DNA from: an uncultured Candidatus Saccharibacteria bacterium
GTDB lineage: Bacteria > Patescibacteriota > JACPGU01 > CAZICA01
Length of the DNA stretch: 45,620 nucleotides
Direction of reading: 5' to 3'
NCBI GenBank assembly: GCA_964537705.1
Contig: CAZICA010000002.1
Span: 1-45,620, forward strand
Shown here: positions 1 through 45,620 of the stretch, piece after piece
Numbering within the stretch: the first letter of the stretch is position 1
Layout of the letters: each line of letters starts with the position of its first letter
Notes under the pieces: generated by a model
Database searches by the model: none
What the model was told of the DNA's origin: nothing
Seen by the model: only the letters and a program-made list of their open reading frames with translations
Made by a program: the position numbers and the translations under genes

Positions 1-87
1 ACCCAGCACCTTCAAAACTTATTTAACCTCAGGTGCCCAAAAGGGCTTAAACCTCTAAGGCCTGAGGTTTGAAAGGAGGGAGTAGAG

Positions 88-1686
88 ATGGCCATGACAG
101 AAAAAGTAAATTCTGAAACGAAACAAAAAATTTTGCAGGAATTACTTGATTTTACTCAAGAAACTAGCTGGACAGATGCTGACTGTATTCGAGATTTAGC
201 GAAAATTAATGCCTTAGCTGCTACAGAAATATTCTTTAACTGCAATAAATGTATCAATAACCGTGATAACTTATTACTGGAAATTTGCAGGGAGGCAGCA
301 GCTCAGGGAGTTAAGGATGCTCGTCTGGACGAACAATTTTTGAAGCAACTCAAGGAAAGAAGCATTTCTTTCTTCGAGAGAACCAAAGCATTTCCTTATA
401 ATCCCGAGGCAATTGAAGCTCATCTTCGAGAAGAAGGAGAATCTTGTTATTCTTCCAAGGTAGACAATGGTACTCGTACGTGGTGGGAACGTCTCTGCGA
501 GGAGGTAGAAGAAGCGAAAAAGCAACGTCCCCTTCGTGAACCGGAGCCAATAGATCCCACTGAATTGCTTGAAGAAGGCGAGAACATCCGCGAGTTAATC
601 CAAAGTTTACCCCTCTATGATCAATTTACGATGGTAAGTTTTTGGAATCGATATCGGGAAGTTTTGCCTCATGAATTGATTTCCAAAATTATTAGTTCCC
701 CGAAGCGAGTGGAAATAGCAGGATGTTTCAATGAACTTTTGTTGAAAAAACATCCAGTAGTAAATATAAAACTGGAAAAAGCTCTTCATGAAGGAGTAAA
801 AGAAGAGGAGTTGCGCGAGTTCCTCAAAAAGGTTAAAACTTTCGAAGACAAAGGTATTATGGACGTAATTGATAAAGCACCTCTCGAAGTAGCTGAACAA
901 ACCTTTGAGCTTGTCAAATATTTTTATGGTACCAATCTTTTTGAGAAATTTAATACCTTGCTCGAAGAAATTCGTCAACTTGCGCAAGAAGGTAGACTCA
1001 CCACTCAGAAATTAGAGCAAATAAAAGATTCTTATAGGCGTAAATATCTGTATATTGTTACTTCTTCCAAAATTTTTACGATTTTTTGGACAGGTAAGCA
1101 CTCCTTTATCGGCGACACGATCGCAAATGGCCGGCTGGTCCGGTACGCCTCGGGAATAGGGTATTTCAAACTTTCTGAGGACGGGAAAACTATTACTCGT
1201 TTCTCTGGCAGTGGAAGGAAGTCTTGGAGTTATACCTTTAAAAAACCTGGTGAGTACCGAGTGGGACCAAGATATGCTCATCGCGTAATTAAACCCGAAG
1301 ATGAACCTGATCCAATAAAGAAAGTCCTTCGGGAGGAAAAAGTCGGACTTTCTAAGGTAAGATGGATGAAAAAGGATGAAATTTTGGAGAGTTTTGAATT
1401 CTTTTGTGACATCCGGCGAGCTTATCCTCCTGGAACTTCTACCAGAGTCTGGAAAACTGATGGGAAGGTTGAAGTACTACACAGTGAGGTAAAATCTATG
1501 GAGCATATCAACCAATATTGTGATCCTGAGGTCCGATGCTCTGTCAAAATCACAAATGCTACTTATGCTATATGCGTAGGGAATTATGTTCAGATGAATG
1601 GGGTAGTTGTAAAGAGGTTGTGGGAAGTTGCAATATGGCCGAATTGTGATCCCCAACAGTTGAAAAAGATACTTGAGTCTTTTTGA
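88..1686 (+). CDS. hypothetical protein, 532 aa, no family recognised; compositionally atypical for this window
   Basis: Long uninterrupted ORF. GGAGGG lies about 9 nt upstream of ATG 88. A hairpin terminator follows. GC is visibly higher and CGN Arg codons are used, unlike the rest of the window. Confidence 0.7.
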   Translation: MAMTEKVNSETKQKILQELLDFTQETSWTDADCIRDLAKINALAATEIFFNCNKCINNRDNLLLEICREAAAQGVKDARLDEQFLKQLKERSISFFERTKAFPYNPEAIEAHLREEGESCYSSKVDNGTRTWWERLCEEVEEAKKQRPLREPEPIDPTELLEEGENIRELIQSLPLYDQFTMVSFWNRYREVLPHELISKIISSPKRVEIAGCFNELLLKKHPVVNIKLEKALHEGVKEEELREFLKKVKTFEDKGIMDVIDKAPLEVAEQTFELVKYFYGTNLFEKFNTLLEEIRQLAQEGRLTTQKLEQIKDSYRRKYLYIVTSSKIFTIFWTGKHSFIGDTIANGRLVRYASGIGYFKLSEDGKTITRFSGSGRKSWSYTFKKPGEYRVGPRYAHRVIKPEDEPDPIKKVLREEKVGLSKVRWMKKDEILESFEFFCDIRRAYPPGTSTRVWKTDGKVEVLHSEVKSMEHINQYCDPEVRCSVKITNATYAICVGNYVQMNGVVVKRLWEVAIWPNCDPQQLKKILESF

Positions 1687-1698
1687 AAATTTTAAACA

Positions 1699-1727
1699 GG
1701 CGGGATTTTCCCGCCTTCTTTTATTTC
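1699..1727 (+). terminator. rho-independent terminator
   Basis: Stem GGCGGGA (1699-1705) pairs with TCCCGCC (1709-1715) around a 3-nt loop, followed by a T-rich tract. Confidence 0.75.
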
Positions 1728-1731
1728 CCTC

Positions 1732-1760
1732 TTGACAAAATTTTTAAAATATGCTATTAT
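1732..1760 (+). promoter_or_regulatory. sigma-70-type promoter
   Basis: TTGACA (1732-1737), a 17-nt spacer, then TATTAT (1755-1760). It sits about 30 nt upstream of ATG 1793. Confidence 0.65.
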
Positions 1761-1792
1761 TATATTGAACCTTAACAAAGGAGGTGATATAG

Positions 1793-2167
1793 ATGAGAAA
1801 GATAGCGATTGCATTAGTATTAGTAATTGGATTAGCGATTACAATAGCGGCGATTTATCGAAGTACAAGTAAACAAAAAGTAGTAGATCTTCCTGAGGTA
1901 GATGCAGTGGTAAACGAATATCTAATTGAGGGCCAGGAAATTATTCTGGGCGCTACGAGAAATTTCCCCCTTGATGAAGAAGAACCTACTGGATATTTAC
2001 TGATGTTAACTGATGACAGTTGCTTTCTAGCAAGTCCAAAAAAAAGCCCCTTAAGAAACATTCCCGTAGTACTAGAGGTAGAACACTTGCAATACTTGTA
2101 CCAGCTGATAGAGGAAGAAGGATACAGATTAAATTGTGAGAAAGTAAAAGCTATTACTAATTTTTGA
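1793..2167 (+). CDS. hypothetical membrane-anchored protein (single N-terminal TM/signal anchor)
   Basis: AAAGGAGGTGAT Shine-Dalgarno 5 nt upstream of the ATG. Hydrophobic N-terminus IAIALVLVIGLAITIAAI. Confidence 0.65.
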   Translation: MRKIAIALVLVIGLAITIAAIYRSTSKQKVVDLPEVDAVVNEYLIEGQEIILGATRNFPLDEEEPTGYLLMLTDDSCFLASPKKSPLRNIPVVLEVEHLQYLYQLIEEEGYRLNCEKVKAITNF

Positions 2168-2182
2168 AAGGAGGTGAGAAAA

Positions 2183-2377
2183 ATGAAAGAAAAAGGGGAA
2201 ATAAGGTGCCCCCGGTGTAACCATACGCTGGGGGAATATGAATATCTTTTCCCTTCTTACGAGTGTAATCTTCTGTTATTAAAAATGGGGCTCTTGTGCC
2301 CCTCTTGCCACGCAAAATTAAAGTGCGTGGCAAGCACAGGGATAGTAGATGCCCCTGTGGACATACAATTGAATTAA
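2183..2377 (+). CDS. small zinc-ribbon protein (CPRC...CPSC)
   Basis: The track starts at GTG 2174, but AAGGAGGTG at 2168-2176 overlaps that codon. ATG 2183 has correct SD spacing. Two CxxC pairs are present and a terminator follows directly. Confidence 0.6.
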   Translation: MKEKGEIRCPRCNHTLGEYEYLFPSYECNLLLLKMGLLCPSCHAKLKCVASTGIVDAPVDIQLN

Positions 2378-2402
2378 AGCGGGGATTTCCCGCTTATTTT
2401 TT
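2377..2402 (+). terminator. rho-independent terminator
   Basis: Stem AAGCGGG (2377-2383) pairs with CCCGCTT (2389-2395), followed by a T-run. Confidence 0.75.
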
Positions 2403-2411
2403 AAGGAGGTG

Positions 2412-2510
2412 ATGGAATTGGATAAATACGAAATTTATAAAAAAATCAGAAAACCCATTCCTCCTCCCTCAAAATATCATTCTTCAAAAAAAAGGAAAAA
2501 AGGGATATGA
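2412..2510 (+). CDS. possible micro-ORF encoding a basic ~31-33 aa peptide (..DKYEIYKKIRKPIPPPSKYHSSKKRKKGI)
   Basis: Not in the ORF track because it is under 60 aa. TAAGGAGGTGAT at 2402-2413. In-frame ATG 2412 or TTG 2418, stop TGA 2508-2510. It lies between two terminators. Confidence 0.25.
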   Translation: MELDKYEIYKKIRKPIPPPSKYHSSKKRKKGI

Positions 2511-2560
2511 TAAAAAGAAAGAAAGACAAAATTGGAAGAAAAAATTAAAAGAGATAATAT

Positions 2561-2592
2561 AATCCGGAAGAATTTCCGGATTTTTTATTTTT
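2561..2592 (+). terminator. rho-independent terminator
   Basis: A 9-bp stem AATCCGGAA (2561-2569) pairs with TTCCGGATT (2574-2582) around loop GAAT, followed by a T-run. Confidence 0.8.
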
Positions 2593-2627
2593 TAAAAATG
2601 GGATATAATAAAACAGAGGAGGATATT

Positions 2628-3254
2628 ATGAGAGAACCAATTCCAGAGGAAGAATTAATGGAATTAGCAAGAAAAGCAGAGGAAGAAGAAAAAGAACGTT
2701 TAAGTCCAGAGTTATTTCAAAAATTAGAAGAAAAGATTAAACCTCTTTTAGAAAAAGGAAAATTTAAAACAGAAATAATATCAGCTCCTCAAGAAGGTCT
2801 TTTGTATGAATTTGAACTAGAACATGAAACTCGTCTTAAATGCGAACCGTTTGAACCCAAAAAATGGGATACTCATATAATTGATGTTTATGATAAATCA
2901 GGAAGGTGCCGAATAAGAGTTAAAAATGGGAAACCAAGACTTTCTTTGAAAGTTCCCTTGTTATCAAAAGACCTGGAGCACGCTAAATGTTGTTTGAGAT
3001 TAGAATTTAAACCACTTTCTGAAAAAGATGAAAAAATGCTTTTTCAAATAAGAAATTTTCTATTAGAAGAGGAAGGAACACAAATTCATGAGAAATGGGG
3101 AAAACTTTTGATAGCACCTGATAAGACGAAAGTTTGGTTAAATAAGGATAACAAAGGAAATTATTGGATAGAAGTTGATAAAACAAAAGATATTGTTCTT
3201 CCTCCAGAGATAAAAGTTACAGGTTATGAAAAAAGTAAAGTAAAAATAGAATAA
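2628..3254 (+). CDS. CYTH-like (triphosphate-tunnel-like) domain protein with an acidic N-terminal region
   Basis: The track start at 2532 would read through the terminator hairpin. ATG 2628 has GAGGAGGA 4 nt upstream. The sequence has a CYTH-like strand pattern: YEFELEHE.., RCRIRVKNGKPRLSLKVP, LRLEFKPL, GNYWIEVDK. This assignment is from motif resemblance only. Confidence 0.45.
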   Translation: MREPIPEEELMELARKAEEEEKERLSPELFQKLEEKIKPLLEKGKFKTEIISAPQEGLLYEFELEHETRLKCEPFEPKKWDTHIIDVYDKSGRCRIRVKNGKPRLSLKVPLLSKDLEHAKCCLRLEFKPLSEKDEKMLFQIRNFLLEEEGTQIHEKWGKLLIAPDKTKVWLNKDNKGNYWIEVDKTKDIVLPPEIKVTGYEKSKVKIE

Positions 3255-3257
3255 AGA

Positions 3258-3857
3258 ATGAAAAATTCATTTAAAAAAGAATTTCTTCGATTTTCAAGAC
3301 TTGCAAATCAATTAGCACCTTGGGCAAAGGATGATAAATTAAAAGATCATGAGCCGAAATGGCATCAATTTGGAATAAAAAGGCATACTTTAGAAGTTTT
3401 GAAAGTAGCAGATTATTTATATAAAAAAACCAAAATAGATGTTAGAAGAGCAGCGATATGGCATGATATAGGGAAATATGTGGTTCGAAAAAAGAAGGAT
3501 GGTCAATACAGCTTTAAGGGCCATGAGAAAGCTTCAGTTGAGATTTTAAAAAAATATCAAATTCCTCTTACTGAAGAGGAATTTTTTATTATAGAGCATC
3601 ACGGAGATATAATTAAAAAAAGCATTTCCCGAATCAAAAAAATTTGCAAAGATAAAAATTTATTAGCGAAATTAGTAATTTTAGCTGTAGCAGATAAAAT
3701 AGGAAAAGGAGAAACCCCTCTTCAAAACTATCAAAGAAAGCTATTAATGGGTAAATATGTAAAACTGGCTGAATTAGCAGGATTGGATCCAAAATTGATT
3801 GAAAATTTATTTAAGAATAATTTAAAATTCTTAGAAAAAAGGAGGAAAAATGGTTGA
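3258..3857 (+). CDS. HD-domain metal-dependent phosphohydrolase
   Basis: The H...HD...H...HH...D pattern is present: RHTLEV, IWHDIGK, KGHEKAS, IIEHHGD, AVADKIGKG. The gene starts 3 nt after the upstream stop. Confidence 0.8.
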   Translation: MKNSFKKEFLRFSRLANQLAPWAKDDKLKDHEPKWHQFGIKRHTLEVLKVADYLYKKTKIDVRRAAIWHDIGKYVVRKKKDGQYSFKGHEKASVEILKKYQIPLTEEEFFIIEHHGDIIKKSISRIKKICKDKNLLAKLVILAVADKIGKGETPLQNYQRKLLMGKYVKLAELAGLDPKLIENLFKNNLKFLEKRRKNG

Positions 3858-6006
3858 AAAAGAGAAATTTATCCCAGAAGAAATTAAAAAATGGAGAATT
3901 CCTGAAGTTTATAATTTAAACGAAGGTTTGGATCAGGTAGAAAAGAGGATAAAGGAATTGATAGAGGAATTTGACAGGCCTATTATCGTTGCTGTTGCTG
4001 GAGGTTCTGCTTCAGGAAAAACCACCAAGGTAGCGAAAGAGTTAAAGAAAAGATTTGAGTCAATTGAAGGAGGAGCGGGAATTTTAAGTATGGATGATTA
4101 TTACAAAGGAAAAGATTTTATGGCAGCTCATCCTGAATTAAACTGGGATCAGCCAGAGGCTTTGGATTTAGATCAATTAAAGAAAGATCTTCATGAATTA
4201 AAATTAGGAAAAACAATTCAGAAACCTATTTATTCTATGAAAGAATCAATGCCTGTAGGAACAGAATCTTTTAAAGCTCCTAAAGTGCTAATTCTTGAAG
4301 GACTTTTTGCTTTACATGATATTTTAAGTGATGAAACTGATTTAAAAATATTTACTGAAGTCGGACTTCATGGAAGGTTATTAAGAAGATTGATGCGAGA
4401 TGTTGAAAGAACAGGATTAAATCAGAAAGTTATTTTGAAATATTATCAAGAAATTGTTGTGCCAATGCATGAGAAATATATTAAACCATCCAGAAAAGAA
4501 GCAGAATATATTATAATTAATGAATACGATCCAAAGAAAGAGACAGAGAAAATAAAGAATTATGAAGTTCAATTAAAAGTTCCTTTTAAATTTTCTGGAG
4601 AGAAACTAAAAGAGCTAGGCGCTGAGTTTGTTAAAAGTATTCATCAAAGAGATGTTTATTATATTCCTCCTAATAAAGAACCTGAGGAAGTTGATGAATT
4701 GATTCGGATTAGAAATGAAGGGGAGAGATATTTTATTACTTATAAAGGACCTCAAATTAGTAAGGAAGTTAGGATAAGACCGAAGATTGAATTCGAAATT
4801 GATAAAAATATGGCAGAAGTTCTTGAAAAATTGGGATATAAGCCATTTCTTGAGATTAAAAAAGATAGAGAAATTTATAAAATTAAAGAAGTAGAACTGG
4901 TTGTTGATGATGTAAAAGATTTAGGAAAATTTATAGAAATTAGAGCAAAAAAGCCAGAAGAAGAATCAGTGGTTAAAGAACTTTCAGCAAAATTAGCTAT
5001 AGATCCTTCTAAGGAAATAAGAAAGACTTATTTCGAGCTAATAAAAGAAGAATTAGAGAAGCCTATTGGACCGGAGATTTTTGATCAAGTTAAAAGGATT
5101 CTTAAAACCTCAAAAGATCGAAAAGAGAAATATTTAGAGTTGATAAAGGATTTGTCTATGAAAGAGATAGAAGATCGGATTTTAAAAATAAGAGAGAAGA
5201 TAAAAAATAAGCCTAAAGAAGTGGTATTTCCTGAATTGAGCCCAGAAGAACTAGGAGTTCTTGAAAAAAGAATTAAAGAACTAAAAAAAGATAAAAGAGT
5301 GGTAGAATTTAAAGAGTTGACTCGGGCTATTGAATTTCCTCTTTTAACTTTAAGGATTGATTATCTTTTAGGAACAAAAAAGATCTCTGGTTCGAGATTC
5401 AGAGAGGAGGCTTTGAAAATAGCTTCCTTTATGAGTAGAGAGATTCTTAAAAGAGAAAAATTATCCAAAGAAAACACTATTGTTATTGCTCCTTGGAGAG
5501 CTGGACTTTCAATAGCAGAAGCCTTTGCAGATCAATCTTTTAAAAATTTTTGGCATATAGGAGCTAGAAGAAATGAAAAAACTTTAGAAACAGAGATTTA
5601 TTATGAAGCAATTCCGAAAGTAGTTAATCAAGTTAAATTAGAAGAAAATAAAGGTTTAAAAGTGGTGATAACTGATCCGATGTTGGCAACTGGAAATACT
5701 ATTAAAGAAATAATAGACCGTCTTTTAAAATATCAAATTAAAGAGGAAAATATAATTGTAAATTCTATTATTTCTGCTCCTGAGGGAATTGTAGAATTAA
5801 CCGAAAGTTATCCAAAAATTAAAATTTATACTGGCTCTATAGATGAAAAATTAGATTCACGAGGTTTTATAGTTCCCGGTTTAGGAGATTTTGGAGATAA
5901 ATATTTTGATGGTATTACCTTGGAGTATATTCAAAAAAGATGGGTAGGGAAGAAATTAATAAGTCCTTCTGATTTTGGCTTTCTTCTTTATAGATTGCAA
6001 TTATAA
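3850..6006 (+). CDS. triple-domain fusion of uridine/cytidine-kinase-like P-loop kinase, CYTH (CyaB/ThTPase-like) domain and uracil phosphoribosyltransferase
   Basis: The kinase domain has AVAGGSASGKTT, DDYY, LILEG and RRLMRD..R motifs. The CYTH domain has YEVQLK, LIRIRNEG, ITYKGP, RPKIEFEI and LGKFIEIRA. The UPRT domain has IAPWRAGLS, VITDPMLATGNT, SAPEG and PGLGDFGDKYF. The gene overlaps the HD gene by 8 nt. Confidence 0.85.
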   Translation: MVEKEKFIPEEIKKWRIPEVYNLNEGLDQVEKRIKELIEEFDRPIIVAVAGGSASGKTTKVAKELKKRFESIEGGAGILSMDDYYKGKDFMAAHPELNWDQPEALDLDQLKKDLHELKLGKTIQKPIYSMKESMPVGTESFKAPKVLILEGLFALHDILSDETDLKIFTEVGLHGRLLRRLMRDVERTGLNQKVILKYYQEIVVPMHEKYIKPSRKEAEYIIINEYDPKKETEKIKNYEVQLKVPFKFSGEKLKELGAEFVKSIHQRDVYYIPPNKEPEEVDELIRIRNEGERYFITYKGPQISKEVRIRPKIEFEIDKNMAEVLEKLGYKPFLEIKKDREIYKIKEVELVVDDVKDLGKFIEIRAKKPEEESVVKELSAKLAIDPSKEIRKTYFELIKEELEKPIGPEIFDQVKRILKTSKDRKEKYLELIKDLSMKEIEDRILKIREKIKNKPKEVVFPELSPEELGVLEKRIKELKKDKRVVEFKELTRAIEFPLLTLRIDYLLGTKKISGSRFREEALKIASFMSREILKREKLSKENTIVIAPWRAGLSIAEAFADQSFKNFWHIGARRNEKTLETEIYYEAIPKVVNQVKLEENKGLKVVITDPMLATGNTIKEIIDRLLKYQIKEENIIVNSIISAPEGIVELTESYPKIKIYTGSIDEKLDSRGFIVPGLGDFGDKYFDGITLEYIQKRWVGKKLISPSDFGFLLYRLQL

Positions 6007-6036
6007 TTAATAAATTTTTAACATCGAGGGTTTTCG

Positions 6037-6062
6037 GAAGAGGTTTTACCTCTTCTTTTTTA
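6037..6062 (+). terminator. rho-independent terminator
   Basis: Stem GAAGAGG (6037-6043) pairs with CCTCTTC (6049-6055), followed by a T-run. Confidence 0.75.
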
Positions 6063-6098
6063 TATTTAAAAAATGTCTTGAAAAAGCCAAAAATCTTA

Positions 6099-6127
6099 TT
6101 GACAAATTTTTAAAAATATGGTATATT
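6099..6127 (+). promoter_or_regulatory. sigma-70-type promoter with extended -10
   Basis: TTGACA (6099-6104), a 17-nt spacer ending in TGg, then TATATT (6122-6127). Confidence 0.65.
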
Positions 6128-6169
6128 TTAAAAGGTCGGAGAAAATATAAATATATAAGGAGGTGACCA

Positions 6170-7156
6170 ATGGAAGAAAAAATAAAAGTAGAAAATCAAT
6201 CTATTCCAAATTTAAAGGTTATTAGTAAAGAAGATTTTATGAAAGAACTAACAGGAATTAGTTCAGAGTTTAATGCTTTAGAAGAGAAGAGGCCCGAGAA
6301 GGAAACTGAGAAAGATAAGTTTTTAAAATCTATTAAAGAAACTTTAGAACAATATCCTGATCTTAAAGAAACCGAAGTTTATAAAAATGTAGAAAAAACC
6401 ATTCAAGAAGTAAAACAAGTAAAACAAGAAAGAGAAGAAAAAGAACTCGAGAAGGATTTTACTCCTGTTCCAGAGAAAAGAAAGATGAGTGAAGAAGAAG
6501 AGAGAGAGCTATTTACTCAACTTTTAAGAGATGTAGAAAACGGAAGAACAAGAGGAGATATTTATAGAAATCTAGATAAAGCAATAGAACTAGGGGTATT
6601 AAAAAGATTGGAAAGAAAAGTTCCTCCTTATCTCTTGAAAGGACCTTACTTTAAATGGGGAAGAGAAACTTATTTACCTGAAAAGGGTTATCCAAGAGCT
6701 AGAGCTGAAGCACTTATAAGTAATTTGATAGAATTATCCAAAAAAGTTCGAGAAATAGAAAGAAAACAGAAAGAAAGGATTCTAGAAGAATATGAAAGAA
6801 TTAAAGATTCTGAGGTGAATATTTTGGATCTACTTCTTGATAAGAAAAAAACAGGAAAAGTAGGTTTCTCTTTAGATAAAACCATCGAATTTAACGGGAG
6901 ATTTAAGAGATATAAAGGAGTTTTGATCCTGGAAGCAAGAAGAATAAAAGGAGGAAGAAAATTAATTTTCTTAAAAGCAACTCCAGAACTCTATCGAAGA
7001 TTAAAACAAAAAAGACCTTTTACCCCAGATCTTAGAAATACTTCTTTAGAAACCCGAATTTTACTCACCGAGCTTAAAAGAGAAGCAGAGGTAGAAGAGG
7101 TTCGAAAGAAACTCAAGGAATTAAAAGTAAAAAAGCAGGTAGCTGAAAGAAAATAA
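6170..7156 (+). CDS. hypothetical Lys/Glu-rich protein, 328 aa
   Basis: AAGGAGGTGA Shine-Dalgarno 4 nt upstream. The gene has its own promoter. No family recognised. Confidence 0.65.
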   Translation: MEEKIKVENQSIPNLKVISKEDFMKELTGISSEFNALEEKRPEKETEKDKFLKSIKETLEQYPDLKETEVYKNVEKTIQEVKQVKQEREEKELEKDFTPVPEKRKMSEEEERELFTQLLRDVENGRTRGDIYRNLDKAIELGVLKRLERKVPPYLLKGPYFKWGRETYLPEKGYPRARAEALISNLIELSKKVREIERKQKERILEEYERIKDSEVNILDLLLDKKKTGKVGFSLDKTIEFNGRFKRYKGVLILEARRIKGGRKLIFLKATPELYRRLKQKRPFTPDLRNTSLETRILLTELKREAEVEEVRKKLKELKVKKQVAERK

Positions 7157-7324
7157 CTATTTTATCTCTAGAACCGGACCTTTGTTAATAAGGATAAGAT
7201 AGATTGTAATAGCAGTGACGATTAAAAGGATAAGAGCCCACCAAATTTTGGAAAGATGCTTCTTCTTTTCAAGATACTCTGTTTCCTCTTGAATATTTGG
7301 TTTTACAATATCAAAATATTTCAT
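7157..7324 (-). CDS. small single-TM protein, 55 aa (MKYFDIVKPNIQEETEYLEKKKHLSKIWWALILLIVTAITIYLILINKGPVLEIK)
   Basis: Not in the track because it is under 60 aa. Its ATG overlaps the methyltransferase stop as ATGA at 7321-7324. It has a clear hydrophobic helix and a TAG stop at 7157-7159. Confidence 0.5.
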   Translation of the reverse strand: MKYFDIVKPNIQEETEYLEKKKHLSKIWWALILLIVTAITIYLILINKGPVLEIK

Positions 7325-8211
7325 TTCCTTAGATCTATTATTCCATTATCTATTCTATAATTCTTTTGACATTTTAGACAAACAAGATTTTGGTCTCTGA
7401 TTTCAAAATCAGATTCGCAATTAGGGCAACAGAGAAAATTTAGAAAGTTATTAAATTCAGGTTTTCCTCCTTTGTTTTGCTGCTGTTTTTGACAAAGTAA
7501 GAAAATGCTTGGTCCCAATTTTCCTATAGCAAAAAGAGATTGAAGTGGATGTTCTAGAAATAGCATAAATTTTGTCCCTAAAATTTTTTTAAAAACAATG
7601 TGTCTCAAATTAGAGACAGAATAAATCTTTTGGGGTTCAAATCCAGTTTTTTTAAGAAGGTTGGAAATATAGGTTGGATGGAAATTGTAAAATAGTTCAC
7701 CTCGTTTTGAAGGATTGAGGTTAAATGGATTCATATTTGATTTTCCAAATAAAGCTCGAATGATTTCTAGAAAATGACGTTTATTAGGATATTCTAAAAT
7801 AAAATATTTATTAGTTACTCTCGAGATTTCTGATAATAATTTTAAAGGATCTTCTATATGATGAATTACTCTGACAAGAAGAAGGGTTTCAATTGAATTT
7901 GATTTAAAAGGTAGATGATAAGCATTTAAAGCAACAAAATAAATTTTAGATTGATTACCATATCTTTTTTTTGCTTTTTTAAGATTTTCGATTGAGTAAT
8001 CTGCCAAGATAATTCTTTCAAATCGATCTAGATAAAGATCCGTCAATCGTCCAAATCCGCAGCCTAAATCTAAAAGAAGACTTCCTTTTTTTGGAAGTAA
8101 TTTTGAAAGAGCCATTCTTTCAGCAAGATCTTCATAAGTGCGGTCAATTTCTTCATTCTTCCAATATTTTTCATAATCATAATTATATTTGTCATAATCA
8201 GCAATTTTCAT
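7321..8211 (-). CDS. class I SAM-dependent methyltransferase with C-terminal Trm112-like zinc ribbon
   Basis: SAM-binding motif LLDLGCGFGRLT. C-terminal CCPNC...CLKC..Y.I.NGIIDL zinc-ribbon pattern. Confidence 0.8.
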   Translation of the reverse strand: MKIADYDKYNYDYEKYWKNEEIDRTYEDLAERMALSKLLPKKGSLLLDLGCGFGRLTDLYLDRFERIILADYSIENLKKAKKRYGNQSKIYFVALNAYHLPFKSNSIETLLLVRVIHHIEDPLKLLSEISRVTNKYFILEYPNKRHFLEIIRALFGKSNMNPFNLNPSKRGELFYNFHPTYISNLLKKTGFEPQKIYSVSNLRHIVFKKILGTKFMLFLEHPLQSLFAIGKLGPSIFLLCQKQQQNKGGKPEFNNFLNFLCCPNCESDFEIRDQNLVCLKCQKNYRIDNGIIDLRK

Positions 8212-10349
8212 TTTTTTATCAAAATTCTATTATCAAGGGCAAGTACACCCTTTTCATAGACTAGCAAAGGATTTATATCAAGTTCCTCGATTTCTGGTTG
8301 ATCTTGGATTAATTTGCAAACTTTTAAGATTGTATCAATTATTGCTTTTTCATCCAAAGGAGGTTGTCCACGCACTCCTTTGATTAATTTATAGGCTTTA
8401 ATTTCTGAAATCATTTCTTTTGCATCCTCTGGAGTCAAGGGTGCTAGTCTGAAAGAGACATCTTTAAATACTTCAATCCAGATCCCCCCGAATCCAAACA
8501 TAATAAGTGGACCAAATAAAGGATCTCTTTTAACTCCAATTACAAATTCTATTCCTTTTTTAGCCATAGGATAGACTACTATTCCATTAATTCTTGCTTT
8601 TGGTTTTTTTCTTTTTACATTCTTTATTATTTCATTAAAGGCTCTTTTAACCTCTTCTTCATTTTTAAGATCAACTTTTACCCCTCCTACATCTGATTTA
8701 TGAATTATATCTGGAGAAGAGATTTTAAGAACAACAGGAAAAGTAAGTTCTCTGGAAGCTGCTATCGCTTCCGTAGCTGATTGAACTAATCTTGATTTTA
8801 AAACCGGGATTTTATAAGTACGCAGTATTTCATCAGCTATTTGATCTCCTAGATGAAAGACATTTTTTAGTCTTTCTTCTTTAATCCAGGCAGCTACGTT
8901 TTCTTTTCCATATTTTTCAATTTCTATAGAAACTGGTTGGGGAGCCTTTTTAATTTTTTCTTTCCAATTTCTGTATTCAATAAACTTTTTTAAAACATTT
9001 ACTGCTTTTTCAGGAAATCCAAAAACTGGTATGCCAGCTTTTTCTAAAATTCTAATTCCTTTTTTAACTTTTTCTCCTCCGATAAAAATAGGGAATATAG
9101 GTTTTTCGTTTTTAGCTTTTCGCTTTTCGTTTTTCGTTTTTAGTTTTTCACTTATCACTTCTGCTGTTTTCTCAATCTCTGTTGCAGTTTGAGGAGTTAG
9201 AATTAGAAGAATAGCACCAGTGTTTTTATCTTTTAAACCAACTTTTAAGGCAAGTTCATATCGATCTGCCTTTGCATCTCCGATTAGATCAACAGGATTT
9301 TTTAAACTCGCTGCCTTTGGTAGATTTTTCTTAAGAATTTCTAAGTTCCCTTTTTCTAACTTAGCTAAGGGAAGATTAGCTGCTTCTAAAGCATCTGTTG
9401 CCATTACTCCTGGTCCTCCTGCGTTGGTAATTACTAGAACTTCTTTTTTTTCTGGTAAAGGGATTTTGGAGAATGATTTTGCTAGAACGAATAACTCTTC
9501 TAAAGAATCAGCTTTAATTACTCCTGATTTTAGAAAAGCTGCATCTATTGCTTTTTGAGAACCTGCTAAAGCACCAGTATGAGTAGCAATAGCTTTTGCA
9601 CCTTTTTCTGTTTTTCCGGCTTTAACTACGATCAAAGGTTTTTTTAAAGAGAGTTTTTTTGCTATTTCTATAAATTTTCTTCCATCATCAACTTTATTTC
9701 CTATAGATTCTAGATAAGCAATTATTAGCTCAGTGGCTTTATCCTTTTCTAAAAATTCTAAAAGGTCTATCTCGGTAACATCTGCTTTATTTCCTAAACT
9801 TATAAATCTTGAAAAACCAACCTCTGCTACTTGGGCCCAATCTAAAATAGCGGTGCAAACTGCACCAGATTGAGAAATTACAGCAATATTTCCTTTTTTA
9901 GGAAAAGAAGGAGCAAATGAAGCATTCAATCGAGAAATAGAATCTATTAATCCAAGACAATTAGGACCCAAAATTCTTATAGAATAAAATTTGGAAATTT
10001 TTATTAACTCATTCTCTAGTTTTTCTCCCTCAGGTCCAATTTCTTTAAAGCCAGCTGAGATAATTATAGCTCCTTTAATTTTTTTCTTTCCACATTCTTC
10101 TAGAACCGAAGGAACTGCCTGAGCTGGAATAACAAAAATAGCTAAATCAGGTGATTCAGGTATATCTAAGACTGAAGGGTAATTTTTGACTCCCAAAACT
10201 TTCTTAACAGATGGATCAATATTGCAAGCATATAGCTTTCCTTTAAAGCCTCCTTCGATGATATTTTTCAAAACTTGATGTCCTAATTTTTGAGGATTTA
10301 GAGAAGCACCTATTACAACAATAGATTTTGGTCTAAAGAAGAAATCCAT
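8208..10349 (-). CDS. ADP-forming acetyl-CoA synthetase (acetate--CoA ligase), fused alpha/beta type
   Basis: N-terminal CoA-binding/succinyl-CoA-synthetase-like region (SIVVIGAS...GPNCLG...SQSGA...TNAGGPGV) plus a C-terminal ATP-grasp region (HKSDVGGV...). Confidence 0.85.
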   Translation of the reverse strand: MDFFFRPKSIVVIGASLNPQKLGHQVLKNIIEGGFKGKLYACNIDPSVKKVLGVKNYPSVLDIPESPDLAIFVIPAQAVPSVLEECGKKKIKGAIIISAGFKEIGPEGEKLENELIKISKFYSIRILGPNCLGLIDSISRLNASFAPSFPKKGNIAVISQSGAVCTAILDWAQVAEVGFSRFISLGNKADVTEIDLLEFLEKDKATELIIAYLESIGNKVDDGRKFIEIAKKLSLKKPLIVVKAGKTEKGAKAIATHTGALAGSQKAIDAAFLKSGVIKADSLEELFVLAKSFSKIPLPEKKEVLVITNAGGPGVMATDALEAANLPLAKLEKGNLEILKKNLPKAASLKNPVDLIGDAKADRYELALKVGLKDKNTGAILLILTPQTATEIEKTAEVISEKLKTKNEKRKAKNEKPIFPIFIGGEKVKKGIRILEKAGIPVFGFPEKAVNVLKKFIEYRNWKEKIKKAPQPVSIEIEKYGKENVAAWIKEERLKNVFHLGDQIADEILRTYKIPVLKSRLVQSATEAIAASRELTFPVVLKISSPDIIHKSDVGGVKVDLKNEEEVKRAFNEIIKNVKRKKPKARINGIVVYPMAKKGIEFVIGVKRDPLFGPLIMFGFGGIWIEVFKDVSFRLAPLTPEDAKEMISEIKAYKLIKGVRGQPPLDEKAIIDTILKVCKLIQDQPEIEELDINPLLVYEKGVLALDNRILIKK

Positions 10350-10358
10350 AATTGGAGT

Positions 10359-10934
10359 TTATTTGATCTTATAAGGAGAAGGAGGAACAGCAATTATTTT
10401 TTCTTTTTCTACTAATTTTAGCACCTTTTCTACCAATGTTTTAGGATCCGGATCATAGACTATTTTTCCAGGCCCTCTTTTTGCTCTTTTCACTATTTCC
10501 TCGATCATATCAGCTGTTCCACCTGTTTCTGTTAGGATTCCAATTGGTTTATTATCTTCAAAGGCAATGGTAAATTCATTTAGAGTACCCATCCTTCCAC
10601 AGACAATTATTACTGCATCAGAAGCACGAGTTAGAAGTAAATTTCTTCCTGAATAACCAAATCCAGTGTAAATTATAATATCAAAAAATTCTGTAGGAAG
10701 TCGATATTTTCTTACATGTTCTATTTCCGAAGAGGCAGGAGAGATACCTATCGAGAATCCGCCTTCTTCTTTTGCTCCTTCAGCAGCCCATAAAGGAGCA
10801 CCTGTTGTAGCTCCAGTTAGAAGAACACCATTATGGCGAATAATTTCTCTTCCTAGTTCTTTAGTTTTTTCAAAAGCTGCCTCATTACAATGAGCTGTCT
10901 CCGCAGCTCCTGAAACACAAATTTTATACCTCAT
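10359..10934 (-). CDS. LOG/TIGR00725-like (SLOG Rossmann) family protein
   Basis: Family-like motifs ICVSGAAE, LLTGATTG, GAKEEGG.SIGI and DAVIIVCGRMGTLNEF. Confidence 0.7.
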   Translation of the reverse strand: MRYKICVSGAAETAHCNEAAFEKTKELGREIIRHNGVLLTGATTGAPLWAAEGAKEEGGFSIGISPASSEIEHVRKYRLPTEFFDIIIYTGFGYSGRNLLLTRASDAVIIVCGRMGTLNEFTIAFEDNKPIGILTETGGTADMIEEIVKRAKRGPGKIVYDPDPKTLVEKVLKLVEKEKIIAVPPSPYKIK

Positions 10935-10954
10935 TTTTTCCTCCTTTTAAAAAT

Positions 10955-12304
10955 TTAGGTTAATTCCACGGTAGACCCATAATCAGGCACTTCAGTTGCT
11001 ATACCTAGTTCATCTCTTATTTTACAAGCAAGAGCAGTGGCTGAATCTTCTTCTCCATGAACAATAAAAACTCTCTTAACTCTTCCTGCTTTTCGGACCC
11101 AATAAACTAATTTTGGTTGATCGGCATGAGCTGAATATGCTCCAATTGCTTTAACTTTTGCTTGAACTTTTACTTTTTCTCCTAGAATTTTTACTTCCTG
11201 AGCTCCATCAAATATTTTTCTTCCTAAAGTTCCTGAGACTTGATATCCAATTATTAAAAGCAGATTTTTTGGATCAGATAAATATAATTTTTCATGAAAT
11301 AGAATTCTTCCAGCAGTACTCATTCCAGAACCAGCTATTATTACTTTTGGAGGAGGAATTTCATTTATTTTCTTTGATTCTTCAACTGTTGGAGTGAATT
11401 TTAGTCCTGGAAATTTAAATAAATCATCTCCTGATTTTATTAAATAAAATGCTTCTTTATTAAAATAATCAGGATATTTTTTATAAATTTCTGTAGCCTT
11501 TATTGCCAAAGGTGAGTCTAAAAAAATAGGAACTCTTGGAACTCGAAAATGTTCTACCAGATCGTTTAATTCATAAAGAAGCTCTTGGGTTCTTTCCATA
11601 GCAAAAGAGGGAATTAAAAGTACTCCTTTTTGGGCAACTGTGTCTTCAATAGCTCTTTCTAATTTTAATTTTCTTTCAATTGGAGATTCATGAATTCTGG
11701 ATCCGTAGGTCGATTCTATTATTAGATAGTCAGCATCAGAAGTAAATTCAGTAGGAGCTAAAAGGGGAACAGGTGGATTTCCTAAATCTCCTGAGAAAAC
11801 TATTTTTTTACCAAAGGCAAATATTTCAATGAAAGCAGAACCCAAGATATGTCCTGCGTCTTTAAAAACAAAAGAAACATTTTCCGATAGTTTTATTTCT
11901 TGATGATAATCAATTGGATGGAAAAATTGAAGGCAGTTTTCGACATCCTCTTGAGTAAAAAGTGGTTCAATTTTTAATTCTTCTGCTTCTTCTTTTATAA
12001 TATTAGCACAATCTTCCAAAAAAATTTCAGCAAAATCTTTTACTGGTCTGGTGCAATAGATTTTTCCATTAAATCCTTCTTTAACTAGTTTTGGAATTCG
12101 GCCAATATGATCGATATGGGAATGGGTGACAAGGAGGAAATCGATCTCTTTTGGGGAGTAGGGAAAAGGTTGATAATTTTTTTCTTCAGCGTGTCTTCCT
12201 CCTTGAAAGAGGCCGCAATCAATAAGAATTTTTCCTTCTTCTGTTTCAAGAAGAAAGTTTGATCCAGTAACTTCTTTAGTTGCTCCAAAAAAAGAAAGTT
12301 TCAT
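10955..12304 (-). CDS. MBL-fold beta-CASP family ribonuclease-like hydrolase
   Basis: HSHIDHIG motif, plus beta-CASP motifs ESTYG, SAHAD and VHGE. Confidence 0.8.
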   Translation of the reverse strand: MKLSFFGATKEVTGSNFLLETEEGKILIDCGLFQGGRHAEEKNYQPFPYSPKEIDFLLVTHSHIDHIGRIPKLVKEGFNGKIYCTRPVKDFAEIFLEDCANIIKEEAEELKIEPLFTQEDVENCLQFFHPIDYHQEIKLSENVSFVFKDAGHILGSAFIEIFAFGKKIVFSGDLGNPPVPLLAPTEFTSDADYLIIESTYGSRIHESPIERKLKLERAIEDTVAQKGVLLIPSFAMERTQELLYELNDLVEHFRVPRVPIFLDSPLAIKATEIYKKYPDYFNKEAFYLIKSGDDLFKFPGLKFTPTVEESKKINEIPPPKVIIAGSGMSTAGRILFHEKLYLSDPKNLLLIIGYQVSGTLGRKIFDGAQEVKILGEKVKVQAKVKAIGAYSAHADQPKLVYWVRKAGRVKRVFIVHGEEDSATALACKIRDELGIATEVPDYGSTVELT

Positions 12305-12975
12305 TAGTATTTTTCTTTTCCTTTTTTACCCTTTATGATAGAGACTCCATTTGAAGACCCGATTCTGGTTGCTCCAGCCTGGATCATTGAAAGTGCTTTT
12401 TTGAAATCTCTAATTCCTCCTGAAGCTTTTACTCCCATTTCTTTTCCTACGGCTTTCCTCATTAATTTAATATCAGTTATTTTAGCCCCCCTTGGACCGT
12501 ATCCTGTTGCTGTTTTTACAAACTTTGCTCCAGCTTGTTTTGCTAATTTACAGGTTTTTATAATTTCCGCTTTGGTTAAGAAACCGACTTCTAAAATTAC
12601 CTTTACTTCTTTAGGTTTTGCTGCTTTTACTACTTCTTTTATATCTTTTAAAACAAGATCCCAATCATGATCTTTTACTGCTCCAATATTTACCACCATA
12701 TCAATTTCATCTGCTCCATTTTTTACCGCTTCTTTTGTTTCAAATGCCTTTGTAGCTGGAGTAGTAAACCCAAAAGGAAATCCTATCACAGTGATAACTT
12801 TGATTTTTGATCCTTTCAAGAATTTCTTTGCTAATTTCACTCTTGAAGGAGTTACACAAACAGAGTGGAATCCATATTTTTTTGCTTCTTCACATAATTT
12901 TTTAATATCTCTTTCTCTTGCCGTAGGTTTGACATTGGTGTGATCTATAAATTTAGCTAATTCTTTTGGTTTCAT
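12304..12975 (-). CDS. deoC: deoxyribose-phosphate aldolase
   Basis: IDHT.VKP, GFPFG, EIDMV.N, KVILE, FVKT.TG and KASGGIR..GA.RIG.S motifs. The gene has a 1-nt overlap with the downstream gene. Confidence 0.85.
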   Translation of the reverse strand: MKPKELAKFIDHTNVKPTARERDIKKLCEEAKKYGFHSVCVTPSRVKLAKKFLKGSKIKVITVIGFPFGFTTPATKAFETKEAVKNGADEIDMVVNIGAVKDHDWDLVLKDIKEVVKAAKPKEVKVILEVGFLTKAEIIKTCKLAKQAGAKFVKTATGYGPRGAKITDIKLMRKAVGKEMGVKASGGIRDFKKALSMIQAGATRIGSSNGVSIIKGKKGKEKY

Positions 12976-12986
12976 TTTTCCTCCTT

Positions 12987-13442
12987 TTAGGCTGCCTTTC
13001 TTTTTTCTTCTAATTCTTTTATTTTATTTTCCCAATATTTTATTTCTTTTTCAATATTATTAATTAACCTTCGATCTTCTATAGTTGTTTCTCCCCAAGC
13101 AAGTATTTGATCTCTTTGATTTTCTAGTTCTTTTATTTTCTCTTTAGCATGAATTATCTCAGCTTCCTCTTTCCAAGAGCTTAATAGTTCAGGAGAAACT
13201 ATTTTTCTAAGTAATTTATCTTTTTCTTTTTTTTCAACAATTATTTTCTCCTTTTCAAATCCTTTTACTTTCCATCCTTCCAATTCAAAAGCTCCAGAAG
13301 ACCTTTTTACAGGTACTTCTTCACCAATTGGAAATTTTTCTTTTATTTCTTTCTCTTTCTCTATTCTTTTTTGAATTTCTTCTTCTCTTTCTTTTTGATA
13401 AGCTTCGATTTCCTTTTTAAATTCTTCTGAAATTTCTTCCAT
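12987..13442 (-). CDS. hypothetical Lys/Glu-rich coiled-coil protein
   Basis: ORF sits in an operon context. No family recognised. Confidence 0.55.
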   Translation of the reverse strand: MEEISEEFKKEIEAYQKEREEEIQKRIEKEKEIKEKFPIGEEVPVKRSSGAFELEGWKVKGFEKEKIIVEKKEKDKLLRKIVSPELLSSWKEEAEIIHAKEKIKELENQRDQILAWGETTIEDRRLINNIEKEIKYWENKIKELEEKRKAA

Positions 13443-13457
13443 GGTTAAACAATAAAT

Positions 13458-14606
13458 TTATTTACAAATTTCTTCACGAGTATAGAAATTTGGGTCATCT
13501 TTATAAAAGCCACAAATATTCATTTGTTGAAGTTGTTCAAAAGAAAGACCAGCTTGACTAAAAACAGATTCCATTAATTGTTGCATACCAGAAGGTGGTT
13601 CAGCGAAATCGAATAAACCAGGTCTTACAGATTGATTCACCCTAACATCTGTAAATGTTACTCCGGGATCTGTTTTAAGAGGAATACCCCACTTTTTCCA
13701 ATACCAAACTTTTTGTTTTTTTCCTTCTACTTCAAATTCTACAATGATGGTTTCTTTTCCATCAAATATTTCTTCTCCAATTATTTTAAAATTTTTTGGA
13801 ATATTGGAAGGAAAATAAGCAGAATGGCATGGCAAAGGGATAGAAATCATTGCCATATCCTTCCCTCCATAGCTTGTTACTCCATAAAGTTTATCATTTT
13901 TCCATACCATTCTCATAGGGAAAGATAACCCTTCTATTTCTCCGGAGAGTTTATCTAATCTGCCATTTTCTTTTAAAACCAAATCCATTTTCACCGCAGG
14001 AATTTGGCCAGAGGGTAAAGTTTTAAAGTGAAGAGTTTTGATGTTACATGATCGAGCAAGGATTTTCAAAAATTCCTCTTTGTTTGGAAGAAATTTAGTT
14101 TCTTTTGTTTCCTTTTTCTCGGTTGTTGGAGAGGGGGTTAATTTTGTTGTTTTTCCTATTAATGGCTTTTCTTCCGATTCCTTTAATCTACAATTTTTAC
14201 ATTTAATTTCTAAACTAGCTGATCCACAATTTGTACTTGTTTCCATCCAGTAATTTCCTGGAGGTAGAGTTTGGAAATATTTTTTATTAATACAATCAAA
14301 TACAATTTCTCCCTTTCTATTTTCTTTTCTTATTCTTGCACAAGAAAAACATCCTATAGGATTAATTACACAGTTAGTGCAATCTGTGAGAATAGAGACC
14401 TTTTGGGTGGTTTTAATTTCACATATACCTTCTGCTCTACAATAATTCTGACCTGGAAGAATATCACAAGAAATTCTACATCGACCAAATTTTTGAAAAG
14501 ATCTTTTGGCTAGATTTTTATAAATAAAAAAACCACCTATTGCCGTGCCAGTAAGAACAACTCCTAGAAAGAACAAAAATAATTTAGAAATGCCTTTTTC
14601 TTTCAT
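13458..14606 (-). CDS. membrane-anchored Cys-rich extracytoplasmic protein, unknown function
   Basis: N-terminal TM segment, then 12 Cys in about 95 aa including the CTNC, CFSC and CKNC pairs, a Thr/Lys/Glu linker and a C-terminal globular part. SD GGAGGG lies upstream. Confidence 0.65.
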   Translation of the reverse strand: MKEKGISKLFLFFLGVVLTGTAIGGFFIYKNLAKRSFQKFGRCRISCDILPGQNYCRAEGICEIKTTQKVSILTDCTNCVINPIGCFSCARIRKENRKGEIVFDCINKKYFQTLPPGNYWMETSTNCGSASLEIKCKNCRLKESEEKPLIGKTTKLTPSPTTEKKETKETKFLPNKEEFLKILARSCNIKTLHFKTLPSGQIPAVKMDLVLKENGRLDKLSGEIEGLSFPMRMVWKNDKLYGVTSYGGKDMAMISIPLPCHSAYFPSNIPKNFKIIGEEIFDGKETIIVEFEVEGKKQKVWYWKKWGIPLKTDPGVTFTDVRVNQSVRPGLFDFAEPPSGMQQLMESVFSQAGLSFEQLQQMNICGFYKDDPNFYTREEICK

Positions 14607-14636
14607 TTAGCCCTCCTAAATTAACTTCTTTTTAAA

Positions 14637-15200
14637 TTAAACTTCTACATACTTTTTAACAAGATTGGTTACAAAAGGAATGGTAAAATATTGTCCTTTA
14701 TAAGCTTTTAAGGCATAAATGATTTCTAAAATTAGAACAGCTAGCCAAAAGAGGGTTCCTATAAAAAATACTAAAATATCATAGATTATTGCTAAAAGAG
14801 AGATATGTCCTATAATTACTCTTATTACATTCAACAGAATTGAAATACCCACTAAAGTTAATCCAAAAAATAATGCTTGATATCCATGATATCGAGCAAA
14901 TTTATCTTCCTTTTTAGTTAAAAAAATCAAGGCTATAGCTACAATCCATATTAGATAAGAAACAGCCGCTAAAAGTTTTGCTGTGTGTGGATCTAAAGTT
15001 CCTTTTTGGAATGTTACTTGGGAAGGGATCGATTCAGAGGGTTGAGGCGGTGGCGGAGGCATTTTTCCTGTAGCAATTTTTATAGCCTCATCTACTTCTT
15101 TAGGATCATAGCCACTTTCTATAAGAGTTTTTTTAAGATCTTCGATTTTAAATTTGTCTTTGTTTTGGTTAATGTAGTCTACAAGTTGTTGGTTTACCAT
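14637..15200 (-). CDS. membrane protein, DUF4870-like C-terminal TM domain with Pro-rich linker
   Basis: AAVSYLIWIVAIALIFLTKKEDKFARYHGYQALFFGL resembles the DUF4870 family. A PPPPPQP linker is present. SD GGAGGG lies upstream. Confidence 0.6.
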   Translation of the reverse strand: MVNQQLVDYINQNKDKFKIEDLKKTLIESGYDPKEVDEAIKIATGKMPPPPPQPSESIPSQVTFQKGTLDPHTAKLLAAVSYLIWIVAIALIFLTKKEDKFARYHGYQALFFGLTLVGISILLNVIRVIIGHISLLAIIYDILVFFIGTLFWLAVLILEIIYALKAYKGQYFTIPFVTNLVKKYVEV

Positions 15201-15240
15201 TTTTTCCCTCCTTTTTTAATTATTTTTTAAATTTATTTTA

Positions 15241-15269
15241 AAATTACATTTTAAATAACTTTTTGTCAA
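15241..15269 (-). promoter_or_regulatory. sigma-70-type promoter (minus strand)
   Basis: On the minus strand: TTGACA (15269-15264), a 17-nt spacer, then TAATTT (15246-15241). It lies upstream of the gene starting at 15200. Confidence 0.5.
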
Positions 15270-15289
15270 CTTTTTTCAAAATCTTAAAT

Positions 15290-16882
15290 TCATCTTAAAC
15301 TTTCTATTAGGTTATATCCAGTCATCTCAATTGGTTGATTAAGATTTAAAAGAGCTAATATAGTAGGAGCGACATCAGCTAATGCTCCTATAGGAGCTAT
15401 TTGATCAAATTTTTCATTTGAGGGTTTTAGTTTTTTGTTAAAAGGAGTGATTAAAACAAATGGGACCGGGTTTGTGGAATGTTCTTTATCAATTTCTCCT
15501 GTTTCTAGATTGATCATTTCTTCCACATTTCCATGGTCTGCTGTTACTACTGCTGCTCCCTTTTCTTCTATTACTACTTTTAATATTTTTCCAAGACACT
15601 CATCAACAACTTCACAGGCTTTTATTCCTGCTTTTAAAACACCTGTATGACCTACCATGTCAGGATTTGCAAAATTAACTATTGAAAATTTATATTTTTT
15701 TGTTTTTATTTCAGAAAGTAAAGTCTCAGTGATTTGATAAGCTGACATTTCTGGTGTTTTATCATAAGTTGGAACTTTAGGAGAGGGAATCAAAGTTCTT
15801 TTTTCTTTTTTAAATGGTTTTTCTCTATAACCATTGAAGAAATAAGTGACATGAGCATATTTTTCAGTTTCAGCTAGATGGAATTGATAAAACCCTGCAT
15901 CGGAGATTACTTTTCCTAAAGGAAGAGCAATTTTTTCTTCAGGAAAGGCTATATTTTTGCATAAACCTTTTTGATATTCAGTCATACAAACAAAGAATAA
16001 ATTTTTAAATTTTTTTGTTTTAAATTCTTTAAAAGAAGGATCAATAAATGCTTTAGTAATTTGTCTTGCTCTATCAGCTCGGAAATTAAAAAATATAACT
16101 GCATCATTTTCTGAGATCATTCCATTTTCATCAATTACAGTTGGAGAAATAAATTCATCTGTTTCATTTTTTTTATAAGCAATATCTATTGCTTCTTCTA
16201 TATTTTTTGCTTTTCTTCCTGTTTTAAAAACCATTGCCTGATAAGCTTTTTCTGTTCTTTTCCATCTTCTATCTCGATCCATTGCAAAATACCTGCCACT
16301 TAAGGAGGCAAATTTAGCATCTAATTGGAGCTCTTTTATCTTTTGTTTTACTTCCTTTATATATCTTTTTGCTGCTTTTGGAGGAGTATCTCTTCCATCA
16401 GTAAATCCATGAATATATATATTTTTCACTCCTTTAAGGGCCATGAGTTCTAAAAGAGCTAATAAATGTTCTAAATGAGAATGAACTCCTCCAGTAGAGA
16501 TAAGGCCTACTAAATGAATTTTGGAATTAAATTTTTTCCTGTGATGGATAGCTTTTTTAAATATTTTATTAGTAAAAAATGTTCCTTGTTCGATACTTCT
16601 CGATATTCGGGGAAGAGGTTGATAAATTACCTTTCCTGCTCCTAAATTTAAATGTCCTACCTCAGAATTTCCTTGCTCTCCCCAAGGAAGTCCAACTGCT
16701 ATTCCTGCAGCTTGGAGAGTGGTTTTGGGATAATATTTTTCTAAAAAATCAAAATTTGGGGTATTAGCTAATTTAACTGCATTTCCCTTTTTTACTGGAG
16801 AAATACCCCAGCCATCTAAAATTATTAAAATCACAAAATCTGGAATAAATTTTTGTTTTCTGAAAAATTTTAAAAAGAACAT
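15290..16882 (-). CDS. gpmI: 2,3-bisphosphoglycerate-independent phosphoglycerate mutase
   Basis: ILDGWG, GNSEVGH.NLGAG, FTDGRDT, FANPDMVGHTG and TADHGN motifs. Confidence 0.9.
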   Translation of the reverse strand: MFFLKFFRKQKFIPDFVILIILDGWGISPVKKGNAVKLANTPNFDFLEKYYPKTTLQAAGIAVGLPWGEQGNSEVGHLNLGAGKVIYQPLPRISRSIEQGTFFTNKIFKKAIHHRKKFNSKIHLVGLISTGGVHSHLEHLLALLELMALKGVKNIYIHGFTDGRDTPPKAAKRYIKEVKQKIKELQLDAKFASLSGRYFAMDRDRRWKRTEKAYQAMVFKTGRKAKNIEEAIDIAYKKNETDEFISPTVIDENGMISENDAVIFFNFRADRARQITKAFIDPSFKEFKTKKFKNLFFVCMTEYQKGLCKNIAFPEEKIALPLGKVISDAGFYQFHLAETEKYAHVTYFFNGYREKPFKKEKRTLIPSPKVPTYDKTPEMSAYQITETLLSEIKTKKYKFSIVNFANPDMVGHTGVLKAGIKACEVVDECLGKILKVVIEEKGAAVVTADHGNVEEMINLETGEIDKEHSTNPVPFVLITPFNKKLKPSNEKFDQIAPIGALADVAPTILALLNLNQPIEMTGYNLIESLR

Positions 16883-17943
16883 TAAAACTCCTTTAGATTA
16901 TCTTTGAAATTTGAAATAGAAGGAGTTATAAATGGATCGGTTCCATTAAGAAGAGCGAGATAGAAACTAGTCCAGTCAGTAAGAAGGATAAGATAAAATA
17001 ATTGAGCTAATAAAGTTTTTCCTTGAGCGTGAATGATTTTAAAATCTAGATTTTTCTTTGAAAAAATTTCTTTAAGAATATCAAAACCAATAGAAACTCG
17101 AGGATGATCGAATGAGGACTGAAAGATAAGGAGAAATAAATTTTTCAAAAGAAAGGGAGGGTTTTCAATTCCTTCAATGAAATTATGAACTAATTCAGGA
17201 AAGGGAAGAAAGAATGCGAGATTTTTACTATTTTCTGCAAGTTGATCTGCAAATCTTTTTGCACATACAGAAAAAATTCCTGATCCAATACTGATTAAAA
17301 TTTTTTGATGAAGTTTAGATGCAAGTTGTTTTGCTGGGTTAATATCAGCCGGCGCTTTTTCATAAAGGATTTTGTTTTGTTCTTTCAAAAAATTAACAAG
17401 CTCATCTATATCTTCCTTTTCAACAGAAATTATTTTTAATTTTGAAAAGATTTGAAGGGTTGCAGTCGAAGTGAAACCTATAGCTGTTCTAGAAGGTCCT
17501 TGATAGTTAAAAATAAAAGAAGGAAGTTTTTCTTCCTCCGCAATTTTTTTAAGTTCTCCATTTTTAGTTATAATAAAAATTTTTGCTTTTTGAGCTTTTG
17601 CTTGATTTAATGCATGAAGTACTTCATCTGTATTTCCTGAACAACTTATTAACAAAACCAAAGTTTCTTCATCTATCCAACCAGGTAATTCATAGTTTCT
17701 GACAATAGTTATAGGAATTTGAGATCTGAGTTGAGCAAAGGACTTTACTAGATCTGCTCCAATTGCTGATCCTCCCATTCCACAAATTATTATTTTTTTA
17801 ATCTTTTGATATTCTTTTGGTAGTTTTGTTCTTGCAAGATTCGTCCAAGTTTGATCAATATGTTCTGGTAAAAGGGAAATAAATTCTCTTATTCTCGAAG
17901 GATCTAACTGGGAAATTGTTTTTAGTGAATCTAAATTAATCAT
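16882..17943 (-). CDS. bifunctional phosphoglucose/phosphomannose isomerase (SIS-domain type)
   Basis: SIS motifs CGMGGSAIGADL and SCSGNTDEV. The length and C-terminal region are typical of the PGI/PMI family. Its stop overlaps the gpmI start by 1 nt. Confidence 0.75.
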   Translation of the reverse strand: MINLDSLKTISQLDPSRIREFISLLPEHIDQTWTNLARTKLPKEYQKIKKIIICGMGGSAIGADLVKSFAQLRSQIPITIVRNYELPGWIDEETLVLLISCSGNTDEVLHALNQAKAQKAKIFIITKNGELKKIAEEEKLPSFIFNYQGPSRTAIGFTSTATLQIFSKLKIISVEKEDIDELVNFLKEQNKILYEKAPADINPAKQLASKLHQKILISIGSGIFSVCAKRFADQLAENSKNLAFFLPFPELVHNFIEGIENPPFLLKNLFLLIFQSSFDHPRVSIGFDILKEIFSKKNLDFKIIHAQGKTLLAQLFYLILLTDWTSFYLALLNGTDPFITPSISNFKDNLKEF

Positions 17944-17983
17944 AAAAGCCCTCCGAGTTAATTATATCATAGAATTAAAAGAG

Positions 17984-18010
17984 TTGAAAAATTTAGAAAT
18001 TTACTATAAT
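17984..18010 (+). promoter_or_regulatory. candidate promoter
   Basis: Perfect TATAAT at 18005-18010. TTGAAA lies at 17984-17989, but the spacer is a short 15-16 nt. Confidence 0.45.
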
Positions 18011-18029
18011 TATTAAAAAGGAGGAGCAA

Positions 18030-18242
18030 ATGACAGCAAAATTATTAAGAAAAATCGAGATTCATCGAAGAAGGGTGAGAAGGGAAAAGCTTAAAAAATT
18101 GAGAGAGAAGTACAAATCAGCTCAGACAGAAGAGGAGAAAAAAAAGATTATTGAGAAAATGAAGAAGATTACTCCTTGGCTTTCCGAAGAAGAATTTCTA
18201 GCTCCAATCAAAGAAGAGCTTCAAGATCAATCAGAGAGTTAA
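18030..18242 (+). CDS. small highly basic/acidic (KE-rich) protein, 70 aa
   Basis: AAGGAGGAG Shine-Dalgarno 5 nt upstream. No family recognised. Confidence 0.55.
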   Translation: MTAKLLRKIEIHRRRVRREKLKKLREKYKSAQTEEEKKKIIEKMKKITPWLSEEEFLAPIKEELQDQSES

Positions 18243-18313
18243 TGGAGGCGCGGGGAATCGAACCCCGAACTGGTCTTAGCGAGAGACCTGTTATACCATT
18301 TAACTACACCCCC
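18243..18313 (-). tRNA. tRNA-Ala (anticodon CGC)
   Basis: Hand-folded cloverleaf. Acceptor stem GGGGGTG/CGCCTCC includes the G3:U70 Ala identity pair. The D arm is GTTA/TAAC. The anticodon stem GGTCT/AGACC carries loop CTCGCTA. The T arm CGGGG/CCCCG carries a TTCGATT loop. No CCA is encoded. Confidence 0.8.
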
Positions 18314-18335
18314 TTAAATTAATTATATCAAAAAA

Positions 18336-19508
18336 ATGTATTCCTGCCACCATCGAAGAATCCATCTTTTTCATTATATTCTAAATAGAGAGCTTTCAGA
18401 GCTATATCTTTCCAATATTATAAGAGCTTTTGCTATTTCTTTAATTGGTCTTTTTATTCCTCTTTATTTTCTAAAATTAGGTTATGATATTTCTTTTGTT
18501 TTGCTTTTTTATTTTGGTATTTATCTTCTTTATTCACTTTTTCTGCCATTTTTTGGAATTTTAGTTAAAAAAATAGGAGTAAAACATTCGATGCTTATAT
18601 CCCTTCCTTTTCTTTTACTTACTTATATTTCTCTTTATTATTTTGAAAAAAATTTTAATCTAATTTATTTAGCAATTCTTTCAAATGTAATTTGTATAGG
18701 ACTTTATTGGGTTGCTTTTCATCTTGATTTTTCCAAATATTCTAAAGATAGATATCGAGGAAGAGAGCTAGGTTTTTTAAATATTGCAAATACAGGAGTA
18801 ATGGCTGCTGCTCCTTTTTTAGGGGGAATAATTTTAAATTATCTGAATTATCGAACTCTTTTTTTAATAGTTATCTTTTTATTAATTTGTTCCAGCTACC
18901 CCTTGTTTTTATCTCGAGAAATTTATGAGAAAAGAGAATTTACCTTAAAAGGGTTTTTTACTCATAGTTTTGAGAAAACAAAAATACCAGAATTTTTAGC
19001 TTTTTCTGGTGAAGGAGTAGGAAGTGTTATAGAAGGGCTTCTTTGGCCTGTTTTTATTTTCCAATTAGTTAAAAATTATGCGATTTTAGGCGGGATAACT
19101 TCTTTGGCTATTTTTCTCACTATAGCTTTTACTTATTTTTGGGGAATTCTAACAGATAAAGAGGCTAATAATAGATTAATTAAAACAGGAGTTTTAACAA
19201 ACTTTTTTTCCTGGCCCCTAAAAATGACAATCATTTCTCCTTTTACTGCTTTTTTAGTCGATCTTTATTCCAAATTAACTAATTCAGCAATTGCTTTGCC
19301 ATTTAATGCGCTTGTTTACAAAAAAGCAAAAAAAGCTCCTCATATGTTAGGATATGTAGTATTTAAGGAATTTGCTTTTAATTTTCCCCGAGCTTTAGTA
19401 TTCTTTTTGCTTTATTTTATTTTTACTAAATCTGTTATTTTAGGATTTATAAGTGCCTTTTCTATTGCAGCAATTTTTTCTTTATTTATTCTTTTCCTAA
19501 AAGATTAA
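18336..19508 (+). CDS. MFS-like multi-pass membrane transporter
   Basis: About 10-12 predicted hydrophobic helices. The start codon is uncertain. Confidence 0.6.
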   Translation: MYSCHHRRIHLFHYILNRELSELYLSNIIRAFAISLIGLFIPLYFLKLGYDISFVLLFYFGIYLLYSLFLPFFGILVKKIGVKHSMLISLPFLLLTYISLYYFEKNFNLIYLAILSNVICIGLYWVAFHLDFSKYSKDRYRGRELGFLNIANTGVMAAAPFLGGIILNYLNYRTLFLIVIFLLICSSYPLFLSREIYEKREFTLKGFFTHSFEKTKIPEFLAFSGEGVGSVIEGLLWPVFIFQLVKNYAILGGITSLAIFLTIAFTYFWGILTDKEANNRLIKTGVLTNFFSWPLKMTIISPFTAFLVDLYSKLTNSAIALPFNALVYKKAKKAPHMLGYVVFKEFAFNFPRALVFFLLYFIFTKSVILGFISAFSIAAIFSLFILFLKD

Positions 19509-19591
19509 TTTAGCAAAGATTAGTTGATTTTAATTTTCTGTAGTTGTGGAGTTAAGATCAATATGGTATAATTAAATAAATAAACAGAGTT

Positions 19592-19676
19592 GCCGCGGTG
19601 GCGGAATTGGTAGACGCGCAGGTCTCAAAAACCTGTGACCTTTAAGGTCATGAGGGTTCAAATCCCTCCCGCGGCA
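19592..19676 (+). tRNA. tRNA-Leu (anticodon CAA), class II with long variable arm
   Basis: Acceptor stem GCCGCGG/CCGCGGC. The anticodon stem CAGGT/ACCTG carries loop CTCAAAA. The variable arm has GACC/GGTC pairing. The T arm GAGGG/CCCTC carries a TTCAAAT loop. An extended -10 element TGgTATAAT lies at 19564-19572. Confidence 0.9.
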
Positions 19677-19721
19677 TTCATCACCCCTATAGTTTAAAAA
19701 ATAGGGAAATTTTGAATTTCT

Positions 19722-21542
19722 ATGTTTAAATTAAAGACAAATTTTTCTCCTTCAGGTGATCAGCCAAAGGCTATAAAAGCCTTAATCCAAGGTTGGAAAA
19801 AAGGAGCCAGATTTATGACACTTTTAGGTGTTACAGGTTCTGGTAAAACATTTACTATGGCTAATGTAATAAAGGAGATAAAAAAACCAGTTCTAGTAAT
19901 TTCTCCAAATAAAATCTTAGCAGCTCAACTCTATCGGGAATATAAAAGTTTTTTTCCAGAAAATGCAGTTTGTTATTTTGTTTCTTACTACGATTATTAT
20001 CAGCCTGAAGCTTATCTTCCGACAACAGATACCTACATTTCAAAAGAAGCAGTTATAAATGAAGAAATAGAGAAATTAAGACATTCTGCTACTTCTGCTT
20101 TATTAACTCGTAAAGATGTGATAGTTGTTGCTTCTGTTTCTTGTATTTATAATTTAGGATTACCAACAAATTATTTTGAAAGAGCTATTTATCTTGAGAA
20201 AGAAAAACCTTTAACTCGTGGTGATTTAATAAAACATTTGGTTCGGATTCAATATCAAAGAAATGATCTAGAATTAAAACCAGGGAAATTTAGAGTAAGA
20301 GGGGATTTAATAGAGGTGATGCCTCCTTCAGAGGAAATTATCTATCAAATAGATTTAAGAGATCAAAAAATAAATTCTTTAAAAATTTTAGATAAATTAA
20401 CCCGGGCAGTAAAAGAAGAGTTAAAACAATTGATTATATTTCCTGCTAAGCATTTTGTAGTTCTTTCTTCAGAGGTAGAAGAGGCAATTAAAGATATTGA
20501 AGAGGAGCTTAAAGAGCGAATTAAATATTTTAAAGAAAAAAACAAATTTTTAGAAGCAGAGAGGTTAGAGCGGAGAACTAAATATGATATTGCAATGATA
20601 AGAACTTTAGGTTATTGCCACGGAATAGAAAATTATTCAAGACATCTATTAAGAAAACTTCCAGGGGAACCTCCTGAAACCCTTCTTTCTTATTTTCCAA
20701 AAAACAAAGATGGGAAACCCGATTTTTTAACCATTATAGACGAATCTCATATAGCTATTCCCCAGCTTAGAGCGATGTATCAGGGAGATAAATCAAGAAA
20801 AGAAACTTTGATAGAATATGGTTTTAGATTACCATCTGCTTTAGATAATAGACCTTTAAAATTTGAGGAATTTTTAGAACGAGTTGGGCCGATAATTTTT
20901 ACTTCTGCTACTCCCGGAGAATTTGAAAGAAAAAAGTCTGATTTGATCGTAGAGCAAATCATTAGACCCACTTATTTACTTGATCCAGAGATAGAAATAA
21001 GGCCAGTTTATGATAAAGAAAATGAAATTTCCCAAGTAGATGATCTTTTAGAAGAAATTAGAAAAATATTAGGGCGAAAGGAGAGAGTAATTGTAAATGT
21101 ATTAACAAAAAAGATGGCAGAAGAATTTTCTATGTTCTTAAATAATAAAGGAATTCCCTCAAAATATATGCATTCTGAGACAAAAACTTTAGAACGAACC
21201 AAGATTCTTACTGATTTTAGAAAAGGAGAATTTCATGTTTTAGTTGGGGTGAATTTATTAAGAGAGGGGCTTGATTTGCCAGAAGTTTCTTTAGTGGCAA
21301 TTTTAGATGCGGATAGAGAAGGATTTTTAAGATCAGAGACTTCTTTTATTCAAACCATGGGAAGAGCTGCAAGGAATGTAAGAGGGAAAGTAATTTTGTA
21401 TGCTGATCAAATTACTAATTCTTTGAAAAAGGCAGTAGAAGAAGTGAAAAGACGAAGAAAAATTCAATTAGAATATAATTTAAAGCATAAAATTAAACCA
21501 GAGAGTATAAGAAAAGAGATAAAGGAATTAATAGAAGAATAA
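19722..21542 (+). CDS. uvrB: excinuclease ABC subunit B, lacking the C-terminal UVR domain
   Basis: GVTGSGKT, YYDYYQPEAY, DESH, helicase motifs and GRAARN are present. The protein ends about 10 aa after the ..YN..H.I.P.. motif. Confidence 0.9.
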   Translation: MFKLKTNFSPSGDQPKAIKALIQGWKKGARFMTLLGVTGSGKTFTMANVIKEIKKPVLVISPNKILAAQLYREYKSFFPENAVCYFVSYYDYYQPEAYLPTTDTYISKEAVINEEIEKLRHSATSALLTRKDVIVVASVSCIYNLGLPTNYFERAIYLEKEKPLTRGDLIKHLVRIQYQRNDLELKPGKFRVRGDLIEVMPPSEEIIYQIDLRDQKINSLKILDKLTRAVKEELKQLIIFPAKHFVVLSSEVEEAIKDIEEELKERIKYFKEKNKFLEAERLERRTKYDIAMIRTLGYCHGIENYSRHLLRKLPGEPPETLLSYFPKNKDGKPDFLTIIDESHIAIPQLRAMYQGDKSRKETLIEYGFRLPSALDNRPLKFEEFLERVGPIIFTSATPGEFERKKSDLIVEQIIRPTYLLDPEIEIRPVYDKENEISQVDDLLEEIRKILGRKERVIVNVLTKKMAEEFSMFLNNKGIPSKYMHSETKTLERTKILTDFRKGEFHVLVGVNLLREGLDLPEVSLVAILDADREGFLRSETSFIQTMGRAARNVRGKVILYADQITNSLKKAVEEVKRRRKIQLEYNLKHKIKPESIRKEIKELIEE

Positions 21543-21577
21543 ATTTTTTACCCTTGCGTAGGTGGACAGAGGTTAAA

Positions 21578-24079
21578 ATGGAATTTATCAAAATAAAAAA
21601 TGCAAGAGAACATAATTTAAAAGGAATTTCTTTAAATCTTCCTAAAAATAAAATTATTGTGATTACTGGGGTTTCAGGAAGTGGGAAGTCTTCTTTAGCT
21701 TTTGATACCATTTTTGCTGAAGGGCAAAGAAGATATATTGAGTCTTTATCTCCTTATGCTCGTCAATTTTTAGGGGAAATGAAGAAACCAAAGGTTGATG
21801 AAATAGAAGGACTTTCTCCTGCAATTGCAATAGGTCAAAGAAAACTTTCTTCAAATCCTCGCTCCACAGTTGCTACTTTGACTGAAATTTATGATTATTT
21901 AAGAGTTCTATTTGCTAGAATTGGAAAGCTATTTTGTCCCATTTGTGGAAAAGAAATAAAAAAACTATCAATTGAAGAGATGGTAAATGTTATTTTTGAG
22001 AAAGAAAAAGAAATTGGACCAGAAGAGCTTGTCATTCTTTCTCCCGTAGTTTTTGGAAGAAAAGGTGAATATTATCAATTGCTTTATGATTATTTAAACA
22101 AAGGATTTGATGAAGCAAGAATTGATGGAGAATTCGTTTCTCTTCATGAAAGAATCGAGCTAAAAAGATATAGAACTCATACTATAGAAATTATTGTAGA
22201 TAAAATTAAAACAAAAGATTTAGAAAAATCTCGCCTTTTCGAATCAGTGGAGTTAGCTGTTAATCTTTCAAAAGGATTAGTTAATGTTATTCTTTTAAAA
22301 AATAAAAAACAAATTGAGGTTTTACTTTCTTCTTTAAGAACTTGTCCAAAAGACGGATTTTCTTTTCCGGAGATCGAACCTCGTCTATTTTCCTTTAATT
22401 CCCCCTACGGAGCTTGCGAATTTTGTGGAGGAATAGGGAAGGAGTATATTTATTCTGATAAAATTTGTCCTCAATGTAAAGGAAAAAGACTTAAAAAAGA
22501 AGCTCTTTCAGTGAAGATAGAAGAAAAAAATATTTGGGAGATAACAAAATTTTCAATAGACCAAGCATTTTTGTTTTTTAATCAATTGGTAGAGAAGCTT
22601 TCTGATAAAGAACTGGAAGTAGCCTTTGATCTTTTGGAAGAAATTATTTATAGATTGAAATTTTTAAAGGAAGTAGGAGTTGGATATTTGACCTTAGATA
22701 GAGAAGCAGGAACTTTATCAGGAGGAGAGACCCAAAGAATTAGATTAGCATCTCAGATAGGAACAAAACTTTCGGGAGCTATTTATGTACTCGATGAACC
22801 GACAATAGGGCTTCATGAGCGAGATACCCAAAAATTATTAAATATTTTAAAAAATTTAAGAGATTTAGGTAATACAGTCATTATTGTAGAACACGATGAA
22901 AGAACCATCAAAAATAGCGATTTTCTAGTTGATCTAGGTCCAGGAGCAGGAATTCATGGGGGCGAGGTTGTTGTAAAGGGGGAAGTGAAAAAACTTTTAG
23001 AATCAGATTCTAAAAACTCTTTAACCTTACAATATCTTAATAAAGAAAAAGAAATCGAGATTCCTCCGCTTCGGAAAAATATAACTGAGAAATTAAAATT
23101 GATAGGATGTAATTTAAACAATCTTAAAAACATTAATGTAGAAATTCCTTTAAGAAAATTTGTATGTATTACTGGCGTTTCTGGGAGCGGAAAATCTTCT
23201 TTGTTTCAAGTGATTTATACTAATCTTTTAAAAATATTGAATCGAGAAAGAGGTTCTTTAGATCATGTTTCTCAAATAAAAGGGAATGAATATCTTTCAA
23301 GAGTTATTGAGGTTACTCAGTCTCCAATTGGAAGGACTCCTCGTTCTAATCCAGCAACTTATGTAGGACTTTTTACTCCAATTAGAGAACTATTTGCTTC
23401 TCTTGAAGATTCAAGAGCTAAAGGATATTCTCCTTCTAGATTTTCTTTTAATGTTAAAGGAGGAAGATGTGAAGCATGTGAGGGAGCAGGATATAAATTG
23501 GTGGAAATGCATTTTCTTCCTTCAGTACTTGTTGAATGCGAAATATGTCATGGGAAAAGATTTAATTCAGAGACATTAGAAATTAAATATAAAGAGAAAA
23601 ATATCGCAGAAATTTTAGATCTAACAGTAGAGGAAGCTTATGAATTTTTCAAAGACATTCCTCAAATTGCTGAAAAATTAAAGCTTTTAATAGATGTTGG
23701 ATTAGGGTATATAAAGTTAGGCCAGAGTGCCACCACTCTTTCTGGTGGAGAGGCTCAGAGGATTAAATTAGCTAGAGAACTTATAAAACAAAGTAATTTC
23801 CGAACTCTTTATCTTTTAGATGAACCAACAGTAGGACTTCATTATGAGGATGTTAAAGCTCTGCTCAAAGTGCTTCATCAATTAGTTGATAGAGGAAATA
23901 CAGTAATAGTTATCGAACATAATCTTCATGTAATTAAAACTGCTGATTGGATAATTGATCTAGGCCCAGAAGGAGGGGAAAAAGGAGGAGAAATTGTTGC
24001 TTGTGGGACTCCCTATGATTTGGCAAGATGCGAGAAATCTTATACAGGAAAATATTTGAAACAAGTTATTAATTCTTAA
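21578..24079 (+). CDS. uvrA: excinuclease ABC subunit A, lacking the insertion domain
   Basis: Two ABC modules are present (GVSGSGKSSL twice, LSGGE.QRI.LA twice) together with zinc modules. The likely start is ATG 21578 (MEFIKIKNAREHNLK), not the upstream TTG used by the track. Confidence 0.9.
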   Translation: MEFIKIKNAREHNLKGISLNLPKNKIIVITGVSGSGKSSLAFDTIFAEGQRRYIESLSPYARQFLGEMKKPKVDEIEGLSPAIAIGQRKLSSNPRSTVATLTEIYDYLRVLFARIGKLFCPICGKEIKKLSIEEMVNVIFEKEKEIGPEELVILSPVVFGRKGEYYQLLYDYLNKGFDEARIDGEFVSLHERIELKRYRTHTIEIIVDKIKTKDLEKSRLFESVELAVNLSKGLVNVILLKNKKQIEVLLSSLRTCPKDGFSFPEIEPRLFSFNSPYGACEFCGGIGKEYIYSDKICPQCKGKRLKKEALSVKIEEKNIWEITKFSIDQAFLFFNQLVEKLSDKELEVAFDLLEEIIYRLKFLKEVGVGYLTLDREAGTLSGGETQRIRLASQIGTKLSGAIYVLDEPTIGLHERDTQKLLNILKNLRDLGNTVIIVEHDERTIKNSDFLVDLGPGAGIHGGEVVVKGEVKKLLESDSKNSLTLQYLNKEKEIEIPPLRKNITEKLKLIGCNLNNLKNINVEIPLRKFVCITGVSGSGKSSLFQVIYTNLLKILNRERGSLDHVSQIKGNEYLSRVIEVTQSPIGRTPRSNPATYVGLFTPIRELFASLEDSRAKGYSPSRFSFNVKGGRCEACEGAGYKLVEMHFLPSVLVECEICHGKRFNSETLEIKYKEKNIAEILDLTVEEAYEFFKDIPQIAEKLKLLIDVGLGYIKLGQSATTLSGGEAQRIKLARELIKQSNFRTLYLLDEPTVGLHYEDVKALLKVLHQLVDRGNTVIVIEHNLHVIKTADWIIDLGPEGGEKGGEIVACGTPYDLARCEKSYTGKYLKQVINS

Positions 24080-24096
24080 AAAGGGGGTGATTCCTT

Positions 24097-24297
24097 ATGA
24101 ATTTAACAATTGAATTACTTTTAATAATGATCAAAGGATTTATAATTCTGTTTTCCTTATCTATCTTAGGGATGATAATTAAAGAAACTTGGGAAAGTTG
24201 GCAAAAATCCTCTTCTGGAAAATTAACAGTGATAGGAATTTTCTTTATAGGTTTAGCTCTAATTTTGTTTGAGATTTTAATTTTAATAAATTTATAG
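24097..24297 (+). CDS. small two-TM membrane protein, 66 aa
   Basis: GGGGGTGA Shine-Dalgarno 6 nt upstream. Two hydrophobic helices. The gene starts 18 nt after uvrA and a terminator overlaps its stop. Confidence 0.5.
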   Translation: MNLTIELLLIMIKGFIILFSLSILGMIIKETWESWQKSSSGKLTVIGIFFIGLALILFEILILINL

Positions 24298-24322
24298 GAT
24301 GCTTTTGCATCCTTTTTATTTG
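24296..24322 (+). terminator. rho-independent terminator
   Basis: Stem AGGATGC (24296-24302) pairs with GCATCCT (24307-24313), followed by a T-run. Confidence 0.75.
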
Positions 24323-24348
24323 AAAAATAGATCAAATTAGGGTAAAAT
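24320..24348 (+). promoter_or_regulatory. sigma-70-type promoter giving a leaderless or near-leaderless uvrC mRNA
   Basis: TTGAAA (24320-24325), a 17-nt spacer, then TAAAAT (24343-24348). ATG 24357 is only 8 nt downstream and there is no SD. Confidence 0.55.
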
Positions 24349-24356
24349 TTTATAAA

Positions 24357-25529
24357 ATGGATTTGAAAGCTCAAATCAAAAGACTTCCAAAATCTCCAGG
24401 AGTCTATATTTTTAAAGGAGTTGGGGGAGAGGTTCTTTATATAGGAAAGGCAGCTTCTTTAAAAGATAGGGTAAGAAGTTATTTTAGTTCTTCTTCTGAA
24501 AAAGTGAGAATGCTTTTAGAAGAAAGTAAAAAGATCGATTTTATTAAAACAGATTCAGTGCTGGAGGCTTTAGTTAAAGAAGCGAATTTGATTAAAACAC
24601 ATTGGCCGAAATTTAATGTTCGAGAAAAAGATGATCGTTCCTTTGTTTATATTATTATCCCTTCATTTAAAATAGATCCTTTTCCTTCTCCTTTAATAAT
24701 TAGAAAGAAAGAGATTCAAAAATATCCTTTAAAAGACATTAAAATTTTTGGTCCTTACCAGAGTTGGTCTGTAGTCAAAAAGTTTTTATATTTAATAAGG
24801 AGAATTTTTCCTTATTGTGATAAACCGAATCAAGGAAAGCCTTGTTTTTATTATCAATTAGGACTTTGTGCAGGAGCTTGTATTGGTAAAATAAAAAAAG
24901 AGGATTATCAAAAAATTATCAAAAATTTAATCCTATTTTTAGAGGGAAAAAAGAACAAATGTTTAGAAAGTTTGAAAAAGTTTAATCCAGAAAAATTGGA
25001 GTTATTTAAACAAATTGAAGATAGTTCTTTACTTACCTTTCAAGATCTTGAAAAAGATTCTTTAACCCCTTTAAAAATAGAAGGTTATGATATCTCTCAT
25101 TTTTCTGGAAAGGCGGTTTATGGATCTATGGTGGTTTTTAAAAATAAATTACCTTTAAAAGAAGATTATCGAATTTTTAAAATTAAAGATGCAAAACCAA
25201 AAGATGATATAGGAGCAATAAAAGAAGTAATCAGACGAAGATTTAATCACAAAGAATGGGTTTTCCCAGATTTGATTTTAATAGACGGTGGTCCTGCTCA
25301 GGTAAATGCTGTTAAACAAATTTTAGATGAGCTTAAAATTTCTATTCCTATAATTGGAATTGCGAAAGGAAAAGCAGGGGATAGATTGATTATTAAAGGA
25401 GTAAATAAAAAATTAAGGGAATTGATATCTTTATCAAAACCTCTTTTTCAACAAATTCGAGATGAGGCTCATCGATTTGCACTTAAATTCTCGAGAAAGC
25501 GATTAATTAAAGATAAATTCGCCAATTAA
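24357..25529 (+). CDS. uvrC: excinuclease ABC subunit C, short form (GIY-YIG plus Cys cluster plus RNase-H-like endonuclease domain only)
   Basis: GIY-YIG motif GVYIF...VLYIGKA..L..RV.SYF. Cys cluster C..C....C..C. Endonuclease region IEGYDISH...IDGG..Q...IGIAK. The protein is 390 aa, against about 600 aa for canonical UvrC. Confidence 0.85.
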   Translation: MDLKAQIKRLPKSPGVYIFKGVGGEVLYIGKAASLKDRVRSYFSSSSEKVRMLLEESKKIDFIKTDSVLEALVKEANLIKTHWPKFNVREKDDRSFVYIIIPSFKIDPFPSPLIIRKKEIQKYPLKDIKIFGPYQSWSVVKKFLYLIRRIFPYCDKPNQGKPCFYYQLGLCAGACIGKIKKEDYQKIIKNLILFLEGKKNKCLESLKKFNPEKLELFKQIEDSSLLTFQDLEKDSLTPLKIEGYDISHFSGKAVYGSMVVFKNKLPLKEDYRIFKIKDAKPKDDIGAIKEVIRRRFNHKEWVFPDLILIDGGPAQVNAVKQILDELKISIPIIGIAKGKAGDRLIIKGVNKKLRELISLSKPLFQQIRDEAHRFALKFSRKRLIKDKFAN

Positions 25530-25627
25530 TGCTGTTGAGATAACCTTGCCTATTCCAACTAAATTTTTTATATCATTTAAATCGAATTTTAATCTTTTTT
25601 TACAGCAACCGCTCCCCAGGTTGCAAT

Positions 25628-26866
25628 TCATTTTAAATAAGTATTGAATTTTTCCAGCCAATCAAGCATTAATCGAGTTATTAGAAAATTGTTTTTAATA
25701 TAATTTTTCCCATTTTTCCCTAATTCATTTCTTAATTTTTTGTCTTTTAATAATTTTATTATACTTTCTGCAAAACCCGTGTTATCATCAGGTTGATGTA
25801 GAAATCCATTTATTCCGTTTATAACTTGGAGAGGAATTCCTCCAACGTTGGAGGCAACAACAGGAGTTCCTTTATATAAAGCTTCTGCTATTACAAGCCC
25901 GAATCCCTCTCTTTTTGATTTTTGGATTATTACCTCAGATACAGTCTGAAGACAATTTACCAATTTATCACTTTTAATTAAAAGAAGCTTGATATCTTCT
26001 TTATATTTGCTTTTTTCTCGCATCTTTTTAACTTTTTCAAAAATTTCTGGACCCTCAGGATCATCAGGAGCTAGGGATCCAAGAAGAATCAGTTGGCAAT
26101 CAATTTTTTCTCTTACATGTTCAAAGACTTTAATTACACCCTGAGGATCTTTCCATTTATCAAATCTTGAAATCTGAGAAATTATAGGTTTTTCTAATTT
26201 TATATTATATTTTTTAAGAATTTTTTTTATCAAACTTTTGGGGAGTTTTTTATTTTTTAAAGAAAGAGGATCTATTGCAGGATAGATAATATTTTGCTCG
26301 ATTTTAAGATCTTTTTTAATATACTCGGCTTTGGAAACTATCATTCCATCATATTTTTTAATAAATTTTTTTAGATAATCCCAGACTGTAGGAGTTGGAT
26401 TTGAAAGGTCGACATGGCATCTAAAAATCCATGGCTGTTTCTTGTTGTAGAATTCGATCAAGGGGAGAGGTTGGGGATCGTGGATAATAACTAAATCATG
26501 ATCTATGTGAGTAAAAGTAGAGAATCTTTTATTTGTTTCTAAATAAATTTTTTTCTTTTTGTTGGTTAAATTTATTTTTTCTCCTTGAAGTCCATTATGA
26601 AGCATCTTTGTGATTGTAAAGAAATCTGCGGAACCATGAAGAATTCTCCAACCTAGCATCAAGCCAAATTCATTAAAAAGAGGAACTATTGCATTAAGAA
26701 TTTCTGCTACACCGCCCCCTCGATAGGTAGAGCTAATGCAAAGCAAATGTTTTTTTGAGATAGGCTTTATTTTTTGAAAAATTTTTTTTATAATATCTTT
26801 GCCTACAACTTTTTGATATTCTTTTAGATTTTTTGGGCCCATTTGAAACGTTTTAATTACTTGCAT
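25628..26866 (-). CDS. treT: TreT-type trehalose synthase (GT4 glycosyltransferase)
   Basis: Close resemblance along the whole length to archaeal TreT as I recall it: SSTYRGGGVAEIL, FF.ITK..HN.LQG, HDPQP..LIEFY.KK.PW..RCH.DLS.P, PIISQISRFD.WK, DDPEG, REGFGL. Confidence 0.7.
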   Translation of the reverse strand: MQVIKTFQMGPKNLKEYQKVVGKDIIKKIFQKIKPISKKHLLCISSTYRGGGVAEILNAIVPLFNEFGLMLGWRILHGSADFFTITKMLHNGLQGEKINLTNKKKKIYLETNKRFSTFTHIDHDLVIIHDPQPLPLIEFYNKKQPWIFRCHVDLSNPTPTVWDYLKKFIKKYDGMIVSKAEYIKKDLKIEQNIIYPAIDPLSLKNKKLPKSLIKKILKKYNIKLEKPIISQISRFDKWKDPQGVIKVFEHVREKIDCQLILLGSLAPDDPEGPEIFEKVKKMREKSKYKEDIKLLLIKSDKLVNCLQTVSEVIIQKSKREGFGLVIAEALYKGTPVVASNVGGIPLQVINGINGFLHQPDDNTGFAESIIKLLKDKKLRNELGKNGKNYIKNNFLITRLMLDWLEKFNTYLK

Positions 26867-26894
26867 ATTATATCAAAGATTAGGATAAAACCAA

Positions 26895-27599
26895 ATGAAA
26901 ATTCCTTTATGGTTGAAAAGAGAGTTTTATATTTTTTCTAGCATGTGGCTTGAAAGCCTTAAATTTATTGTTGCTGTTTTACTTTCTTTTTTAATTGTTT
27001 GGGGAGCTATTAATTTTCCAGCGGTTTATAAAAATATTAAATTCTGGTTTTTTATAAATTATAAAGGACAAGATGCCGCCTCCTATTGGAAACTTCCTGA
27101 TATTTCTAAAGAACAAGCAGCTATTCCAAATAATTATCTATTTATTCCTAAAATTGGTGTTCAGGCACCTATTATATTTTTAGATACTACCGATGAAAAA
27201 GTAATTCTTGAAAAATTAAAAGAAGGGGTGGTTCATTATAAAGGGACTGCTTTACCAGGAGAGATAGGAAATGTTTTTATTACAGGACATTCTTCCTATT
27301 ATTGGTGGGCTAAAGGGAAATATAATCATGTATTTTCTTTACTCGATAAATTGGTGATAGGAGATGAAATTTATATTAATTACAATCATATAAGATACAC
27401 TTATAAAGTTTTTGAAGTAAAAATAACTCATCCTAAAGATCTCTCTATAATGGAACCTACTTCTGAACCAATTTTAACTCTTATGACTTGTACTCCTTTA
27501 GGAACTAGCTTTAAAAGGTTGGTAGTTAGAGCAAAACAAATAGATCCTCCACCTTCTTTAAATGTTGCTCCTTTAAAGAAAACTCTTCCTGTTCAATAA
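26895..27599 (+). CDS. sortase-family transpeptidase with N-terminal membrane anchor
   Basis: Catalytic His context ITGHSS, TLMTCTP (the TLxTC motif) and a downstream conserved Arg (RLVVRA). Confidence 0.8.
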   Translation: MKIPLWLKREFYIFSSMWLESLKFIVAVLLSFLIVWGAINFPAVYKNIKFWFFINYKGQDAASYWKLPDISKEQAAIPNNYLFIPKIGVQAPIIFLDTTDEKVILEKLKEGVVHYKGTALPGEIGNVFITGHSSYYWWAKGKYNHVFSLLDKLVIGDEIYINYNHIRYTYKVFEVKITHPKDLSIMEPTSEPILTLMTCTPLGTSFKRLVVRAKQIDPPPSLNVAPLKKTLPVQ

Positions 27600-28615
27600 T
27601 TTAGATCAAGAAGAAAAATATTTTCTTTGTTTCCATAAATTAATTTTTTTGTTTCTTTATCAAAAGAAAATAATTCTAAATTAGAAAAAGGATGTTGAGT
27701 AAGAACCATTTCATTTTCTCCGTCTATTTCTATTACCTTTATTTCTTTTTTATTTGCATAAATTATATGATTTTTATCATAAAAGAGAGCTTGCTGAATT
27801 GGATAACTAAATCTTGAGACAAGCTTTTTTTCTTTTGTTTGAGGATTAATTATCCAAAGTTCATTTTCTTTGTTCCAATAAAGTGGTGCTTGGGAGAAAT
27901 CTATTGGAGGAAGGATCTTTTCTTTAAGAAAGATAGAATTTTGGGGCCAAAATGTGTCAATTTTTACAGAAAAAGTTTGATAATTTAAAATTAAATAACG
28001 AGAATTTTCCCAAAAAATTTTCTCAAAAGAATTTAATTTTAATTTTTCCCAGTAAATTGATTGAGTTTTAGTTACTGGGAAAATTTTTGATTGGGACCCA
28101 TCTCTTAAATAAAAAAGCCAGATACCTTCTAAATCTTTTGATTTTGGAATAAAAGCAAGTTTTTTAAAGTCAGGAGAAATTTTAAATGTATTTATTTCCT
28201 TAAGCACTAAAGTAGGGGAGAGATTTTTGGGGAATAGGATTATATTTGAAATTCTCGTTACCAATTCTTCTTGAATTTTAATTTCTTTTTTCCAGGAATA
28301 AAACCCTTCTTTTTTAATTTCTATTTCATAATTCCCAGGAAATAGAACAATTTTATCAGGATAAAATAAAGTAAGAGGCCAAGGTCTTTCCTTTTTATAA
28401 ATTTTTTTCCCCTCGATTAAAATTTCTGCATCAGATGGATAAAATGAGAGATCTAAAATACCTGTTTTCTGAATTTTTTTTGCTTTAAAATTATATCGAT
28501 AACCACAGGCAGCAAATAAAATTAACAAGAGAATAGAAAGTAAAAAAAGAACAATTAAAGAATAGCCAATGAAAATCATGCAGAATTTGAGAATTTTTTT
28601 AATTAGGCTAAACAT
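27593..28615 (-). CDS. membrane-anchored PEGA-domain protein with a beta-propeller-like C-terminal region
   Basis: N-terminal TM segment. PEGA-like segment (DAEILIEGKKI...GNYEIEIKKEGFYSWKKEIKI). The gene overlaps the upstream gene by 13 nt. Confidence 0.5.
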   Translation of the reverse strand: MFSLIKKILKFCMIFIGYSLIVLFLLSILLLILFAACGYRYNFKAKKIQKTGILDLSFYPSDAEILIEGKKIYKKERPWPLTLFYPDKIVLFPGNYEIEIKKEGFYSWKKEIKIQEELVTRISNIILFPKNLSPTLVLKEINTFKISPDFKKLAFIPKSKDLEGIWLFYLRDGSQSKIFPVTKTQSIYWEKLKLNSFEKIFWENSRYLILNYQTFSVKIDTFWPQNSIFLKEKILPPIDFSQAPLYWNKENELWIINPQTKEKKLVSRFSYPIQQALFYDKNHIIYANKKEIKVIEIDGENEMVLTQHPFSNLELFSFDKETKKLIYGNKENIFLLDLNY

Positions 28616-29883
28616 ACTTTATTCCTTCCTGATTTTTTAGCTTTATACATTGCATTATCTGATGCTTTTATTAAATTTGATTTATCTTTAGCATCTAAAG
28701 GAAAAGTAGCTACTCCAAAAGAGAGTGTCACTTTAATTCTTCTTCCTTGGATATAGAAAGGAGCGCGTTCACATATCTTTCTTAATTTTTCAGCAATAAA
28801 AAATGCTTCTCTTTTAGCTTTGTTAGGAAGGATGATAACAAATTCTTCACCTCCATAGCGAGCAACAAATCCTTCTTTTATTTCCTGAGTTAAAATAGTG
28901 GCTATCTTTTTAAGAATTTTGTCACCTTCTGGATGGCCATAGGTGTCATTAATTTTTTTAAAATGATCAATGTCTGCCATTATTAAAGATAATGGTCTTT
29001 TCTCTGAAAAATTTAGTTCATAAGATAGTCTTTTTTGAAAAATTCGATGGGTGAAAAGATTGGTAAGGCCATCTAAAATAGCAAATTCATAAAGTCTGGT
29101 GTTAAAAATTGAAATGGTTAATTGATCCGCTAAAGCGCTTAATAAATTAAGATCTGTTAAAGAAAATGGCTGATTGCGTTCAACAGAAATTGTTCCTATT
29201 TTTAAATTTTTAAATATAAGAGGAACTGCTATAAAGGAATTAAATTCAAGAAAAGAAATTTTAAATCGAGGGTCTTTAATTAAACTTGGAGAATAAATTT
29301 GATTGCCAGTTTCTAATAGATAAGCGGCTATAGAATTTTTTGGTAGAATTAAATTTTTTAAAAATTTATCTTCTATTTCGGATTTGCTTTTAAGAAAAAA
29401 TTTACTGAAACCCTCCTTTTTATAAATTATTGTTATTCTTTTTGCTTTAAATATAAGGAAAAGTTGGTTTAAAAATTCATCAATAATTTTATCTATTTTA
29501 AGGATCCCTTTAAGAGCACGATTAATTTCTGCTAACTTTGTGAGCAAGTATTTTTGTTCTCTTTCTTTGTCAATTATTTTTCCAAAAGTGAGTCCTATTA
29601 ATAAAAAGAGGATTAAAGTTACAAATAAATCCAAGGAAAAAGGAGCTCTTTTTTGGATCTGGATTAATAGAAGAGGAAAGTATAAAGAAGAAGCTAAAAG
29701 AGAAATAGAAAGACTCCCATTTAGTCCAAAAAAATAACCAGAAAGGATAATTGGGAGAAAGAATAAATTTCTATAAAGATAAAAATAAGGAAATTTTAAA
29801 AGTTCAACTTTATAGATTAAAAAGGTGATAGAAATGAATAAACAAGAAAGGAAGAAAAATTTGTAAAAATCCTTTATTCCCAT
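28603..29883 (-). CDS. diguanylate cyclase (multi-TM, GAF-like and GGDEF domains)
   Basis: LTNLFTHR, DIDHFK.INDTYGH..GD, RYGGEEF and ALYKAK..GRN-like motifs. N-terminal hydrophobic helices. Confidence 0.8.
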   Translation of the reverse strand: MGIKDFYKFFFLSCLFISITFLIYKVELLKFPYFYLYRNLFFLPIILSGYFFGLNGSLSISLLASSLYFPLLLIQIQKRAPFSLDLFVTLILFLLIGLTFGKIIDKEREQKYLLTKLAEINRALKGILKIDKIIDEFLNQLFLIFKAKRITIIYKKEGFSKFFLKSKSEIEDKFLKNLILPKNSIAAYLLETGNQIYSPSLIKDPRFKISFLEFNSFIAVPLIFKNLKIGTISVERNQPFSLTDLNLLSALADQLTISIFNTRLYEFAILDGLTNLFTHRIFQKRLSYELNFSEKRPLSLIMADIDHFKKINDTYGHPEGDKILKKIATILTQEIKEGFVARYGGEEFVIILPNKAKREAFFIAEKLRKICERAPFYIQGRRIKVTLSFGVATFPLDAKDKSNLIKASDNAMYKAKKSGRNKVCLA

Positions 29884-30668
29884 ATTAAAAAGTATCTAAA
29901 ACAAGTGATAATTAGATTTCCAATATAGCATCCGATAAGATTTTTTGTTTTAAGAATAATACCAGAGAAGAAAAAACCCATAATTAATAAGTAAAAAATA
30001 GTTGCAATCATAATTTCAAAACGATCTGTAAATAAAGGATTTGTTAAAAATGGCCCGATAAATAAAATAGTAGAAAGAAGAGTAGCTTGCCAAAATTTGA
30101 AACCAATTTTTAAAAAATTTTGAAATAAAAAACCTCTAAAAAATAATTCCATTCCCAAAGAACCAAATCCTGCTTCCAGAGGAAAAAAACTTAGAAGATA
30201 GGTGAAGGAAAAAGGTTGAGGAGAATAAGTGGAAGAAAGAGCAAGGACAAAAATTAAATGGCCTAAAATAAGAAAACCAGCAAAAATCCCTCCAAAAAGG
30301 GAAAGAAAAAAATTTTTAAAATTAAGTCCTAATTCTTCAATTTTTAAAGAAAAGATAAGAAAAGGGATTAAAAGAAACAAAAAAGGTTTATAAAATCCTG
30401 TTAAAAAAACAATAATTAAAGCCAGATAAAAGAAAATAGCTTTAAATGACCATTTTAAAAAATAAATTAAAGGGATTAGAAAATAAATAAAAAGATGGAA
30501 TAAATTTAGATAGAAAATTTTCTGATTGGTTAATCTTAGGAGATGCTCAATAAGGATGTTAAAGATCCCAATAGAAAAAAGGAGAAAAAAATGAAAAGAC
30601 CAAAGAGAAGGAGGTTTTAGAAGATTTCCTTTAAAATTTTTATTAATTTTTTCTAAAAGGATTAGCAT
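29874..30668 (-). CDS. CPBP (CAAX/Abi)-like intramembrane protease homologue, probably degenerate
   Basis: Multi-TM protein with a GMELFFRGFLF motif. The His residues of the two downstream CPBP motifs are not visible; YIGN occupies the place of HxxxN. Confidence 0.5.
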   Translation of the reverse strand: MLILLEKINKNFKGNLLKPPSLWSFHFFLLFSIGIFNILIEHLLRLTNQKIFYLNLFHLFIYFLIPLIYFLKWSFKAIFFYLALIIVFLTGFYKPFLFLLIPFLIFSLKIEELGLNFKNFFLSLFGGIFAGFLILGHLIFVLALSSTYSPQPFSFTYLLSFFPLEAGFGSLGMELFFRGFLFQNFLKIGFKFWQATLLSTILFIGPFLTNPLFTDRFEIMIATIFYLLIMGFFFSGIILKTKNLIGCYIGNLIITCFRYFLIWE

Positions 30669-30676
30669 TTTAAATA

Positions 30677-30691
30677 ATTATATCATATAAT
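30677..30691. promoter_or_regulatory. back-to-back -10 boxes for divergent leaderless transcripts
   Basis: The plus-strand TATAAT at 30686-30691 lies 6 nt before ATG 30698. The minus-strand TGaTATAAT, with its -10 at 30682-30677, lies 8 nt before the ATG at 30668. Neither gene has an SD. Confidence 0.5.
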
Positions 30692-30697
30692 AGAGCC

Positions 30698-31324
30698 ATG
30701 GGAGAAAAAGAAATTTTAATCCAAGAATTAATAGAAGGGGGCTATCTTCATACAAAAAGAATAATTGATGCTTTTAAAAAAATCGATCGGAAAGATTTTG
30801 TCCCAGCAGAAGAAATAGAATCAGCATATGAAAATATTCCTCTTTCAATTGGTTTTGGACAGACAATTTCCCAACCTTTAACTGTTGCTTTTATGCTTGA
30901 ACTTTTAGATCCAAAGCCTGGGGAAAAGATTTTGGATATTGGTTCTGGATCAGGATGGACTAGTGCTCTTTTAGCTTATTGCGTAGGAGAAAAAGGTAAG
31001 GTTTATGCAATCGAGCGGATTCCTCAATTAGCAGAATTTGGAAAGAAAAACATAGCAAAATATAATTTTATAAAGAAAAAAAGAGTTGAGGTATTTTGTA
31101 AGGACGGTTCAAAAGGACTTGAGGAAAAGGCACCCTTTGATAAAATTCTTTCAGGGGCGATGGCAAAAGAAGTTCCTTTAGCTTGGAAAAAGCAATTAAA
31201 AATAGGAGGAAAGATAGTTACACCATTGAATGGTAGTATATTTTTATTAGAAAAGATAGATAAAGAAAATTTTAAGGAAACAGAATTTCCTGGTTTTGCT
31301 TTTGTTCCTTTGATCGAGGGTTGA
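30698..31324 (+). CDS. pcm: protein-L-isoaspartate O-methyltransferase
   Basis: GQTISQP, LDIGSGSGW.SALLA and the overall PCMT pattern. Confidence 0.85.
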   Translation: MGEKEILIQELIEGGYLHTKRIIDAFKKIDRKDFVPAEEIESAYENIPLSIGFGQTISQPLTVAFMLELLDPKPGEKILDIGSGSGWTSALLAYCVGEKGKVYAIERIPQLAEFGKKNIAKYNFIKKKRVEVFCKDGSKGLEEKAPFDKILSGAMAKEVPLAWKKQLKIGGKIVTPLNGSIFLLEKIDKENFKETEFPGFAFVPLIEG

Positions 31325-31393
31325 AGATTTTTAAAAATTTGGATAAAATAGAATATCTACCTTAAAAATTTAAAGAAAAGGAGGTGATTTCGA

Positions 31394-31876
31394 TTGAAAG
31401 CGATAAGAAAGACCAAGTTAGAAGTAGGGGAGATCGAAATACCAGTAAAGATTTTTCCCTTGTTCGAGGAGAAAAAACTGCCCCAATTAAGACAGATTCA
31501 TAAGAGTTGCTCTCAAGAGCCAAGAAAGGTATTTTTATGTAAAAATTGTAAAAAAGAAGTGAAAAAGACCTATACTTATAAAGAGCCAAAGTGGATTTGT
31601 TCAAAGTGTAATAAAGAAGTTGAAGTAAAAGAAGCTTTATTCTGTCCTAATTGTCAGAAAGAATTGAAAAATAAAGATTTAAAAGAAGTTTATTTAATCG
31701 AAGATAAAATAATAGAGCTGAAAGAAAATGAAAGAAAAGAAATAGAGAAAGAGTTTCCTCCAAAAGATAAGATAAGAACAGTTAATATCATTTTTGGAGA
31801 GATTAATTTTGTTTTTGTAAAGGAGTTATATGCTTTGGTTCCTGATACTCGGAAACGAGAAGAGTTAGCAGGATAG
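31394..31876 (+). CDS. ku: Ku (NHEJ DNA-end-binding protein) homologue, N-terminal part with extra CxxC pairs; ends at TAG 31874-31876
   Basis: KAIRKTKLEVGEIEIPVKIF...LRQIHKSC matches the bacterial Ku N-terminus (RAIWKG.ISFGLVN.PVK.Y...H.). TTG start with AAGGAGGTGA 7 nt upstream. Confidence 0.75.
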   Translation: MKAIRKTKLEVGEIEIPVKIFPLFEEKKLPQLRQIHKSCSQEPRKVFLCKNCKKEVKKTYTYKEPKWICSKCNKEVEVKEALFCPNCQKELKNKDLKEVYLIEDKIIELKENERKEIEKEFPPKDKIRTVNIIFGEINFVFVKELYALVPDTRKREELAG

Positions 31877-31893
31877 AACTTTTAAAGAGAATT

Positions 31894-32298
31894 TTGGCAG
31901 AAGAAGGGATGAGTTTGGTTGTTGATTTTCTTCTTTCAAAAAGCTATTACAGAGGGTTTATTACTTCTAAATTAGGAATTAAATTAGGAATTCTTGTTTT
32001 AGCAAGTTTTAACGAAATTGACTCCATTTGTCATCCTGAGTTAAAAGAGATAGAATTACCTTCCGAGTTAGTAGAGTATGGAAAAGATGTATTCTTTAAA
32101 TTAGCAAAAAGAAAATTTGATCCTGATCTTACTTTGTATCCTTGGAAAGTCGCGCTTCAGAAAAAAATAAATGAAAAACTTCAAAAGAAAGAATTTGTAC
32201 CTCTTCCTCCTTCTAAAATAGATCCAGAAGAGATAAAAAATTTAACCGAGAATTTAAAGAAAAATTTAAAGAAAATGATCCAGAATAGTTTAAAATAA
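31894..32298 (+). CDS. ku: Ku homologue, C-terminal part in a different frame (open from 31846)
   Basis: ..ELLKRILAEEGMSLVV.. and KFDPD..Y...ALQKKINEKLQKKE match the central and C-terminal Ku pattern (KAY.LL.EAL...G ; F.PE.Y.D.Y...L...I..K). The nominal TTG start has no SD. Confidence 0.7.
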   Translation: MAEEGMSLVVDFLLSKSYYRGFITSKLGIKLGILVLASFNEIDSICHPELKEIELPSELVEYGKDVFFKLAKRKFDPDLTLYPWKVALQKKINEKLQKKEFVPLPPSKIDPEEIKNLTENLKKNLKKMIQNSLK

Positions 32299-32300
32299 AT

Positions 32301-32330
32301 TCCGAGGTTTTCCTCGGATTTTTGTTTTTG
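32301..32330 (+). terminator. rho-independent terminator
   Basis: Stem TCCGAGG (32301-32307) pairs with CCTCGGA (32312-32318), followed by TTTTTGTTTTT. Confidence 0.75.
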
Positions 32331-32490
32331 AAATTAAAACCACACGGGCAGGGTCACTCCGGACACCTCGGGTAATTTGAAATTTTTCTAAAAAGAATGA
32401 AGCAATCTAAAAAACTTTTCCATTTTGCATGGGCCTTCTTGGAATAATCAAGATAAGTTAGAACACAAGTTATTGCGCATTACTTTTTTC

Positions 32491-32520
32491 TTGACAGCTT
32501 TTTATTAATATTGATAAAAT
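32491..32520 (+). promoter_or_regulatory. sigma-70-type promoter with extended -10
   Basis: TTGACA (32491-32496), an 18-nt spacer ending in TGa, then TAAAAT (32515-32520). Confidence 0.65.
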
Positions 32521-32543
32521 TAACTTACCGATCGGTAAGTTAA
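32520..32543. promoter_or_regulatory. perfect 24-bp palindrome, candidate TetR operator
   Basis: TTAACTTACCGA|TCGGTAAGTTAA is exactly self-complementary. It abuts the -10 box and ends 2 nt before the TetR ATG. Confidence 0.6.
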
Positions 32544-32545
32544 AC

Positions 32546-33139
32546 ATGGGAAGGTTTATTAAACAAACAGATATTATCCAAAACACTAAAAATTATATTA
32601 TTAAAACATCCCGCCAACTTTTTTCAAAATTTGGCTATCTTGGCGTTTCTATGAGTGATATTGCTAAAAAGCTAAATATTACCAAAGCAGCGCTTTATTA
32701 TCATTTTACCAGTAAGAAAGAGATTTATGAGAAGGTACTTGATAATGTATTTAATGATTTAATTTCAACTATTACTCAAGCATTAAAAGAAGATACCGCT
32801 TATAAAAAATTACGCAAATTAATCGAAAATTATATAAACTTTGGTCTTAAAGAAAAAAATTTTATCAGAGCATTAATGCTAAGAGGGGCCCCAACTGACA
32901 GGATAACAAAGTGTATTTCCCAATCACAAGAACGAATTATTAATCTAGTTCAATCAGTGATTGAAGAAGCACTCGAAAGTAAAAAATTAACCAAAAAAGT
33001 TGATATCAGATTTTTAACCTCTTTATTTATTGGAATGATGAATGGACTTCTTTTGGAATATTCTTTCTTTAACAAAAAAATAAATTTAGCGAAAATACCA
33101 GATCAAATTATCGCTTTTCTTTTAGGATCGATTAACTGA
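32546..33139 (+). CDS. TetR/AcrR-family transcriptional regulator
   Basis: N-terminal HTH region (LFSKFGYLGVSMSDIAKKLNITKAALYYHF.SK..I). Confidence 0.85.
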   Translation: MGRFIKQTDIIQNTKNYIIKTSRQLFSKFGYLGVSMSDIAKKLNITKAALYYHFTSKKEIYEKVLDNVFNDLISTITQALKEDTAYKKLRKLIENYINFGLKEKNFIRALMLRGAPTDRITKCISQSQERIINLVQSVIEEALESKKLTKKVDIRFLTSLFIGMMNGLLLEYSFFNKKINLAKIPDQIIAFLLGSIN

Positions 33140-33156
33140 TTTTAAGGAGTAATTGG

Positions 33157-34533
33157 ATGAAAGAAGAAAAATATAGAAAAATCGGAAATTTTATTCTTAA
33201 AAAGTTGGCAAATTATCTTACCCGAAAAGCTAAAGATAGGTCGAAATTAGAAAGGCTTTTGGAAACTTGGGGGAAAAATAATTTTTTAATCAATCTTTTA
33301 GCGAAAAAACTGAAGATAGAGCCTCGGTTAATAAAAGAGGTTTTAAACAAAAGATATTATCAAGAACTTTTAATAAATATTGTAGAAAGTTATTCTTTAG
33401 GAATATTTCCTCCAAGATTGCAAATGCCCGCTTTAGTGGTTTGGAATTTTACTAATTCCTGCAATCTAAATTGTAAACATTGTTATCAGAATGCTGGTTC
33501 CCATACTGAAATTTTTAAAGAAGAATTGACTTTAGAAGAGAAATTTAAAGTGGTAGATCAATTGATTGAAGGTGGTGTTTCCTTTCTTGCTTTTTCTGGA
33601 GGAGAGCCTTTAATTCACAAAGATTTCTGGGAAGTGGCAAAGAGGGCTAATCAAAAAATTCATATAAGCGTGGCTACTAATGGAACTATTTTAGAAGAAG
33701 TTGCACCTAGGTTATCTCAAGAGTTTCAAAGTTGTGCTCTGTTTGTGAGTTTAGATAGTTTAGATAAGAGGAAACATGATAAATTCAGAGGTATGGAAGG
33801 AGCCTGGGAAAGAACAATCCGAGGAATAAAAACAGCATTACAATATAAAAATTTACAAGTAGGAATAAATACTGCGGTGACTAAACAGAACCTTTCAGAA
33901 CTTGAAGATATAATTAACTTTGCCAGGGATTTAGGTTGTAGTTCTTTCACTGCTTATTCTTATATTCCAGTGGGAAGGGGAAAGGGACTAAGAGAACTAG
34001 ATCTTTCTCCTTTAGAAAAAGAAAAAATGTTAACCATCCTTTATAAGCAATATCTGAAAGGTGGGATACCCGTTGTCTCTATTGCTCCTCAACTTGGAAG
34101 GAAAATGGCAGAATGTGGCGGAGTTTCTTTTTTTCATTATTCGTTTATCTCAAAAGATAAAAAAAGAGCCAAGATGGGAAAAATTATTGCCAAATATATT
34201 GGAGGATGTGGAGTTGGAAGAGTTTATTGTGCTTTGCAACCTAACGGAGATGTAACCCCTTGTGTTTTTATTCCAGAAATTGTTTTAGGAAATTTAAAAA
34301 GGGATAGTCTAAAGCATATATGGCAAAATTCTGAATTATTAAATAAAGTTGCTTATAGAGAAAATACTGCATGTGGATCTTGCGAGTATGCTAATTATTG
34401 TGGGGGGTGCCGGGCTAGAGCCTATCATATTACAGGTTCTATTTTTGGGTCTAATCCGAGTTGTATATTTTATAAAAAAAGACAACAAAAGGTTATAGCA
34501 AAAGAAAAATTTGTTAGCTGCTCTAGGGCGTAA
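33157..34533 (+). CDS. radical SAM enzyme with C-terminal SPASM domain and ~95-aa N-terminal extension
   Basis: CNLNCKHC is the CxxxCxxC motif. GGEPL is present. The C-terminal Cys clusters GGCGVG..YC....G.V.PC and CGSC.....CGGCRARA are typical of SPASM. Confidence 0.8.
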   Translation: MKEEKYRKIGNFILKKLANYLTRKAKDRSKLERLLETWGKNNFLINLLAKKLKIEPRLIKEVLNKRYYQELLINIVESYSLGIFPPRLQMPALVVWNFTNSCNLNCKHCYQNAGSHTEIFKEELTLEEKFKVVDQLIEGGVSFLAFSGGEPLIHKDFWEVAKRANQKIHISVATNGTILEEVAPRLSQEFQSCALFVSLDSLDKRKHDKFRGMEGAWERTIRGIKTALQYKNLQVGINTAVTKQNLSELEDIINFARDLGCSSFTAYSYIPVGRGKGLRELDLSPLEKEKMLTILYKQYLKGGIPVVSIAPQLGRKMAECGGVSFFHYSFISKDKKRAKMGKIIAKYIGGCGVGRVYCALQPNGDVTPCVFIPEIVLGNLKRDSLKHIWQNSELLNKVAYRENTACGSCEYANYCGGCRARAYHITGSIFGSNPSCIFYKKRQQKVIAKEKFVSCSRA

Positions 34534-34685
34534 ATCATATTAGTCCAAACTTAAAGATCAGCTTCTTTTGATTTAAATTAAACTTTTAACTGAACCATTA
34601 TTTGGTTGAGTTTTTCTTTATGAGCCCCGAATCCGGTCAAATAATCTAGCACTCTCTTTTGGCAAGCCAATTTTACTTTTTTTTC

Positions 34686-34715
34686 TTGACAAGAAAAGGT
34701 TTTTTGTGATATACT
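34686..34715 (+). promoter_or_regulatory. sigma-70-type promoter with extended -10
   Basis: TTGACA (34686-34691), an 18-nt spacer ending in TGa, then TATACT (34710-34715). Confidence 0.6.
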
Positions 34716-34735
34716 TAATACATAAGGAGTAAAAA

Positions 34736-35812
34736 ATGAACAGAAAAGAGATTTTGATAAAAGAAGACCTTATGGCTCTTCTCACTAATATTTTAGCAGT
34801 TCTTAAACCTCGTCAACAGGAGGTAATAATAAAAAGATATGGTCTTGACGGAGCCAAACCTCAAACCCTAGCTCAGATAGGGGAAAGTTTTAGTATAACC
34901 AGAGAAAGAGTTCGTCAGATTGAAGAAGCATCTTTAGAAAGGATTAAAAAAGACGCTAAAGAAATATTTGGGCCAGTTTCTCAAATTTTACTTGCTGTGA
35001 TTCAAGATAAAGGAGGGGTGGTTTCAGATAAAGATTTAATGGAGTTTTTATTTAGTGAAATAGAGCAAACAAAACGAGATCTTTATGCTCAAATTACTAG
35101 GTTTCTTTTAGTATTGGAAGAAAAACTTTCTAAAATTAAAGAAAATGATCTATTTAGAGAAGGATGGCGACTTTCTTCAATTGAGGAAGATTTGCTTAAA
35201 GAAATTGTTCAAGCGCTTATAAATATTTTAGAGGAAGAGAAAAAAATTTTAACACCAAAAGAATTAATTGAAAAATTACTAAAGAAAGATAATTTTAAAT
35301 CCCATCCTCAAAAACCTAGATTAACTCAAAAACTTCTAAGAGGATGTGTAGATATAGCTTCTCCGATTAAAAAAACACCCGAAGGAAAAGTTGGTTTAAT
35401 TTCTTGGCCCTTGGTTAATCCAAAAACAATAAGAGACAAAGCTTATTTTGTTCTTTCTCGGATTAAGAAACCCATGCATTTTAGAGAAATTGCAGAGGCT
35501 ATAAAAAATCATAATTTTGATAAAAAATCAGTAACAGTTCAAACGGTTCATAATGAGTTAATAGCTGATCCTAGATTTGTTTTAATTGGAAGAGGAATTT
35601 ATGGCCTTTCAGAATGGGGCTTAGAAAAGGGAACGGTGCCAGAAGTAATTGAAAAAATTTTAAAGGAAGCAAACAGACCTCTTTCTAAGGAAGAAATAAT
35701 TCAAGAAGTTCTTAAAACAAGACAAGTAAAAAGAACCACTATATTAGTGAACCTACAAGCAAATCCAAAGTTTAAAAGAACTCCTGAAGGATATTATATT
35801 TTGGAATATTAA
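34736..35812 (+). CDS. sigma-70 region-4-like HTH protein with C-terminal HARE-HTH-like domain
   Basis: L.PRQQEVI..RYGL.....TL.QIGE.F.ITRERVRQIE resembles sigma-70 region 4.2. The C-terminal part MHFREIAEAI......VTVQTVHNELI.D.RF...GRG.YGL..W resembles HARE-HTH. Confidence 0.65.
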   Translation: MNRKEILIKEDLMALLTNILAVLKPRQQEVIIKRYGLDGAKPQTLAQIGESFSITRERVRQIEEASLERIKKDAKEIFGPVSQILLAVIQDKGGVVSDKDLMEFLFSEIEQTKRDLYAQITRFLLVLEEKLSKIKENDLFREGWRLSSIEEDLLKEIVQALINILEEEKKILTPKELIEKLLKKDNFKSHPQKPRLTQKLLRGCVDIASPIKKTPEGKVGLISWPLVNPKTIRDKAYFVLSRIKKPMHFREIAEAIKNHNFDKKSVTVQTVHNELIADPRFVLIGRGIYGLSEWGLEKGTVPEVIEKILKEANRPLSKEEIIQEVLKTRQVKRTTILVNLQANPKFKRTPEGYYILEY

Positions 35813-35813
35813 A

Positions 35814-38375
35814 ATGTCTGAAGTTATACATCAAATTTTCCAATTTCTGGGTTATTTATTTCTAGTTGCTGGATGGATAATTGTGTTTATCCTTATTTTT
35901 AATGCATATCAATATAGAAGGAAAAGAAAGTGGCTTGAGGCTCAAAAATATACTACTTTATTAATTCAAGTTCCTAAAAACAATGAAAAATCTCCTTTAG
36001 CAGCAGAGTTAATGTTTGCTTCTCTTCATGGAATTTTCAGACCTTTGAAAGAAAGGCTTAGAGAAGGAAGTTTCCAAGAGCACATAAGTTTTGAAATTGT
36101 TTCAGTAAATAAATTTATAAGATTCTATGTTCATACACCAGTTCATTTAAGAGATTTTGTAGAAGGACAAATTTATGCTCAATATCCAACAGTGGAAATT
36201 TCTGAGGTTGATGATTATACAGAGTCTTTTAAGCCGGAAAAATTAAATTTTATAGGCACAGAACTTTTATTAACCAAACCAGAATTCTATCCTATTAAAA
36301 CATTTTCAAATTTCGAAGTAGATCCCTTGGCAGGAATAACAGCTGTTTTAGGAAAACTTGATGAATCAGAGCAAGTATGGGTTCAACTATTGGCAAGGCC
36401 AAGTGATGATTCTTGGCAGGCAAGAAGTATTGCTTATATCAATGCTTTAAAACAAGGTAGGATAGGGGGGAGGAAATTAGGTATTTTAATAGGATTTATA
36501 AAATTTTTGATTTCTTTAGCAAAATTAGTAGTAGCTCCTCCTTCTAAAGCTCCGGAAGAGAAAAAATTACCCGGGCCTGTCGAGCAGGCTATAAAAGCTA
36601 TTGAAGATAAAGCAACAAAATTAGGTTTTGAAGTCAAAATTAGATTGCTTTTGATCTCAGATAAAGATCCTTTAACAATGAAAACAAAGCTTTCTTCAGT
36701 TGTTGGCGCTTTCAAGCAATTTAATATCGCTAATTTAAATGGATTTACTGCAGGAAAATTCTTGTTTAATCAAGATTCTTTTTTACAAGATTATAAAGGA
36801 AGGGTATTTGTTGATAAGGGATTTGTATTAAATATAGAAGAGCTTGCTTCTATTTATCATTTGCCAAATGTTACCGTTGAGACCCCAAATATTGTTTGGG
36901 CAGGGGCTAAAAAAGGAGAACCTCCTTCTAATTTACCAATTGAAGGAAGTGTTCCTGCTGAAGAATTGACTGTTTTTGCCCAAACAGATTTCCGACACGC
37001 TAAACATAAATTTGGAATAAAGACAGATGATAGAAGAAGGCATATCTATGTGATTGGAAAAACCGGGATGGGGAAGACGACTATGTTTGAGAACATGGTT
37101 ATAAATGATATTTTAGCAGGAAGAGGCGTTGGGGTTGTTGATCCTCATGGAGAGTTTATCGATACACTTTTGGATTATATTCCTAAAGAAAGAATCCAAG
37201 ACGTAATTTTATTCCGACCAGGGGATAGGGAATATCCAATAGGATTTAATTTACTTCAAGATGTTTCTCATGATTTTAAAGGAATTGTTGCTTCTGGAGT
37301 GGTAGGAATTTTCAAAAAGATTTTCGCTGAATCCTGGGGACCAAGATTAGAATATATTTTGAGAAATACTATTTTAGCACTTTTAGATTATCCAGGAGCA
37401 ACTCTTTTAGGAATAAATAGAATGCTTACAGATAAAGATTATCGAAAAGAGGTGGTAAAACATATTTTAGATCCGGTTATCAGAGATTTTTGGATAAAAG
37501 AATATGCATCCTATGATCAGAAATTTAGAACCGAGGCAATAGCACCAATCCAGAATAAAGTAGGACAATTTCTTTCTACTTCCACTATTAGAAATATAGT
37601 TGGTCAATCAGAATCTACCTTTAATATCAGAGAAGCAATGGATAACAAGAAAATTTTACTAGTGAAATTGGCCAAAGGAGAAATAGGGGAGGATAATGCT
37701 GCTTTATTAGGGGCGATGATAATCACAAAAATCCAACTTGCGGCAATGAGTCGAATAGATACTCCAGAAGAAGACAGGGTTGATTTTTATCTTTATGTAG
37801 ATGAGTTTCAAAATTTTGCTACTGAGGCTTTTGCTACCATTCTTTCAGAGGCTAGAAAGTATAGATTAAATTTAGCCTTAGCAAATCAGTATATAGCTCA
37901 AATGCCTGATAAGGTAAGAGATGCTATTTTTGGAAATGTTGGAACTATAATTTCTTTCAGAGTTGGCCCTCAGGATGCTGCTTTCCTTGAAAAAGAATTC
38001 GAGCCTGTTTTTGATGCCAACGATCTTATTAATTTAGATAAATATCACATCTATATTAAATTAGCTGTAGATGGAGTCACCACCCCAGCATTTTCAGCTA
38101 CTACTTTACCTTTACCAACTAAGAAATTTGGGTACAAAGATGAAATTATAAAAGCTTCGAGAGAAAGATATACCAGACCAAGAGAGGAAATTGAGGAGGC
38201 AATTAAAAAATGGGCTGAACCGATTGTTCCTGAGAGAAAAATAGAAAAAGAAAAATTTGAAAAAATAGTAGATATAAGAGGAGAAGTTTGGTATAGACCA
38301 AAATACAGTGAAAAGGAAGAGCTAGAAAAAGAAGTATTAAAAGAAGGGGAAGTAGTTGATTTAAATAAAAGTTAA
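35814..38375 (+). CDS. membrane-anchored VirD4/TraD/FtsK-HerA-superfamily P-loop ATPase
   Basis: N-terminal TM helix. Walker A GKTGMGKTT. Walker B LYVDEFQNF. The ATG lies 1 nt after the upstream stop. Confidence 0.65.
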   Translation: MSEVIHQIFQFLGYLFLVAGWIIVFILIFNAYQYRRKRKWLEAQKYTTLLIQVPKNNEKSPLAAELMFASLHGIFRPLKERLREGSFQEHISFEIVSVNKFIRFYVHTPVHLRDFVEGQIYAQYPTVEISEVDDYTESFKPEKLNFIGTELLLTKPEFYPIKTFSNFEVDPLAGITAVLGKLDESEQVWVQLLARPSDDSWQARSIAYINALKQGRIGGRKLGILIGFIKFLISLAKLVVAPPSKAPEEKKLPGPVEQAIKAIEDKATKLGFEVKIRLLLISDKDPLTMKTKLSSVVGAFKQFNIANLNGFTAGKFLFNQDSFLQDYKGRVFVDKGFVLNIEELASIYHLPNVTVETPNIVWAGAKKGEPPSNLPIEGSVPAEELTVFAQTDFRHAKHKFGIKTDDRRRHIYVIGKTGMGKTTMFENMVINDILAGRGVGVVDPHGEFIDTLLDYIPKERIQDVILFRPGDREYPIGFNLLQDVSHDFKGIVASGVVGIFKKIFAESWGPRLEYILRNTILALLDYPGATLLGINRMLTDKDYRKEVVKHILDPVIRDFWIKEYASYDQKFRTEAIAPIQNKVGQFLSTSTIRNIVGQSESTFNIREAMDNKKILLVKLAKGEIGEDNAALLGAMIITKIQLAAMSRIDTPEEDRVDFYLYVDEFQNFATEAFATILSEARKYRLNLALANQYIAQMPDKVRDAIFGNVGTIISFRVGPQDAAFLEKEFEPVFDANDLINLDKYHIYIKLAVDGVTTPAFSATTLPLPTKKFGYKDEIIKASRERYTRPREEIEEAIKKWAEPIVPERKIEKEKFEKIVDIRGEVWYRPKYSEKEELEKEVLKEGEVVDLNKS

Positions 38376-38410
38376 ACTTTAAAAATCTAAAAGAAAGGAG
38401 GTGAATTTAT

Positions 38411-38860
38411 TTGGAGAACGAAAACCAACTTCGGAAGTGGCTGGTAGGGATTGGGTTGACTTTGGGGTTTTTGATCTTCATGTTTTTTGTTAGCAAAAGC
38501 TGCAAGAAGGAGAGTCGGCCTTTAATTCCAGAAGAGGAAAAGGTGGAAGTAGTTGAGACCCAAAAAGAAGTTACAAAATCAGAACCAGTTGAGATTAAAT
38601 TGCCCGAATCTAAAAAAGGAGGAACATTTACTTTAGAGTATGGAAGTTGCATATGGAAGAAAGTAATCTATTATGCAAAAGAAAAACTTTCTTTAGCAGA
38701 AGTTTTAACTCTTTCAAAATTAATTTGTTGGGCAAATCAAATAGAAGTACCTGAGTGGAACTTGGAAGGAAAAATTAACCATCGCAGAATCCCTGCTGGA
38801 ACTAAAATTAAAGTACCAGCTGCAGGATGTAGGAAATTAGTATGTGAGGCAATGAGATGA
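38411..38860 (+). CDS. membrane-anchored protein with LysM-like C-terminal region
   Basis: TTG start with AAGGAGGTGA 7 nt upstream. One TM helix. FTLEYGSCIWKKV....L..AN.I....IPAGTKIKVP resembles a LysM pattern. Confidence 0.45.
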   Translation: MENENQLRKWLVGIGLTLGFLIFMFFVSKSCKKESRPLIPEEEKVEVVETQKEVTKSEPVEIKLPESKKGGTFTLEYGSCIWKKVIYYAKEKLSLAEVLTLSKLICWANQIEVPEWNLEGKINHRRIPAGTKIKVPAAGCRKLVCEAMR

Positions 38861-38874
38861 TTTTTTTTCTTTCA

Positions 38875-38900
38875 CCTCACCTTATGGTGAGGTTTTTTAT
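38875..38900 (+). terminator. rho-independent terminator
   Basis: Stem CCTCACC (38875-38881) pairs with GGTGAGG (38886-38892), followed by a T-run. Confidence 0.8.
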
Positions 38901-38925
38901 TTTGGCTTTAAAATGCGAAATTTAA

Positions 38926-38954
38926 TTGACTTAGAGATAAAATTTTTGTATAAT
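38926..38954 (+). promoter_or_regulatory. near-consensus sigma-70 promoter giving a leaderless mRNA
   Basis: TTGACT (38926-38931), a 17-nt spacer, then TATAAT (38949-38954). ATG 38962 lies 7 nt downstream. Confidence 0.7.
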
Positions 38955-38961
38955 ATTGTAT

Positions 38962-39687
38962 ATGAGAAAAATCTTTCTTAAAATTTGCTTGATTTTCATT
39001 TTAATTTTTCTTTTAGGGTTTTTTTTAAACCCTTTGCTAACAAAGGCAAAAGCAAAATCTTCAATTGAAAATATCAAATTACAAATTCCTTTTAATGTTC
39101 CTTCTAGATGGGAAAATTATAAAAAAGTAGATGAAGAAGTTAAGCTTATCCCATTGAAGGTAGGGGAGAGGATTATTTATTTTGGAGTAAAAAACAATCA
39201 ATTTCTAGCTGGAGAAAATGATACCTGGTTTATCTATGGAAGATTTGGAAAATTAGAATGTGTAGGGAAGGGATTAAATCCTTCTTATGAGATTTGGGGA
39301 GGGAGACATAATGGACTTGATTTTTCTGCTCGATATGGACTTGAAGTTGTAGCTGCAGCTTCTGGAAAAGTTATTTTTACTGGAGAATTTATAGGAAAAA
39401 CTATTATAATTGATCATGGGGGGTTTAGAACCACCTATGGCCATTTAGCAAAAATTTTGGTTAAAAAGGGCCAGAAAGTAAAAGCAGGTCAAGTTATAGG
39501 AAAGGTAGGAAATACTGGAACTTTTAATCCCCATTTGCATTTTGAACTTGATAAATTGCTCCCTAATGGGAAATTTTTAGCTTTAAATCCAGAAAATTAT
39601 ATTAAAATTGATTGGAATTCTGTAATAATACCAGATTGCGTTCCAAACGACCCTTTAGATCAGAGTGAGTTTATTTGGAGTTTTTAG
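38962..39687 (+). CDS. M23-family (LytM-type) peptidoglycan metalloendopeptidase with N-terminal signal/TM
   Basis: HNGLDF, GKVIF.G, DHGGF.T.YGHL and GNTG....PHLHFE motifs. The track start at TTG 38956 would lie at or upstream of the predicted transcription start. Confidence 0.8.
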   Translation: MRKIFLKICLIFILIFLLGFFLNPLLTKAKAKSSIENIKLQIPFNVPSRWENYKKVDEEVKLIPLKVGERIIYFGVKNNQFLAGENDTWFIYGRFGKLECVGKGLNPSYEIWGGRHNGLDFSARYGLEVVAAASGKVIFTGEFIGKTIIIDHGGFRTTYGHLAKILVKKGQKVKAGQVIGKVGNTGTFNPHLHFELDKLLPNGKFLALNPENYIKIDWNSVIIPDCVPNDPLDQSEFIWSF

Positions 39688-39720
39688 TTTATTTAGCTCT
39701 TTAAAAGGAGGTGATCTCTG

Positions 39721-39825
39721 ATGACTTTATCAAATTTGTTATTAATTCTGGTTATCGCTGTTTTTTCTTTTACTAATCTATTAGTTCTTATAGAGCTTGT
39801 TAGATCAAGAGGTGATAAAAAGTGA
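39721..39825 (+). CDS. micro-ORF encoding a 34-aa single-TM peptide (MTLSNLLLILVIAVFSFTNLLVLIELVRSRGDKK)
   Basis: Not in the track. AAGGAGGTGA Shine-Dalgarno 6 nt upstream. Its stop overlaps the next gene's GTG as GTGA. Confidence 0.45.
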   Translation: MTLSNLLLILVIAVFSFTNLLVLIELVRSRGDKK

Positions 39826-40154
39826 AAAAAGATCCTAAATATCTTTACCAAAGAGTTTTGAAATTTATAAGAGAGAAGGATCCTATTGTTGTTTTTAAAA
39901 AATTAAAGAAAGGAGTATTAGGGGAACTAAACGGATTTGAATCAGACCAGTTGGAACTTATCGAAATTGATTTTAGGCAGAATGATGAAGAACGAGCCCA
40001 AACGCTAATTCATGAGATTCTTCATTTTCTTTTACCTAAAGAGGAAGACGAAGAAATAGAACGTTTAACAAAATTGATATGGAGCTCTCTTTCTGAAAAA
40101 CAAAAAGAATATTTAATTTTTAAGTTATATTTGCAAGTTAAATATCAAAAATAA
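39822..40154 (+). CDS. small HExxH-motif protein (possible mini zinc metallopeptidase), 110 aa
   Basis: LIHEILHFLLP contains HExxH. GTG start coupled to the upstream micro-ORF. A terminator follows. Confidence 0.45.
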   Translation: MKKDPKYLYQRVLKFIREKDPIVVFKKLKKGVLGELNGFESDQLELIEIDFRQNDEERAQTLIHEILHFLLPKEEDEEIERLTKLIWSSLSEKQKEYLIFKLYLQVKYQK

Positions 40155-40178
40155 CGGGGTTTAGCCCGTTTCTTTTAT
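40153..40178. terminator. bidirectional hairpin terminator between convergent genes
   Basis: Stem AACGGG (40153-40158) pairs with CCCGTT (40165-40170). T-rich tracts flank it on both strands. Confidence 0.55.
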
Positions 40179-40221
40179 AGGGAATAGAAATATTGCTTGT
40201 CGCACAATGTATGTTATGCGA

Positions 40222-40626
40222 CTAATAACTTCCGTCATATCTTCTATCAAAAATACTTTCTCTCCTGTCTTTTTCAGGAATTTTTTTAAATAATTTCAAA
40301 ATATAAAATCTTCTAATGATAGCTACATTTTGCATGATTCTTATCATTAAAACAATAATTACTGCTAAATATAGATCAAGAGCTAATTTGTCTCCAAACC
40401 AAACTATTCCAGCACAAAAGAGCATGTTAAACACTAATCCGGATAAAAATACTGAGGTATAATAATTCTTCTGAATGTCCGATCTTATTGCTCCTATTAT
40501 TGAATCAATCAAAGCTAAAATCGCTACAGCAGTATATCGAGCGTATTCTGCCGGAATAGAAATAGGAGAAAAAAGTCCTATAATCACACCTAAAATAAGT
40601 CCAATTAAAAGCAAGATTAAAGTCAT
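40222..40626 (-). CDS. DUF1290-like small membrane protein with a C-terminal extension
   Basis: GLILGVIIGLFSPISIPAEYARYTAVAILALIDSIIGAIR matches the DUF1290 N-terminal pattern. The gene overlaps secF by 4 nt. Confidence 0.6.
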   Translation of the reverse strand: MTLILLLIGLILGVIIGLFSPISIPAEYARYTAVAILALIDSIIGAIRSDIQKNYYTSVFLSGLVFNMLFCAGIVWFGDKLALDLYLAVIIVLMIRIMQNVAIIRRFYILKLFKKIPEKDRRESIFDRRYDGSY

Positions 40627-41492
40627 TTTTTAGAACTCCAGATTACTAAAATAGGAGAAGCAATAAAAATTGAAGAATAAGTTCCTGCAATAAAGCCTAT
40701 AATTAAAGCAAGAGCAAAATATTTAATAGTTGATATACCAAATAAAAATAAAGCAAATAAAACTAGCAAGGTTGTAAAAGATGTGTTAAGAGAACGAGTG
40801 ATTACTTGCATAATACTTTTATTTACCAAAGAAGGAAATGGTTGATTAGAATATTTTAGATTTTCTCTTATTCTATCAAAAACCACAATAGTATCATATA
40901 CAGAAAATCCTATTATAGTTAAAAGTGCAGTTATAAAGTAAGAATCTATCTCTATATTAGAAAAGTGTCCTAAGATAGAAAAAAGACCAATAACTACCAG
41001 TACATCATGAACTAATGCTATGATTGCCGAAAATCCCATTTTCCAAGAAGATATTCCCTTTGGTACACTTCGAAATGCCCAAGCAATATATAAAATTATA
41101 AAAAAGCTTACTAAAAGAAGGGCCCAGATAGCTTTTCTAATTAATATCTTAGAGATTGCAGGACCAACTGTTTCAAATCTTATTTCTTCTACTTTGGCAT
41201 TTTTTTCCTTTAATTTTCTTTTTAATTCTTCAAATGGCTTTTTCTCTAAAGTTGAGCTTTTGATTAAAATAGAATCTTTTTTGGTTTTTGAGATTGTTGC
41301 ATCAGAAATTGTTGAAGAAATTATATCCTTTATTTCCTCAAATTTTAGATTTTTAACTTGATATTCAACTAAAGAACCACCTTTAAAATCGATTCCCCAA
41401 TTAAGTCCCCAACAAATCAAAGAAACAAGGCCTGCTAATATTATTAGCGAGGAAATTGAAAACCAAATTTTACTATTTTCGATTATTCTCAT
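40623..41492 (-). CDS. secF: protein translocase subunit SecF
   Basis: GIDFKGGS motif and a six-TM pattern. The gene overlaps secD by 4 nt. Confidence 0.85.
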   Translation of the reverse strand: MRIIENSKIWFSISSLIILAGLVSLICWGLNWGIDFKGGSLVEYQVKNLKFEEIKDIISSTISDATISKTKKDSILIKSSTLEKKPFEELKRKLKEKNAKVEEIRFETVGPAISKILIRKAIWALLLVSFFIILYIAWAFRSVPKGISSWKMGFSAIIALVHDVLVVIGLFSILGHFSNIEIDSYFITALLTIIGFSVYDTIVVFDRIRENLKYSNQPFPSLVNKSIMQVITRSLNTSFTTLLVLFALFLFGISTIKYFALALIIGFIAGTYSSIFIASPILVIWSSKK

Positions 41493-42796
41493 TTTGATTT
41501 TTCTATTAATTTAGCAAAACAGGTTCCTATAGAAATTTTTAAAAACGTTTTTGTAATTATCATCGAGCATAGCAAAGATACTAAAATTCCTAAACCCAAA
41601 GTTAGAGCAAATCCTTTGATTAAACTGGCGCCAAATTTCCATAGGATGAGACAAGTAATTAGACTAGAAATACTTCCGTCTCGAATAGAATTCCAAGCAT
41701 TTGTAAAACCAGATTCTATTGCTGAAGCAAGACTTTTTCCCCTTTTTAATTCTTCTCTTATTCTTTCAAAAATTAAAATATTAGCATCAACAGCCATTCC
41801 AATCGAAAGAATAAATCCCCCTATTCCTGCAAGAGTTAAAGTTACAGGAATTAATTTGAACAAAGCTAAGACTATCAAAGCATAAATTAATAAGACAACA
41901 TCTGCAACAAATCCTAAAAATCTAAAATACCCAATCATAAAAATTGCCACTAACAGCAACCCAATCAATCCTGCGATTAAACTTTTTTGAACTGATTCCT
42001 TTCCTAAGCTTGGTCCTATATTTCTTTGCTCTATTAATTTAATTGGAACTGGCAAAGCTCCTGCATTAAGTTGAATCTCTAATTTTTTGGCTTGATCAAG
42101 CGAAAAATCACCTGTTATTACTCCCTTCCCTTCGGTAATTGCTGTTTGAACTGTAGGAGCAGAAAGAATTTTTTTATCTAAAAATATTGCTAAAGGCTTC
42201 CCTATATTTCTTGAGGTTACTTCTTTAAATATATCCCCTCCTTTTTTATCAAATTCTATTGCTATTTCTGGTTTTTGAGTGCTTGGATTTATGATAACTG
42301 TAGCTTTTTTAAAATTTGCTCCTGTCAGGCCAATATCTTTCCAATCATCATAATTAAACGATATTATATTGTTATTTTTATCGATAGATTTATCTAAAAT
42401 AGCTTCCCTAAATTCTAATTGAGCTGTTTGCCCAATTAGTTCTATTGCTTTGTCAACATCTTTGATTCCTGGAAGTTCTACTATTAATCCCTTTTTAGAA
42501 ACAACTTGAATAACAGGTTCGGCTACTCCTAAGGCATCGATTCTTCGAGAAATTACCATTTTTACTCCTTCTAAAGCAGAATTTATTTCTGAAGGAGAAA
42601 TTTTTGATAGATCGGCTTCGAAAAAGAGATGGGTTCCTCCTTGAAGATCAAGTCCTTGATGGAGTTTTAATTCTTTATAAAATCTTTTTCCAAATAAAGT
42701 AAAATCAATATCAGGACCTTTTGGCCAATCTATCAGTCCAGCAAGAATCACTCCTAATAAAATAAGAAAAATTGTAATCCAAAGGTTTTTTCTCAT
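41489..42796 (-). CDS. secD: protein translocase subunit SecD
   Basis: GLDLQGGTHL motif, a periplasmic domain and a C-terminal six-TM pattern. The likely start is ATG 42796 (MRKNLWITIFLILL), not the TTG at 42850 used by the track. Confidence 0.85.
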   Translation of the reverse strand: MRKNLWITIFLILLGVILAGLIDWPKGPDIDFTLFGKRFYKELKLHQGLDLQGGTHLFFEADLSKISPSEINSALEGVKMVISRRIDALGVAEPVIQVVSKKGLIVELPGIKDVDKAIELIGQTAQLEFREAILDKSIDKNNNIISFNYDDWKDIGLTGANFKKATVIINPSTQKPEIAIEFDKKGGDIFKEVTSRNIGKPLAIFLDKKILSAPTVQTAITEGKGVITGDFSLDQAKKLEIQLNAGALPVPIKLIEQRNIGPSLGKESVQKSLIAGLIGLLLVAIFMIGYFRFLGFVADVVLLIYALIVLALFKLIPVTLTLAGIGGFILSIGMAVDANILIFERIREELKRGKSLASAIESGFTNAWNSIRDGSISSLITCLILWKFGASLIKGFALTLGLGILVSLLCSMIITKTFLKISIGTCFAKLIEKSK

Positions 42797-42851
42797 GACG
42801 TTTTTTCTAAAATTTTTCTTTATTATAATACAATTTAACCAAGGAAACAAG

Positions 42852-43748
42852 TTAAAAATAAATTCTTTTTAAACCAGCTTTTTTAGCAAATTCAAGAGCT
42901 TTTATAAATTCTTTTTCAGTAATAGGCCTTCTTAAATTTGGATCCTCAAAAGCTTTATAATAAGGTCTGTATTGAGCCATTAAATTAACAAAAGTATTTT
43001 TCGAAATCTTTTTGGCAATAAAATTCATAATTTCTTTAGTTCCCGCTAGATTATTTGGAAGTACTAAATGACGAATTAAAAGCCCTTTTACTGCTAGATG
43101 ATTTTCTATTATAAGATCTCCGACTTGGCGATACATTTCTAAAATTGCCTTTTTAGCTACTTGAGGATAATCAGAGGCAAGAGAATACTTTTTAGCTATT
43201 TTAGGATCAGCATATTTGAAATCTGGTAAATAGATATCAATGATTCCATCTAATAATTTTAAAACTTCAACAGAATCATAAGCATTTGTGTTATAAACCA
43301 AAGGCAATTTAAGACCTTTATCTATAGCAAAAGAAAGAGCTTCTAGAATAAATGGCACATGAGGCGTTGGGGTGACTAAATTTATATTATGAACCCCTTC
43401 AGATTGAAGATCAAGCATAATTTCTGCCAAAGATTTGCTATCCAACTTTTTTCCTAAACCTAATTGAGAGATATCAAAATTCTGACAATAATTACAAGCT
43501 AAATTACAATGAGTGAAAAATATAGTTCCTGAACCATTTTTACCTACAAGAACTTTTTCTTCTCCAAAATGAGGAAAATAAGAAGAGACTACTGCCCTAT
43601 TCCCTACTCTACAAAAGCCAAGTTCTCCTTTAAGCCGATTTATACCACAATTTCGAGGACAAATCTCGCATTTTTCCATCAGTTTGTAAAGCTTTTTTAT
43701 TCTTTTTCTTAGCTGATCTTTTTTTAATTTTAAATAGGATGGAGACAT
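42852..43748 (-). CDS. radical SAM protein, PflX-like (pyruvate formate-lyase-activase-related) family
   Basis: CEICPRNCG.NR..G..G.C precedes the CNLACNYC (CxxxCxxC) motif. Confidence 0.75.
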   Translation of the reverse strand: MSPSYLKLKKDQLRKRIKKLYKLMEKCEICPRNCGINRLKGELGFCRVGNRAVVSSYFPHFGEEKVLVGKNGSGTIFFTHCNLACNYCQNFDISQLGLGKKLDSKSLAEIMLDLQSEGVHNINLVTPTPHVPFILEALSFAIDKGLKLPLVYNTNAYDSVEVLKLLDGIIDIYLPDFKYADPKIAKKYSLASDYPQVAKKAILEMYRQVGDLIIENHLAVKGLLIRHLVLPNNLAGTKEIMNFIAKKISKNTFVNLMAQYRPYYKAFEDPNLRRPITEKEFIKALEFAKKAGLKRIYF

Positions 43749-44371
43749 TTTAAGATCTTTTTTAAATCAGCCGGTAAAGGAGCGCGAAAAACCATGTTTA
43801 AGATTTTTATTTCTTTTGCATGTAAAAATTGTCGATAAAGATCTAATTTTGTACTGATCTTTTTAGAAATTTTACTATTATAGAGCGGATCTCCAATTAT
43901 AGGATTTCCCCAAGCTTTTAGATGAACCCTTATCTGGTGAGTTCGACCTGTGATTGGTTTAGCTTCAATAAGAGATAAAATTTCATCGTCAATTTTAAAT
44001 AATTTAAGAGTCTTATAACTTGTTATTGCATTTCTACCTGTTCCTGAAGGACCAATTGTTCTTTTTCTAGGATCTTTTTTAGATCGGATTATCGGAAGAT
44101 CTATAGTTCCTGATTTTGGTTTTATTTCTCCTAAAATCAAAGCTAAATAATTTTTTTCTACTTTTCTTTCTTTAAATTGTTTTTGAAGTAGGTCTTTTGT
44201 TTTTTTATTTTTTGCAAGAATTAAAACGCCTGAAGTGTCTTTATCTAATCTATGAACTAGCTCAAATTGTTGGTTTCTTAATTTTTTAAATTCTTCAGTT
44301 TTTATTCCAGCTGGTTTATTGATTACCAAAATATTTTTGTCTTCGTAAATAGATTTTATTTGTTCATTCAT
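43730..44371 (-). CDS. RluA-family pseudouridine synthase (no S4 domain)
   Basis: HRLDKDTSGVLILAK catalytic motif and the GRTHQIR motif. On the minus strand, TATAAT lies 6 nt upstream of the ATG with no SD. Confidence 0.85.
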   Translation of the reverse strand: MNEQIKSIYEDKNILVINKPAGIKTEEFKKLRNQQFELVHRLDKDTSGVLILAKNKKTKDLLQKQFKERKVEKNYLALILGEIKPKSGTIDLPIIRSKKDPRKRTIGPSGTGRNAITSYKTLKLFKIDDEILSLIEAKPITGRTHQIRVHLKAWGNPIIGDPLYNSKISKKISTKLDLYRQFLHAKEIKILNMVFRAPLPADLKKILKCLHPI

Positions 44372-44389
44372 GATTCTATTATAACCTCA

Positions 44390-44425
44390 AATTTTAAAAT
44401 AAAAAAGGAGTCAAATGACTCCTTT
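44390..44425 (-). terminator. rho-independent terminator (minus strand) overlapping the stop of the upstream gene
   Basis: A 9-bp stem AAAGGAGTC (44404-44412) pairs with GACTCCTTT (44417-44425). On the minus strand it is followed by TTTTTTATTTT. Confidence 0.7.
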
Positions 44426-45241
44426 GATACCTTTCTCTTTTATTTTTACTATTAGAAAATTAAAAAACAGATAAGGTCCTGCCATGAATAAAATAGTTCC
44501 TAGTAAATATCCTACAAAAATTCCTGCTTGATGTTTTTCTTTCTCCTCCCCTATTGCTAATTTTCTTCCTATATAAGCAAAAGAGTCAGTAATTTGTTGG
44601 AAATAAGGCTTGGCTTGCTCAAACGATTCGATAGGAGTTTCCATAGAGAATTGATAGAATGCGTAACGATTTTCAGGTAAAAAGTACATAAATGCTCGAG
44701 AAATATATTGAGATACTCCTTTTTTATTTTCTGGTTTCATTTTTCCAACAATAACAAATTCAACTCCATCTCCTTTATATTGCCAGGAACTTTTTTCTAA
44801 TACAAAATCTTTATTTTTTATAAGCGCCTTAAATTCTTTACCTTCAATAAGCCCATTTAAGAATCCGTTAATGAATTCCTCACTTTCGTAAATTCCTTCA
44901 AATCCTTCTACAAATGGAAGGTGTGTTAATGTGACAATAAAGGTTCTTTCAGGAGATTGGAGAATTGTTTCGGTTCCCCTTCTGGTTAGTAGCCATCCTT
45001 TTGGAATTTCAATAACAAAAAAATGTTGAGGATCTAGATAAGTAGATTCTGTGATTTCAGGAACTTCTGCTGGAAGAAGATAAGGAAAATCTTTAATGCA
45101 ATATCGAAAAAAATTAATAGCCCAAATAAAGAAAGCAAAAATCAGCCAGGGCCATTTAATTCTTTTAAAATTTCTTCGAGAATGAACAATTATAATATAA
45201 AATCCTATTCCTAGAGAGGCTAGAAAACCTAGCAAAATCAT
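44411..45241 (-). CDS. hypothetical membrane protein (two N-terminal TM helices, one C-terminal)
   Basis: AGGAGGTGAA Shine-Dalgarno lies inside the end of the upstream ORF. There is an ATGA start/stop overlap. No family recognised. Confidence 0.6.
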   Translation of the reverse strand: MILLGFLASLGIGFYIIIVHSRRNFKRIKWPWLIFAFFIWAINFFRYCIKDFPYLLPAEVPEITESTYLDPQHFFVIEIPKGWLLTRRGTETILQSPERTFIVTLTHLPFVEGFEGIYESEEFINGFLNGLIEGKEFKALIKNKDFVLEKSSWQYKGDGVEFVIVGKMKPENKKGVSQYISRAFMYFLPENRYAFYQFSMETPIESFEQAKPYFQQITDSFAYIGRKLAIGEEKEKHQAGIFVGYLLGTILFMAGPYLFFNFLIVKIKEKGIKGVI

Positions 45242-45453
45242 TTCTTTTCACCTCCTAATATTTTCTTCCATTTCTTTTTTTCATTTTCAGAGAGTTTTAA
45301 TTGATCTGTTATTAAATTAAACAGCTTGTTCACAAATTTTTTCTGTTGCTCAACTGGACTCAATCTTTCTAGAATATCATTTATCAGTTCTTTCATTCCT
45401 TCTTTTATCTTCTCTAGTTCCTTATCAATATTAATCTCAATCTCAATTTTCAT
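45238..45453 (-). CDS. small coiled-coil protein, 71 aa
   Basis: AAGGAGGTGAT Shine-Dalgarno 6 nt upstream of the ATG. The gene is translationally coupled to the downstream gene. Confidence 0.55.
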   Translation of the reverse strand: MKIEIEINIDKELEKIKEGMKELINDILERLSPVEQQKKFVNKLFNLITDQLKLSENEKKKWKKILGGEKK

Positions 45454-45499
45454 TTTCTTATCACCTCCTTTTTAGAAAAGTCCATTAAATTACTTCATC

Positions 45500-45528
45500 A
45501 ATTAGTCCAAATTCCTTTGCTTTGTCAA
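45500..45528 (-). promoter_or_regulatory. candidate promoter (minus strand)
   Basis: On the minus strand: TTGACA (45528-45523), a 17-nt spacer, then CTAATT (45505-45500), which is a weak -10. Confidence 0.35.
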
Positions 45529-45620
45529 TACTTCTTAAAGCAATTTTTGATCTTTTTAATTGTTAATGTCCTAAAACATTTTATTATATCAAATTTAATT
45601 CAAATAAAAAAGGCCTTTAT

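Follow-up and report, generated by a model that had tools for sequence, protein, structure and literature searches.

Gene layout and transcription signals

The locus lies in a 45,620-nt stretch (the window) of contig CAZICA010000002.1 from an uncultured Candidatus Saccharibacteria bacterium and comprises three genes on the + strand, ORF1, ORF2 and ORF3 (Table 1). Their coordinates confirm the packing described in an earlier note made from the sequence alone, with a 3-nt gap between ORF1 and ORF2 (3255-3257) and an 8-nt overlap between ORF2 and ORF3 (3850-3857). A Shine-Dalgarno GGAGG is found close upstream of both ORF1, 8 nt before the ATG, and ORF3, where it falls within the 3' end of ORF2. 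The identical 718-aa ORF3 protein is encoded on two contigs, which are not necessarily independent assemblies, and a chimeric assembly is therefore unlikely.

Table 1. Genes, domains and hairpins of the locus
Feature	Position	Strand	Description
Upstream terminator-like hairpin	2561-2582	+	9-bp stem, T-run to ~2592; -11.6 kcal/mol, z -1.97
ORF1	2628-3254	+	208 aa; ORF scan; a second independent gene call also starts at 2628
ORF1 residues 1-56	2628-2795	+	variable helical N-terminal extension; missing in many relatives (alignment)
ORF1 residues 57-208	2796-3251	+	conserved beta-barrel core, predicted TTM/CYTH-like fold
ORF2	3258-3857	+	199 aa; ORF scan
Internal hairpin in ORF2	3559-3584	+	11-bp stem, then T-run; -13.7 kcal/mol, z -4.06
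ORF3	3850-6006	+	718 aa; ORF scan
Kinase, ORF3 residues 46-222	3985-4515	+	uridine/cytidine-kinase-like P-loop kinase; Pfam PRK 2.9e-27
Tunnel domain, ORF3 residues 237-394	4558-5031	+	CYTH/TTM; Pfam CYTH 2.1e-26
Linker, ORF3 residues 395-495	5032-5334	+	Lys/Glu-rich, between TTM and UPRT; no significant family match
UPRT, ORF3 residues 496-687	5335-5910	+	uracil phosphoribosyltransferase domain; Pfam UPRTase 6.2e-39
Downstream terminator-like hairpin	6036-6056	+	9-bp stem and T-run; -11.7 kcal/mol, z -5.23

A terminator scan found 10 hairpins with a T-run in the region, versus 2.7 ± 1.5 in shuffles. The one before ORF1 most likely ends a small preceding transcription unit; for the one after ORF3, 0 of 200 shuffles folded equally well. 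The earlier note took these two as strong terminators bracketing one isolated transcription unit. Both hairpins are present, but their folding energies are moderate, and a hairpin inside ORF2, possibly an internal terminator or attenuator, or else a chance structure, outscores both. Because this internal hairpin is the stronger, we regard a single isolated transcription unit as no more than plausible. A promoter-like site precedes ORF3 and, together with the internal hairpin, could uncouple its transcription.

ORF3, a kinase-tunnel-UPRT fusion

Pfam and NCBIfam profiles resolve ORF3 into a triple fusion of uridine kinase, CYTH (TTM) and UPRT, as had been proposed from the sequence. Both the PRPP motif VVITDPMLATGNT and the uracil loop IVPGLGDFGDKYF are present in the UPRT domain, which scores 119.4 bits with NCBIfam PRK00129 (cut-off 114) and has as nearest kin stand-alone UPRTs of 243 aa (50-53% identity). 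The kinase keeps the P-loop GGSASGKT, the catalytic Asp in MDDYY, and RRLMRDVERTG. It falls under both NCBIfam uridine-kinase cut-offs (udk, 139.3 bits against 180), and alignments to AtTTM1, Thermus thermophilus Udk and UCK2 show another residue where UCK2 has its base-reading His. Which nucleoside the kinase acts on is therefore uncertain. In the tunnel domain DxY and RxR are kept and the metal ligands are degenerate (ExQxK for ExExK, ExR for ExE), so that two of the four canonical metal-binding glutamates are lost in alignments to SaTTM, PH1819 and AtTTM1. This loss suggests that the domain is most likely a regulatory binding module. The HFxxxxExExK motif was not found in it.

The kinase-tunnel module is widespread among Patescibacteria, most often in the arrangement CYTH-kinase-CYTH. 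Among the 120 matches listed, UPRTase occurs only in ORF3: the 119 relatives all have PRK, nearly all have CYTH, and none has UPRTase. At least ~200 residues, corresponding to an N-terminal CYTH, precede the P-loop in 93 of the 114 listed relatives with a recognisable P-loop, and ExExK is intact in this N-terminal domain in 88 of 96. The substitutions of the ORF3 tunnel domain are likewise widespread among listed relatives (ExQxK in 105/114, ExR in 91/114). The CYTH-kinase-CYTH proteins, whose kinase and C-terminal tunnel domains are 40-51% identical to those of ORF3, share these substitutions; ORF3 differs in having no N-terminal CYTH and an added UPRT, the sole such architecture among the matches listed. 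In databases the CYTH-kinase-CYTH proteins are annotated either as 'class IV adenylate cyclase' or as 'uridine kinase'. At five other loci the neighbours of kinase-CYTH genes were unrelated (three loci) or a CCA-adding enzyme (two loci).

The kinase-TTM structure of AtTTM1 (7z66) aligns end to end with ORF3 residues 24-399 (E 1.1e-38), including the N-terminal stretch before the P-loop. AtTTM1 and AtTTM2 show weak activity in turning uridine into UMP, and their TTM domain, which is not competent for catalysis, has been proposed to gate the kinase (PMC9582702). Like ORF3, these plant proteins combine a UCK-like kinase with a tunnel domain short of canonical metal-binding glutamates, and both lack the extra intact N-terminal CYTH of most bacterial relatives. 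The substitutions differ, however, AtTTM1 having lost both Glu of ExExK and bearing QxQ, and ORF3 has a UPRT domain in place of the C-terminal membrane anchor. Uridine-kinase/UPRT fusions are also found in plants, as the UKL proteins. Human UCKL1 (Q9NWZ5), another kinase-UPRT fusion (PMC11270883), has the same order as ORF3, with two pyrimidine-salvage enzymes in one chain, whereas in ORF3 the tunnel domain and ~100-aa linker stand between them. The ORF3 fusion is independent of the eukaryotic ones, because its UPRT comes from a stand-alone lineage of Patescibacteria.

ORF2, an HD phosphohydrolase

The HD assignment made for ORF2 from the sequence held up in profile searches (Pfam HD and TIGR00277 HDIG, both E 9.9e-12), which place it among HDIG-type metal-dependent phosphohydrolases, with the full set H43...H69-D70...H89...H115-H116...D146. 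It matched only itself among 5.8 billion clusters, and is 27-28% identical to the HD domain of CCA-adding enzymes. Membership in HD_4, the SpoT-hydrolase type, was tested and not found.

ORF1, a candidate divergent tunnel protein

ORF1 belongs to a rare, unannotated Patescibacteria family, with 13 relatives in a word-indexed database and 35 cluster representatives among 1.84 billion. The earlier note called it CYTH-like. Profile searches, a check set in advance, did not bear this out: ORF1 matched no Pfam or NCBIfam profile, had no significant sequence, profile or profile-profile similarity to CYTH, and its pairwise score with PH1819 was not above shuffles. The predicted fold and the order of motifs do point that way. 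The N-terminal extension is predicted as helices at 7-24 and 27-42, with low pLDDT. In the confident AlphaFold model (pLDDT 93.4, pTM 0.84) the core is a beta-barrel, for which the best structural matches are the CYTH/TTM enzymes PH1819 (2een), SaTTM (7ns8), thiamine triphosphatase (3tvl) and YgiF (5a60). Top Foldseek matches were CYTH proteins in the PDB (2een prob 1.00, 3tvl 0.97, 5a60 0.82), and CYTH proteins and capping-enzyme triphosphatases in BFVD. In these two libraries the named high-probability matches were only CYTH/RNA-triphosphatase folds, besides Mediator Med18/20 barrels, which score on par with CYTH. CYTH proteins alone are credible as structural matches, albeit at TM-scores of only 0.38-0.53 and with no match at E < 1e-3.

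Alignments of the relatives show invariant charged residues spaced i, i+2 on each strand of the core (ExExExExR, DxY, RxRxRxK, RxSxK, KxCxRxExK, WxExD), running in CYTH motif order. The colinear ORF1/CYTH motifs are YEFELE/YEVELK, DxY, RxR, LSLKVP/LTYKGP, RLEF/RLEIE and WIEVD/FIEIE. Some 25 charged residues are invariant or nearly so, all on one face of each strand; conservation of this degree would hardly be expected unless the lumen were catalytic or bound a ligand. ORF1 differs from CYTH/TTM enzymes in ExExE for ExExK (the hallmark Lys being Glu throughout the family), ExD for ExE, extra strands and a single long helix, and HFxxxxExExK was not found in it. Modelled fold and motif order thus give ORF1 the look of a divergent protein of the triphosphate-tunnel type. 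The ORF3 central domain is a bona fide CYTH/TTM member by sequence.

A partnership of tunnel-like and HD proteins is conserved for this family in other genomes. In 11 of 14 loci outside the window, an ORF1 relative directly adjoins an HD_4-type protein, in varying gene order and at spacings from a 4-nt overlap to ~255 nt. These partners bear the HDxxED signature, and one matches the SpoT/RelA hydrolase region (E 3.7e-25). They resemble the SpoT hydrolase domain and small alarmone hydrolases; since ORF2 is not of this type, its pairing with ORF1 could be coincidental. Other neighbours of ORF1 relatives encode dCMP deaminase, dCTP deaminase, Maf, NUDIX, guanylate kinase, pyrD, pyrF and an amino-acid-kinase-family protein (likely UMP kinase). 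In some family members a Fic domain is fused at the C-terminus (HPFADGCGR; FICD E 9.4e-8) and an HD_4 gene follows, overlapping the fusion by 1-4 nt at two loci; no nucleotide-metabolism neighbours were found among the genes scanned there. No Fic domain was found in ORF1 or anywhere in the window.

CYTH domains have been described in fusions with nucleotide kinases as well as with HD hydrolases (Iyer and Aravind 2002, as cited in PMC8233210). Both associations recur at this locus, as operon and as fusion, with the differences that ORF1 and ORF2 are separate genes and the ORF1 family lies outside the Pfam CYTH model. The earlier statement that this is not a described system is half right: kinase-TTM (AtTTM1/2), kinase-UPRT (UCKL1) and CYTH-HD fusions have all been described.

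Interpretation of the locus

The locus is not supported as a conserved three-gene system. Co-conservation, a check set in advance, was not found: kinase-CYTH neighbours vary, ORF2 is without close relatives, and no second UPRT fusion was found. We give about an even chance to two separable units that stand side by side specifically in this lineage, in a tiny genome of Patescibacteria type: the ORF3 salvage fusion (unit B) beside the tunnel-protein/HD pair ORF1 and ORF2 (unit A).

The earlier note's more speculative idea was an integrated uridine-derived signalling pathway, in which uridine kinase and UPRT would feed UMP and then UTP to either ORF1 or the ORF3 CYTH domain as the tunnel enzyme, and the HD protein would degrade the cyclic or polyphosphorylated nucleotide so made. 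Such a pathway would suit three genes tightly packed between terminator hairpins, the acidic and basic lumen residues, which ORF1 keeps in full, and the conserved pairing elsewhere with HD proteins of SpoT alarmone-hydrolase type, like a synthetase/hydrolase pair. Yet we consider it very unlikely: the trio is not conserved, given the varied neighbours of kinase-CYTH genes; the HF motif is in neither tunnel domain; two metal ligands are missing from that of ORF3; and a TTM making polyphosphorylated nucleotides was not found in the literature surveyed. Class IV cyclases are defined by a Glu-to-Ala or Arg-to-small-residue substitution (PMC8233210), and neither ORF1 nor the ORF3 tunnel domain has either change, which further disfavours a cyclase.

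Two other readings concern unit A and are somewhat less improbable. ORF1 and its HD partner might have nothing to do with salvage and serve instead as a toxin-antitoxin-like, defence or protein-modification module, adjacent to ORF3 by accident. The overlapping Fic-fusion/HD_4 genes point in this direction, as do weak PADLOC matches to SoFic, which come from the Fic part of the fusions, and the antitoxin role reported for small SpoT-type hydrolases in toxSAS systems. It is nonetheless doubtful, with Fic absent from ORF1 and the window, no PADLOC match to ORF1 or the HD_4 partners, and the stand-alone ORF1/HD_4 pairs lying amid housekeeping nucleotide-metabolism genes rather than in recognisable defence islands. 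Alternatively, ORF1 might be a non-catalytic barrel, e.g. ligand-binding or a scaffold, resembling CYTH by convergence, which would leave one tunnel domain at the locus. The negative profile searches, the shuffle-level score with PH1819, the low TM-scores, the equal standing of Med18/20 and the Glu at the hallmark Lys all agree with this. The near-invariant, one-sided charged residues in CYTH motif order and the concurrence of two independent structure libraries on CYTH/RNA-triphosphatase folds, besides Med18/20, argue against it, and we think it unlikely.

Under the preferred juxtaposition of two units, ORF3 would be a bifunctional pyrimidine-salvage enzyme, in line with the conservative salvage reading of the earlier note, which fits its uridine-kinase and UPRT domains. 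We infer that the UPRT domain would convert uracil and PRPP to UMP, and that the kinase would use ATP to phosphorylate a nucleoside, for which uridine and cytidine are the likeliest candidates. The tunnel domain would most likely be a regulatory module binding (poly)phosphate or nucleotide, as proposed for plant TTM1/2, or else at most a weak pyrophosphatase; it would not be a cyclase. ORF3 may have arisen by loss of the intact N-terminal CYTH kept by most relatives and gain of a stand-alone-type UPRT. ORF1 and ORF2 would represent, at this locus, a gene pair that recurs across Patescibacteria as a conserved partnership: ORF1 is predicted to be a metal-dependent enzyme whose substrate bears a tri- or polyphosphate, with invariant Glu/Asp and Arg/Lys lining its lumen, and ORF2 would be its phosphohydrolase partner, of HDIG type in place of the usual SpoT-hydrolase type. 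The two would most likely hydrolyse nucleotide phosphoanhydride or phosphoester bonds in sequence, for turnover or house-cleaning. The two units may be co-transcribed, and nucleotide turnover by ORF1 and ORF2 would suit their position beside a salvage enzyme.

Organization of the cluster and its surroundings

The three genes had been read in the earlier note as one self-contained nucleotide module. Gene neighborhoods in other genomes divide it: among 14 loci of the ORF1 family and five kinase-CYTH loci, none carries all three genes, and the sole recurring combination is an ORF1-like gene with an HD gene. Here we treat ORF1 (tunnel-like) with ORF2 (HD) as one unit and the kinase/CYTH/UPRT fusion ORF3 as another. 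The ORFs lie exactly where first placed, spaced by a 3-nt gap and then an 8-nt overlap; GGAGG stands directly 5' of the ATG in both ORF1 and ORF3, and an independent gene call agrees on the ORF1 start.

Features of the window and of the loci in other genomes
Sequence	Position	Strand	Feature
Window	88-1686	+	532-aa protein, no Pfam family
Window	2174-2377	+	67-aa ORF, two CxxC pairs (CPRC...CPSC), zinc-ribbon-like
Window	2377-2395		Terminator-like hairpin, at the end of the 67-aa ORF
Window	2412-2510	+	32-aa lysine-rich ORF (MELDKYEIYKKIRKPIPPPSKYHSSKKRKKGI)
Window	2561-2582		Terminator-like T-run hairpin, upstream flank
Window	2628-3254	+	ORF1, 208 aa
Window	3258-3857	+	ORF2, 199 aa
Window	3559-3584	+	11-bp perfect hairpin then T-run, inside ORF2
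Window	3799-3828		Promoter-like site preceding ORF3
Window	3850-6006	+	ORF3, 718 aa
Window	6036-6056		Terminator-like T-run hairpin, downstream flank
Window	6099-6127		Near-consensus promoter-like site (11/12 matches, with TG)
Window	6170-7156	+	328-aa Lys/Glu-rich protein, no family match
L012	4554-5993		Full CCA-adding enzyme with HD domain
L013	4565-6004		Full CCA-adding enzyme with HD domain
L015	5329-6987		ORF1-Fic fusion, HD_4-like gene next
L015	8358-9170		TrmB-family regulator
L017	5722-7149		ORF1-Fic fusion, HD_4-like gene next
L018	3114-3854		TrmB-family regulator
L018	6353-7474	-	373-aa protein, N-type CYTH (EIEKRF) + AAA_28 P-loop kinase
L019	926-1690		TrmB-family regulator
L024	130-891		TrmB-family regulator

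The cluster had also been described as one isolated transcription unit between strong terminators. A terminator scan does find hairpins on both flanks, and terminator-like sites number 10 in the 5.8-kb region vs 2.7 ± 1.5 in shuffles, but with energies of -11.6 and -11.7 kcal/mol the flanking pair is ordinary. Isolation as a single unit is weakened from within: the hairpin inside ORF2 (-13.7 kcal/mol, z -4.1) surpasses both flanking terminators in strength and may act as an attenuator separating ORF1/ORF2 from ORF3, and ORF3 is preceded by a promoter-like site. The scan found such sites no more often (15) than in shuffles (19.8), so promoter calls are given no weight here. The identical 718-aa ORF3 protein is present on two contigs (the second possibly from the same assembly), so that a chimeric assembly is an unlikely origin for ORF3.

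The window has ~30% GC and encodes an ADP-forming acetyl-CoA synthetase, a LOG/SLOG protein, an RNase J-like enzyme, DeoC, iPGM and PGI; a search of the rest of it for a full CCA enzyme, N-type CYTH, HD_4 or Fic found none. The 32-aa ORF, with a strong AAGGAGG ribosome-binding site, stands alone between two terminator-like hairpins. Directly 3' of the cluster, the gene for the 328-aa protein has GGAGG and a promoter-like site of its own. The gene for the 532-aa protein lies in a stretch with GC of 0.39, vs ~0.30 in the rest of the window, and may be recently acquired. Named relatives of the ORF1-ORF3 proteins are all from Patescibacteria/CPR bins, with lineages including Parcubacteria, Paceibacteria, Saccharibacteria, Vogel-, Yanofsky-, Falkow- and Uhrbacteria.

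ORF3 joins a plant-type kinase-TTM module to UPRT

Pfam places PRK/uridine kinase (residues 46-222), CYTH (237-394) and UPRTase (496-687) domains in ORF3, all far above cut-offs. Residues 24-399 align end to end with residues 29-393 of the crystal structure of the plant kinase-TTM protein AtTTM1 (PDB 7z66, E 1.1e-38), and the alignment covers the stretch before the P-loop, where AtTTM1 has its extra N-terminal helix. The module is of the plant kinase-TTM type, with contiguous kinase and tunnel domains and degenerate tunnel motifs; AtTTM1/2 end in a membrane anchor, whereas ORF3 has no anchor and carries UPRT in its place. The AtTTM1/2 module has weak uridine-to-UMP and weak pyrophosphatase activities, and its tunnel domain, catalytically incompetent, inserts into the nucleoside site as a proposed gate of the kinase (Pesquera et al. 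2022, PMC9582702). The kinase-TTM family was there termed 'plant-unique' (PMC9582702), a label contradicted by how common the module is in Patescibacteria. All 119 ORF3 relatives among the matches listed have PRK and nearly all have CYTH, at 39-51% identity. At least about 200 residues lie before the P-loop in 93 of the 114 listed relatives in which a P-loop is recognizable; this extension is a second CYTH domain, by Pfam and by a profile of our own, and its ExExK is intact (e.g. EIERKF) in 88/96.

The CYTH domain of ORF3 itself scores 93.3 bits in Pfam (cut-off 23.2) and matches SaTTM at E 7e-19. Across ORF3 and its relatives, this C-terminal tunnel domain has ExQxK for ExExK in 105/114 and, on strand 8, ExR for ExE in 91/114; both substituted glutamates are ligands of the catalytic metals, according to the SaTTM study (PMC8233210). 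Judged by these motifs, the domain, a member of the CYTH family, is probably not a canonical triphosphatase.

The earlier note had raised the possibility of a cyclase. Class IV cyclases need HFxxxxExExK, Ala at the second Glu of ExE and a small residue for the central Arg (PMC8233210). ORF3 has none of these features (KIKNYEVQLK without HF, Arg kept in IRIR, Arg instead of Ala in FIEIR), which leaves the label 'class IV adenylate cyclase' unsupported, and ORF1 likewise lacks HF and retains RxRxR. The score of 106 that ORF3 reaches with the NCBIfam cyaB model (cut-off 57.95) reflects shared fold only. By these motif criteria the cyclase idea is disfavored for both tunnel domains. We regard a uridine-derived signaling-nucleotide pathway as very unlikely. 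The CYTH-kinase-CYTH relatives (P0015-P0133) bear the database names 'class IV adenylate cyclase' or 'uridine kinase'; by the same criteria, the former is probably wrong.

The ORF3 kinase has the P-loop, the catalytic Asp (MDDYY) and an Arg-rich lid (RRLMRDVERTG). Its NCBIfam uridine-kinase scores, 139.3 and 131.7, fall below the cut-offs of 180 and 220.3, and Glu occupies the position of the base-reading His117 of UCK2; because of these scores and the His-to-Glu change, the nucleoside substrate is one that we infer. The UPRT domain passes the Upp models PRK00129 (119.4 bits, cut-off 114) and Pfam UPRTase (134, cut-off 27), scoring below cut-off for TIGR01091 (129.8 vs 208.35), and alignment identifies the PRPP-binding DPMLATGNT and the uracil-binding loop VPGLGDFGDKYF.

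No other UK-CYTH-UPRT fusion occurs among the 120 matches listed, and a metagenome scan with the C-terminal half of ORF3 returned stand-alone UPRTs only. The closest UPRT relatives are stand-alone proteins of 243 aa, with 50-53% identity and the same C-terminal tail. Since the other listed relatives lack UPRT and the nearest UPRTs stand alone, we read ORF3 as a one-off fusion, in which a kinase-TTM gene of Patescibacteria has shed the N-terminal CYTH domain and acquired UPRT. UCKL1 and other eukaryotic kinase-UPRT fusions are an independent parallel.

At the five other kinase-CYTH loci the neighbors are a CCA-adding enzyme (two loci), ATP synthase and metK (one), a TrmB-family regulator (one) and miscellaneous genes (one). 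The CCA-adding enzyme lies immediately 5' of the CYTH-kinase-CYTH gene, with a 7-nt gap in L012 and a 4-nt overlap in L013, these genes encoding the two closest relatives of ORF3. This adjacency suggests a link between the CYTH-kinase-CYTH gene and tRNA or nucleotide metabolism.

ORF1 is a candidate divergent tunnel-fold protein

ORF1 had been counted as a second protein of CYTH type. Pfam, NCBIfam, PDB and hhalign searches linked it neither to the CYTH profile (Pfam PF01928) nor to clan relatives of that profile: ORF1 has no Pfam or NCBIfam match of any kind, nor has any of 13 members of its family at E ≤ 10, profile searches of the PDB gave no CYTH match, and hhalign against the N- and C-terminal CYTH domains of ORF3 relatives gave probabilities below 2%. 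Smith-Waterman scores against shuffles are at most marginal (z -0.2 for PH1819, 3.4 for SaTTM, 1.1 for the ORF3 tunnel domain). The family is rare: the word-indexed database has 13 of its proteins, and of 1.84 billion cluster representatives searched exhaustively with a profile, 35 match.

Structure prediction is more favorable to a tunnel fold, which in the CYTH/TTM superfamily is an eight-stranded antiparallel beta-barrel. The AlphaFold model of the ORF1 core (37 sequences) is confident (pLDDT 93.4, pTM 0.84) and has ten predicted strands and one long helix. Its top Foldseek matches in the PDB are CYTH proteins (PH1819, probability 1.00; thiamine triphosphatase, 0.97; YgiF, 0.82), and in the BFVD viral library CYTH-domain proteins and RNA triphosphatases of capping enzymes make up the named matches of high probability. 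The only other high-probability PDB matches, Mediator Med18/20 barrels, score similarly, and TM-scores are modest (0.38-0.53, all E ≥ 2.5e-3). The model thus favors a tunnel in its ranking of matches, but not decisively over another barrel.

Independently of the fold search, the invariant residues of the family fall in CYTH motif order. They are spaced i, i+2 on the predicted strands and so would face one side of the sheet: ExExExExR on strand 1 (E61, E63, E65, E67, R69; invariant), DxY on strand 2 (D86-V-Y88; invariant), RxRxRxK on strand 3 (R93, R95, R97; RxRxR invariant), RxSxK on strand 4, KxCxRxExK on strand 5 and WxExD on the last long strand (E182, D184). The CYTH/TTM hallmarks include a C-terminal-strand ExE, DxY and RxR (PMC8233210). 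Strand 1 of ORF1 does not carry ExExK, the hallmark Lys position being Glu throughout the family, and the C-terminal motif is ExD vs ExE in CYTH. Taking model and motifs together, we think it likely that ORF1 has a tunnel fold, of divergent sequence, whose charged lumen binds metal and phosphate; as to CYTH it is a candidate rather than an established member. That ORF1 is instead a non-catalytic barrel, a reading on which the Mediator matches and the missing ExExK might be cited, is improbable, with so many charged residues held invariant in CYTH order. We also considered ORF1 as the split-off N-terminal CYTH of a CYTH-kinase-CYTH protein, and rejected this for want of profile similarity and because ORF1 relatives have a conserved context of their own; functional substitution in trans for that domain is possible.

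ORF1 relatives are mostly paired with HD proteins, and some are fused to Fic

Context was examined at 14 other distinct loci of the ORF1 family. At 11 of them the ORF1 relative directly adjoins a same-strand HD protein of 157-205 aa. Where the relative is stand-alone (L001, L004, L006, L011, L018, L019) the partner is clearly HD_4, the SpoT-hydrolase-type family, and the L004 partner aligns with the hydrolase region of SpoT/RelA (E 3.7e-25). Where the relative carries Fic at its C-terminus (L015, L016, L017, L020, L022), a divergent HDxxED protein is encoded immediately downstream, assigned to HD_4 by sub-threshold Pfam hits plus alignment; in L015 and L017 its gene and the fusion gene share 1-4 nt. 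ORF1-Fic fusions include P0137, P0138, P0145, P0150, P0152 and P0163, and tandem duplications of the ORF1-like domain occur in P0144, P0147, P0151 and P0153. The Fic domain matches FICD (E 9.4e-8) and has a variant motif, HPFADGCGR, in which Asn is replaced by Cys and the final Arg is not conserved. Gene order is not constant among the ORF1/HD loci, a point in favor of a functional link over inherited synteny.

Near the stand-alone pairs are genes for dCMP deaminase, dCTP deaminase, guanylate kinase, Maf, NUDIX, pyrD, pyrF and an amino-acid-kinase-family protein (likely UMP kinase). One stand-alone pair (L018) adjoins the gene for a 373-aa protein that represents another type of CYTH-kinase fusion in Patescibacteria. 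At a distance of a few genes, TrmB-family genes turn up repeatedly near ORF1-like/HD pairs and also near one CYTH-kinase-CYTH gene; they may have a regulatory role, or the family may just be frequent in these genomes.

ORF2 clearly belongs to the HD superfamily (Pfam HD 45.6 bits, cut-off 22; HDIG 44.6, cut-off 27.6), with a complete set of metal ligands (H43, H69-D70, H89, H115/116, D146) that align with the HD domain of CCA-adding enzymes. On its sequence it is an HDIG-type HD protein: it has no hit to the HD_4 profile, WHDIGK stands in place of HDxxED, and identity to the HD_4 partners of ORF1 relatives is 18-21%. Its only match in the word-indexed database is itself, and a PDB search gave spurious TPR matches only. 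Locally, ORF2 most resembles the HD domain of the CCA-adding enzymes 5' of the two closest ORF3 relatives (27-28%, ~26 bits); origin as a CCA-adding-enzyme remnant is unsupported, with Cas3 and RNase Y HD domains scoring as well. Perhaps an HDIG protein displaced the usual HD_4 partner beside ORF1, or the adjacency may be coincidental.

A proposed mechanism and its alternatives

From gene layout, domains, motif states, predicted fold and neighborhood counts, we infer the activities of these proteins and a coupling of the two units as follows. ORF3 would be a bifunctional UMP-forming salvage enzyme whose degenerate tunnel domain, by analogy to AtTTM1, would serve as a phosphate-ligand sensor or gate, or at most as a weak pyrophosphatase. 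ORF1 and ORF2 would work together on phosphorylated nucleotides as a tunnel-like/HD phosphohydrolase pair. This pair and ORF3 may be co-transcribed since both would serve the nucleotide economy of an organism living on scavenged precursors. We give this overall scheme roughly even chances.

The Fic fusions raise the alternative of a Fic-related toxin, defense or modification module unrelated to salvage. No nucleotide-metabolism genes were seen among the neighbors scanned at the Fic-fused loci. The stand-alone pairs do have such neighbors, and PADLOC made no defense-system assignment for ORF1-ORF3, finding nothing for ORF1, only generic Cas3/Cas10 HD-domain similarity for ORF2 and only weak PRTase similarity for ORF3; we regard this alternative as unlikely. 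A bolder reading, which we hold to be unlikely, is as follows: the ORF1 family would be an unrecognized, Patescibacteria-restricted branch of triphosphate-tunnel enzymes that, with an obligate HD hydrolase (and a Fic nucleotidyl-transferase when fused), makes and removes, or processes stepwise, a polyphosphorylated nucleotide or nucleotide-protein adduct, here wired to UMP salvage.

Significance

Each part falls in a known superfamily, and of the three pairwise combinations two have been described before, kinase-TTM and kinase-UPRT; CYTH-HD fusions have been cited as well (PMC8233210). New are the triple fusion, the recognition of the kinase-TTM module as widespread in CPR bacteria, and a tunnel-like family, so far unannotated, that has Fic fusions and keeps a conserved partnership with HD proteins. 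What plant TTM1/2 act on physiologically is not yet clear; their uridine kinase and pyrophosphatase activities are very weak (PMC9582702). The capture of UPRT in one lineage is a Rosetta-stone-type hint that the kinase-TTM module works in uracil/uridine salvage, and ORF3 offers a small bacterial protein for testing tunnel-domain regulation. With its unusually consistent SpoT-type HD partnership and recurrent Fic fusions, the rare ORF1 family is a concrete candidate for one half of a new nucleotide-processing pair, which would sit in organisms dependent on scavenged nucleotides.
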